64,000 nucleotides of DNA from Paraphysomonas bandaiensis (lineage: Eukaryota; Protista; Chrysophyceae), in NCBI GenBank assembly GCA_965644295.1, contig CBFFRP010000446.1, forward strand, positions 46,330-110,329. The letters run 5' to 3'. Within the stretch, counting starts at the first letter, position 1, and each line of letters opens with the position of its first letter. A model generated the notes under the pieces. That model saw only the letters and a program-made list of their open reading frames with translations, did not search any database and was not told the origin of the DNA. This document shows, one piece after another, positions 1 through 64,000 of this stretch. The translations under genes were made by a program, and so were the position numbers.

Positions 1-103
1 ACATACATACATACATACATACATACATACATACATACATACATACATACATACATACATACATACATACATACATACATACATACATACGTACATATAC
101 ATA
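1..103. repeat. (CATA)n microsatellite, truncated by window start
   Basis: Near-perfect tetranucleotide array visible directly. Confidence 0.98.
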
Positions 104-190
104 CGGTATCATACAGGGGGCAGTTGACATGGAGTTGTGTGTATCGTTAGCACAGTGAGGTCGCCATCTCTTGCACTATAGAAGTGTAGG

Positions 191-1954
191 ATGACCCAGT
201 CGGATGACAGTGATCTGGCGTCTCAGTTAAGCTCTCTTCGTTCTGAGGTGTTTGATTATGAGGATGATAAGCCCTCTCGCTCATCAGCTAAGAAGCCATC
301 GAAGAGGAGCCATCGCAAGCTGTCGTTAGATGACATGCAGAGCCCCGCAGTGCATAGTCGTCATATGCACAGCAGTAACAGCAGAAACATCTCACGACAC
401 TCTTATGTGCATATGCCTGATCGAGATGCGAGCATCAGTCGAGCAGTTATCGAGACGGAGCAGATGGGTCTTCGGCTAACGGATGAGGTGCAGCGACTCA
501 GAGCAGAATTGAAGCGATCACAGGAACATCATGCAGACCTTAGTTCTACTTTGCGTCGAGTGAATGCTGACAACGATATACTGAGAAGGCAATGTGATGA
601 CTCAAGCTCTATCATCGAGCAGCTCACTGAACTCAATCACAAGCTATCACTGGAATGTGATAAGCTTAAGAATGACATGGTATAACAGATCGTCCTATTA
701 CATATAGTTGATTTTGCATAATTCAACTGATTTAATATTTGCTGTACTATGGGTGTATATCTAGTCTCATCCGTTTGTGTGTATTGTAGAGCGTGCACAG
801 CGAGAAAGTCTCGTTGGTAGAAGAAAAGAACAGTGTGACGACTGAAAAGCTACAGCTAGTAACGGGCGAGAGAGATAAACTGAAGGAAGAACTTGAAACA
901 CTCCGTCAAAAGGTGTGTATGAATAGGTTGTAGGATTTACAGATACTTGTGGGGTATGTTGCAGCTTGAAGTAATCGTGCCTATAGTTCGGTCGTAACCC
1001 GTACCTATTTGTTACACTTATTGATGTATGCGCAGAGCCTCTCCCAAGATTCCCAGTTACTCGCTCTCCAGAATGCTCTGGATGAGACCAAAGGAGAGTT
1101 GGTGACTGTGCGAAAGCAAACCGATGAGGTGAATATACTACAGTGGCACAGTTAAATTCCTGATGTTTTGTATACACTACAACGTATAATTTTATTTTAA
1201 ATTTCTATACAGGGTGGAGAGAGTCGCCAAGGCTTGCTCGCTCTGCTACAAGAACGGGATAGAGATGTCAAACGTCTAGGGGGGGCACTGAGAGAGGCTG
1301 GTAACACCGTAGAAGAGACAGCAGAGAGTTTGCACCAAGAAAGACGTCGATGTGAAGCTTTGGAGAGAGAGCTAGACTCTCTCCGCGGAGAGATGTCCAG
1401 GAATAGGCAACGTAAATTAAAAGGGGATGATGATCGTGCGTCTCTCGAACGACAGGTTCATGCCTTGGAGGAGCAACGGAGTTTTTTGCAAAGTGAGAAA
1501 ACCAAATTACAGGACACTGTCACTGATCTGAAAAGGCGATTGGCAGCCCAGTCAGAGCAGATAACTCAGCTCGAGGAATCAAACGCCAATATCACCACTG
1601 CGCACAACAGTAAGATACATTCACTAAGGTTGCAAGTTAACGCGAGTGCTAACACTCTTGAGAAGATTCAGGGACAGAAATTTAGGCAAGAGGAAATTAT
1701 TCAAGAGCTAAGGTTGGTCGCCCTCAGTTTATATATATGACATGTAGCTGCTCGTAGAGTACTTCTTGTTTAGAATTATACTTCATGCCTTATAGTAATT
1801 TCTTATTACTAGACTACAACTGTCGGTGCTGGAGGGAAAGTATGCCACTTTGAAGCGACTCAACAGGCAGCTCTTGACGGCAACCAACACTTACGAAGAT
1901 ATTCTGCGGAAAAGAGATAATAGTATGGACTCGAGGTCGATAAATATGATGTGA
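191..1954 (+). CDS. Multi-exon coiled-coil protein of unknown function
   Basis: ORFs 191-685 and 1234-1740 are heptad-like and E/K/R/L-rich; GT..AG introns (e.g. ~680-790, ~1713-1812); last exon 1813-1954 stays in frame to TGA. Confidence 0.7.
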
Positions 1955-2322
1955 ATTAATGAAAGCTATGATCCGATTTTGTAGAATATGAAGTTATATT
2001 GCAATGATAAGCAGTGTTGTAGTTCTGGTGTATAGTGGGGTGAATAATGTAGAATGTAACTGTGATAAGTAAGAAGTATTGAGCCGAATTAAGACAATTT
2101 CATGATTATAAAAGATAGGAAAAAATGTAATTCTATTCTTCATCCAAATTTTATGGCAGAACTATAATTATACACGTATCATATATATATATGATATATG
2201 TTATCGCAACGGCGAACGAGAAAATGCCAAATCGTCAGAGTAGGAGTAATCACGACAGTTGAGGTCGTATATATGACTGCCTAATATAAACAAGCTATCT
2301 GAGTAATATACTTAAGGTCCTC

Positions 2323-2970
2323 TTACTTTTCCTCGTCCCAGCCATCTTCACCATCGATGTCTGAGTCATCAAAATAGCCGCCATCGCTATCGGAACTCAG
2401 CCACCATATCCCGCCCGTCCAAATATGATCCCAACTCTTACTGCTGTCCACTTCTCCATCCCACTCTTCAACTTCGTCTACTTCGACATCACCATCTCCA
2501 TCATGATCAATCCACTGACCCATCAAGTGCTCCACTCGCAAAGTGCCAAGAGTCATACCTTCAAACAGACTATCCGGGCTATCGCTTCCTTCGCTCAGGT
2601 CCCAAAATTCACCATCCCAACAAACTACTGGCCCAGCATCATCATGTTCTAAAGCATGATATTCTTCCAGCTCCATATCTGCTTCTATTATAGAACTGTC
2701 TGTAACCTTCTCGCCAACTGCGATTTCACCTCCTGCTCTACTCACACAGATATTGGAGGGGTCAAATTCACGGGAACTATTCACTAGTAACGAATGAGAT
2801 AACTTCAGGCGGTCGTCATTCACTGACGGCGATATGAACCCTCTGAATAACACACTCGACACTCGACTCAAAATACACCACGAAACAGGACACGACAGAG
2901 ACGCTGGAGACTCATGTCTGTCTTTGTGCAGCCACGACACATACACCTTTCGACTGAACCACCAAAACAT
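2323..2970 (-). CDS. Hypothetical acidic, Trp-rich protein (start uncertain)
   Basis: 215-codon open frame with D/E/W-rich C-terminus, divergent from the PUB gene across the TATG array; no family recognised. Confidence 0.45.
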   Translation of the reverse strand: MFWWFSRKVYVSWLHKDRHESPASLSCPVSWCILSRVSSVLFRGFISPSVNDDRLKLSHSLLVNSSREFDPSNICVSRAGGEIAVGEKVTDSSIIEADMELEEYHALEHDDAGPVVCWDGEFWDLSEGSDSPDSLFEGMTLGTLRVEHLMGQWIDHDGDGDVEVDEVEEWDGEVDSSKSWDHIWTGGIWWLSSDSDGGYFDDSDIDGEDGWDEEK

Positions 2971-3044
2971 CCCTTAATATATACACCCCCCTCTAAACAT
3001 AACACACCCACGCAAGTGCTACATGTCCACATCCATAACATGAA

Positions 3045-3492
3045 TGTATGTATGTATGTATGTATGTATGTATGTATGTATGTATGTATGTATGTATGTA
3101 TGTATGTATGTATGTATGTATGTATGTATGTATGTATGTATGTATGTATGTATGTATGTATGTATGTATGTATGTATGTATGTATGTATGTATGTATGTA
3201 TGTATGTATGTATGTATGTATGTATGTATGTATGTATGTATGTATGTATGTATGTATGTATGTATGTATGTATGTATGTATGTATGTATGTATGTATGTA
3301 TGTAGGTATGTATGTATGTATGTATGTATGTATGTATGTATGTATGTATGTATGTATGTATGTATGTATGTATGTATGTATGTATGTATGTATGTATGTA
3401 TGGATGTATGTATGTATGTATGTATGTATGTATGTATGTATGTATGTATGTATGTATGTATGTATGTATGTATGTATGTATGTATGTATGTA
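3045..3492. repeat. (TATG)n microsatellite, ~450 bp
   Basis: Near-perfect array with two interruptions (~3305, ~3403). Confidence 0.98.
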
Positions 3493-3547
3493 TACGGTGT
3501 GCATCATGTGGAGGTTGTTCTGTTGAGTGTCAGTTATCGTTGCAGTC

Positions 3548-4733
3548 ATGTCAGAGATATCTAAAACAAAGAGGGCAGTGGACGATCTGTGTAGCAGGCT
3601 GTATGATCACAGGCACGTGTCTGCTATGAGTGCGGAGGATCTGCATGCCATGCAGAGCACTCTGCAGACTCTGCGCGACAGATGCGATGCCTTCATAGGC
3701 AAGATAGACCTCAAAGATCCCGTCACGCAGGCCCCCAGATACGGCCCCAATATGGTCAAGAAGATTACCGATCTCTCGGATAGTATCGACGCGCTTATAG
3801 GGGACTGCAACGAGGCTGTGTCTCAACTGCCCCCTCAAGATGAAGCTGTGCACGAAGACCCTGCTGACGAGATGCCCTCTTCAGTCCCAGACCCTTCTGA
3901 CCACACACATGCACCTGTGGACATCACTACTCCACCTGAGACACAGACACAGTCTACGAAATCGATGCTCTTATCTGATCGCGTTGCTGAAGAAGAGAAG
4001 GAAGCGTTGAGTCAACAAGCAGCATTGATTCGAGCTCGGAAGAATAAAGAAGAGCAAGAAGCCAAAGAAGCACAGGGGTGTGAGTTATACCGTTTACGAT
4101 GGGTGACGCATCATATAAATACTCGCTGGAAATCGGGTGGTATCTCTGAAGCGCTGACTGCCCTTGCTAGTGAGATCAAGCGCTCTGACGACGAGATTAT
4201 TCAGAATGTTAAAATTAGAGAAGCTGTAGAACTTGTATCAAATATTTTAGATAACGTGCACAAGAAACCCGATGATGAAAAGCTTCGGCGAATCCGATCG
4301 AATCACCCAGTTATACATGTGAGTGATTGGATAGTGTTATTATCGTTCACTTATGTGAGATCATCGAAGTTTCGTAGTGTATGCTAACCGTGTATTGTGT
4401 ATGGAGTAGGAAAAGCTTACTAGTCATGGAGAGTCTGGATTAGGATTGCTGATCTCAGTTGGATTCCTCGCCAAGGCAACATACTCCAATGGCACACCTA
4501 TCATCGATGAACCACCCATAGGCGCTCCTCCTAATGTAAGTGAGGAGGATGTGCCTAGAGCTATAACGGCTATTGCGGACCCGGGATACATGTATACAGT
4601 CATGCTTGAGATGTTCGAGCCAAGCATAGAGCCTGCTGAAGGGTCTGCGAATTGGATACGTTGGTTTGATGGCTTGGAGGAGTCTAAGAAACAGTTGCAA
4701 TTGTTTTTGGATAGTCTAAATATGTCTAAATAG
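3548..4733 (+). CDS. PUB-domain (p97/CDC48-binding) protein, 2 exons
   Basis: ILDNVHKKPDDEKLRRIRSNHPVI...LLISVGF matches the PUB signature; intron ~4319-4409. Confidence 0.7.
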
Positions 4734-5020
4734 CATTTGATTACAAATATACTTCTTAACTTATTCAAATTTATATTTTTTAAATTTATATTTAAGGTAC
4801 GATACTAGGTTTTTAATCTATATATTTCAATATGACACATCTTTGAAAAGTGATTGCTTTTATTGTTTTAGTGAACACTGCAGGGCTAGGGAATAGGGAA
4901 CTATATATGGAATTGATATATATTGTAAAATATAGTGATTGGTGGAGAGGCCTAATATTTACTATTCTACCATACTGGTTGTAAACGTAACTCACAATAT
5001 ATTGATAGTCATCAATATAG

Positions 5021-5205
5021 ATATATATATGAAAGTATTATTATTAGCAATAGGCGCCGAGAATCAGCAACAGATAGGTAGCTAGATGACTAGATAAAAA
5101 CTAGTCAAGCTAGAGATGGACTTATACCTGTAACTAACTAGTACAAAAGCTATATAACACTACGAAAGCAGATTGTACGTCGCCGCAAGCACCAAGGTGC
5201 ACACT
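5021..5205 (+). repeat. Dispersed repeat family A, 5' arm only
   Basis: ATTAGCAATAGGCG...CTACGAAAGCAG...GTCGCCGCAAGCACCAAGGTGCA is shared with copies at 19.9-20.2, 38.8, 46.6 and 47.2 kb. Confidence 0.75.
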
Positions 5206-5312
5206 ATGACTATCATGAATCTTCAACACATACTATCATCAATTCAGTTTGTGATATGTTTCATTGATTTAAGATGACACTCAATTCTAAGAGCGCTTCA
5301 TACAAAAAAATA

Positions 5313-7728
5313 TTAATTAGATTTAATATCGAAATCTAATTTTACTGTTGTATCTCCATAGACAAACCGCGGACATACCTGTAAATAATTCCTACCATTG
5401 ACCATGTGGGGTTCCCTGAAAAACTTGACACTAGTTTTGAGGTACGGAGGGAAATTATCCCCCTGACAGAAGCTGATTTTCTCTGATTCAGAGACATCAA
5501 AATCGACCCACACAGCTACACAGTCACATTGCTCTTCGTCAAGTACGGTGAAGGGGACATTCACAGCAGTTGGCACTGACACAACGGCATCATCTCCGGC
5601 TTCTCGTTCCAGTAAACAGCGGTCATAGTGGAGAGTTGCTACAGATGTGGGGGAAGACAATATTTTCTTACGATACACCCCAAGCTTGTATGGAAACAAG
5701 TTTTCATGCCAACCGGTCTGAACGTCATCAAGGTAATCGTGATTAAATCCCGACACTCTGAATCGCACAAAATATATTAATGTGATAACGAAACCAAAAG
5801 CAATGCACAACTTACATTCCCGCAGTTCCGTGACTGACCCGCAAATCTGGCAGGCAAAACGCAGCTACCATTATATGAGCTCTAATAGGGCACACCTGAA
5901 ACCTCGATGCCTGTACAGGGCTCCTTCTTATGAAATTCAGGGCATAGAGATAAGATAATGCACTCTCAATGGGCAAGCAGTGCAACTGGTAAAAGAAACA
6001 CTCCGAAGTAATTGTTACCACTGATAATTGTGTAGACGGGGAGTTTCCCGTGCTATCGTCTCCCTCGAAAAGAGAGGTGAAACCACTTGATAGAAAGGAT
6101 GCCCCATCTTCATCATCAAGTACCACACAACCTTGTGGTGATAGACTACCAGCAGTGATATTACTACTGATTAACTGTCCGTAGAACATGGCCGAAAATT
6201 GTTTCTTCTCTATTGACACAACCTGAGCCTTACCATCACTGTCTCCTAGATGGCCCACATTTTCTAGAGCTGAAGCTGTCATCAGAGCCAACGTAGAGCC
6301 ATCTGAGATGTCCACAAACAGGCCTTTGCCTGGCAATGACTTGGTGGCACTCACGTAGGCTTCTACAACTGTCTGTATCCCGCTCTGCCACTTACCCATA
6401 ACTACACTATCGTTTAGCATTTGCAAACGCTCAGGTCCACATAGCAGATGCCAGCCACATCCACAAGGCTCTGGAGCCTGAGCTACCTGTTCTACCCTAG
6501 GTTTTTTTATCTTACTCGGACTCTCGCTTGTCACGGCGCGATCAACAGAGCACCAAATTTGCAGGGCATCATGGGTTATAGTAACGTCAAAAATATCTCC
6601 GGCATTGCACTTATATCCCCCCTCCTTTCCAAGAGGATATACCACTTGTAACCAATGGTCTTGCCAAGCGTGCGCACCTGGAGAAGTAGAGTAGCTGTAT
6701 CCATTATCACGAATGTCTGATTCAGGTAGTAGGTCAGCTCTCCACCACACAAGAAGGCCATGGACAGTCCCATCTGCAGTGGCCTCGATTCGAACACTGT
6801 GGCTTGCCCCTTCACACTGATGAAACTGCACTGAAAATAAGGGACACGTGTCACTGAGTATCCTTGCTCCTCTAGACAGCAATTGCTCCCCCCAGTGGAC
6901 AGGAATCATCCGTCCATGTGCACAGGTTGACCGACTATTGACTCCATCTCTACGGGGGGATAGCCCTCCCATGCAACTATTTCCCACAGTAGACATGTGA
7001 AGCACATCTTCGCTTTCAATTAGCGATCCAAAAACACAAGCTTGACTGGGGATTACGCGACCTTCAATTGGCCCAACAGATTTGTCCATGAACCTCTCTA
7101 TAGCATCCCCATGCGCTAATAACACTCCCTCACCCAGCAACGCAGAATCCATAAGCTCCGATAGTATAATATCCGGTGAAAATGGGAGTGCTTCGATGTC
7201 AGAACTCTTCGATGCAACTATAAGTATTTGATCGCTCATACCATTGCTCTCAACCACAGCACGAGCAACATCAGCAAGAGCTTCAAACATTTCACACCCG
7301 ATGACAAACTCTGCTCCGTGACGAACACACATCATCGCCAACAGCCCTGTGCCTGTGCCAATATCCAGCACTGTAGGCCGTCTGTTGTACTTGTGTATGA
7401 AGGTAGAGATGGATGCGGCTATGGCTTGTTCGTATATGTCATTTCTACAGTGATCATGCAGCATAGAGGTCATCTGAGACATGCCGATGACACGTCTCAT
7501 TACTGCCAGTTGATCCTCCTCCTCTGACCATACCAATGACCCGTCAATAGGGCTGACAGAGGCGGATAGCATTACTCTAACAGAGTCTCCAGATGGGGTC
7601 CTCTTCACGCCTATGAGCACCTCCTCAGCGCTGGACACATCCTGAACATCCGTCAGATCATACGGAGTCACTCCGGACCCTCCACTACCAACCAAACCAC
7701 CGCCTCCCTTGTCCAGACCCTGATACAT
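5313..7728 (-). CDS. PRMT7: Protein arginine N-methyltransferase 7
   Basis: SAM motif VLDIGTGTGLL, double-E loop SELMDSALLGEG, THW-like DHWLQ, second degenerate methyltransferase module; intron ~5758-5814. Confidence 0.88.
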
Positions 7729-7761
7729 GGCGAAACGAGGTAGATATAGAGAATAATATGC

Positions 7762-8392
7762 ATGTATGTATGTATGTATGTATGTATGTATGTATGTATG
7801 TATGTATGTATGTATGTATGTATGTATGTATGTATGTATGTATGTATGTATGTATGTATGTATGTATGTATGTATGTATGTATGTATGTATGTATGTATG
7901 TATGTATGTATGTATGTATGTATGTATGTATGTATGTATGTATGTATGTATGTATGTATGTATGTATGTATGTATGTATGTATGTATGTATGTATGTATG
8001 TATGTATGTATGTATGTATGTATGTATGTATGTATGTATGTATGTATGTATGTATGTATGTATGTATGTATGTATGTATGTATGTATGTATGTATGTATG
8101 TATGTATGTATGTATGTATGTATGTATGTATGTATGTATGTATGTATGTATGTATGTATGTATGTATGTATGTATGTATGTATGTATGTATGTATGTATG
8201 TATGTATGTATGTATGTATGTATGTATGTATGTATGTATGTATGTATGTATGTATGTATGTATGTATGTATGTATGTATGTATGTATGTATGTATGTATG
8301 TATGTATGTATGTATGTATGTATGTATGTATGTATGTATGTATGTATGTATGTATGTATGTATGTATGTATGTATGTATGTATGTATGTATG
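7762..8392. repeat. (TATG)n microsatellite, ~630 bp
   Basis: Perfect array beginning ~30 bp upstream of the PRMT7 ATG. Confidence 0.98.
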
Positions 8393-8419
8393 GTGGATAT
8401 TCTCGTTATAGTGATTTTT

Positions 8420-9660
8420 AGCCTTGGTACGGGGATTTTTGCATAAAATCCCCGCTTTATAGTTTTTAAACCTATAGTTTTTAATGAAAATCCTTATTTT
8501 GGTTGATTGTTGTGAAAAAATTGATAGGTGTAATACATGCATCTGTATGCAGCGATGTCGAAGAAGGCGAGGAGGTCCAGTAAAGGTGGAAGAGGAAAAG
8601 GGGGAGAGGGTTCAAATGGAGCCTAGTACCTCTAGCTCGAAGGAGGGAGGAGGCAGTCTCCAACCCTGAGCCTCCGCTGCAGGAGGCAGCAGAGGAGAGC
8701 TCAGCTAACAGTCCCCACGTGGTGAGATGATGAGGGGGCGAGGGCCCAGAAGAACCCCTTATGATGAGAGTCGATGAAGAAGGTTTAGTGATTTCAGATG
8801 AGTACCTGATTCTGATCGGTGCGATGTTTGTGGCCGGTTGAAGGACTGGCACAAATCCAAGTCATGCCCTCTGCGAAATGCGGCGGGGGCGGACGTAGAC
8901 CCCACGATGAAGTGGACTGACTCTGTGCGGCGGGGGCGGACGTAGACCCCACGATGAAGTGGACTGACTCTGCAGTAGCCGAGGATTTGTTGGCAAATAA
9001 GGGTTGTCACTTTTTACCGAGAAATGGGTGGGAGAATAGAAAGACTGGCACTTTTGGGAAGGACTCCAAGGTGAGTTCCCTGATGTGTATTTCTTAAATC
9101 ATTCTCTTCATTGCCATTTATAACAGTGATTGTTTGCAATGAACAGGGTGGGACAAGGACGTGCAAGGCTCTCCTTGATACTGGAGCATCGGCTAATTTC
9201 ATCAGTACTGACGTAGCAAACTGGTTAGTTGCTAGTGGCACTATTCCTGTTTCCGTAAATAAAAATATAGCTGGTGGTTTCAAATCCGCTATGTCCTTAT
9301 GTCAGAGGGGTTTCTCTGGACATTAATATCCATACGGAGACTATGGAATCTCCGGGATTTCAAGCTACAATAGACGCTTGGGAGTTGGATTTAAATTTTG
9401 AATTTATTTTAGGGGTGCACACAGTCCGCAAATTGGATTTAGTAGTACAATTCCATATCTATAAGTAATTTTTTCTCTGTCCGAAGATCTAAGTCTACAC
9501 TATAACAACGTAGTTAATAGCTTTCCAAACTGGAGTGTGGAATACGATACTTTAAACATTAACTTAGGGGTTTTCAGTATAAAACCATGGTTTTACAAGA
9601 CAAAAACTGTGTTTTGTAGTAAAAAACTGTTTTTTTAACGAAAACCTGGGTTTTCTAATC
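8420..9660 (+). mobile_element. Degenerate Ty3/Gypsy-like retrotransposon fragment (gag zinc knuckle + aspartic protease)
   Basis: Retropepsin motif ALLDTGASANFIS (~9170) and EFILG (~9400); CDVCGRLKDWHKSKSC knuckle-like motif at ~8820; stops and frameshifts; 47-bp internal duplication ~8879-8972. Confidence 0.7.
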
Positions 9661-10239
9661 GTGGATGGTGCCGTTATGGTGGACAGTATGGCTTAAGGTA
9701 CACACCACCCAGCACCATAACCATATCTCTATATATGCTGCTGCTGGTGATGAGCTGTTAGCTGACTACTTGATCGTTGAGTGTCTTGTAGTTGCAATGT
9801 ATAGCACGCTACAGTCAGTGCTGTATACTCATGGATGGGGTAAGAAGAACCTCCTCCGTCACGATATGCAGCAGTGCCGTGGAGCATATGCTACATGCAT
9901 GTTACAGCAGTATCAGTGCTGGGCTCTGTAGTTAGTTTATTGAACTACAACCAACTCCTACGTGCGTACTTGAAGTTTGGTAAAGTCAATCGCTAGTAGT
10001 TATCCTGTATTCTATGTAGCAATGAAATACAGAATATACATGACTACAGTATAGGAGTAGCTATTACAAGTATACAAAGAAACTGAAAATATAGTAGCTG
10101 TTAAAGATATGATTTGTAGAACAGAATGTTGATGTTGGTGAATGACGTGGTTCCTAACTCACAGGGCTACAACATCATAAACTTACTATATCTCCTATAA
10201 TATCAATCAGTCAATATTGCACTAACTAAAAGCGTAAAT

Positions 10240-10580
10240 TAATATAGTTATCGTTGTTGAACTTACGATATAAACCAGTCGTGCATAGAATCACCTGGCT
10301 GTTAGAGGTGCACATGTCACTGAAGTTCACTTGCTCTACACGTGAACCTCAACGTTGCTTGTTGAACACAATGCACTACTGATTAATCTGAGCACTGCAC
10401 TCATATTCATGACCGTCTGCTGATGCATCTGACCTCAGTCACTATGCATCATGCGTTCACCAGTCACTCCCGTATCTGACATAGTCACAAATCAGTAAAT
10501 GAATACTCACGTACGTACTGCACACTAACTCACTTCAATCTATATCGCATCATACTGTAGAATTCAACACCGTCAAGTAT
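10240..10580 (+). repeat. Dispersed repeat family B, copy 1
   Basis: CTGAAGTT..TTGCTCTA..TTGCTTGTTGAACACAATGCACT..ATTAATCTGA..TCAACACCG is collinear with 48090-48490. Confidence 0.75.
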
Positions 10581-10914
10581 CAACTTTCAGGGCTGCGTAT
10601 AAATTAATCGTCAATTATAATTGCAATTTTTACTTGCTGTCTCAATTTCAATTATTGCAATTACTTAATACTAAAATATTGTTATCAATCCCTGCTATAT
10701 CTAGCAATTAGCAGTCAATATATAATATATACCTTAGACCTAGCAGGGCTGCTTCACAATTAATTATCAATTAATTGACGCATGTTGTAGTGAATTATAA
10801 TTACAATTATTACTTGTCGTCCCAATTAATTGAAACTACACTACGTACTCAAATAGCTATATATTAGCTGCAAATATAGCTACCTCAACGTTCTAAATGC
10901 GTAAATTGTTATTA

Positions 10915-11105
10915 TAATCTTAGCTCTACTGAACATTGTTGATTATGGTATGCAAGTGCTTCAGCGATGCTTGCTTCCGCTGCTTGCTACCACTAATCAA
11001 ACGTCGTCATACTGAATAAGAATCTCATTGTCATCACCTTCTTCTTCCTCATTGAGAAAAGATGTTTTAATATTATCCTTTTCCGTCCGAGATAGTGCGG
11101 CTTCA
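10915..11105 (+). repeat. Dispersed repeat family D, copy 1
   Basis: TCTTAGCTCTACTGA..ATGCAAGTG..TCATTGAGAAAA..TTTCCGTCCG matches 19165-19365. Confidence 0.7.
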
Positions 11106-11131
11106 TTCCATTGGATATATACTATATATAA

Positions 11132-11500
11132 TATCTGATTATTTAACAATAGGCATATAAGTGTTAAAACTAAACAGAAATTTATCTATCGCCAAGGTGC
11201 GACCACCTCCTCTCTCTGTCCTTAACGTGCGCTAGCCCGGATGCTTGACTTCAAGTAGGCAGCTCAAACCCCAGATACCTTGAGGTGAACCCTGTCCCGG
11301 ATGCCTTTTTATTCGTCAAGGCTCAACGACGTCTACTACACAAGTGACACTTATTAGTGTCCCTTGTACCACACAAGCATTCGGCTATGAGTGGGCAGAA
11401 CAATATCTGCTGACTATATATGCCGCTCACGGTAGTTTCCTGGAGAAATATCTCCGGTACTTATTCCCAGAACAAAGGTGCGAGTCCGACTTTGTTGGCA
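11132..11500 (+). repeat. Dispersed structured repeat family A, near-full core
   Basis: Collinear with 19657-20019 (-), 30563-30917, 38676-38920 (-) and 46570-46998. Confidence 0.9.
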
Positions 11501-12393
11501 TTCCATTGGAAGCATTACTTTGATTTTTCTTTTGTACTCTAAGTCCAAGGCTTCCATAGATACCTCATCAAAGTTGATCTCAAAATATGACTCAACCTTT
11601 TGTTCTTTCGTGTCAATTGTTTAACACAAAAAGGAAAAGGAAGATCACTCACTATCACTCAGTGATACGCATTCCACGCTTGAGGTGATATTTTGCGCTC
11701 AACATATTTCCCATCGCACCACCACTCGCTGGGCAGCCAAACTTTATCTTTCCATCCATCGTGTTTGATTGCATGCTGCGACAGGTTGCGCGACCCATAG
11801 TGTTAAATTACGCACCTCTTCGTTATTAGCATTTATTTTCTTAAAGAACACTCCTGCAATGACGTCTGGTACCAGAATTCCGCTCATATCACTAATTCAT
11901 TACATGAATTATTATGTGAGATAGTCTTATGGATATTACATCAATCTTCCATATTGATCGTAAGCATTGGATTTTCGTGTAATAAAAAATGCCGTTTTTT
12001 AAATTTTCACTGTCAAAATATGACATGCAAAATTTTTTATCATTAATTGGAACAAGCTAGAGTCAATTATAATTGCAAATACGATTTGATATCCCAATTT
12101 CAATACTTGACAATTAATTTCTTCGCAGCCCTCGTAACTCTTAACTACTGATATGAACTCCAATGACGTCCAATTCCATCAAGTATATTGCATGTATTAT
12201 TCATGTATCTACGTATGCAATCTTCACGGATACTACACTTTCTACATATACAAACTTAACTTTTTAGAGCAGTGATTATTTACATGATGCTCTGCACATC
12301 ACAGCATTCAAGTCCACCGATATATATATGATAGCTATATATCATATTATGGTTACACTCATCATAAACATCTAACATGGGAGCATCACAAGC

Positions 12394-15300
12394 TTATCTG
12401 GAATGTTGTGATACTGACGATCGTCTCCTGTTGACCAATGCTGATCCCCGTCTACCCGGTCCTCCAGATGTAGACGAACGTCGGCCACTAGGCGGCATAC
12501 TAGTCTCCCGTTGTATTCTCCTTGTTGGGGCAGGCACAGAGCTTTTTGTAGTAGGGTTACTGCTGCTACTGGTCACTGAAACATGGTCATTTTCCAATTC
12601 GTAGGCGACGTCAAAATCTGCATCATCATTATCCTCTGGAATATTGTGTCCAGCAGATTTGCGAGAAGGGGTCGAGCGCTGCGATCGACTGGACCTTGAG
12701 CTCTTTTGGGATTCCATTAAAGCTAGACGAGCTAGTCTTTTTCGCTCAAGTTTTTCCTTAAGGCGTTCTTCCTTCGACTTTTTGTTCTTTTTAGGCTTTT
12801 TCTTCCTGCGAATGAATACATTTCAAATAACACTATATTGCACAGTGTACATATTACACAACGCCTGAAAATTTATATGAACGCATGCTGCACTGTACGC
12901 AAAACATGCTACGAGATTTATATATATTCGCGCACAGTGCCATTACCTAGCCTTTGGGTTATATCCCCACATTGCTCCTGCTCCAACTACAATCGCCCTA
13001 TTCTTCTCTGTTAGTACGAACTCCTCCTCAGAGCTCGAGCTGGACTCCTTCATCTCCTGCAAACACAAATTCATATATATTCGTTACTGCACACACATGT
13101 AATATAAAGCTGTAACATTGGGCATACATCACATCGCGGCATAGTTACCGCAATGCATAACGCTAAATACTAAATATAGAGCACATCTTATTCCCAAGCA
13201 CACACCTCCTCGGTGATATAGGTGTCCATATCTTCCTCCTCATCGTCATCTATGAAACTTTCTATTTCTTCGTCAGTCTATACACACAGAATTTAGTACA
13301 CACTACAAACATATAAAAAATATACTGCACTACAGAGAGTTCCATATACCCGGTACTACATTGCAGCAACAGCACACTTTTATTACCTTTTTCTCTCTGA
13401 ACTTTTCCCACGACCTTTTCGTAGCCTTGGCACACTGCACCGTATGAAACACACACTTAATACATCCTAGCCTACACCTCCTCGCTGTCCTGCTCACGCA
13501 AAACATTAAGCATACTTCGGTCCAGGATAACTTCTTGTGTGTTGGGGTACCTTCTCAGTAGTCGATAAAACCTAAGGAACTGCCTCCATGGCATTTGAAA
13601 TACACCCCCACTGCAAAAGCCATGTTACAACACTCTAGTTAATGGTAACAGCATACACCGCATAGCATACACACACGCCCCGTACAGCACATATGTCGAA
13701 CATACTACGAAATGAATGTAGCGTGTGCGTATCACGATCATGATCTACCTGCCATTGATAGATAACAGCTGTACAGTGAAGTTGATATTGGACCGTGGTG
13801 GTACTGTAGGTCCCATCCAGTAATTGCCATACGCGAAGTCGTATCTGACCTGCGTTTAAATGCATAAAAATGAATTACTCTGAATTCATACATTAAAACA
13901 CTACACATAGAATACTATCCACAACAGACTGAGATGTGGACCACAAAATACAATGGCATACCTTTATTGTAGAAGTTTCTCCTAGTGTCATATGTCTCAC
14001 ACCTACATCCAGTCCCCGGACTACATGTCCTCTCCTAGAGGGAATCAGACGGACGATGAGCTGACCTCTACACACATAACGTGATTAACAACATTGAATA
14101 CGGTGTCCACACATATAAACACAATGTAGTACATAACCACCTGTCTTTTTGGTGCACGTCCGCTATATTTTCATCGACCTGTTTCTGGACCTAATGGTAA
14201 CATACATCATTGCAAAGCATAAATACACTAATGCCGAGAGCAATGGCACTGGAAGTTTACGCACATCAAAGTACTTGAGCGGAAACCATTGGGTGACACC
14301 CACAGTAGCTGACAGCACAGTTTGCCTCTGCTTGTGAATAACTCTGTCACAGGCAATTAAAATATCATAATTTAATAGTGCATATTACTAAGTGTAGTGT
14401 ATAGTGTGGTAATTATACTACAGCGAATTCATTGCGTGAGAATATACACTTACTCCGCCACTGACTGCCGCCTGCTACTAGAGGGTCTACTACCATCAGT
14501 AGGAAATAGCTGACCCCATTGAGTCTGAGCAAAATTCCCTATAGCACTGCAGAATAGTATTTAAAGTAACACATCCGCTGGCATGCATTTAGTAGCGCGT
14601 CTCACCTTAGCCCTGATACCATTTTAGAAACTAGGGCGGACTTGGGCTTTTCTGGATCCATTTCCTCCTCAATAAATGTGGCCACATCGCTTTCCTGGCT
14701 TATATCTTGTGCTGCTGCGGTGTAATTTTCCTGTAGAATATATTTCACAATAATTACACAATAGAAAAAATATGTAGAACTGAAACATAAAAAGGATACA
14801 TCACGATATATGGAAACAAATTCACAGCAAGAAGATATATAAAAAATATGTCAGCAAGTCAACGAGGAAAACTATTAACCATGCATGCATTGAAAATTTA
14901 CCTCATTCTCTCTAGTTTCATCATCCTCGTCATCAGAAACATGCAAGTCGTGGTCTATCCTAGGGGTAACCCCTCTTTCGGTGCGTTCGAAGTACTCTGG
15001 ATGAGTATCTTGCAGGGACTGCTCAGTGCATAAGCCACTATCAGATTGTTCGCTGGAAATCTTCTTCGATGCAAATTGGTCACGCGACGAAGACAGTTCA
15101 TCCTCTTCTTCACTCTCAGAAATTTCTTCCCCAGCATTTTCTAATAAACTTCTGTCCTCCATCACTAGTGGCGGAACAGATTTAGACCGCGATGATGCAG
15201 ATGTCTCCGACCCCCCTTCCCAACGTCTCCATGCCGGTACATCACTCTGGTCTACATCGCCTTCAGATCCATCCTCTTCTATCATATTTTCGGTCTCATA

Positions 15301-17084
15301 TTCAAACACGGGTTCCTTCGGTTCCGGTCGCTGAAGCTCATCGTCTTCTCCTGGAAGGTACACATTCTCATCTCCAAAGAGGTCCTCTGTGGCATCTTGT
15401 ATTGTCACTGATTCAAAATCCTTTTCTTCGGCATCATCCCTACTTCCCTCACTAATACTCTGATTTCCAGGATGATTCTCACTCTGACTTTCTATCTGAC
15501 TACCTCGTCTACTTTCACCTTCGCTATTCACCTGGCTTTCTACAATACTATCTGATATACTCCCTACTTGACTTTGCTGCCTCAGAGAGTTCTCAGCCGC
15601 TGAAATGACAGAGCTACTATCCATAGACTCACCATGTGAGGCCTCTTCGATTGGATCGTGTATTCCCAGCTCTTCGTGGCTGGATGTCGAGCTATTACTT
15701 TTCGCTATAATCTCGTCTTTTTCAACGGAAGGTGTGCTCTGACCAGACGATATTGACAATCTCGTGCTTCGTATCTTCTTCACAAATATGTTCGCACCTC
15801 CTATGAAGAAGTGATTCAGAGCCTTACCCGCTTCAATCTCACTAAATGACTTTGGAAAGGAAGGTGCCAATTTGCGGAATTGCTCCACTGAGATCTTTAT
15901 ACTGCCCAGATCGCCATGTTTACGGAATCGATTATGGTCATAGAGGTTAATCTGAAACAAATGCATCGCATCTAAACTCCCCTCCTTGCGTTGACGACGG
16001 GAGTTAGGGCGGTTCAGCTGACCCAGTTGCCGTAAACGAAGTTCTTCAGTTAATACGTCTTCCACGCGGAACGTAAAGACATTTCCGGAAGTCCATTCGG
16101 GATCGCATGTGTTATCGATGACCTTCGTACGACCCATACTACGTCCCAAAAATATTACCTCGCAGAATGGGTCAGACAAGCCGATAGCATCCATTTTATC
16201 AAGAGACTCTGCTCGAACTATCTTGAGATAACATATATTGGCATTAATTCCAAACTGCACACCCAATCGGCCATGATATTCCCTGAGGGATAAATTAAGT
16301 CGAATGGGCTTCTGATTGGATACATTGGCAAGTTTTAGGAGCTGCGGTCGTGTTATCTCCACATGCCCTGCATGACACAGAAAATACAAAATAAAATCAC
16401 AGGTGCTAGAGCTTCATACTCACCTAGAAAGTCATTAAAGTTGAAGTAATCTCTGTCGAACACCTCCATCTTCAATATGTCATCCCCTTTCTTTATTTTG
16501 TGTACAGCATCTATCTCACATGGCACAACAAAAGTTTCGTTGTTCCAACGTGGATTTATTGTTCTTGGTCTTGTCCTAGTAGTACCAACACGTTTACCTC
16601 CAAATTGAAGGCATACAAAGGGGTCGGACGAACCATGAGCGTCGGCAATAGGTAGTCGCTTCGCACCTAATATTTGAACATGCACACATGTTCCACTTAC
16701 ACCAGAGGGAAATTTAACATACTGCACGGGCTCACGGTGGACAGTTTTACCATTATGAATTACCCTACTCTTGACTTTGATCTCAACGATGTCGAATAGT
16801 TTCGGAAATGAACGCGAATCGCCTCGTATCTGAATCTTCTTACGCACAGCTGGCCCGATGACCACAATACGCCGCACGTGATCCTTCGTCTTAACGAAAC
16901 TATGAGCATACTCATCACACTCTTTGCACAGATAGTTACACCGCTGACACTGTTGGCAGTATTTAATGACCAGCCCCGGATTGCTTCTCGTCTTCTTGTT
17001 GCCTAAACACCGCTGACAGAACACAGCCGCAGGGATGGCGTGAGGGGGGGACTTCTCGATATGATACCGCAGAGGCTCGATCAT
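12394..17084 (-). CDS. Multi-exon protein: B-box-like Zn finger, split FKBP-type domain, two C2 domains, acidic linker, basic C-terminal tail
   Basis: CQRC..CQQC..LCKECD..H..H; C2 motifs ADAHGSSDPFV..INPRWNNETF..EVFDRD and MDAIGLSDPFC..DPEW..NLYDHN; FKBP-like exons 14067-13962 and 13849-13749; several GT..AG introns. Confidence 0.75.
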
Positions 17085-17600
17085 GCGGCTATGGCACGAT
17101 ACAGGAGGTTATCTGAGTGTACTGTAATCGTGTTCTGGTTATGTATGTGTGTGTGTGTGTGAGCGTGGCATACTTAAACTGCTCGACGTGTACAGGTACA
17201 GCTGTGTAGGTGTACGTGTACATGTACAGCACAGCAGTACAGTGTCAGTGGACTCTACCAGCTACCAGCGTATAGTATAGTCATACATCCGTTAAGAAGA
17301 AATAACCGAAAGAGATCTAAAAAACTGAAACTGAAAAAAAGAAATGAGTGTGGACTGAAATTATAATCATCTCTTCAAGATACTTCCGTTTTCAAGTCCT
17401 TCACATTAAAGTCTACAAACTGAAACATCCCTTTGTGTCTTCTGAAGATCGATGTACCTGAGGCCTCCAGTGAGTGTTGTTTTTTTAATGGCTCCAACAC
17501 ACACCCTCCAAGGCTGGACACACACATACACACACAACCCACAGGCGCTGTGCTCATTATTTCCTGGAGATTAGTGAGACTCCCGTTAACCACGTGAAGC

Positions 17601-18619
17601 ATGGTAACTCACATTGTTACATCACTGGAGAGATCATTTCACGTGTTTGTTTCATGTAGCCGGCTAAGAATCCTAAGAACAAGGGCGGAAAGCAGGAGGT
17701 GAAGAAGGTGAAGGTCGCCAACCCTCTCTTCCAGGCTAAGCCTAGAAACTCTAGAATCGGTGGAGATGTTCGGGTATAAATAGCGGGTGCCTAACCGCAA
17801 TGACATAAATTAATGGCTGTGTCTGCATTCTTCAGGGCAAGGGCAAGGATCTCTCCAGGTTTGTGCGTTGGCCACGCAATGTCCGCATTCAGCGCCAGAA
17901 GAAGGTACGCAGTCGTTTGTTCCTTTTGAGTATTGATGTAGACGAGTGTCTTATCTCTGTCGCGTATAGGTTCTTCTTCAGCGCCTTAAGGTCCCTCCGG
18001 CCATTGCTCAGTTCAACAACACCTTGGACAAGAACCAGGCTGCTGAGCTCATGAAGCTTCTTGTTAAGTACCAGCCCGAGACCAAGGACGCCAAGAAGGA
18101 GCGCCTCGAGGCTATGGCCGCTTCTGCTGCTGCCGGCGAGGCTGTTGCCGCTGGAACTCCTCCTCCTGTTCTCAAGTTTGGTCTTAAGCACATCACCACT
18201 CTTATTGAGCAGAAGAAGGCTTCCCTTGTTGTGATTGCTCACGACGTAGACCCCATTGAGCTCGTTGTGTGGCTTCCTGCTCTGTGCCGCAAGATGAACG
18301 TCCCTTTCTGCATTGTCAAGGTTTGTGAAATGCTTACGCTGTTGGCTGAACTCAATTGATTGATTGTTAGGGCAAGAGCCGTCTCGGAACTCTTGTGCAC
18401 AAGAAGAACTGCGCTGTTGTCGCCCTCACTTCTGTGAAGCCTGAGGATAACAACAAGCTCGCTACTCTTCAGCAGAATGCTCGCGCCCAGTTCAACCAGA
18501 ACGTTGTGCGCAAGTGGGGCGGGGGCATCATGGGTCTCAAGACCGTTGCCAAGCTCGACAAGAGAAAGAAGCAGCTTGATGCGGAGCTTGCCAAGATTGC
18601 TAATGCCAGCAAGAACTAA
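17601..18619 (+). CDS. RPL7A: 60S ribosomal protein L7a (eL8), 5 coding exons
   Basis: ATG-only first exon; [64 protein letters not shown]; strong codon bias. Confidence 0.97.
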
Positions 18620-19164
18620 ATGTCTCCATTGCTTTGATTTGCTTCAAGAACAGTAATTAACGTGAAAGTCTCACTTCTCTTATTTAAGGCTTACATTGTA
18701 ACTGCCAGCAAGCTGTAATTGTCTACATAGTACCCAATAAAAGTTCCGCGGCTCTAAGTCACGAGGGAGTAGTTTGAAAGTTATGTAAGAGATGCGACTC
18801 TTAAGACATTGAGGATGAGTTAGTGGCACGATAGTTTCTGATGTGAAAGAACATAGTGTAATGTTGGCGCCTTTTGTTTACGTTGTTGGAATTGTTCTAC
18901 TTCATGATTCTAGAAACCATTCTTCAAACTTCAAAGCTTCTAATCATTAAAGCAGCTTCTAGTTTCCTATCATTTATCTTAATAAACTCATGCTGCATTC
19001 GTTTTAATTAATTGCATTGCAACAATTGATAACAAACTACGTACGCATACTAGCTTCCTAGCTTGCCCAACTGTTACTTCATTCCAGGGGCGACGCTTCA
19101 TACGTAAAAGCAAAAGAAGATCGAAATTACGAGAAGTCATACTTTTGAGTAAATTTTCTCATAG

Positions 19165-19365
19165 CTATCTTAGCTCTACTGAGTAATCATACTAGTTGTG
19201 GCATGCAAGTGTTGAGGCGTAATCAAATCTTTTACCATCAACCAAACGCTGCGCTGTGTTGACATTCGGAGCTAGTACCTCAGTTCCTCACTATAATCAT
19301 CTTCTTCATTAAGAAAAAATATATTAATATGATCTTTCCGTCCGGTATATGAGATTTGCGTCTTC
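19165..19365 (+). repeat. Dispersed repeat family D, copy 2
   Basis: Similar to 10915-11105. Confidence 0.7.
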
Positions 19366-19656
19366 TCGACTGCCTTAAATACATATACTTTTAATAGTAG
19401 CAGCATATTGTTGCCCAGTTGACGCTCGACAATCGGGCGCCATTTTATGAGTTTGTCAAAACATGTACGAACGTCGTGGAAGTTAAGCTGGTGTTCATCT
19501 TCCTACTGTAATTCTATTGATGCGCATTGAAATACTTTCAAGTCGTCTCGTAACAAGCGACAGAAACTAATAGCGATCAATCATTGAAAATATGGAGCCC
19601 CACCGAGTATATAGTTCTATTATTGATGATTCATGATTCACTATCACAAATAATTT

Positions 19657-20019
19657 CCCTCGACAAAGTCGGACTCGCACCTTTTCGTGGTGTTCTGTGG
19701 GATAAGCACAGGAGAGATTCTCTCTGGGAAACTAACGTGAGCCGCAAACATAGTCAGCAGATATTGTTCTGCCCACTCATAGCCGAATGCTTGCGTGGTA
19801 CAAGGGACACCAATAAGTGTCACTTGTGTAGACGTCTTTGGGCCCTGACGAATAAACAGGCATCCGGGACAGGGCCCACCTCAAGGGTAGCCGGGGTATT
19901 GGGCTGCCTGCTGCAGTCAAGCCTCCGGAATGTTCACCTTAAGAACTCAGAGCGGAAGTGGTAACACCTTGGTGCTTGCGGCGACTCACAAGCAGCTTCC
20001 GTAGCGTTAAATAGTAGGA
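19657..20019 (-). repeat. Dispersed structured repeat family A, best-preserved copy
   Basis: Starts A|TCCTACTATTTAACGCTACG on the minus strand; multiple perfect stems. Confidence 0.9.
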
Positions 20020-20114
20020 TATATATGAAAGTCTGATTATTACATGAGTACGGTTGCGTACAGAAACTAGTTTATGTCTATAGACTAGCTATTAACTAGA
20101 TTTGCTATATACTA

Positions 20115-20655
20115 CTAGTGGCGGGCAACCGTCTTGGGACTGCTTGTGCATCGCTGCGAGCACCATGGTGCAACCGTCCCTTGTAGTGAGGTTGGTCGGG
20201 GGGTCTACCTTTGGGCAATGTGTCTGGCGGGCCTGTGCCATGGATTATGTGGGGTGTGTGTGAGGCGAGATGTATATGAGAGTGCAAGTCGGTGGTGGAG
20301 ATGGTGCTGGTTGTTGAGGTAGGGTTTCGGCCACAAGTAAGGAGGAGTTGTTTCCGGAGTGGTTGCGCTTGCCTCTGGGTGTGGAGTGGATGTCGCCTGG
20401 AGTAGCTGGAGTACTTTTGGTGTCGGGTGGGTATCCTGGGGCTGGCGTTGCTTTGCGTGTGTCGGGACCGGTGTCGCCGGTGCCGTGTCTACGTTGTGGT
20501 GTCTGTGTCCCCTATTGCGAAGCATGCGGAGCCCTCCATCATATAGGGGGAGTAGGATAGAGGCGATGGATTTTTCTAGGGCGTGGAATTGATGTTCGAG
20601 CAGTGAGCTGGATATGTGGCGTCCGAATGCGTCGGCCATTTGTTAAATAGTAGGA
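20115..20655 (-). mobile_element. Putative non-autonomous Helitron-like element carrying a GC-rich ORF fragment
   Basis: Minus strand reads A|TCCTACTATTTAAC...CCACTAG|T (5'-TC, 3'-CTAG, A/T target, no TSD); imperfect subterminal hairpin; ATG 16 nt after the 5' end opens the 20639-20205 ORF. Confidence 0.45.
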
Positions 20656-20929
20656 TAAAAAAGTGTGTTATTATGGTCAAGTTAGTTTGCTTGTAAATTA
20701 TGTCGAATAAGTATCTGAATATATAAAACGTAAATAATGGAATTATATTTAGGGAGCACAGTGGAGCATAAGCGACTCCATTTTTCCTACTGTCTTAAGC
20801 CATTCAACAATTCTACCAAAAGATGTGTATTGCATTACTCAAAATTACGTCGCTGAAAAATATAGAATATACACTATTAAATATCAAATAACATCGAACA
20901 AATCGAGAAAACAAATGTGACAACTAGTG

Positions 20930-23174
20930 CTACTCCGATGACAGCCCCAACAATTTATGAAACACTCTCATGCTACTAGTTCCTTTAGGACTGCGGTATA
21001 TACTACCATATTTTGGTTGATATCGTATTATACCAGCTTTCACATCACAATCCAATCCGAGAAAACCACTCGCAGAATCTGATTCCTTGTGGTCATCAAT
21101 ATAAGCTGTAGGAGCCCTCCACGGATACCTGAGTTTCACACTATGCGAGTCTTCAGAGTGATCTAGAACTGGGTACACATTACTACTGGTCAAATACTTT
21201 TCATTTGCAATACTGCCCAGTGATGATAAATGATCATTCCCTTCCCCTAATAACTCACTCCTACGGTGTACGACTGGTGCGCATGTTTTTTCAGTGGTGT
21301 GGAACAAAGGACTCTCAATGAAAGGCTCACTTCTTTGCTCACAGAGCAACATATCCGATGCGCCATCGTTCCGAGATTTAGTGTTACTTTGGTAAACACT
21401 CAGCCGTTCGTGAACTGGGCTAAATCCACCGACGGATAGCACCTCCTCGCGTGCAAAATCTTGATGGCAAAAGCTACTATCACGACCGTCTTCTAAATGC
21501 GCATCACATCCGACATCAGCATGTGGATTCGTCGTTTCCAGATGCATTCCACATCGATCAACACTCCCGAGATTTTTATCAACCAGGCGTTTCTTCCGTC
21601 GATGCAACATGTTTATTGGTAAAGGGGCGTAGCCTTCGTGTTTTCGCTGCTGCGACTGCTTTAAAATATTTTCCAACTGTGATATTGGGCTAGCAGGCTC
21701 AACAGAAAACTCTTCAATACTCCTCTTCCTGCTGTCTCTAATATCACTTGGGTTGGCGGGTTGAGTTTGCAATTTATGCAAACGTGGTGCACTACTGCTT
21801 GAAGCATCCGAATCTTTGAACTTCCAAACCTCATCACAGACAGTATCTCTTCTAGTAGGCTCTGGAGAGGTATTCGCAGGGCATAGAGGTGTACGGCTTG
21901 ACGTGGCAAGACATGACTCTGACTCTCGATCATGACAGCCAGGCATCCACTGTATATGTCCTTCATCTTTCATTCCTTTCTCACTGATTACGTTACGTTT
22001 ATCAACGTCAAACGGCTTCAATGTACAAGGATGTACTTCTCCAACAGCTATTCGTTGGCTAACATCAGGGTCTAAAATGGTACCTAGAAAAGTCTTATCC
22101 TGCAGTGAAGCAGCTTGGAGATCAAGAGGTGTTAAATACTGCATACGTTTCTCAGAAGGATTGTATATTGTCTGATGTTTGAATGTGTATAAGGCATTCC
22201 TTAACTATAGAAAACACAAGTCAGTAACATGAGCCACTGGCAATCGAAGCTACGCATCACATGCGGCAACATGAAACTACAATGCAATACGCGTAAGCGA
22301 ATTAAATCTACCAACCTTGGCCACATATTCATCGTCCACTCCCTCGTACTTGGATGCCTTTAGGGCTTGAGCTACTTTGCTGAAAGTTTTATACTTGCCT
22401 ACAAACTTATGCGCGGTGACTAAACCAATATTTCGAATCTTCTTGACGTAATCACACCCCGCAATGCAACACATCAGCTTGAACATCTCATCAGTCCAGT
22501 TGAGAAAAGAGAGCGTTTGGTTAGCTCCAAGAGATCGGCGGCGTATCTCCTGCCCTGTTCCATCCCAATCAAATTTGAAACATACTCTTCGACAGCCATA
22601 AACTAAAGAATCGCCATCTTCAGTCAAAACAACGTCAACGTAATTCGTCAGCGATAAATAGGCCAGCTGAGCGTCAGATTCATATGGGGATACCATATAT
22701 TCAATTTCAGCTCGTTTTAGCTCAGAAATAAGTTCAAATACCATTTCAGGAGTGACTGTGCAAACTTATAATTCAAATGAGACAAAAGTATATGACGCTA
22801 CCTGCCACACTTTGCTTGTAGTGTGCATAAGCATCTCTATGTCGTCCATCAGCCTCAGCATCTCTGGCTAATTGCTTATGTGTTGATCTGATCTTTCGTC
22901 TTGATGAGTTCGTGAGTTCTTTAGCAGGCAGTGGGCGCCCATCGAACACAACGACTGGAGTTACGCCCTCCTTAATGAGCATATGGAGCATCTCAAGTAC
23001 ATAATTCACATACTTTGATGTGTTGATTCCCTCTGTGACCTCTCGACTGCATCCATAGCTTCCTTTATGTAGCCAACAGTGAGCATCTACGCCCACTCTG
23101 AGGCCTTTATAGGCGCTGATGTGGACCTTCCTCGTCACTGACTTGAGGGCACCTAGCAGGCCGGGGATACCCAT
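20930..23174 (-). CDS. EXO1: Exonuclease 1 (XPG/Rad2 family), 3 exons
   Basis: MGIPGLL..VGVDAHCWLHKG..VVFDG; SPYESDAQLAYL..TEDGD..GCDY..IGLVTA; long disordered C-terminus. Confidence 0.9.
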
Positions 23175-24054
23175 TACAGACTGCACTAACACCGACCACT
23201 ACACGTCCTCGTTATCAGGTCCTTCCAGTGGACATTGTTCTCATGTTATGTCTACGATATGCATGTATGTGTATGTACATCATCATCTTGAGCTCATATG
23301 TATGTCTATGTATGCAGGTATGTATATAACATATACGTACATCCCTCGTACTGCGCTGTATACTGCACGGTGCTCCTACTGCAGCTCTGTGTGTGCTGTC
23401 TGATATTTGAAATCGATAATCTCGTATGCGCTGTATTCATGTGTATACCTCTGTATCCTGCTTCTGCTTCTGTCCACCATCTTCAAGGGTCACTCCTTCA
23501 CTTCGTTGTTCGGGCGCTTTGCATCCTCACCAAATAGAGCAGGAAATAGCAGGCATACGTGCAAATGAATTCGAGATGCTGTATATGGAAATAGCAACCA
23601 TTGTACTGTTTGATTATTCGTGTGTGGCCGTTCCCGAATCATTCCAGACGTTTTTCAATCCTTTGATTTCTGTATGAGAAAATCACGGTCCATGTATACG
23701 GGTAGCATCGACCGTTCCCGGTAGTTGAGATATCCGTTTGATGAGCAGCGTGTGTATCCGTATAGTATATATGCATACATATATATACATATACATATAC
23801 ATACATATACATGTACATATACATACCATACATATACATACATATACATATGCATACATATACTGTACATATACATACATATACAGACATATGCAGCATG
23901 GTGTCGTTTGAATGTGACTGCAACAGCACTCCACATACATAACATACACACAGAGCTATCTAACCCATCCGCCTCCCCTCCATGCACACGAGTGATTCCT
24001 TTCTATCCTTGTGAGCATGAGCATGAGCATGAGCAGGTCTGAAGTGTGTGTCAG

Positions 24055-24150
24055 TATGTATGTATGTATGTATGTATGTATGTATGTATGTATGTATGTA
24101 TATGTGTGTATCTCTGTGTATGTGTATGTGTGTATATATATGTGTGTATA
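24055..24150. repeat. (TATG)n/(TG)n tract upstream of the LRR gene
   Basis: Direct observation; degenerate CATA tract also at 23760-23890. Confidence 0.9.
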
Positions 24151-24216
24151 GGTGTTCACAGTGTCAGATGATTCGCTCTTCTTTCTCTCTGTGTCTGATA
24201 TGTTTCTCGCAGTCAA

Positions 24217-26923
24217 ATGAACGCATCACATGTGAGCCAACAGTCTCATGAGGATGTCGTGAGTCCCCCCGCAGACACAGACACTCATACAGACAGAGAG
24301 GAGTTCAGAGACATGCCCAAGTCAGTCATCGACCGGCTGCTATCCAGGAAGACAAGATTCTCTAATCTCGAGCTAACAGAGAGCGCGATCGATGAGATCC
24401 TTGATAGTGCGGCGGAGTCGGGATATGATCTCGATCTATCGGGCGCTATACTGGACAATGATATGCCATTCTTCATAATCGACAGCCTGTCACGGAACAA
24501 CTATTTTCAGTTCGCGCATGTTAATTTAAATTGCACACACATATCAAGTAGAGGATTTGATGCCTTGGTTGATTCGATTGTGTGCTTTCATGAACTCAGA
24601 ACTCTCACTGTTAGAGACAATGGATTGCCGAAAGAGGCGGGTATGTCGCTGGCAAAAATATTAGGGGCCAGGGCTAATTTACAGGTGTGCAGTGAATAGA
24701 AGCTATCAAAACACCGAATTAGCAGTTTATCTTTATATGTACCAGTATATACAGTGTTAATGTCGTGTATGCGGTATGCGACGGTGCTTTACTTGCTTTA
24801 CACGCAGGTTCTGGATGCCAGGAGTAACCAACTCGGTGACGCTGGAGTCGCTGCGATATCTGGTGCATTCACTGCTGACCTATCTGATATCACGCCTAGC
24901 ACGCCTATATCATTGCTGTCGCTCACTGTACTCGACTTGTCTTCCAATGGTATGGGAGACTCGGGACTACTCTCCTTGTGTAGAGGACTCAGTCATTTTG
25001 GAAAGTCTTCAAAAGGAATCGGACGGTCCAGTGCATTGCAGGTACTCCGACTGAACCACAACAAAATAGGAGACAAAAGTGCAGTATGTCTTGCACAATT
25101 TTTGGAGTCGTTTTATTGTACCGGCCATTACGCTTTCGAGGAGCTCAGCATGAGCCATAACCCTATCGGGCATACTGGATTAGTAGCCATACTGAGTGCC
25201 ATACAGTCTGCCTCAGAGAAAAACGCAACGCTCATGAAGTTGGGGCTAGACGACTGTAAACCGAATATTGAAGTCCTTGAGGAGGCAACCAAAGTACTGA
25301 GAAAACCAACGACTTCCAGGTATAATATCTCTAGGATTGTATCATCCACTATTTTATGTCATTATCTTATGTGTATTTTATCTGTTCGTGAGTAGGTTGC
25401 GAATTCTAGAACTATCTATGCGAGAAGTGGAAGCTACAGAAATATGCAACAACGATCAATTTCTCGACACGATAGTGTCACTCTCTGATGCGGTAGCAGC
25501 CAATGATACTATCGCTATTCTGACACTAGGTGATCCCTGCATATAAATTGCTCGTGCTATAACATATGGTATTTCGGTAACACGTACTGTATCGCGTACT
25601 TAGTCAAGTACTATATTTATGTAGCTAAACTTTATGCCGCAGGGGAATTACCGGACGTCACGAGGAAGCAGGTTCTGTCAGCCAGTCCTGGTAGTGCCAA
25701 GTACTACGGACTGAGAGTTGCGATGGACTGTTTCCGGTGTGTAATTCCTGACGTGGCGCTTTCAGAGTATACTGTGCTAATGAATACGTATTTATATTAG
25801 GTCCATGATAGAGGTTCTTAAGATGGCATCTCATCAGCAGAGACAGCTTTTGACATCTCTAGAAAATGGCCAACCTCTGTCTGTTTTAAAGCTACAACAG
25901 CAAGAATTTGAAAAACTCAGACGAGAGCATGCTGTAAGTGAATTTTGCTGTTTCATTTTTTATTCCATTGTGTTTCATTACATGCAATGTTGAGTGATTT
26001 ATATTGACGAGCAATCACAGTATAGTAGTTGATACATGCTTTGTATGCAGAGCGTATTCCACGAGTTATCATCAGAAATACGTCGATTACCACTTTATGA
26101 AAGTGACCCCAACACGTCTCTATCTACTATACAGACAAGCGCAGAATATACCAGAGGGCAGTTTGAGTCAGAGGGTGGAGGGGTGCAAGGTGGGAGTCGA
26201 GGAGCAGGGGAGCAGAAAAGTAGCACTGAGGGAAGCTTTAGGGGCAGGGACTCACCTGTACGGTCGAGACCGTCGTCGAGTCATTACTCACCATCTCGGC
26301 ACTCCACTCTGAATACATCCATGAGCACGACTCATATTGGTGATATTATAAAGGATGCGGTATCCAGTGCTTTGGAATCTGCTCAAAGGCAGTGGTTGCA
26401 GCAGCTGAAAAACGGGTCTTTTAGCCCTGATAGTGGCGCAGATTCATTCCAGCATAGGTTTGCTCAGTTGACAGCTAAGGTGGATGTACTACAGGATCAG
26501 GTAACATATTCGTTATTGCTACATTTTACTCCTAGTTTAATGAGAATTTCTCTTGCTTTACTTACTGATTGTGCACTGATACAGGTCCTTGGACTGGATG
26601 CACAGGCTTTCAACCTTGCTGATAAATCGCAATTTGAGGAAATGCATCGATTGGTTATAGCTCTTGAATCACGAATTTCTCACTTGGAGGCACGTTTGGG
26701 TAGTACTGAGCAAAGGCAGCAGGAGTTGCAGCATGAGGTCAAAGAGGCCCTGTCAACAAGTCAACCATCCAGTATGGCGTCACGATTGGCTGACTTGAGT
26801 GAGCGTATGAGTTCTCTCGAGTCCACGGTTGAAGCAGAGCATGAGACATCTCTGGACCTGTTAGAGGTACTTCTCAAGAACAACGAGAAGAAGCATCAGA
26901 GGGGTCATAGAACCACAGCGTGA
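24217..26923 (+). CDS. RNI-like leucine-rich repeat protein with C-terminal coiled coil (multi-exon)
   Basis: LDARSNQLGDAG, LDLSSNGMGDSG, LRLNHNKIGDKS and LSMSHNPIGHTG repeats; introns between ORF pieces. Confidence 0.8.
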
Positions 26924-27429
26924 GAGTTTTTATTGCTCCGTTGGTTGTCTGCTATATAGTAGTATAGGATCCCTATGTAACGGTATATTGTAGCACACAT
27001 GTGAAGTGGTAGAGTGGTTAATTTGAGTGGAACAATACTTTACAATGCTGGTATTATAGTATAGTATGTTTGGCTTAGTGGCAATATTATGAGTTGTGTT
27101 GACGTAGAAACGCCGAACCGAGCTAAATCTATGAATAAATTGGTTGTGTGGGCCTTGAATTTCTGATTGAGTGATATTTCAGATTTCATAGTACTGCAAA
27201 CTGCAATATCTATAATCTATAGGCTTCGGCAAATAATTCTAACCACAGGATCTATCTGGTAAATATATTCACTGATTGCGTAAAAATTTCTATCACATAT
27301 ACCTCTGCACTCCTTCACTTCTCCAGCTATGTTGTTATGTTACCTTACAATCTCTCTCATGCAGGCTTGCGTAACAATTAATAGGGAATATTAGATTGCC
27401 AATTAGTAAATCATCCAATTGTGTCATAA

Positions 27430-27588
27430 CTTGACAAGATGAACAGAGGCGGCATGAAATAGAATTGCAGCGGACTCTGGCGCAGCAGCGACAGGAGGAA
27501 TTGGATCGTCAAAGAGATGCAGCAGCAGCAGATGATGATGATGACGTTGATGCTGTCACTGCTTAAGAAAGATAACGGTAATATGTAG
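27430..27588 (+). pseudogene. C-terminal remnant of the Harbinger accessory (ORF1-like) protein
   Basis: QDEQRRHEIELQRTLAQQRQEELDRQR, frameshift, then MQQQQMMMMTLMLSLLKKDNGNM*; convergent with the transposase. Confidence 0.45.
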
Positions 27589-27634
27589 GTCATTAGTTGC
27601 TTGGTTTAAAGTTTAAAGTGTTACTAAGATTAAG

Positions 27635-28750
27635 TTAATTGAAGTGATTTCTTATTTGACTAATACCAGTACAACGAACACGATAGTTATATAACCTATG
27701 AATAGTAGCAAGTCTTATTCCACGAATATCTTGATTGAATGGTAGAGGCATAAGTAGACGTCTGTAAACCTTCTCCACGGCTCCCATCCCCCACTCACAA
27801 GATTGTCGTAATGATGTTATGGAATTGCTTAGACGGTTTAGAGCTGGTCTAGCGAGAGGGTGAGCCTTCTCAATGTCTCCATCCTTAACCGGTGTAATTA
27901 TTCTACCAAAACATTTGCCGCTTACCGGAAAAGCAGAATCAGATACAACTCCATGGCCCTTTAAGCAGAACTCATCTTTACAGATTTTCTCTTGGAAGGG
28001 CCTATACATATCTCCATCATTCCAGGATCCTACAAAATTGTGCTTGCCCCAACAGATGCACCCACTGACATCGAAGCATAGACATCCTCTTATCAAAGTA
28101 GCATGAAGCCACCCGTTATCCATGGCATTTTGCAGATCAGCTCTGGTAGGCTTCTGAACCCTATAATTCTTGCAATCAATTAAGCCCCACCTGCCAGATA
28201 TATCCGGATGTAAAGCTTGAACCTTTAAACCCCATTCGTATTGCATCTTAAAAGATGGCCACCGAAATTCAGCTTCACGCAATGTCTTTAATGTAGCAAG
28301 CAGTGCTTCCTCAGCCTTTCTGAGATGCCGAGATAGACTGGAAGGAACAATGCCGAACATTAAACACAGAGATTTATATGACATTGAATCAGTATAAAAG
28401 ACCAGCACCAGTCCCAAACGATCTTCACTGTACGGTAATGCGCTGGGTCGTCCACCTCCACCGCGATTGTTAGCAATCACTTCAAACTTTTCAAACTCAA
28501 GCAACAATTTGCTAAAAGCACTTCGAGTAAGTGACGTCATGTTTACAAAGTCTTCGTCGTCTCCATGTTCATACAGTCCACGCCAAGCAGATTCTTGTAT
28601 CGGTCGAAGAGCGTGTTTCGTTAAGTAGCTCCTCTCCCGTAGAGTCATTCGTATGCGAAGAAGAGTCAGCAGCAGTCTCTGCTTTCGACGTCTCCTCTTT
28701 CTTAACCACCAATACATAAGCATCAAGTACATGTACTTCATCATATACAC
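27635..28750 (-). mobile_element. PIF/Harbinger transposase (DDE_Tnp_4 / HARBI1-like)
   Basis: HTH region (SLCLMFGIVPSSLSR), GLIDC, GSWNDG, VSDSAFP, SLRQSCEWGMG, LYNYRVR; intronless; TIRs not located. Confidence 0.85.
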
Positions 28751-29214
28751 ACGCTGCCTTCAAGTGGATGTGGTTGAAATGCATGTCTCGCAGAACACAC
28801 ACGGAGTTTATGCAACAAAACGCGTCTAATTGTGTGTGTTTTTTGACGTATTTTGAGGTTTTGGAAGTCATCCAGCAGTGTGCTGCATTCTCTGTACAGC
28901 AGTATCAAACTCGGGGCTCTATAAGCGTGAAAATGTCATGTTTTGAGGTGATTTGATTTCGAAAGCGGATAATTAGAGCTCAAAAAACCTACATGTACAT
29001 ACTCTGCTGGATTTTATGCTGGTGTTTAATTGGGATTTTCAGCGCTCTGGGTCTGGAAATTCCCGATATTGACAGTCGTTTCCCAGCGAGGATGTGAGCA
29101 GCTGACTGCATTGCGAAGATGACCGACAGACAGACCGACAGACAGACTTGAAGAGCGATGACACACACGACCTGAGCGGCAACTGTCTGTCATTTCTATT
29201 GCTAACGATATCAT

Positions 29215-30258
29215 GCGCATCTCCAGCGAGGAGCCCTCGAAACAACTGAACAACTCTGAGCACTCATGGCACGTTACGCTCTCCAGGTATGTCTATGCCT
29301 CCAGGAGCCATCAGAAGGTGGCGGACATCGAAGAAGTCGAGACTTGGCCACCAGAGGTTGTGCTGCTGCTGATGATATGATACGAGACATGATGTTTAAA
29401 TATGCGGAAACTATAGAGCTGCTTGTAGCAGATATCCAGCATGGAGCACACAGCAGAGAGTTGATTGGGCGATTGCCAGGCAATACTTGTGTTGAATTAG
29501 CGCCTATGGTAGTATAACAGTATTTATAGAGCCCTGTGTCCAGAATGGTTCGATGAACATTTAACGGACAGACTGAACAACTCCATGTTGATTAGCGCTC
29601 AGTGTGTTGATTAGCGCTCTTCTTATCACTGTCAGTGCGGCGCTGTATTTCACACCACCACAACTCGATATTGTGGATGGGGTCTCTGTATCCAGCTATA
29701 ATTTGAGAGCCATGTACTATCTTACAAGTTTTGCGGATTTATTTTTTATGATCAGTATTATATGTGGTGTATGCTTTATCGAAAATGCACTTAGCCGAGC
29801 TTATTGTGACGCTGATAAGTTTGTACTTATCATCGATCAATATTTCTACAAAAATGCGTCCCAGCTATCATCGATACTGGGGGCTCTGTTGTTCATGGTG
29901 TCTTTATTTGTACCGATGTGGCTTTCGTACTCAACAGACGATTGTTTTGTGATGACGGTAGTTGGAGTGCTGACTTTCATGTGGGTCATTTCTGTGCAGG
30001 TAACTATATACATGCCATTTTCTATACTTTATTGTGATATGTGTTTGGTAATTTTAAAGCTTTTTTGTGATTAAAATATTCCACTCTGTGATCATTGTTT
30101 TTTACAAGATTGTAACATCACGAGAAGCCTCAGAGCAACAAGATATTCGAACTCAAAAATTTCTCAGAATTGTCAATTCTAAAGATGGACGACTGCTTCC
30201 TAGATACTATCCTAGCGGCCGATTAACACAAGAAGATTTGAGTAAGCTTTACTGGTAG
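29215..30258 (+). pseudogene. Multi-pass membrane protein gene, apparently disrupted
   Basis: Four hydrophobic segments in 29604-30000; terminal exon ~30109-30258; 19-nt-period duplication at 29586-29619 shifts frame; upstream frames contain stops. Confidence 0.45.
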
Positions 30259-30562
30259 AGGGAATCGTGCTACGGTTGTCGCACTTGCCGAATATAAATT
30301 ACGAAATTTTGTGAGAGAGAATTGTAGCATTTTAACGAATACCTATTGTATAGTACTGTTCAATGCCCATTAAAGTATATTGTTTTATCTGTAAAACCAT
30401 TGCTGCCAACCAGACCACAGTCGATTACTTTTCCGCCAAGCAGTTACTGTTACAGTCTCTACAATGCCGAAAAATTAATTTTGGGCGGATTCAACTATAA
30501 GAAGTGAGTAGTAAATGTTTATTATTAGATGAGTTCAAGAGTCAGAACCAGATTAGGGTTAC

Positions 30563-30917
30563 CTATACCTGACATCTGCCGAATTCAGGATTTTGAGTCC
30601 TTAAGGCGAACAGCCCAAATGCTTGACTTCTGCAGGTAGGATAATACCTCGGCCGGTAACCCTTCAGGTGGGCCTACTCCCAGATGCCCTTGAGGTGTTG
30701 AGGTGGGCCCATTCCCTGTTTAATCGTCAGGGTCAAACGACGTCTACACAAATGACACTCATATTAGTGTTCCTTGTACCACACAAGTATTAAGCTATGA
30801 GTGAGCAGAAAATTATCTGCTGACTCTATATGCGGCTCACGTTAGTTTCCCGGAGAAATCTCTCCGATACTTATCACTCAGAACACGAAATGGTGAGAGT
30901 CCGACTTTGTTGAGGGA
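30563..30917 (+). repeat. Dispersed structured repeat family A copy
   Basis: Collinear core with a local internal duplication (~30660-30712). Confidence 0.9.
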
Positions 30918-32162
30918 CCATAATACTTTCCATATTATAAACGTCCGTTAAGTTCGTATATACGGATAGTCCGCCACATTCCAACCCTATATACCCATAC
31001 TTCTAATCTGATTATGACTATTATCTGCCTATATGATCTCATACTACCTACACTACTTCAACTTTATTCTTGTACCATAATAATTAAGACAATAGTTTCT
31101 TAAATCACCCGTCTTTACCACACACCAATTTTTTCTACACAAGATTACATCCAGCCAAAGCGGGAACCAGTCACTTCACCGGACACAATACCTTTAGAAT
31201 ACTCTACCTTTGGGCGTCCGTACAGCATGACATAATAATTATCTACATTCTTGAAGTAGATACGTTAAAGGAGTAAATGTTTTTGATTTTGACATCTTTC
31301 GGTAAGAAGGAGTGTTACGACTACGCTACAATCTGTTATCACGAATACAGTCAAACACTACACTATAGATGGTAGCTACTAATACTACTATAACCTGTAC
31401 AATACATTATTTCATATTCATGATTGTATATTCAGGACACCTATTAACGCATATTATGTAGTACGTAGTTGTTTAACTTGAATTTACATAATTATTACAT
31501 ACTTGAAGATTAAATAAGATTTATCTTAGTATTTAGTAAAAGATACACTTCGTATTATTAGATATAAATATTGATTATATAAACTTCACATGAAGGATAA
31601 GGCCTAATAGTATGATAGCAAGACACGTTTGAACAAAGCGTTTTAGCACCACACACATTTGAGTGTCTGACAGTCGCGTATCTTATATAGTCTGGTAATT
31701 ATTCAGTCTATCTATTTGATATTTCATTGTATACATGTTGTATTCACACGTTGAGAGATACACGTGAACCAATGAATCTTAATAAGATTTCCGACTTCAT
31801 CTTATTATAAAATGTGGACAACTAATACCCATGTTGTGCTGTTCACTAGATTTCCAATTGATTACGTATAAAGTAAATTAATTTAAGGTTACTTACGTTA
31901 TAGGTGTTTCGTAAGCTAATACAACACAATAACAAATCGATAAGGAAGTATTGTAGTATATAGCATATATATAGCAGACAAATCTAAATAATAATCATAT
32001 CAAATAAATCCCGCAAAAAATTCAACATATTTTTGTCGTAAACCGATAATAGAAGGCCATATAAAAAATACAAATAACAGTAAAATAAGTCGACGATAAA
32101 GAATGCTATGCATTCAGTAATTCAAATTCTAAAGGCAGTGATACCGCCTAAAGCAAAATTAT

Positions 32163-34316
32163 TCATATCGATTCGATACTAGCAATATCATAGATAAAAT
32201 TGGGTTCGAACATTTCAAGCATTTCCTTAGACGAAACTGTTACCGATTTGTCAACAGCGGGTTTATCTTTAGGAGAGAGACCCAAAGAAGTGAAACAGTC
32301 CAAGGAATTCGGTGACAGCTCATCGACAGGAATACTTGCAGACACCAAAGTTTCGTGATGGCCCATGGAGCAGCACCGCTTAAGTGGACGACCGGTACTG
32401 TGCGTGGTCCGAGACATGACAGGAGAAGCGGAGTGTCCACGAGGAGCATTGGCGTCAAAGTCCCGAAAATTTGTCAGCACACCCTCGTTTAGCTCAACAC
32501 TTTCTTCTTCATCAGAGTAGCAACTGTTAGATCTAGACCTCTTTGGGGAGTGGGTGAGTAGCGGTGTATCAGACAGCTCCTCGTACGATAAAGAAGCTTT
32601 CAGAAATCCTGCCTCGCTCTCAGTCTCAGACTCAGACCCATTCTCTTGCTCATCACATAATACATCAAAATTTCGCAGTTTGTGCAGTGGTTCAAATGAA
32701 AGGCTGTGAGACGTAGGATGGGGGGTGATGACATCGCATTCATGACCCGGCTGAGAGTCAGACTCAGAGAACTCGTGGAGACTCAGGGGTGCTACTCTGG
32801 GAGGTTTATACGAGGAAACAGATTGAGCGAGGGATTGCACCGTCTCCATGACAAAGGGAAGTTCGTCATCAGATGAATCTATATGCCTCACATCAAAATG
32901 AATCATATAGACAATATAATAAATACAGAGCCATGAAATACTAATGCTAATCATATAATACGTGTAAAACACAACAATGACTTGTTACCTTCAGCGACAG
33001 CCTCATTCTCAAACGTCTGTGATATATCGTACAATAGGTCATTAAATTCCCGCTCTTCGCCAGAAGTAGTAGCCGGTTCCTGGAATTGGCTGGAATGCGA
33101 TTGAGGGTGTGACGTCTGTTTCTTACACTGATGGGTGCAACACGAGCAACCACTGTGTTGACAATGGCGAGCATCTTCCGCCCTATGAATCAATCGTCCT
33201 CTCATCACTGCATAAACAACGTCAATATTATACATTACGAATTCACAATGTGCAAGCATATGTGTATTTTACACAAGATATAGTATGGAATCGAAGTAAG
33301 AAGTCCAATACAGCACATACTTGTTTCAAACATGTGCTGCTGGTGAGCTTCTTGAATTGAATAATGGCGGAAAGCTCCCAAATTGGTATCATGAACACAA
33401 CTTCCTGAGTTCTCAGACCTATATTGACTTGTTGCTGACTGGTTGTAGCCACCAATCTGGCTGCCGGACCGTGAACACAGTGAGACTGAGGGAAGGCGAA
33501 GATCAGAGAGGTGCATCGCTTCCAAATCCGTCATTGCAGGAATAGGAGACCCGCTTGGAGAACCATATGGAGAGCCATATACGGGAGAGTTATAAGGAGA
33601 TTGTCGTGTACTATTGCTGACGTAGGACACTGGAGAACTACTACCCACTGAAGAATTGGCAGGTGATCCAGTATACAAGATAGGAGATCGGTTGGCCGCC
33701 TCCCGTGCGAATATGTTGTAATCTGGAATTTCCATCAGCGTACCAGGGACGGTAGTGTTTTGATAGGCAACGCGATTGCGTTCAAAGTGCTGGCGAATAT
33801 TTGTGCTCAGTGCTATCACCGTAGCACAATAAAATGCTCTACATCAAACAGTGTTGTCAGAACAGAATAAGTGATGCAGCAGTGTATCAAACAAGACAGA
33901 AAACAAATATCGCTTGCAACACAATAGTACCGTTTGAGACCCTTCTCGTTGGTTACATAGGCAGACGCATCTCTCTGCAATGTGCGGAACTTTGACTTTC
34001 TCTCCACATTGTTTTTCCACCAAGTGAAAAACTGCTGAGGCTCAGTCCAGTAAGATCCCATATCATGAATAGAGAATGGAATGCCGCCATAGAGATCATA
34101 AGTCTCAGGGGACTGCTGGCAGATGTCACGGGCATTACACAGCCACGTCTGTACGAGAGATTTATTGAAAGGAAAGTCAGGAGAGTGCGGCAGCCCCGCC
34201 ACATAACTGAGAGACTGGTGAAGGAACGTCACGATGAAATGACGAGAACACCCTCGCGATGACACAGCGTTGTCAGGACTGTTTGCTTGTCTTGCTTTCT
34301 TTCCCGATGACTTCAT
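32163..34316 (-). CDS. Multi-exon Ser-rich hypothetical protein
   Basis: Four consecutive same-strand ORF pieces separated by GT..AG introns; no family recognised. Confidence 0.6.
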
Positions 34317-35129
34317 ATCTGTGTATATATGTGTGTATGAGGAGTGTGGAGATGTGACTGTAGCAGCATCTCACTACACGTCAATCCAACACTACAAGAT
34401 ACGCACAAGATACCCTCAACACGCGACACCCTATGAGGAGAGGTGTCGTCGTCATCGTGTTGGTATTCAGGGGGTGGGTAGAGTGATGTGGACAGTGAGA
34501 TCTGCCCATTGGACTCATGGATGCATCATGCAGTGCAGTACGACACTCTCATAGCTGTATAAGACAAGAGTACAGCAGGAATACATACATGTATAATACA
34601 TGGCTCACTCTTATCATACATCAGCAGCAGCAGCTGTGTGTCTGCATGTCACGATCTCGAGAGGAGTACGTACATACGTCACACTGTAGTCAACTTCACT
34701 CTTCTTAGAGTGTGTATGTCATTCTGTTGGATACCTACGACGTACGTATCTATGCATACATTGAGATATGCATACGCTCTGTATAGGGGTGTGTGTACGA
34801 TCGCAGTGTATACCACACTACACGCCCTGCGACTGTGGATCTGTTCGTTCTGTTGAGAATTCCAGTTGACTTCGAAGTCGAAGTGCTGTAGACCCCACTG
34901 CCGGTCATCACACTCACCCAACACACACACACACATACATACATACTCTGCTGTACATACACGCCCGCGACATACTTCGATCAGACGTCTATCCACATCC
35001 ACATAGAGACCAGCGACGCACTGCATTCTCTTGAGAGCTCTCTCTTGTCAGCTCCCTCTTGTCAGTCGGTCGTGTGTAGTGTGATGCAGTGATAACAGCC
35101 AGCCCAGAACTAACACACAGAGCGATATA

Positions 35130-37169
35130 ATGGCAGATGTTCAGACTCGTTTCCGGTCCCCCAGTAACGATCCCTCCAATGGAGAGGTGCACTTTAAGCG
35201 TCCTCGAGCAGGAAGCATTAGCGGCAGACTGCGTGCGGCATCCGACTTAGAGGAGAGCGGCTTCATCGACAGGTTCCAGAAGGGTCTGTTGAAGGTACGG
35301 TACGCTCATGTTCATATGCATGTCCAGATACGGCTTCGTTTATGTCTCGTGTGTAATCGACTCTTCACTGTGTTCAGGATAAGATTATAGCCGGAGATCC
35401 CGCCCTACAAGCAGCACTAGACAAGTATGACAGAGGTGACGCGTCAGATCTAGAAGGTAGATTCCCTCCAGCCATCTGTTCATACTGCCTTTCGTTCCAT
35501 ATATATCTTGCTGTTACCTTCATATCGTAATTGACAATAATTCATGTCTTTGCTCAGCTATTATCAAAAGTGGCGGTCTTACTGCAGATACTGTTGATCT
35601 GCTGGACGGACTAGATTTGGATTTTTTAACTGTTGGCAAGGGTGGAGCGTTCCAAAATTTTGATGATATGGACTTCTCGTTTGATTCGATGGATGATATT
35701 GGATTTCGGATGCGCGGTATGAGTGAGATAGGCCTGCAAGGAGAGACAGGGGGGGTCAAGAGGGAAGGGGAAAAGCAAGAGGACTTGCAATTTTCTCATG
35801 GAAAGGGACATGTAATACCTGACACACAGGTACATGCTCCTCTTTAACGGGTTGTCTTAATCTGTTAATGTACTATTGCTTTGTACACAGGCTGTAAATG
35901 GCAACATGGCATGCGACCCTTATAGCCAAACCGGACCCAATTCTGAGATTTTTTCTTACGATTCCCTGTCCGTTTCGCCGCCCCAGCTTAATGGTTCAGA
36001 GTTTATGTTCGGTGGGTGTTACCTGCTGTATAGTAATATATGTTTAGCACGGCCTTCACATTTCTGTGGTGGGTGCTTGTGTGGAATTCTTAATTTCATA
36101 TCTGCAGAAGGTAGTAGGAGTCGTGGAATGTCCAATATAAGCGATCTAGATGGCCCTGCATATCGTTCGCACGGCTTATCTAACCTCTCTGACTTTGATC
36201 CTTTTCCCGGAAGTAAACAGGTGTTCAACTATACAATGATTATATGTTTGGAACGCACTTTACACAAAACTGTATTAACGCTTTCGTAGAATTTGACGTC
36301 GACCCTGGGAGATCAGTCGCAAAGCACCCTCTCTACGCGAGTATCACCTCCGCACCAAACCTCGCTGAACAATGTATTTGCTACATCTACCTCCAGCCAG
36401 AACACTTTGAATAAAAGTTCGTCTTCATCTCACTACCTTACCCCTTCCAACTTGGCACCGATGTCTGACATACCTGGATATACAATGTCGGCGGGTAGGT
36501 CTGTGTTGCGTTTATTTGGTATGTATAGTCAGTGTGTGTAAAGTACAAAGAATAAAGTGTGATGCGGTTTGCATATCATCATATCATACAATTTTCAGGG
36601 ATGTTGATAGGCGATAAGCGTTTACAGCAATCAAGCCAGCCAACCACAATGTATTCAGCTCAAAAACCTAAACCAGAATTAGGTTTGACACATACACTAA
36701 CTGATTAATATACTTTTAACTTAATGTATACTCAGAAAAGGGATACATTGGAGCATATTCTCCTGAAAATCGAAAACAGAGGCTTGAGAAATTCTTTGAA
36801 AAGCGGAAGAAACGTGTCTGGACCAAAAAGGTATGATCTGTCACAGTTATGTAACGACTGAAAAAAATTACCTCAAGAATACTGCAATGCAGTACATTGT
36901 TTGTGCCTTAGCTCTGTGCAGAATACATGTGTAGTATATTGTATTAGATGATATTACTATGTCATGTGTTTCAATCTCACTTTTCGATATGCCCCATTTA
37001 GGTTAAATACGATGTACGTAAAAATTTTGCAGACAGCAGGCTAAGAGTAAAGGTGATGCACGTCATGATGAATATATATGCCCAATGATTATTGCTATAT
37101 GATTATCAGGGACGATTTGTGAAGAAGGAGGATGAGGAGATATTACGAGATTTGCAGAACTTGGAATAA
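35130..37169 (+). CDS. CCT-motif protein (multi-exon)
   Basis: Last exons encode YIGAYSPENRKQRLEKFFEKRKKRVWTKK|VKYDVRKNFADSRLRVK|GRFVKKEDE. Confidence 0.88.
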
Positions 37170-38366
37170 CTACGTCATTCCTCTTGCTCTTCTACTAATA
37201 TTTCTGACCTTATACGATCAGTATTTAGTGTGAATCTAGGTGATTAAGATGATGCACACTCAACATTGCCGGAAAATGTGATAGTAATATGAAGCTGTTT
37301 GATTGATAAGATGCTGGTAGCAAGTGAAGTAAACCGTATGAATTGTAAGATTCGACTGAACTGACTGGTCGTAGAAACGTATATGAAAGAAATGAAGTTT
37401 ATAGTATGTTTTGTTTGAAACTATGGCAATAAATAATGATTTTATATTTTTTTACGGATTGAACTTACTTCTGATATGCAGTCGAAGACGTGCTGTTATA
37501 GAGGGTACAGTTTTTCCTAGAATTCGATGTATCTCGTAGAACCATAGTTCGACTAGAATCATATTAAAATAAATATATAATATAATATGAAGTCAAAGTT
37601 AATCCTTGTTCCGTACAAGTACAATATATATATATCCCCATTTTGTCTCAAAAAATACTTTTTTTGACCTGATTTGGGCTCAACAGGGCGCTCATATCAG
37701 CACCGGGCAAATATAGACATTCAACTTCCATATTCAGTTGAACAGAAGCTCACTTCTATCTTCATTATGATAATGACAGTCGAATGTACGTGATTTCATT
37801 ATAGTACACAATTATAGAGAAACCACAATCATGAGCCAAATATCAAGAGCAGATCATCTAACACTCCAGGTTATATTCCATCCTTCGACTGCTGTATAAG
37901 ATCACAACGATGTCAGTGCAAGTGATCTGTCTTCATATCCAGGACTTCGAAACAACTTCAAGAATATTACAGGAGAGTTTAAGTACCATATCTGATGCTA
38001 TATAGGTGGTTAGGAGCAGTGGCACCCAGTTCTTTCAGGGTTGGAGCCATATCATGCTTCTCAGGATATTGTGTGTCTCATATCATACACACATCCTTCG
38101 ATAAGGTGCACTTGCAGAGGTAAAGCCTGCTGTATATAAATGTGATGATGATGCTAATTAAGGCAATAAAAAGCCTCTCTGTCATCTTCAACTGTTTACA
38201 TTTATCATCACACTTACAGTATACATATCATTCATTTGAAACTATATGAGTTCTCATTTGTGTTATTAATTTAATCAAGGAACATCTATTTCTTAATACA
38301 GCAAGCATGCTACAAATAGCTATACAATCTAATATTAACTTTTCAACATCATGAGGATAAGCTACA

Positions 38367-38486
38367 ATTTAACCTAGGGATAAGGAGTATCGTCCCTTGT
38401 CTAAATTTTAAAACTCGGGCTTTTCGCCCTCGTTTCAAAATTTTGAGCGCGGGACGATATAGCCTCCTTATTGCCCGTGGTTAAAT
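38367..38486. repeat. ~120-bp fold-back (MITE-like or hairpin RNA)
   Basis: ATTTAACC/GGTTAAAT, ATAAGGAG/CTCCTTAT, TATCGTCCC/GGGACGATA, AAATTTT/AAAATTT and GGGC/GCCC nest around a TTTTC loop. Confidence 0.8.
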
Positions 38487-38675
38487 ATACCTATACTTTA
38501 ACTCCCTCTTATTTTCTTGTATACTTCCTTAAAGTATCAGTTTCTTTTTCGCACCACAACGCCACAAACCAATCCCAATACATCAGTGATTTACTTCATT
38601 CACCAATGTAACATTGCCAACCATATACTCATCCAATGACAGCATTGAAACTTGCACATCGACATTCTCGAAATA

Positions 38676-38920
38676 GTAAGTGTCACTTGTATAGACATCT
38701 TTGGACCTTGATGATTAAGCAGACATTCGGGAGTGGGCTCACCTAAGAGCATTTGGGGAATGGGCCAACCTTAAGGACCCAAAATTCTAAAGTCAGCAGA
38801 TGTTAGGTATATATCAACATTCTTCTTGCTCACTGCGTTTGCTTTGTGATGAACAAGCAGCTTTTGTAGCGTTAAATATAGTCAAGCACTGACACTTAAA
38901 CGCCTATTTTTAATAATAAG
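38676..38920 (-). repeat. Dispersed structured repeat family A, partial copy
   Basis: TAAGTGTCACTTGT..AGACATCTTTGG..CAAGCAGCTTTTGTAGCGTTAAATA matches the 19.8-20.0 kb copy. Confidence 0.8.
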
Positions 38921-39320
38921 AGGCATTCACAACGTTATAAAAAGTCGAGAATTCGTCCAACATTTCCCATAGGCGCACTTATAGCTATCGCTGTGGGTAC
39001 CAAAAGCCTGATATATATATTGTCTCTATTATTCTGTAGCTCATTTTAGTGCTATATTCCAAACCTAACGACACATGCATCATGAAAAGCTACTCTTTTA
39101 GTAGTTACCTCACAGACACCATCTACTAATACATCAGTCACACCAAAACCGGATTTTCTGACAGTTATTGGACCCGCCGATGCAACCTGACACGGAACAC
39201 TAGGACAACTACAGCATTCTGCTTCTTTATCGGAAAGTGTCTCATTTCTTGGTAATCTACAAACCACCGTCGCCCTATCTTCTACTGAACTTCGCAAAAT
39301 ACTACACATCAGCTTGATGT

Positions 39321-39570
39321 ATGTCAACTTTCAGAATGGGTTCAACAACGACAACATACAACAACCATTTGGTGCGACAACACATCGCCATTACTACACC
39401 TCCTACGGAACATGTTATTAACACATTTTATTATATTGTCTATATGTTACAACATTTATCCACAAATAAAGTGTTGGTTGACAACCTAACCGAGCCGCTC
39501 ACCTCTACAACGTTCCGCAGATTGCGGGTTTCACTAAAATGGGGTGAGAAAGATGATGTCAACATACCGG
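39321..39570 (+). mobile_element. Degenerate Copia RNase H C-terminal relic
   Basis: HLVRQHI...LQHLSTNKVLVDNLTEPLTSTTF resembles HWVREHV..IHVSTDDMAADIFTKALSTKLF of the intact Copia in this window. Confidence 0.5.
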
Positions 39571-40590
39571 CTATTATAGTGAAATAGAACCAGAGTATCT
39601 ACTCCCCGCTAGCAGAAACTCAACCAAGAGGCCACGATGGTCGATCTACGGAGTTTCCCACGATTCAATTTTAAGATAACATGTCATCATCAGTGTAATC
39701 TACAATCAATCATCGCACTTCTGGATTTTCTCCTCAGCAGAACAGTTTTGAATATATACTCGTGCTTGCATAACTATTTTATTGAGGGAAATATTAAGAT
39801 TCACTAACTCATATATTATATACCTCGTAGCACAATATCATATAATATTATACATATCAATACAACAAGATACTACAAAAAAATACAATTGACTGAATTG
39901 TCATTAGACGATATTATGAGATACGCGACTATCAAGATATATATAATATGCTATTATATGATTGATGCTCCTTACAATCGTGTATCCTTGTTGCCGTCAT
40001 ACTATTTTAGGCTTTATTAATTACGTCATGTCTCTCCAATTTTTCTTCTTTAATTAATACGAAGTATATAAATATCTCATTAAATGTAACAACTGCTATA
40101 TAGTTCTTAATTATTCACAAATACTTTATCGTCAGTTTACTTGTGTAGTTTATTCCATCTCCTGTTGTTATTTTGTTATAGCTTATAGCACCAGCAGCAG
40201 AGATCAAAGATGCAGGCGACTGGCGATAAATGCCAATTATCCATTAGGACATTGTTGTATTTTCACAGTTGAAGTGAAATCACATTTTTAGCATGACTAT
40301 CTATTTTTGAGTAATTTTATGCTACATCATCAAACACAACATTGTGTATGTATGTATGTACTAGCTATCGAAAGGAATACACTTCTAACCACTGTAATCT
40401 AAAGGTTTTGCTCTATAACTAACATAGTAGTAACTGGCCAATTTCACATATCCGCAAACAGTCGCATACCGTTACTTACAATTTCGAAGACATATCAAAC
40501 TTATATACAACACACAGCAGTAACTAGCCACAGGACTACCCACTAACAACATATGCCACCCATAAGGCAGCAACATTTACCGGTCTATTA

Positions 40591-41994
40591 TTAAATGTCA
40601 GCAGCTTGATTAGGGTTGAAGAAGTCTGTCATCTTTGACAGCTTCTTACCAGACACTGACGCTGCTTTAGAAAGATTCCTCCGATGTCCTCCAGTAAAGT
40701 CGACCGGTGGAGGTGGAGGGGTCGGTGCAGTGGCTCTCGCAACTGGTTGACGAGACTTCTTCTTTTTCTGAGTGGGACTACCAGCAGAGGAGGCAGACGA
40801 ATTGGCGGAAAGTGTAGGCGGAGGAGGGGGAATGGAAGAGTGTAGTATTTCACCCGTCACATTTTCTTCGGCACATTGGTCTTCCTCCCTATGTCTCCAT
40901 GGAAAGATACGGTCCTCACCATCTTCCTTACCTCCATCTGGCATACAAGGAAGCTCAGGTGGTCTCGATTCTCCTATTCCTATGGCCCGCTCCCCTGTGT
41001 CATTCCACTGCATCTTGTGACGCACGTACTCGACGAGGGCGGGATCACTATACGTATTGAAACTCACCTCCGCCGTCCCTCCTGTACCTTCACGTACTCC
41101 TGGCAAAGCAACAGATACACGAATTTCAGATGAAGGTTGTACTAGGAGTATACGGGCTGCGTTCAGTCCTGCCATACGGTACGCAAGTGCATCGGTCTCT
41201 TTGTTCCCGACCCCTAAACAGTAAGGAGTGGAAGGACTGCCTAGTGACACGAAGACAGACAGCACATCGATAAGGACGGATCCCTTGAATTGTGCTGTGG
41301 TCTTGGCCACAAGTTCGCGATATATTGCCCGCATAACATTTTCCCGATTAGTGAAAAGAGGTCCCGGGGGAAGGTGGTGGCCTTTGTGGTCTTGCACAAG
41401 TCGCAAAAAAGCCCTCGTGTCAGCCAGGTGATGTAGAGGTCGTGATGTCAGATACAGTGTACAAACAGAAAATTCTTTGTGAAGCAAAGAAAAAAATGAC
41501 ACCGCACCTTCATGAACGTAGTCGTATCGCCCGAGATAAACCGTCTCGACATATCCACGAACATCAGATTTCGTTAAAGTTCCATCGATATCAACGACAA
41601 CAATCTTGTCAGTAACACTCCACAGATACACAGAGCACTCCGCCTTAATATTAAGCACTTTGCTATGAAAGACAAGAGAGTTCCTCCCTCTGAGTAGACC
41701 CAGACTGCAGAGTATATGCGATGAGGGACATGTCGATCTCGAGCCATCACTCTCTATGAACTGAATGAGGCGAGAGGATACATCAAGAGCACCCATCACA
41801 TCTCTGCATAGGGCCCCATTGCAGTATATGGCCACTAGAAGATCCTCCTCTGTTAGTTTGGTCCTGTAGAGTGAGCTGGAGAGGGACCGCGTTATCTTTA
41901 CGTGAAATTCAGTGCTAACAGTGCGGTGCATCGACCCGTACACACACACCACATCAGAGGCCACCGCACCCGCACTCTCGCCCTCGATATCCAT
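40591..41994 (-). CDS. Lipin/LNS2-type HAD phosphatase (phosphatidate phosphatase-like), intronless
   Basis: KIVVVDIDGTLTKSDVRG, LYLTSRP, LPPGPLF, FKGSVL, GVGNKETDALAYRMAG. Confidence 0.85.
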   Translation of the reverse strand: MDIEGESAGAVASDVVCVYGSMHRTVSTEFHVKITRSLSSSLYRTKLTEEDLLVAIYCNGALCRDVMGALDVSSRLIQFIESDGSRSTCPSSHILCSLGLLRGRNSLVFHSKVLNIKAECSVYLWSVTDKIVVVDIDGTLTKSDVRGYVETVYLGRYDYVHEGAVSFFSLLHKEFSVCTLYLTSRPLHHLADTRAFLRLVQDHKGHHLPPGPLFTNRENVMRAIYRELVAKTTAQFKGSVLIDVLSVFVSLGSPSTPYCLGVGNKETDALAYRMAGLNAARILLVQPSSEIRVSVALPGVREGTGGTAEVSFNTYSDPALVEYVRHKMQWNDTGERAIGIGESRPPELPCMPDGGKEDGEDRIFPWRHREEDQCAEENVTGEILHSSIPPPPPTLSANSSASSAGSPTQKKKKSRQPVARATAPTPPPPPVDFTGGHRRNLSKAASVSGKKLSKMTDFFNPNQAADI

Positions 41995-42398
41995 TACAAG
42001 GAACTAGGGGGGCGGGAGGATGGCTCTGATCATATTACAGGACATGTCTGTGTGAGAGGGCGGGGTGTGAGTATGTGAGTGTGTCGAGGGACTGCACTGT
42101 GCTGTACTGCACTGTACACGCAGAGGGTGTACAGAACACCAGTGCGTGTCTGTAGGAGTATGTGTATGTACAGTACTACTGTATATGTATATGTATACCA
42201 GCCATATGTAGAGGTACACATACAGCAGTGTGTGGACATGTACGTATACCAACTATGGGACAATCCTACGAAGTACAGCCGTATACCTCTACACATGTAT
42301 ATGCGTGTACACCTGTACACATGTACACAGTGTGTGTACACCTCGGCGTACACACACCGCGCCCCTCAGCTCTCAGCTGCTTCATGGTCGTGCTGTGC

Positions 42399-42559
42399 TG
42401 TAATATGGGGATCTGCAGCAGCAGATGATACAAGTCAGTGTTGTAATATGAGCATCTGCAGCAGCAGATGATACAAGTCAGTGTTGTAATATGAGCATCT
42501 GCAGCAGCAGATGATACAAGTCAGTGTTGTAATATGAGCATCTGCAGCAGCAGATGATA
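42399..42559. repeat. 43-bp minisatellite, ~3.7 copies
   Basis: Unit ATCTGCAGCAGCAGATGATACAAGTCAGTGTTGTAATATGAGC at 42411, 42454, 42497 and partial at 42540. Confidence 0.95.
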
Positions 42560-43219
42560 TGGAGCAACAGCACACATCACTTTAATAACTTTAAACCTAC
42601 TTATACACCAGTAATACTTCGAATCATGCAACTAACCTCCATCAAATCTGGCATTGAGATAGATAATTCCGATAAACACTCTCGTCCATGTCTTAATTGA
42701 TCATGAGAATCATGCTGGAGTATATGACAACTTATGAGGTATGCTGCATCGTGAAGAGAGCAACACAGAATTGACGTTTATGAAAGTGGAATACACACGT
42801 ATGAGAGATGTCACTGATATTTGGTGTATCTGACGCTTTGATGTGGTGCAGGATATGGATGGAAATTAGATGATTCCCACGTGTCCAAAAATGCTTTTGT
42901 GCAATTTCGTCTCATATGTTTTCCAAATAAACGAAACCTTTTGTGACAGAATAATTGTGGAACCGATGCGGTGTAGACTCTCCATAAATCATCTCTAGAA
43001 CTGGTATATACAAGCATACAAGCTCGTTAAAAGTGCTATTTCGCATGAGAATGGCCACTTATAGATATTGTAATAATATCTATTAATACAGCTTATATTA
43101 AAGTATTCGTCGTTTGACTGGGGCTATTTTCTTCCATTTGTAATTTACCGTAAGATGCGTGGTCACCATACACTCAATAACTCAATAATCGCTAATGAAT
43201 AATAATACACTATAACTAC

Positions 43220-43340
43220 CAGGCCTGTATGTTAATTAATTATCAATTATTGAAATTGAAACAGTTGAATTTGGGACAGCAAATAATAATTGCAATTACA
43301 ATTAACTACAACCAGCGTCAATTAATGACAATTAATAGAT
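43220..43340. repeat. MITE-like family C copy
   Basis: Reverse-complement match to 10760-10835; left end resembles the 12133 terminus. Confidence 0.65.
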
Positions 43341-43490
43341 ACGTACACCTCATAAGTACCTTATGATATAACACGTGATATAAACAGGACATGTAAAATA
43401 CGATAGCAAAGCATCACAGTTTGTACCGGATTGATTGGGTGCCACATAACATAGAATCTTTGTCGTAATTCAGCTCATACTTGCTCATCA

Positions 43491-43892
43491 TTATGTGGAA
43501 GCTTTTAAAGCAACGAGAGATTCTTCACAAAATTTCACTGTTCGGGAGTCATTTCGTCCTAATTGTTTAATGCATTCATTCATGAGTGTTTCAAAAAGAA
43601 AATTGTTGTCCGTATCGAGACTAGCATAGAAAAAGAGAGTTGATGATGATAGCAGCTTAAATGCATCCACCGGCGACCCCATAAGAGTGCGGATTGACAT
43701 GCCGCCATGCAGTCGAGAAAGTGCAACTTGCGATATATCAACCAGTCTGTGTCCTAAGATAGCGTCAGATAAATACTTCTGTGCTTCTGGAAGAGATTTA
43801 ATCCCGAAGTACTGAGCGTTGTAACTGTGGCCCAATAGTGCCAATTGAGGAAATATGAACCATATCCAGTGACTGCGCACCCTACACGTCAC
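43491..43892 (-). CDS. Hypothetical coding exon or gene fragment
   Basis: 133-codon ORF with globular composition; possible further exons at ~43920-44100 and 42811-43017; may be decayed. Confidence 0.3.
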   Translation of the reverse strand: MTCRVRSHWIWFIFPQLALLGHSYNAQYFGIKSLPEAQKYLSDAILGHRLVDISQVALSRLHGGMSIRTLMGSPVDAFKLLSSSTLFFYASLDTDNNFLFETLMNECIKQLGRNDSRTVKFCEESLVALKAST

Positions 43893-44792
43893 TCAATACG
43901 CACCACACTGCATGTTCTTACCTATCCTTACCAGTACTACTTAACTCCTCCATAGCTACAGGGAAAAACTCGTTACTATTCATAAGAAACGGAAAGAAGT
44001 TAAACTCCTTTCGAGAGGAGGCTGTGAGAGGGTAGGAGCGATCTGTAGATGCTGAGGATATAGAGGGCCAGCTGGAAACTCTTTTCATTGCGGTGCTGTG
44101 TGTGGTTTAGCTAGTTATTCCCTCTAATTATTGTATCTCTGCATCTGTGCTCGCTACTGCTGGTGCATATCAAGATGATGCATATGCAGGTACGAGTGTC
44201 GACAGCAGTGCAGTGTACGCTAACCCCATGAGCTGATAATTTCCCGTATTTTCCCGTATAAAAACTAGTTCTTTCTATAAAATAGTCAGTTTTGTTTTTT
44301 GAAATATGCGTAAAATTCGGAGAATGTTTGGTTGGGAGGAATGGAATACCATGAAATACAGAGGTGTATTCTACGGCAATGAAATTGATGCAGCTGTACA
44401 TACACAGCGGCAGTGTGTACCGGAGCTACAGATACAGAGCGGTGTGCACTAACACTCTTAAGCAGTGAACTACTGAATGAAGATGCTCTACATACCACCA
44501 TCTCTCATGTGGAAGTGTTATAGGCTACTTGTATTTGCTGCGGTGAGTATAGTCGGACATGCACATATCTAATCAAACGATCCTGTATTCCAGACCGTAT
44601 ACTACTGTATATCTAGACTACAGTAACTGCCTGTGTGTCTGTATGATCGCAGAGCAGATGCAGATGCAGCATGTGCTGCTCTATCCACACACCTCTCTAC
44701 ATGTGCGTGCATCCTCATCAGCTCCATTGGCTGCAATGATACTCTCAACTGCTAAATGAGTCAATACCACTATTGATTGAGAGGAAGAAAGG

Positions 44793-46317
44793 ATGCACTG
44801 GGTTATATGCGGTCTTATAATCTTCAGTTTCTCAGCTCCCTCAGCTGTTATGGGTGTACCGTATGCAATAGGAACTCAGGGCATTGTTGTCGGAGTGTTG
44901 CTGTGTATACTGTATACGATATCAGTGTCTCTTGGTGCAGTCTTGTTGATTGACTTGGTAGGCCAGTATACTAATATAAAAGAGCTGAAGGATTTGGGCC
45001 GCGCGACGATGGGATCGAAAGGAGAATATTTTGCAACTCTTATACAAAACGGTCAGTTATTATCTCATCAAAGTAGACTAGAATACTTCTCATTTACAGC
45101 CTCTATTTTAATATTCTGTCTAGCTCTAGTGAATAATTATTTTTTCCCTTAGGTAACTTCTTTTTGTTCATGCCTGTTGCCTTAGACATCGTTGCATCAT
45201 CTGCTCAAGATATCATTGATCCCAGTATCGATATATGCCCAGACTACTTTCTATTCGCTGTTGCAGCCGTCTGCCTTGCAACAACACAGATTCGCAGCTT
45301 TTCCAATGCATCCTTCTTTTCAGTTTCATCTCTAGTGTGTGTGTTTCTGATTTCGGTCATCATATTTGTAGTTGTGTCGACAAATTCTAATGATGATAAG
45401 AAGAATGCACAGCTGTTTGGAAATCCCGATGGCGATTCTCTTAAGGGAGTGTCTCAAGGCCTTTTGGGGGTTACTACTGCGGTATGGAGCTATGTGCCAT
45501 CATTTTTAGTTGTGGAGCTCCTGTCCTCTACCCTGCCTAGCAAGGGTGGAATGTGTCGGGCAGTCGTCCTGTCTGCTGCATTGAATGTAGTATTGTATGT
45601 GGGGGTGGGGGTCGTTGTTGTGTGCCGCTGGGGTTGGGAGATGGAGGACCCAATAACTCTGGTTGATGCTTGGCCAAGCCAGTCCACTCTTTCGCGAATT
45701 ATGTCGGCCCTTCTATTTATATCGAATTTAGTGTCCTATTCTATTGACTCTGTGGCTCTTACCGGGAAGTATATTCAGGCCGTATGCCCTGACTTTGATA
45801 CTGATGATTGGACTCCTGTTGGATGTTTACGGTGAATCTCTTTACTGATAGCTTGTTTTCTTTCACTAAGCGCCTCTATGTCACAGATTCCTTGCCCTGT
45901 CCGCCCAACCCTGGGCTCTTGCCTTGGTTATATCTATTGTAGCCCCCAACATGTTTGTTATTCTAGCATTCGTAACGGCATTTTCTGTTCCTTGGGTGAC
46001 TATGGTGAGGTTATCTTCTCGATACATTTCCACCTCCTTACTCTCTCTCTTTTGAGCAGATATTTCCTTCCCTCTGCTTCCTTTGTGCAGACTCTTCGGC
46101 TTCAGAAGACCCTTTACTCAAAATAAAAACCGATAAATTGCTGAGTCCTACATCGTCCCAGCGCATAGCGGTGTGGCTTTTAATATTAGGGTCAATAACC
46201 TTTATCATATGTCTTGCTGCAGCCGTGGGTAAATCAGCGTTCGCTGATCTCCGCGGAGATTCAGTGATTGGATGCTCCGGGTGGATGCTTCTGGACACCA
46301 GCACTGATGATGACTAG
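44793..46317 (+). CDS. Amino acid/auxin permease (Aa_trans) family transporter, 4 exons
   Basis: AVMGVPYAIGTQGIVVG, DLGRATMG, TQIRSFSNAS; roughly 10-11 hydrophobic helices; start uncertain. Confidence 0.8.
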
Positions 46318-46569
46318 TCTAGAGCTAAAAGCGTGTGTTGTACACCTTTTGAAGTACGCCAGTAGTTTATTATGAAATGATAGTGTGTATACGTGCGTAT
46401 GTGCGTATGTCGTTGGATAAGGAGTATGTATACTCTTGCTGGCTACTTACATCGTTTAACTTTTACTGGATATCGTTTAACTTCTACCTTGTTGAGATAC
46501 TACGTACATTAGTACAAACTATAAAAAAGAACTTGTAATCTCCATTATTGTGTAATAAACGTACTGATA

Positions 46570-47400
46570 TCTTACTATTAGCAACAGGCGTGTAAGAGTC
46601 TAAAATAATGTAGCAAAACAATTTTACTGACTAGTGCTTAACTCTGATATCCTACGATTTAACGCTACGAAAGCTGCATGTGCGTCACCGCAAGCACTCT
46701 ATCACTCAAAGTAAGCGTAGTGACCAAACAGAATGCATAAACGCATAAACATATACCTGACATCTGCTGGCTTCAGGATTCTTGAGCCCTTAAGGTGAAC
46801 ATCCCGGAGGCTTGACTTTAGACCTTCCTGGATGCCCTTCAGAGGAGCCTATTCCTGGATGCCTGTTTATTTATCAAAGCCCAAAGACATCTACAATATC
46901 TGCTGACTATATGTGCGGCTCACGTTAGTTTCCAGGAGAAATATCTCCGGTACTTATCCCCCAGAACACCACGAAAGAATTGAGACTGACTATGTTGTGA
47001 GTGTAATATATTTATACATTCTGCTTGATCACTGCCTTTACGTTGTTGTTGTACCATATGATGCTTGTGGTGATGTTGTACAAAAGCAGATTTCATAACG
47101 TTAAATAATAGCAGGATATATATCTGAGATGATATCCGGGCTACTTCACCTTAAGGCGAAAGTGGTTGCACCTTGGTGTTTGCAGTAATGTACAAGCAGA
47201 TTTCGTAGCGCAAAATGCTAGGATGTCAGAGTTAAGCACTAGTAGTTAGTTAAATTGTTTTGCTACATTAGTCCTGACTCTTACAGTAACGCCTATTATT
47301 GCTAATCATCAGACTTCACTACTGCCACTAGTTAGTTAAATTGTTTTGTTACATTAGTTCTGACTCTTAAACGCCTATTGCTAATTGTAAGACATTCACT
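46570..47400. repeat. Family A cluster: + copy 46570-46998 facing - copies 47058-47120 and 47145-47400
   Basis: 46575-46700 is the reverse complement of ~47170-47310; the + copy lacks ~70 nt of the core. Confidence 0.85.
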
Positions 47401-48089
47401 ACTACTGCTTATTATAATATATTAGCGTATTCATTGTGCTTGTCACCAAAAAACGCTGTCTAGATGTGCACTATACTTGCGTGACACATTTATATGCTAC
47501 GCTAATGGATCAAACCGTAGTTCGATCTGCTGGTATAGATAAATTAATCGCCACTCTGCCGGATCAAAAGAAGGACGATCAAATGCCTATTATTTATATG
47601 GTCCTTTAATATACTCTATAAGTGGTAATATATATCATCATGTCGTTGATGTTCGCATTGGAATTCATCACCTACTAGTCAAAGCAGTGCTACTTTGAGG
47701 AGATTGGGCAATCCAAGAGCGCACTAATATTTCATTGGAGGATCGCTATTGCCTTACGCGGCAACTTTACTTCACCGAACTATTCGCCATAGATTATAAT
47801 ATATACAGTATCATGTTACAGGAGTGATTAATCGGCTACCCGTGTGTTGCTGAGGAGTACAGAATTAATTCGAGATTCAGAACAAAGAAAAGGCAAACTG
47901 TAATCAATTCATCCAACAGTTGGTTGTTTTCCAGTTCTTTACATCGATAAAAAGCCTCTATAAAAACGAAGAAGCTTTATTGAGAGCTTTAGAGATGAAT
48001 CTGAATGATCAACATCATTGATCACATCATATAATTTGAAAATCCACATGCTTTATACTTATTATAATTTCACTCAGTTAAGTATTATA

Positions 48090-48490
48090 TATTATATAGT
48101 AAATGGTATCGTCAAAATATAAGCCGGCTTTTAGAAGTGGACATTTCCCTGAAGTTAACTTTTTGCTCTATACATGTAAACCTTAACCTTGCTTGTTGAA
48201 CACAATGCACTTTCAAGTAAGAAATTATAATAATAAATTAATCTGAACACTTAACTACATATAGTTGTGTAACATCTGGTAAAACATCTGTTTATCATAT
48301 ACATGTTCACTAGTCACGTTTATATCACACATCAGAAACTGAGTTTAATTCCTCTGTAACTATTACCACCCGTTACACATTACACCTATGAGTTGACTTC
48401 ACCTATTGCTCATTTCACACTATTATAATTCACTTCAATTGCACGATATATAGCACATCACACATCATATTGCAGAACTCAACACCGGCA
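48090..48490 (+). repeat. Dispersed repeat family B, copy 2
   Basis: Similar to 10240-10580. Confidence 0.75.
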
Positions 48491-48894
48491 ATATATTGTA
48501 ATATTAAAATAAATTAAATGAAACATCAACAAGCTACTAGTAGGAATGTAAGAGTTGGTTCTATTTTAACAAATAAATTGAACATTACGCCAGTTTCTTG
48601 TTTCTTTTAATAACATCTTGCGAGCCTTCGTTCAATTAAAAGGTTATGCGCATGTGAAGCTCTGAGTTGCCAGTCGCTGACACATACAGCTAATACAAGG
48701 TGGTACACTGATTTAAAACTAATTCTTTTGATCATATAGAAGCAAAAGTTTCTCTTATTTACCATCAATCAACAGATTCTACTAGTACGCTGTCATTATG
48801 AATACACTCAGTTGGGAGGCTGATTGTGGTGTAAACGCACGCGATTAAACTAAACTAGCATATGCGAGAAGCTACAGTGGTACCCGCCAACTTT

Positions 48895-50665
48895 TTACCC
48901 TCTGTGGCCTCTTGGATCCTGCTGTTCGTGCACGTTTAGTTTGATCATGTCGTCGATCCTGAGAACGGAGACTGCGGCTTCAGTGGCAAAACGTAAAGAC
49001 TTAATCTTAGAAATGGCTGGTTCAACCACCCCGGCCTCCAGATTGTTCCTCACGATCCCATTGACAAGATCAAGTCCCATGAATTTCTTCTTGTCGTATT
49101 CTTCGGCGGACTCGTTACCGCTTGCAGAGGAATTCTGGTGTGCGTAGTGGTGCGCCTTCAACTGCGACACCAGTTCGGTGGCATCCTTCGCAGCATTAAC
49201 CGACAATACTCTGGGAATGACCAACAATGCCTCCGCATACTGGGCCACAGCAAGCTGCTCTCTGGAACTCATCGAGGTGGCTACCCCTTCCAAATGGGTA
49301 GCAAGAGCAGTCTCAACAGCCCCACCCCCAGCGACAAGCGAGTTGCTCTCAATAATACGCTTGATCACGCACAAGGAGTCATGCAGCGCGCGATCCATCT
49401 CATCGAGCATAAACTCATTTGCACCACGGAGTACAACTGTGCATGCCCTACCGCCTCTGCATCCACGGAAGTAGATGAGTTCTCCGTCTCCTACACGCTC
49501 CTCCGAAACCTCCTCCGCGTCGCCAAGGCATTCAGCATCAAAACACTCGTTACCCTCCATGTCCGCCAGAGTGGTCACAATACGACCACCAGTAGCCTTA
49601 GCAATACGCTTCAAGTCCTCCGGCTTCACGCGGCGCACTGCAATCGCCCCTGCCTCCACGAAGTACTTGAGACAAAGGTCATCAATGCCCTTGGATGTCA
49701 GTATCACTCTTGCGCCTGAGTCAAGGATGCGCTGGATCTTCTCCTTGGTTATGTCCATTTCACGCTGTCGGATTTCCTCCACCTGCTTGGTCTCTGTAAC
49801 CACAATCTGCACGCCCATCTGCATCTTATGTTTCTGTAAATTGAAGTCCAGAAGGGCAACCTGATGAGTGCGGTTTGAAATGAGTATAGCAAAAAGTAGA
49901 ATAATGGAGATGCACCTTGGCGTTACGGACGGTGGTAGGCATCCCCTGAGCAGCGCGGGTACAATTGAGTGCGAAGCCATCCACCAAACATGAGTCCAGA
50001 GAACTCTGTCCGTGGCTCTTGAGGATGTGGACGTTGCTCACAGGGCATTTACTCTTGCCATCCTTATCGATTTTTACTTTGAGTGCGGCCGTAACAGCTA
50101 GATTAGAAAAGAAGTCGGACTCCGCGCCAATAATTTTGGATGACATGCTAGTCTTGGCTGCATATATCATAAGAGTAAGCAACATATAGCAGAATAAAAC
50201 ACTTATACACTCACCAGCATTGACCAAATTCTCGCGACTGAGTCCCTCAGCAGTGACGACAAGGTTTGATTTAATATACTTGACTGCCTCCTTACATGCG
50301 AGACGATAACCGGACATGACAACTGTGGGGTGTATGTTATTCTTGACGAGCTCATTGGCTCTCTTCAATAGTTCAGCAGCAACAATAACGACACTAGTGG
50401 TCCCGTCGCCGACCTCCTGATCCTGCAGCTGCGCGAGCTCAACAAGCACCTTAGCTGCAGGGTGCTGTATGTCCAGCTGAGCAAGAATAGTCGCGCCGTC
50501 ATTAGTGATGGTGACATCCCCAATCTCGTCCACGAGCATCTTGTCGAGACCGACTGGACCTAACGACGACTTCACGATATTCGCTATGGCCATAGCAGCC
50601 GTCACATTCTGAGTCCTCACATCCTGCCCTGATGTGCGCTCACCGTCTAGAAGCATACCCGACAT
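48895..50665 (-). CDS. TCP1: T-complex protein 1 subunit alpha (CCT1), 3 exons
   Basis: ANIVKSSLGPVGLDKMLVD, TITNDGATIL, QDQEVGDGTTSVV, DEMDRALHDSLC, VAGGGAVE, KIKSLRFATEAA. Confidence 0.97.
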
Positions 50666-51755
50666 GGTTAATGGCTCTCTTGATGTATAGGAGAGTGTGG
50701 TGGATGAGCTGAAGTTATGTTCGGTTGGTTATATATGTGTGTGTATGTATGTGTGTATGCATGAGAGGCTCATGTAGGAGTATACCACACTATACATATA
50801 TACGTACATGAGGAGGCTCACGCTCTGCTGTGTATGGTGTGCTATACTACTGTATGTACTCTACTATAGCACTGGTCCACATCCACATCCACATACAGAG
50901 CATACAGCATACACAGACTACACCTTGCAGTAGATAACTACTAGACGTATGTGGACAGACCTACACACACATATACATAAGCTACACAAAATACCCCAAC
51001 CGCACCTCTCGGATGATATCTTTGACAGACACTTTCAGTCGCGAGAATATCAGACACCACTGCTGTCGTTACTTTGTGCAATACTCGCTGTGTGTATATC
51101 ATCCTTTCGCATGCCCCTTGACGGTATTGCTACCTCGCCTGGTCCTTTCTTTGCAGATGCGTGTTATTGGTTTGCTGCAAGGTCATCGTGTTGAGTAGTG
51201 CAGTGGCTTGATCTCCAGATGTTGTGTGTGTATCAGCGTATAACAGTGTCGCAGTCGTCGTATCATCCAGACAACTGTGTTCATCATATGCAGTGAATAG
51301 ATATCACTAAGGAGTGTGTATATAAGTGCTTGACTTGAAGTGATGCATTGTCCATATGCATAAATCGAGTTGTTGTCGTCCTCAAGATCGAAGATTTCGA
51401 CAGACACCATCATAATATCTGAAGTATGTGCATGATACACTTGAACATGAAGTTTATGTTTCAGCTATTTATTTGGTTAATCTCTATGTTGCTTAACGGA
51501 ATTCATTTGTAATAAATGTCCCTTATACCAATAGCCTTTATAGTCACATCTTGTAATACAAGAAGTTTCGGCTTGCTTGCTTGGGCTCGAGTAGTGACAT
51601 TCTTAGTCTTATGCTAGTACATCTTATAAAGAATCGAAACATAGAGTATGATATATATTCATTTATGTGCCCATAGAAGCTGCAACGGTTGTGTACAGCT
51701 GAACAATACCCAGATAACTCTACTCTACAACTACATTCCTATTAGCAATCTCCAT

Positions 51756-53134
51756 CTATGTCAAGTCAATAACTTCAGTTCTTACAGGGAGAGGGGGGAC
51801 TTCAGGCGTAGCGTGATGAATTTTTGAGAGGCGTTTACTGATCCACGCCACCTCTCCTCGCATACCTACTTCTTGATACACACCTCGTAACCTCTCATAT
51901 CTTTCTATTATTGAAAATCCCAATCTAAATTGAAGTTTCCTAAGACACACACCGCATAAATGTGCTGAGGACGAAAAGTCTTCTACCAAGTGTCCTACAT
52001 ATCAGTCAGATCATATCACCATACAAGTTCAGGCAGGTATTCACCTGTTCCATTCATAACACAATCGTAGTATATGCAATGCTCCAAGCCATACACATGG
52101 CCCATTTCATGCACTAAAAGTTTTCCAGCTCTGCGCATAAACTCTGACTTGCATGTCGCCTTCATATTCGCCCGTGGAGGACATTGAGGGTTCGTATTAG
52201 GTCGCCGCTTATTATCCTCATAGTAGGGATAACCTGAGCTTTTGGACGCGTAGGCGTAGTCATTCCAATGTTGAGGACACATCTTAATCCTAGGATGATA
52301 TCTGGCAAATGATAACACTGCCACTTTGGACCCTCCTGCAGCCATACCTGCCACAAAGAGGTCCGACTCGGCGGAATATAGGTCGCACATTGTCACGCCA
52401 ACCATAGCAAATCCATTCTCGACTCCTACCTCACCATACGTACCAGCTTCAAGTATATTGGACAGAGCAGCAAGTACTCCATCGACATGGGTCTGAAACC
52501 GATTCTCATCATACACCCTGCCCTTTATACCTCCAGTGCACCCATCAGCACCCTGCCACTCGACCGGACGTCCTCGGCCTCCACCATCAGAACGCTTTGG
52601 AGACAAGGAAGCAAAGTCAAGAACTACCACTTCACGACAATAAAAAGCCGAGAGCCATTGGGATAGGTGATCCAATCTCGGACCGTATTCCGGCCACACA
52701 AGATCCTGGTCATCTTTACGCTCCACAATCGGTATTAAATACAGAACAGCACGAGTTGCCTTAGCAGTGGGTCGAAATTTACCGGATCGTAGAGTAATTG
52801 CTTTCACATATTGGTCAAATGATTGACCTTCTTCACATACATTTGCCAACCAAGAGCCTTCGTCCTGAGGCAGCGGCAGGTCCGACCAAAAAGATGTGTT
52901 ACAAACAGAGTTGGAGTAGTATTCCTCCTTGTTTATGTCTTTGATAGATAGAACAGATGTATGCCCCCCTCCACCAGAACCAAGGAGACACTCCTCTCGT
53001 GCATCTTCTAGTGTATCGGTATGACTCCATGGATAGGATCCCACTGCTCTGAGCCTCTCATCCAGAGTCGGAAGGTGAAACCCCGACACTAAACTAACAC
53101 CTCTTTGTCTTTGTCTTTTCTTTGAAGCTGGCAT
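51756..53134 (-). CDS. Archaemetzincin (peptidase M54, AMZ2-like), 2 exons
   Basis: EEGQSFDQY, VTMCDLY, HEMGHVYGLEHCIYYDCVMNG, LCGVCLRKL. Confidence 0.88.
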
Positions 53135-53777
53135 TACAGGTATGTGAGCTATGTAATATCCCACTGCAATAGATCAGATATAGTGTGTATGTGTCGCCTG
53201 ATATCATGCAGCACAATCACAGCACATGATGCCATCCATATCCTCATAGGTGGGTGCATGGTACATGCACATGCACATCAGCTACATGTGGCTGTTTCTC
53301 AACAGACAAAAGACCATCCGAGAAATTTCAGAGAACCAATCCACGAACTACTGCAAAACTACATGAATACAATACAGCTACTCCCGTACTATGAGTATGT
53401 ACCTATATATAGGTGTGTAGGTACGGTGTGTAGCGTAGAACATATCGCTCCTGTTTGAATTCTTATGCATCCGTATCGGCAGTCAGCATCTTATTTTTTC
53501 GGAAATAAATTGAAGCGAAATTCGTCTATATTACTGCACTATAAGTGCGGCTGGTATACACATAATTGTTATCTCAATATATGAGGCATCTTCGAACAAA
53601 AACATACAAAGGATGCCGATGCACAGATCTGTATGTGTGTATGTGTATCCTGTAGCTCTACTGTCTATATGTATATGTATGTATATGCATATGTATATGC
53701 GTGTACTGTAACTGTATGTGTGTATGTGTATCCAGCTGCATGCATGCAAACACAGTCAGATCACACAGATATAAGAC

Positions 53778-54849
53778 ATGAACGAGTATCAGAAGTATCA
53801 CTTGTTGTGGTTGACATGCTCCTCTCTGTCGTTTGCAATGTCTCTGTTGGTGTTGTTTAACGTGCTGTTTAATCGGTCCCTGTGGCGCATGTTCTATCAG
53901 CAGATATGCGTGTGTCTCGCTATAGCTGACATCATATCAACCAGCTCATGGTTCATAGGTACACCCCTCTACTTCTGTGCTCTGTGGTGTGCTCACTGAT
54001 GGCGCAGGTCCCAAGTACACAGCCTCCTTCTTCGTGTGCTCAGTGCAGGAGTACATGTTTCAAGCGGGACACTTAATTAAAGCCTTTCTGACGGTTACAA
54101 TATGTGCTGTGTCACTCTATATGATTCACTTTATGCGGAGCCCTCTACCGAAGATTCAGTTAGTGTTAGTTGGGTGTCCGATGGTCATTCCAGTTGTATC
54201 TTTAGTGGTCTCGATTATGTATCGCACCTCTGAACTGTATTGTGGTAACTCTGGCAGCGACAATATATTTGATCACCAAAAGTATGAACCTCTAACAGCG
54301 TACCTTTGTGCTGTAATGCTTCCTATTCAAATATGTGTGGCTGTTGACTACGTTATGTATGTGTTGGTTCATCGTCGTGCTCAGGAACTGGAGGGGCCTT
54401 CCGTGGCCCCAACAGCGGACAGCACCCCGGAAAGTCGCTCACAGCTATATTCAACAGTGCAAAAGCTTAAATTTTACCCTTTGGTGTTCGCAATTTGCTG
54501 GTTGCCTAGGGAGATTGCGATCCTTATTGAAATGAATGGCGGTCGACAACATAACTTTTTGTGGGCGCTGTCTGCTATATTCCTTTCAAGCAGTGGTACA
54601 GCAATAGCAGCCAACTACTTCACTCACCAACGGGTATATCCTGATATCCGTGCTTTTCTACTGTTGCCTTCGGTATTCGCGGATACATCTCGCAACCTTT
54701 CATCCATACTGTACATAGAGAGTTGGAAAACCACCAGCAGTGTTTCATCTCGAAATTCTAACATTGGAGATGTATCCATGCATAATACGACCAGCATATT
54801 GCATTCTTCCTTGGAGTCGCAAGGCTCCTCGGGACAATATCTAGCATAG
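53778..54849 (+). CDS. 7TM GPCR-like protein (cAMP receptor/GCR1-like), 2 exons
   Basis: LAIADII, CSVQEYMFQ, KLKFYPLVFAICWLP; seven hydrophobic segments; intron ~53959-54008. Confidence 0.78.
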
Positions 54850-55044
54850 AAATTTCGTCACTTATTGTTTATATCAAAATATACTGCTATGGCTTCTGCA
54901 TTCGATTATTGATGTTTTAAGATGGAGGAATATGATGAGCATGAGGTAGATGGTAATATAGGAAAGGAAGTAGCGAGTAGTGTTACATAAGTATCAAGAC
55001 CACGATCAGATATAGCGCAGGAATGTACTGTGATAACCGGTAAA

Positions 55045-55505
55045 TGTTGGGAAATGCTCATTTTACTTAGATCAAAGAGAGATTAAGTTGTTAGACTAGA
55101 TAGATTTATTAATATCGTTTACACGAATTGTGTTAAACAACACAAGCTCGTTTTGTGCCATGCATAAATCACTACTTCTGTAGACCTTTCGCTACTAAAC
55201 ATATCTTGAAAGAGCAAACTATTTCAGTTTTCTCAATATCATAACAGCATCTACACATCACCATACTTCACTGTATTCTCGTACATTGTCTTCAAGTACC
55301 ACATTGAATATACTAGGATACAGTCCATATTCTAATACTCCCACTCAATGTAGAATGCAGTGATACGAAACAACAATGAGTACAGTGATCTTCATGCTAT
55401 AAACTAGTCTCATAGGTAAAATAGATGTGAAATCTTATCAAGATACATATATAACTAGCAGTCAACTAGATATATAGTTATGTGGGATTCTCACCCACTA
55501 AAACA
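55045..55505 (-). repeat. 3' LTR of Copia copy 1
   Basis: Direct repeat of 60207-60667; inner boundary inferred from TGTT/AACA symmetry and an upstream purine-rich tract. Confidence 0.85.
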
Positions 55506-55510
55506 CACCT

Positions 55511-58500
55511 TTAACCTCTTCGGGGTCGCTTCTTCTGCTGCTCCTCAACTCTGGTTGACACACTTCTCTTAACCCCGGTAATAGTTTTCTCATGACGACT
55601 GAAAAGTTTCGTTGACAATGCCTTCGTGAAAATATCAGCCGCCATATCATCCGTCGACACATGAATCAACTTTGCCGTAGGAAATTTTCCATTTACATGC
55701 TCTCTCACCCAGTGATACTTGATGTCTATATGCTTCGACCTCTTATGATACACAGGATTCTCGGAGAGATCTTTCGCACTCTTGCTATCCATAAAGAATG
55801 GAGTCGGCTTCGCAACTAAGAGCCCGAGCTCCTTGAACACCCCCCGAAGCCACACCAGTTCTTGCATAGCCGCATACTCCGCCATATATTCAGATTCCAT
55901 GCTCGAAGTTGCAACTGTGGTCTGTAGTTTAGACTGCCAGGCCAATGCGCCTGCACATAAGAACACAATGTATCCTGTTGTCGATCGCCGAGTCAGTCTA
56001 TCACCAGCCCAATCTGAATCACTGAACACATGTAAGTCGAACTCACTCCCACTGAATCTGATGCCCTCATCAATTGTTCCACGCAAATATTTCAATAAGT
56101 GAATCGCCAGTTTGCACGATGCATATGTCGGACAACTACTAAATCGAGACAATAACCCCACTGCATAAGCCAGATCAGGTCTAGTATGCATTGCTAGATA
56201 CAACACTGCTCCAATAATTTGCCGATACGGAAATGAGTCAACCCACTGCTTCTGCTCCTCCGTAAGTTCACGTTCCTCTGCCAACAGATCCTGAACATTA
56301 GTAGGTAGTGGGGCCTCCTTATTCTTACTACTCTTTCCCATAACTGAGCTGAATTTCTTGATAATATTCTTAGCATACTCAGATTGATCTAACATATACC
56401 AATTTTCTCCTCTGGTTATCCTGATGTTCAGAAATCGCTTACACACTCCCAGATCATGCATCTCGAATGTTTCACAGAACCTACGCTTTACGCTTTCCAA
56501 GTAAGTCAGATCAGCGGATGCAATTATGATATCATCAACATATATCAATAATAAATGCAGTTTTCCGTTACTCCATCGCATATACAAACACGTATCCAAA
56601 ATACACGGAGTAAAATGCAATGATTTAATAAACTTGTCAATATGTTTATTCCACTGTCGCGGTGAAGATCGCAGTCCATACAATGCCTTGATTAGTTGAA
56701 AACACCATCCAGCTAGTAATTCCTCATCTGGTGGAGGTGCCATATACACGTCATCCTCCAGATCTGCATAGCAAAATGCGGATGATACATCTAATTGATG
56801 CACATGCATCTGTAACATAAACGCAATCGCTAACACTAGTCTAATGGTTATACCCTTAACCACTGGAGCGAAAGTGGACGGCTCCTCCTCCTTCTTCTCT
56901 TGGAGATTTCCTAATGCCACTAGCCGAGCCTTGTACTTTACTATATTCCCTAGTATGTCTCGCTTCACCGTATGCACATATTTCGCTCTAACTAATTTCA
57001 CTCCGCTTGGAATTTTCACGATCTTCAAGACACGTCTTTTCAGCAATGATGTCTTCTCCACCATTCGAGCTTTTCTCCATTGTTGATACTGTGGAGATCT
57101 CTCTGCCTCGGCATATGAATTTGGTATCTTGATATCTTCTGTCTCTGCATGGTTAAGATCAATATTATGCGCATCCGGTACTTCAACCATATTAATCTCT
57201 CCTAAAACTGACGCGTTTGCCAGTCTCCGCTGCAGCCGTTTGCGTCGGACCCGACCATCACCATCTAGTTCAATCGGTCGACGAGGTATATAAGAACCCG
57301 TACCTTGCTCATCCTGAGCACGCACATCGTGCGTTGTGGGAGGAGCCCCGCTCACAACCCCAGACTCATAGTCTTCAGAGGTCTGCAACCTCACAGCTGT
57401 CTCCTGACAGGTTGGGTCAGGACTCTCCTGTAACCCTCCAGGTCTTCCCTGGTCCAGCACCCTGGCTGGCATAGTACTCAGGGCGTCCCCCTTTCCTATA
57501 TATCCGGTATTCCCGGGAGTTTCTGCAGTCATTCGCACTACGTCCTCGACGTGAATCGGCACCCGGTGCTCGATATGCTTCCGACCTGCAGTTACCAGAG
57601 ATCGATAGGCTACTATTACCCCCTTTCGTTCTACTACTCTCGTGGTCTTGTAGAGAAGACCATCCTCATCATCAATATGATATGTACCTTCTAAGCCCGC
57701 ATAGTCAGACACAATTTTCGGTCTCTCGGCCTCCTTCACTCGAAGAGCATCTATCTCAGCGAAATAGCTCTCCGAGCGTGACGGTATGGACTCATCAGTT
57801 AATACATGTACCGACGTGACGACCCTATCAGTCGCAGGTAGATATACATCATATCCTACCTTTTCATCTGAATATCCTATCAGATATCCGATAAGGGCCT
57901 TGTCGTCCCAGTCTTTCCGTCGATCCGCCTTTGTAGTGAGGACATACGCACGACACCCCCATACTCTGAGATATTTCAGGTTGGGAGCCTCACCAGTCAA
58001 AAATTCAAGAGGGGACATATACCCCTTCGCTGTCTTTGTAGGCAATCGAATTAATATGTACCTGGCTGCCATGTAGGCATCTAGCCAAAACTGTGAAGGC
58101 AATCCTGACTGAATCAGCATCGCTAATGTCATCTCACCACAGGTCCTGAATTTCCGCTCCTCAATCGCGTTCATCTCAGGAGAGTCCGTAGAGCTCCACG
58201 TATGTTGATAGCAACCCTGTGACCTAAGATATTGTCGCAGCTCATCACATATTAGCTCCCCTGCTCCATCTGCATGGTAATGATGCATTTCTAATTTGTA
58301 CCTTTTCACATCTCCTTCAAAAATCTTCTTGAAAACCTGCAGTACCGATGACCCAGTCCTATGAACAAGCCCTTCCGACCAGAACATCCGACTGGCATGG
58401 TGTGTTAGTTTGAGCACATATATTTCCCCTCCTCGAGCTGGACAATTTAAGTATACTGCTATATCGGCCGAGAAATTTGGACGAACGGAGTCCTCATCCT

Positions 58501-60223
58501 TTGTCCGAAAACTTACTCTGGTGATCTTCGCCCTGGCGCATACATCACATAGACACTGTTCTTTGGAAACACGTTTCGAGAGATGTTTTCGTTTCAGTCC
58601 AGTCCCAATAATTAGCATTCTTTTGTGGGCTTCTACCAACGCATGCTTGTTAAAATGACCCGCTCTCCTATGTAACAGCTCCAGTTCATCCTCACCCGTA
58701 CGGTCACTGAGATTTACTTCTGAATCACTGGATGTCGATACGTCTGGAAGCTCCAATAACTGCTGTGTTGGCACAGCAGTCATTCCATTCTTCATAGGTC
58801 CCTCCAACACCAGCTCATCCGTATTTCTGTCATATATCTGTATACCATACCATACAGTAAATCGATATCCCATATCGTTCAACTTCCGTCCAGAACAAAG
58901 ACACCGATTTATCTGACTTGATACCTCAATGTTCTTCCATGCTCCACGGGAACCTACACTCGTGACGCATATCTCTGACCCTTTTTTCGAACCATTAATA
59001 ACCTTTGATGTGTGCATATGACTATCAAGTATATTCACATCATTTATCAAAAACATTGATGACGAACAACAGGTATCAATGTATGTATAGTGAATATCCT
59101 CATGCACACTACTGCATATATTCGTCTCATACACATTACATGACAAGTGATACTCTTCCTGTTGCTCGATCATATTTGCTTCGTCATCGTCAGACAAATC
59201 CGCTGGCTCTCCACGCCTGATGTTTTCAACTGTAAGTAGTCTTTTGTCTGGTTTCCTTCCATCTTGAAACCTCACAGCCTTGCTCTTGCTTTGCGAGTAC
59301 TTCTTTTTCGATGCTGGACAATCGATGGCAAGATGTTCCTTTGACTTACAATTTCTGCACCCAGTATATTCGGCACTTCCAGGTCGCTGCCCTGTAATCT
59401 CTGTATCCTTCTTCATCGGCTTCTTCTTACCGTTGTTCTTCTTACGATGATCCCTCTCTCTGCGATATCGTTTCTTACTGTCTATCAGGTTCAGCTCCTC
59501 CACTCTTTTACGCTTCTTCTCCAACGCTTCCTTCCCAGCCATAGTATCATCATAGCCTTCTATCTTACGTGATACAGTTACATAATTAACATCATCATCC
59601 ATCAAGTATAATCCAACTCTCAGTTGAGCATACTCTTCATTGAGCAAGCCTTCTCGTAGTCGACTTGTTTTTGATACCTCCGAGATATCCTGCTGCTGCT
59701 CCTGTAGTTCCTTCAGCAGTAGTTCGAACCGTAGTACGTAGTCCTTCGCCGTCTCCTCCGGACGCATACGGAAAGAACCATATTGAGTTAAGAGGTCACT
59801 GATCCTATTTTGCTTCCCTCCAGCAAAACACTTCTTCAACTCATCAATCATTACATGTGTTTTGAACCTGTTTACACCACTCCCTTCTGCCTTGAACGCT
59901 TTGTGGGTAAGATGGAATTTACGCAGCGCTTTCGGGGAATGCTGCACCGCATCCCTGCAGTAAGAATAAGCTATGGCGTTCGCCTTCCAATACCTCTTCA
60001 CAGCCTGTCTGTACGCCTTCTCCTCCATCAACGTAAGTGGCTGCTCCCCGAAGTCGCTCTCCTTAGGTGGCAGTTCCACCGCTACCTCGCTTTGTTCCTT
60101 CCTCATAAGGAATGTCTCGAAGTCCTCAATCCATTGTTCAACGTTAGTCTCGTTGAACTGAGGAACTACTCCTCTATCCTCCTTCTCTCCTCCTCGCTCG
60201 CTACCATGTTGGGAAATGCTCAT
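55511..60223 (-). CDS. Copia gag-pol polyprotein (gag CCHC, protease, integrase, RT, RNase H)
   Basis: CRNCKSKEHLAIDC; YIDTCCS; HRRAGH..CDVC; HADGAGE..EMNAIEER; KARLVALG, LYGLRSSPRQW, YVDD; SDSDWAG..SKHIDIKYH..ADIFTKAL. Confidence 0.97.
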   Translation of the reverse strand: MSISQHGSERGGEKEDRGVVPQFNETNVEQWIEDFETFLMRKEQSEVAVELPPKESDFGEQPLTLMEEKAYRQAVKRYWKANAIAYSYCRDAVQHSPKALRKFHLTHKAFKAEGSGVNRFKTHVMIDELKKCFAGGKQNRISDLLTQYGSFRMRPEETAKDYVLRFELLLKELQEQQQDISEVSKTSRLREGLLNEEYAQLRVGLYLMDDDVNYVTVSRKIEGYDDTMAGKEALEKKRKRVEELNLIDSKKRYRRERDHRKKNNGKKKPMKKDTEITGQRPGSAEYTGCRNCKSKEHLAIDCPASKKKYSQSKSKAVRFQDGRKPDKRLLTVENIRRGEPADLSDDDEANMIEQQEEYHLSCNVYETNICSSVHEDIHYTYIDTCCSSSMFLINDVNILDSHMHTSKVINGSKKGSEICVTSVGSRGAWKNIEVSSQINRCLCSGRKLNDMGYRFTVWYGIQIYDRNTDELVLEGPMKNGMTAVPTQQLLELPDVSTSSDSEVNLSDRTGEDELELLHRRAGHFNKHALVEAHKRMLIIGTGLKRKHLSKRVSKEQCLCDVCARAKITRVSFRTKDEDSVRPNFSADIAVYLNCPARGGEIYVLKLTHHASRMFWSEGLVHRTGSSVLQVFKKIFEGDVKRYKLEMHHYHADGAGELICDELRQYLRSQGCYQHTWSSTDSPEMNAIEERKFRTCGEMTLAMLIQSGLPSQFWLDAYMAARYILIRLPTKTAKGYMSPLEFLTGEAPNLKYLRVWGCRAYVLTTKADRRKDWDDKALIGYLIGYSDEKVGYDVYLPATDRVVTSVHVLTDESIPSRSESYFAEIDALRVKEAERPKIVSDYAGLEGTYHIDDEDGLLYKTTRVVERKGVIVAYRSLVTAGRKHIEHRVPIHVEDVVRMTAETPGNTGYIGKGDALSTMPARVLDQGRPGGLQESPDPTCQETAVRLQTSEDYESGVVSGAPPTTHDVRAQDEQGTGSYIPRRPIELDGDGRVRRKRLQRRLANASVLGEINMVEVPDAHNIDLNHAETEDIKIPNSYAEAERSPQYQQWRKARMVEKTSLLKRRVLKIVKIPSGVKLVRAKYVHTVKRDILGNIVKYKARLVALGNLQEKKEEEPSTFAPVVKGITIRLVLAIAFMLQMHVHQLDVSSAFCYADLEDDVYMAPPPDEELLAGWCFQLIKALYGLRSSPRQWNKHIDKFIKSLHFTPCILDTCLYMRWSNGKLHLLLIYVDDIIIASADLTYLESVKRRFCETFEMHDLGVCKRFLNIRITRGENWYMLDQSEYAKNIIKKFSSVMGKSSKNKEAPLPTNVQDLLAEERELTEEQKQWVDSFPYRQIIGAVLYLAMHTRPDLAYAVGLLSRFSSCPTYASCKLAIHLLKYLRGTIDEGIRFSGSEFDLHVFSDSDWAGDRLTRRSTTGYIVFLCAGALAWQSKLQTTVATSSMESEYMAEYAAMQELVWLRGVFKELGLLVAKPTPFFMDSKSAKDLSENPVYHKRSKHIDIKYHWVREHVNGKFPTAKLIHVSTDDMAADIFTKALSTKLFSRHEKTITGVKRSVSTRVEEQQKKRPRRG
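60192..60206 (-). other. Primer-binding site, initiator-tRNA-like
   Basis: TGGTAGCGAGCGAGG abuts the LTR end; it implies a tRNA ending ..GCUACCA (U72, A73) as in eukaryotic tRNA-iMet. Confidence 0.6.
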
Positions 60224-60667
60224 TTTACTTAGATCAAAGAGAGATTAAGTTGTTAGACTAGATAGATTTATTAATATCGTTTACACGAATTGTGTTAAAC
60301 AACACAAGCTCGTTTTGTGCCATGCATAAATCACTACTTCTGTAGACCTTTCGCTACTAAACATATCTTGAAAGAGCAAACTATTTCAGTTTTCTCAATA
60401 TCATAACAGCATCTACACATCACCATACTTCACTGTATTCTCGTACATTGTCTTCAAGTACCACATTGAATATACTAGGATACAGTCCATATTCTAATAC
60501 TCCCACTCAATGTAGAATGCAGTGATACGAAACAACAATGAGTACAGTGATCTTCATGCTATAAACTAGTCTCATAGGTAAAATAGATGTGAAATCTTAT
60601 CAAGATACATATATAACTAGCAGTCAACTAGATATATAGTTATGTGGGATTCTCACCCACTAAAACA
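60207..60667 (-). repeat. LTR shared by tandem Copia copies 1 and 2
   Basis: Flanked by the PBS/gag of copy 1 on the left and the pol end of copy 2 on the right. Confidence 0.9.
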
Positions 60668-63600
60668 CACCTTTAACCTCTTCGGGGTCGCTTCTTCTGC
60701 TGCTCCTCAACTCTGGTTGACACACTTCTCTTAACCCCGGTAATAGTTTTCTCATGACGACTGAAAAGTTTCGTTGACAATGCCTTCGTGAAAATATCAG
60801 CCGCCATATCATCCGTCGACACATGAATCAACTTTGCCGTAGGAAATTTTCCATTTACATGCTCTCTCACCCAGTGATACTTGATGTCTATATGCTTCGA
60901 CCTCTTATGATACACAGGATTCTCGGAGAGATCTTTCGCACTCTTGCTATCCATAAAGAATGGAGTCGGCTTCGCAACTAAGAGCCCGAGCTCCTTGAAC
61001 ACCCCCGAAGCCACACCAGTTCTTGCATAGCCGCATACTCCGCCATATATTCAGATTCCATGCTCGAAGTTGCAACTGTGGTCTGTAGTTTAGACTGCCA
61101 GGCCAATGCGCCTGCACATAAGAACACAATGTATCCTGTTGTCGATCGCCGAGTCAGTCTATCACCAGCCCAATCTGAATCACTGAACACATGTAAGTCG
61201 AACTCACTCCCACTGAATCTGATGCCCTCATCAATTGTTCCACGCAAATATTTCAATAAGTGAATCGCCAGTTTGCACGATGCATATGTCGGACAACTAC
61301 TAAATCGAGACAATAACCCCACTGCATAAGCCAGATCAGGTCTAGTATGCATTGCTAGATACAACACTGCTCCAATAATTTGCCGATACGGAAATGAGTC
61401 AACCCACTGCTTCTGCTCCTCCGTAAGTTCACGTTCCTCTGCCAACAGATCCTGAACATTAGTAGGTAGTGGGGCCTCCTTATTCTTACTACTCTTTCCC
61501 ATAACTGAGCTGAATTTCTTGATAATATTCTTAGCATACTCAGATTGATCTAACATATACCAATTTTCTCCTCTGGTTATCCTGATGTTCAGAAATCGCT
61601 TACACACTCCCAGATCATGCATCTCGAATGTTTCACAGAACCTACGCTTTACGCTTTCCAAGTAAGTCAGATCAGCGGATGCAATTATGATATCATCAAC
61701 ATATATCAATAATAAATGCAGTTTTCCGTTACTCCATCGCATATACAAACACGTATCCAAAATACACGGAGTAAAATGCAATGATTTAATAAACTTGTCA
61801 ATATGTTTATTCCACTGTCGCGGTGAAGATCGCAGTCCATACAATGCCTTGATTAGTTGAAAACACCATCCAGCTAGTAATTCCTCATCTGGTGGAGGTG
61901 CCATATACACGTCATCCTCCAGATCTGCATAGCAAAATGCGGATGATACATCTATTTGATGCACATGCATCTGTAACATAAACGCAATCGCTAACACTAG
62001 TCTAATGGTTATACCCTTAACCACTGGAGCGAAAGTGGACGGCTCCTCCTCCTTCTTCTCTTGGAGATTTCCTAATGCCACTAGCCGAGCCTTGTACTTT
62101 ACTATATTCCCTAGTATGTCTCGCTTCACCGTATGCACATATTTCGCTCTAACTAATTTCACTCCGCTTGGAATTTTCACGATCTTCAAGACACGTCTTT
62201 TCAGCAATGATGTCTTCTCCACCATTCGAGCTTTTCTCCATTGTTGATACTGTGGAGATCTCTCTGCCTCGGCATATGAATTTGGTATCTTGATATCTTC
62301 TGTCTCTGCATGGTTAAGATCAATATTATGCGCATCCGGTACTTCAACCATATTAATCTCTCCTAAAACTGACGCGTTTGCCAGTCTCCGCTGCAGCCGT
62401 TTGCGTCGGACCCGACCATCACCATCTAGTTCAATCGGTCGACGAGGTATATAAGAACCCGTACCTTGCTCATCCTGAGCACGCACATCGTGCGTTGTGG
62501 GAGGAGCCCCGCTCACAACCCCAGACTCATAGTCTTCAGAGGTCTGCAACCTCACAGCTGTCTCCTGACAGGTTGGGTCAGGACTCTCCTGTAACCCTCC
62601 AGGTCTTCCCTGGTCCAGCACCCTGGCTGGCATAGTACTCAGGGCGTCCCCCTTTCCTATATATCCGGTATTCCCGGGAGTTTCTGCAGTCATTCGCACT
62701 ACGTCCTCGACGTGAATCGGCACCCGGTGCTCGATATGCTTCCGACCTGCAGTTACCAGAGATCGATAGGCTACTATTACCCCCTTTCGTTCTACTACTC
62801 TCGTGGTCTTGTAGAGAAGACCATCCTCATCATCAATATGATATGTACCTTCTAAGCCCGCATAGTCAGACACAATTTTCGGTCTCTCGGCCTCCTTCAC
62901 TCGAAGAGCATCTATCTCAGCGAAATAGCTCTCCGAGCGTGACGGTATGGACTCATCAGTTAATACATGTACCGACGTGACGACCCTATCAGTCGCAGGT
63001 AGATATACATCATATCCTACCTTTTCATCTGAATATCCTATCAGATATCCGATAAGGGCCTTGTCGTCCCAGTCTTTCCGTCGATCCGCCTTTGTAGTGA
63101 GGACATACGCACGACACCCCCATACTCTGAGATATTTCAGGTTGGGAGCCTCACCAGTCAAAAATTCAAGAGGGGACATATACCCCTTCGCTGTCTTTGT
63201 AGGCAATCGAATTAATATGTACCTGGCTGCCATTTAGGCATCTAGCCAAAACTGTGAAGGCAATCCTGACTGAATCAGCATCGCTAATGTCATCTCACCA
63301 CAGGTCCTGAATTTCCGCTCCTCAATCGCGTTCATCTCAGGAGAGTCCGTAGAGCTCCACGTATGTTGATAGCAACCCTGTGACCTAAGATATTGTCGCA
63401 GCTCATCACATATTAGCTCCCCTGCTCCATCTGCATGGTAATGATGCATTTCTAATTTGTACCTTTTCACATCTCCTTCAAAAATCTTCTTGAAAACCTG
63501 CAGTACCGATGACCCAGTCCTATGAACAAGCCCTTCCGACCAGAACATCCGACTGGCATGGTGTGTTAGTTTGAGCACATATATTTCCCCTCCTCGAGCT

Positions 63601-64000
63601 GGACAATTTAAGTATACTGCTATATCGGCCGAGAAATTTGGACGAACGGAGTCCTCATCCTTTGTCCGAAAACTTACTCTGGTGATCTTCGCCCTGGCGC
63701 ATACATCACATAGACACTGTTCTTTGGAAACACGTTTCGAGAGATGTTTTCGTTTCAGTCCAGTCCCAATAATTAGCATTCTTTTGTGGGCTTCTACCAA
63801 CGCATGCTTGTTAAAATGACCCGCTCTCCTATGTAACAGCTCCAGTTCATCCTCACCCGTACGGTCACTGAGATTTACTTCTGAATCACTGGATGTCGAT
63901 ACGTCTGGAAGCTCCAATAACTGCTGTGTTGGCACAGCAGTCATTCCATTCTTCATAGGTCCCTCCAACACCAGCTCATCCGTTTTTCTGTCATATATCT
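60668..64000 (-). mobile_element. Second tandem Copia internal region, disrupted and truncated by window end
   Basis: Near-identical to 55506-58839; 1-bp deletion in a C run (~61003) and TAC>TAA at 63234. Confidence 0.93.

Follow-up and report, generated by a model that had tools for sequence, protein, structure and literature searches.

What kind of element occupies positions 19657-20019 of the window, the 64,000-nucleotide stretch of Paraphysomonas bandaiensis DNA analysed here, is the question raised by a GC-rich, non-coding segment that recurs several times in its surroundings. The sequence-only reading of the locus had described it as a highly structured module, a candidate mobile RNA or ribozyme spread by a mobile element that it could not assign to a known family. 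The two segments 19657-20020 and 20657-20685 together very probably constitute one copy of a non-coding, non-autonomous, SINE-like retroposon carrying the 3' tail of a large LINE, hereafter LINE-C. The earlier description holds in that the element is dispersed, non-coding and apparently moves through RNA, but its kind can be named, a LINE-dependent SINE-like retroposon. The window comprises eukaryotic nuclear DNA with a G+C content of 31-52% per kilobase, mostly 40-47%, and includes gene fragments of TCP-1, lipin (LNS2), C2-domain and arginine-methyltransferase type, together with a Copia-type element and a PIF/Harbinger-type ORF.

The alignment of 29 copies with their flanks, collected from the genome assembly of 62.5 Mb in 669 contigs, delimits a full conserved unit of ~485 nt, with both ends common to all 29. 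The ~360-450-nt core previously regarded as the unit corresponds to its 293-nt 5' body. At least 40 genomic copies display 92-95% identity, these being the scored matches, 40 of 3,213 first-look candidates. The sense strand starts with CCCTCAAC and reaches its 3' terminus at ...AATAAAAGACTTTCAA(TATA). The 5' end is exact in the full copies, reading CCCTCAACAA... in sense and ...TTGTTGAGGG on the opposite strand, and the other end reads TTGAAAGTCTT... on the antisense strand, preceded by 0-4 nt of TA/TATA. Target-site duplications of 10-16 bp surround 19 of 28 copies with one mismatch allowed, compared to 0.7% of mismatched flank pairs drawn from different copies, and several further copies preserve a duplication with at least two mismatches. 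These duplications abut the CCCTC end exactly; at the opposite end 0-4 nt of TA/TATA intervene, ATA being found in 19 of 27 copies, and this variable TA/TATA sometimes belongs to the duplication itself. The element lacks terminal inverted repeats, the best terminal match spanning 6 nt and being equalled by 818 of 2,000 shuffles (41%). The combination of variable-length duplications and no inverted repeats suggests that the element is inserted by a LINE through target-primed reverse transcription. The longest ORF in the six frames comprises 86 codons, in agreement with the earlier observation that no conserved ORF is apparent.

The architecture of the element is two-part, with a 293-nt element-specific 5' body and a ~190-nt LINE-derived 3' tail. 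In the window, the body (positions 1-293 of the element) extends over 19657..19949 on the + strand, starts with CCCTCGAC, displays 95.7% identity to a full copy (L002) over 300 nt, and shares the sharp 5' boundary common to the 29 full copies. The LINE-C-type tail of this copy comes next, its first ~71 nt occupying 19950..20020 (+) with 93% identity to the LINE-C 3' end (positions 522-594 of a 713-nt query). This portion includes, at 19974..19993 (+), a hairpin with a GNRA loop (GCTTGCG-GCGA-CTCACAAGC), which carries one stem mismatch in the window copy and belongs to a module counted 2,501 times in the genome. Positions 19657-20020 hold the first ~365 nt of the ~485-nt element, and the tail resumes at 20657..20685 (+) with a remnant that a local alignment to the full element places at positions ~366-396. 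Beyond 20685 homology to the element is lost, the last ~90 nt being either missing or decayed. Between the two segments, inside the tail, lies a ~620-nt, 5'-truncated 3' end of a second LINE, LINE-B (20021..20641, - strand), with 91% identity to L064:1771-2428, a stretch located downstream of AP-endonuclease (APE) and reverse transcriptase (RT) matches on contig C426. Direct reading of the sequence discloses the same 15-bp repeat, GTTAAATAGTAGGAT, on its left (20006..20020) and on its right (20642..20656). The segment 20021-20641 is recognized as a LINE-B insertion because this 15-bp duplication flanks it and because other copies of the same LINE end are truncated at different points. What had been taken for a separate arm-only copy at 20021-20178 is the first ~160 nt (+) of this insertion.

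The link to a LINE relies on the tail: aligned in the sense orientation of the LINE, the terminal 190 nt of the element and of LINE-C, a young LINE of the same genome, agree at 88% identity. Reverse-transcriptase matches in the genome include families with RT matches of 840-880 nt in frames of 2,000-3,700 codons. In the LINE-C copy of contig C433, the ORF stop is followed by the element end 245 nt downstream; 39 other LINE-C places, with 98-100% identity to the ORF end and tail, all stop at the same base, so the junction of LINE-C and tail is not a chance insertion. The distance from the RT to the shared 3' boundary downstream is 2,553-2,557 nt in 14 LINE-C copies, and 12 copies begin at the same point, 16 nt ahead of the start codon. 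Flanked by a 12-bp duplication, TCCTTGTGGCTT, the C433 copy (G000:C433:106088-114788) measures 8,701 nt and contains one ORF of ~2,810 codons. Its domain order is SET, AP-endonuclease and reverse transcriptase, all in one frame, with the SET domain (Pfam E 1.4e-8; loci L063, L067, L065) placed just upstream of the AP endonuclease and RT, and with ~900 N-terminal and ~790 C-terminal residues that have no Pfam match. An autonomous, RT-encoding partner of the kind anticipated earlier is thus present, and its 3' tail is common with that of the element.

Because the LINE-C sense strand ends in the same ~190-nt tail, the sense strand of the element corresponds, for the copy at 19657-20020, to the + strand of the window. 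The reverse orientation, which would start at TTGAAAG and finish at GAGGG, is suggested by the exact GAGGG boundary but is rejected because the LINE-C sense strand ends in the reverse complement of that supposed head. The strand labels given previously are inverted relative to the RNA strand, which at 19657-20019 is + and had been given as -. LINE-B is a sister family of LINE-C, with APE and RT matches within a 2,479-codon frame on contig C426. The final codons of that frame (L064:236-2335, G000:C426), which stops only ~95 nt before the element 3' end, enclose the tail hairpin (L064:2268-2313), so that RNA signal and coding sequence overlap.

The size of the family was assessed by whole-genome exact-pattern counts, allowing up to 3 mismatches, with reversed-pattern controls giving 0. 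The counts comprise (i) 1,378 for a 25-mer of the 5' head, (ii) 438 for the body-tail junction of the ~485-nt form, (iii) 2,501 for a 25-mer of the tail hairpin, LINE ends included, and (iv) 132 for a diagnostic 27-mer of a 1.2-kb non-coding relative. The 3' parts outnumber the 5' parts, 2,501 tail hairpins (LINE ends included) versus 1,378 heads, whereas the first-look candidates show the opposite trend for the two element ends, 1,603 versus 1,996, both values being lower bounds with common words skipped. Young copies diverge 2-3% from the consensus in the body. The head gave 0 matches in an exact-pattern scan of metagenome contigs, a scan that perhaps did not extend to the window's own genome or one very close to it.

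The 293-nt head recurs in the 1.2-kb relative, which further contains ~850 nt of different sequence and a variant tail, and is flanked by 13-16-bp duplications; here the head includes a 27-nt internal duplication and the tail hairpin loop is GCAA. Copies are located at L061:1882-3086, L062:8724-9930 and L018 (G000:C451) ~1967-3023. An identical 27-mer in 84 of the ~132 copies indicates that this relative is very young. At G000:C421:69007-73370 three such elements in the same orientation lie within 4.4 kb (heads at 69007, 70400 and 72175; ends at 70202, 71595 and 73370), a tandem-like arrangement unusual for retroposition. The relative also accounts for two rejected partner candidates. An RT ORF adjoining the tail on contig C123 (L061:599-1881; G000:C123:495098-496380) belongs to a different element, of a further retroelement family, and is split by a 1.2-kb element with a 16-bp duplication, TATCCCCAAAGTAATT. 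For a 3,731-codon ORF on contig C644, the tail found 11 kb downstream is that of a 1.2-kb element inserted in a SINE copy.

Within the window, the recurrence reported from the sequence is confirmed, as 19657-20019 matches 11192-11497, 30594-30917, 38677-38771 and 46647-47013 at 73-90% identity. Alignment assigns these matches to (i) an older head-bearing copy at 11192..11501 (-), covering element positions ~1-316 with 84.5% identity; (ii) an older head copy at 30564..30916 (-), covering positions 1-351 with 82% identity and continuing like the 1.2-kb relative; (iii) an older 5'-truncated copy at 38674..38878 (+), from position ~155, whose alignment runs on into a tail; and (iv) an older copy at 46640..47001 (-) with an internal deletion, in which the 5' end and the tail hairpin are kept. 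The arm pieces mentioned earlier are likewise found, at 5021-5201, 20021-20178 and 47134-47323, not as separate arms but as LINE-derived 3' tails or LINE ends. Besides the LINE-B insertion described above, alignment reveals a tail-only fragment at 5021..5201 (-), covering element positions 307-488 with 72% identity, and another at 47134..47323 (+), covering LINE-C 3' end positions 526-713, which represents a 5'-truncated LINE or SINE insertion. Several old copies, including those at 11192-11501 and 30564-30916, keep the 5' end and display no recognisable tail, an unexpected configuration that speaks against target-primed reverse transcription unless the tails have decayed or are older variants.

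Other repeats of the window are recorded here as separate observations. Positions 55044-63971 comprise two tandem Copia-type ORFs of 1,570 and 751 codons, both with RVT_2, and 300-nt stretches repeated with 100% identity 5,161-5,162 nt apart; the arrangement is either a tandem LTR-element array with common LTRs or an assembly duplication. Long (TACA)n-type arrays with period 4/8, at 1-130 and 2911-4100 and thus separated by ~3 kb, are oppositely oriented, their arms being 99% complementary over 97 nt. A 371-codon ORF at 27635-28750 (-) contains a DDE_Tnp_4 domain of PIF/Harbinger-type transposases, and a 43-nt tandem repeat with 3-4 units of 96-100% identity is located at 42395-42559.

One alternative, proposed from the sequence itself, regards the entire ~360-nt core as a structured RNA or ssDNA module with a function of its own, a mobile ncRNA or large ribozyme, its fold being under selection and preserved by compensatory changes; the folding and substitution data make it very improbable. 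The complementary segments on which it was founded are present, most of them being used in the minimum-free-energy fold, and local hairpins recur in most copies. However, the folding energy is unexceptional, -149.9 kcal/mol for the sense strand of the full element, corresponding to a z of -1.38 versus dinucleotide shuffles and equalled by 11 of 100 of them, with a z of -0.97 for the antisense strand, and does not support the designation as highly structured. In a pairing test that applied the body-consensus fold (91 pairs) to 12 diverged copies, changes in paired columns are disruptive as often as conservative, with 63 one-sided changes that keep the pair versus 72 that break it and 6 versus 8 for double changes, and the substitution rates are similar in paired (0.110) and unpaired (0.144) columns. 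Pairing of the body lies marginally above that of column shuffles (90.9% versus 90.2%, reached by 7 of 500), as does the covariation score (0.126 versus 0.117), a margin within the range for related sequences without structural constraint. The notion that pairing survives sequence change beyond chance consequently finds no confirmation in these copies, and its examples reduce to one-sided G.U/G-C or U.G/U-A changes or to hairpin resizing: AAGCA/TGCTT is a one-sided U.G to U-A change, and the GAGAGA stem is the resizing of a single palindromic hairpin, CCGGAGAGA-UUC-UCUCUGG versus CCGGAGA-UAUU-UCUCCGG. In several of the long-range helices, moreover, one strand belongs to the element-specific body and the other to the LINE-derived tail. 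Since most copies are inactive from the moment of insertion, only source-gene differences could carry a covariation signal; between the old and young consensus, 13 of 293 positions are changed, evenly distributed along the body, and RNAalifold on the gap-rich old copies gives an uninformative consensus. The only module with support for conserved pairing is the tail hairpin, GCUUGCG-GNRA-CGCACAAGC, in which the loop takes the forms GCGA, GCAA, GUGA and GUAA; the LINE-C type closes it with G-C and the LINE-B type with A-U. In this hairpin 92% of the cells are paired, and the observed covariation is reached by 14 of 500 shuffles. A derivation from a MITE, another DNA transposon or a ssDNA element of the Helitron or IS200/IS605-like kind would be in keeping with a short, non-coding, abundant and AT-flanked sequence in a window that also holds a PIF/Harbinger-type DDE ORF (27635-28750), but is scarcely conceivable for an element that has no terminal inverted repeats, shares one end with a LINE 3' UTR and commonly occurs as tail-only truncated copies. 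Its duplications vary in length, where a MITE would show a fixed one; for Helitron and IS200-IS605 types no target-site duplication is expected at all, and the partner that shares the end is an APE/RT LINE.

If the SINE-like reading is adopted, the head remains to be accounted for, and two further explanations concern its source and transcription. Rfam offers no match to the head and no relevant family, neither for the whole window at gathering score nor for the full copy and its 5' 126 nt at E up to 10; likeness to tRNA, 5S, 7SL or snRNA is equally absent at E up to 10. An origin from the 5' end or interior of a LINE finds no support, the head showing no similarity to the whole 8.7 kb of LINE-C or to the LINE-B 5' region. 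The element displays the hallmarks of a SINE or LINE-dependent retroposon: it is short and non-coding, has variable duplications, shares its 3' end with an APE- and RT-bearing LINE, and its 3' parts are the commoner ones. A SINE in the strict sense would require a tRNA, 5S or 7SL head with an internal Pol III promoter, neither of which was found, hence the term SINE-like. A classical Pol III SINE, with a head from a cellular small RNA too diverged or lineage-specific to be recognized by Rfam, is improbable. The precise 5' end, the high copy number and the head/tail architecture would suit it, and Rfam is thin on stramenopile small RNAs; against it, the sense strand contains neither an A-box nor a B-box, no small-RNA match appears in the searches just described, and Pol III would be expected to terminate at the runs TTTT (26-29) and TTTTT, the latter ~35 nt from the 3' end. 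These internal runs argue against transcription by RNA polymerase III. The other explanation, which is compatible with the main reading as an addition to it, invokes a self-cleaving HDV-like ribozyme in the first ~90 nt of the body, which would free the RNA from read-through host transcripts and fix its CCCTC 5' end. We consider it doubtful, although less so than the Pol III origin. It would explain the 5' end that is exact in all full copies, and it fits the T-runs that make Pol III unlikely. A nested double pseudoknot can be drawn from nucleotide 1, with P1 at 1-6/40-45, P3 at 22-25/33-36, P4 at 53-71 and P2 at 14-20/83-88; the P1 and P4 pairs also occur in the consensus fold, and the changes between old and young consensus within the fold are confined to the P4 hairpin, which is still paired. 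L1Tc/NARTc and R2 provide precedents (PMC3185411, PMC3414825). The modelled fold is nevertheless not convincing, in that it needs a 3-nt linker between P3 and P1 and an 11-nt J4/2, has no G-C P1.1, begins with C rather than G, and is rejected by an already-relaxed descriptor whose false-positive rate is 0.85% on shuffles and 2.6% on random starts in the genome. Neither an HDV-type nor any other Rfam ribozyme is detected at E up to 10 in the 126 nt on both strands, conservation of the first 90 nt between subfamilies is no higher than elsewhere in the body (4 of 90 versus 9 of 203 positions differ), and the partner LINEs start with other sequence. A broader proposition places a self-cleaving RNA, either a very divergent HDV-like fold or an undescribed class, at the start of the 293-nt head, which is counted 1,378 times and is common to at least three non-autonomous families, namely the ~485-nt form, the 1.2-kb relative and older forms. 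It is in our view similarly unlikely; if true, this chrysophyte would harbour a SINE-like family that lacks a promoter, is headed by a ribozyme and parasitises a SET-domain LINE.

For the LINE-dependent SINE-like retroposon favoured here, the following mode of propagation may be envisaged. The LINE-C protein would bind the shared tail in trans through the GNRA hairpin and the end motif ...AATAA(TC)AGAC(A/T)TTCA, a putative recognition suggested by analogy with LINEs of the stringent type (PMC1636434, PMC4176376). It would then nick a TA-rich target, often at a TAT able to pair with the UAU(A) of the RNA 3' end, and its RT would prime on that 3' end and copy the element RNA in place. The expected outcome would be 10-16-bp target-site duplications and many 5'-truncated, tail-only copies. 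The ATA that follows the element 3' end in 19 of 27 copies fits the microhomology expected at a priming nick. The exact 5' end, the variable TA/TATA at the 3' end and the excess of tail modules over heads agree with the proposed orientation. The window copy was split at a later stage by the 5'-truncated LINE-B insertion.

The element is an ordinary kind of genomic parasite and probably operates in the manner of the classical LINE/SINE pairs, in which the 3' tail is shared. It accounts for a large share of the seemingly structured repeats in the genome, with ~1,400 heads and ~2,500 tails in 62.5 Mb; once it is recognised, such repeats should no longer be mistaken time and again for mobile ribozymes, group I-like cores or guide RNAs. 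The compact candidate recognition signal, formed by the GNRA hairpin and the end motif, together with the unusual SET domain of the LINE, would make the pair suitable for the study of how that LINE chooses templates; the source of the head and its transcription constitute the only question of wider interest. Among the searchable papers, none deals with transposable elements of this organism or with a chrysophyte SINE-like family, and no such clean LINE-SINE pair is described for chrysophytes.

Comparison with known systems highlights both the similarities and the particular features of this pair. As in the stringent LINE/SINE pairs, exemplified by eel UnaL2/UnaSINE1 and the zebrafish ZfL2 family (PMC1636434, PMC4176376), a short non-coding element has its 3' end in common with the 3' UTR of a LINE from the same genome, with a conserved hairpin near the 3' end, no poly(A), variable duplications and 5'-truncated copies. 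Important differences are that (i) the head is not tRNA-derived and has no recognisable Pol III promoter, (ii) the shared tail spans ~190 nt, nearly the whole LINE 3' UTR, its hairpin being a putative signal, and (iii) the partner LINE, of unusually large size, has a single ORF that includes a SET domain. The tRNA-related SINEs of the oomycete Phytophthora infestans (PMC3429519) represent the SINE class in another stramenopile lineage and are unrelated in sequence to the element. On the other hand, NARTc/L1Tc and RIME/ingi of trypanosomatids and R2 SIDE comprise non-autonomous derivatives of non-LTR elements that bear an HDV-like ribozyme at the 5' end (PMC3185411, PMC4035085, PMC3414825). The present element resembles them in being non-coding and LINE-dependent, in its fixed 5' end without a tRNA head, and in a candidate 5' self-cleaving fold, although this fold is non-canonical and unsupported by covariance models. 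Whereas NARTc, RIME and R2 SIDE are deletion derivatives with both ends common to their LINE, the head described here shows no similarity to the 5' end or interior of LINE-C or to the 5' end of LINE-B. Lacking a Pol III-type head, the element is in that respect closer to NARTc, RIME or R2 SIDE than to the classical SINEs.
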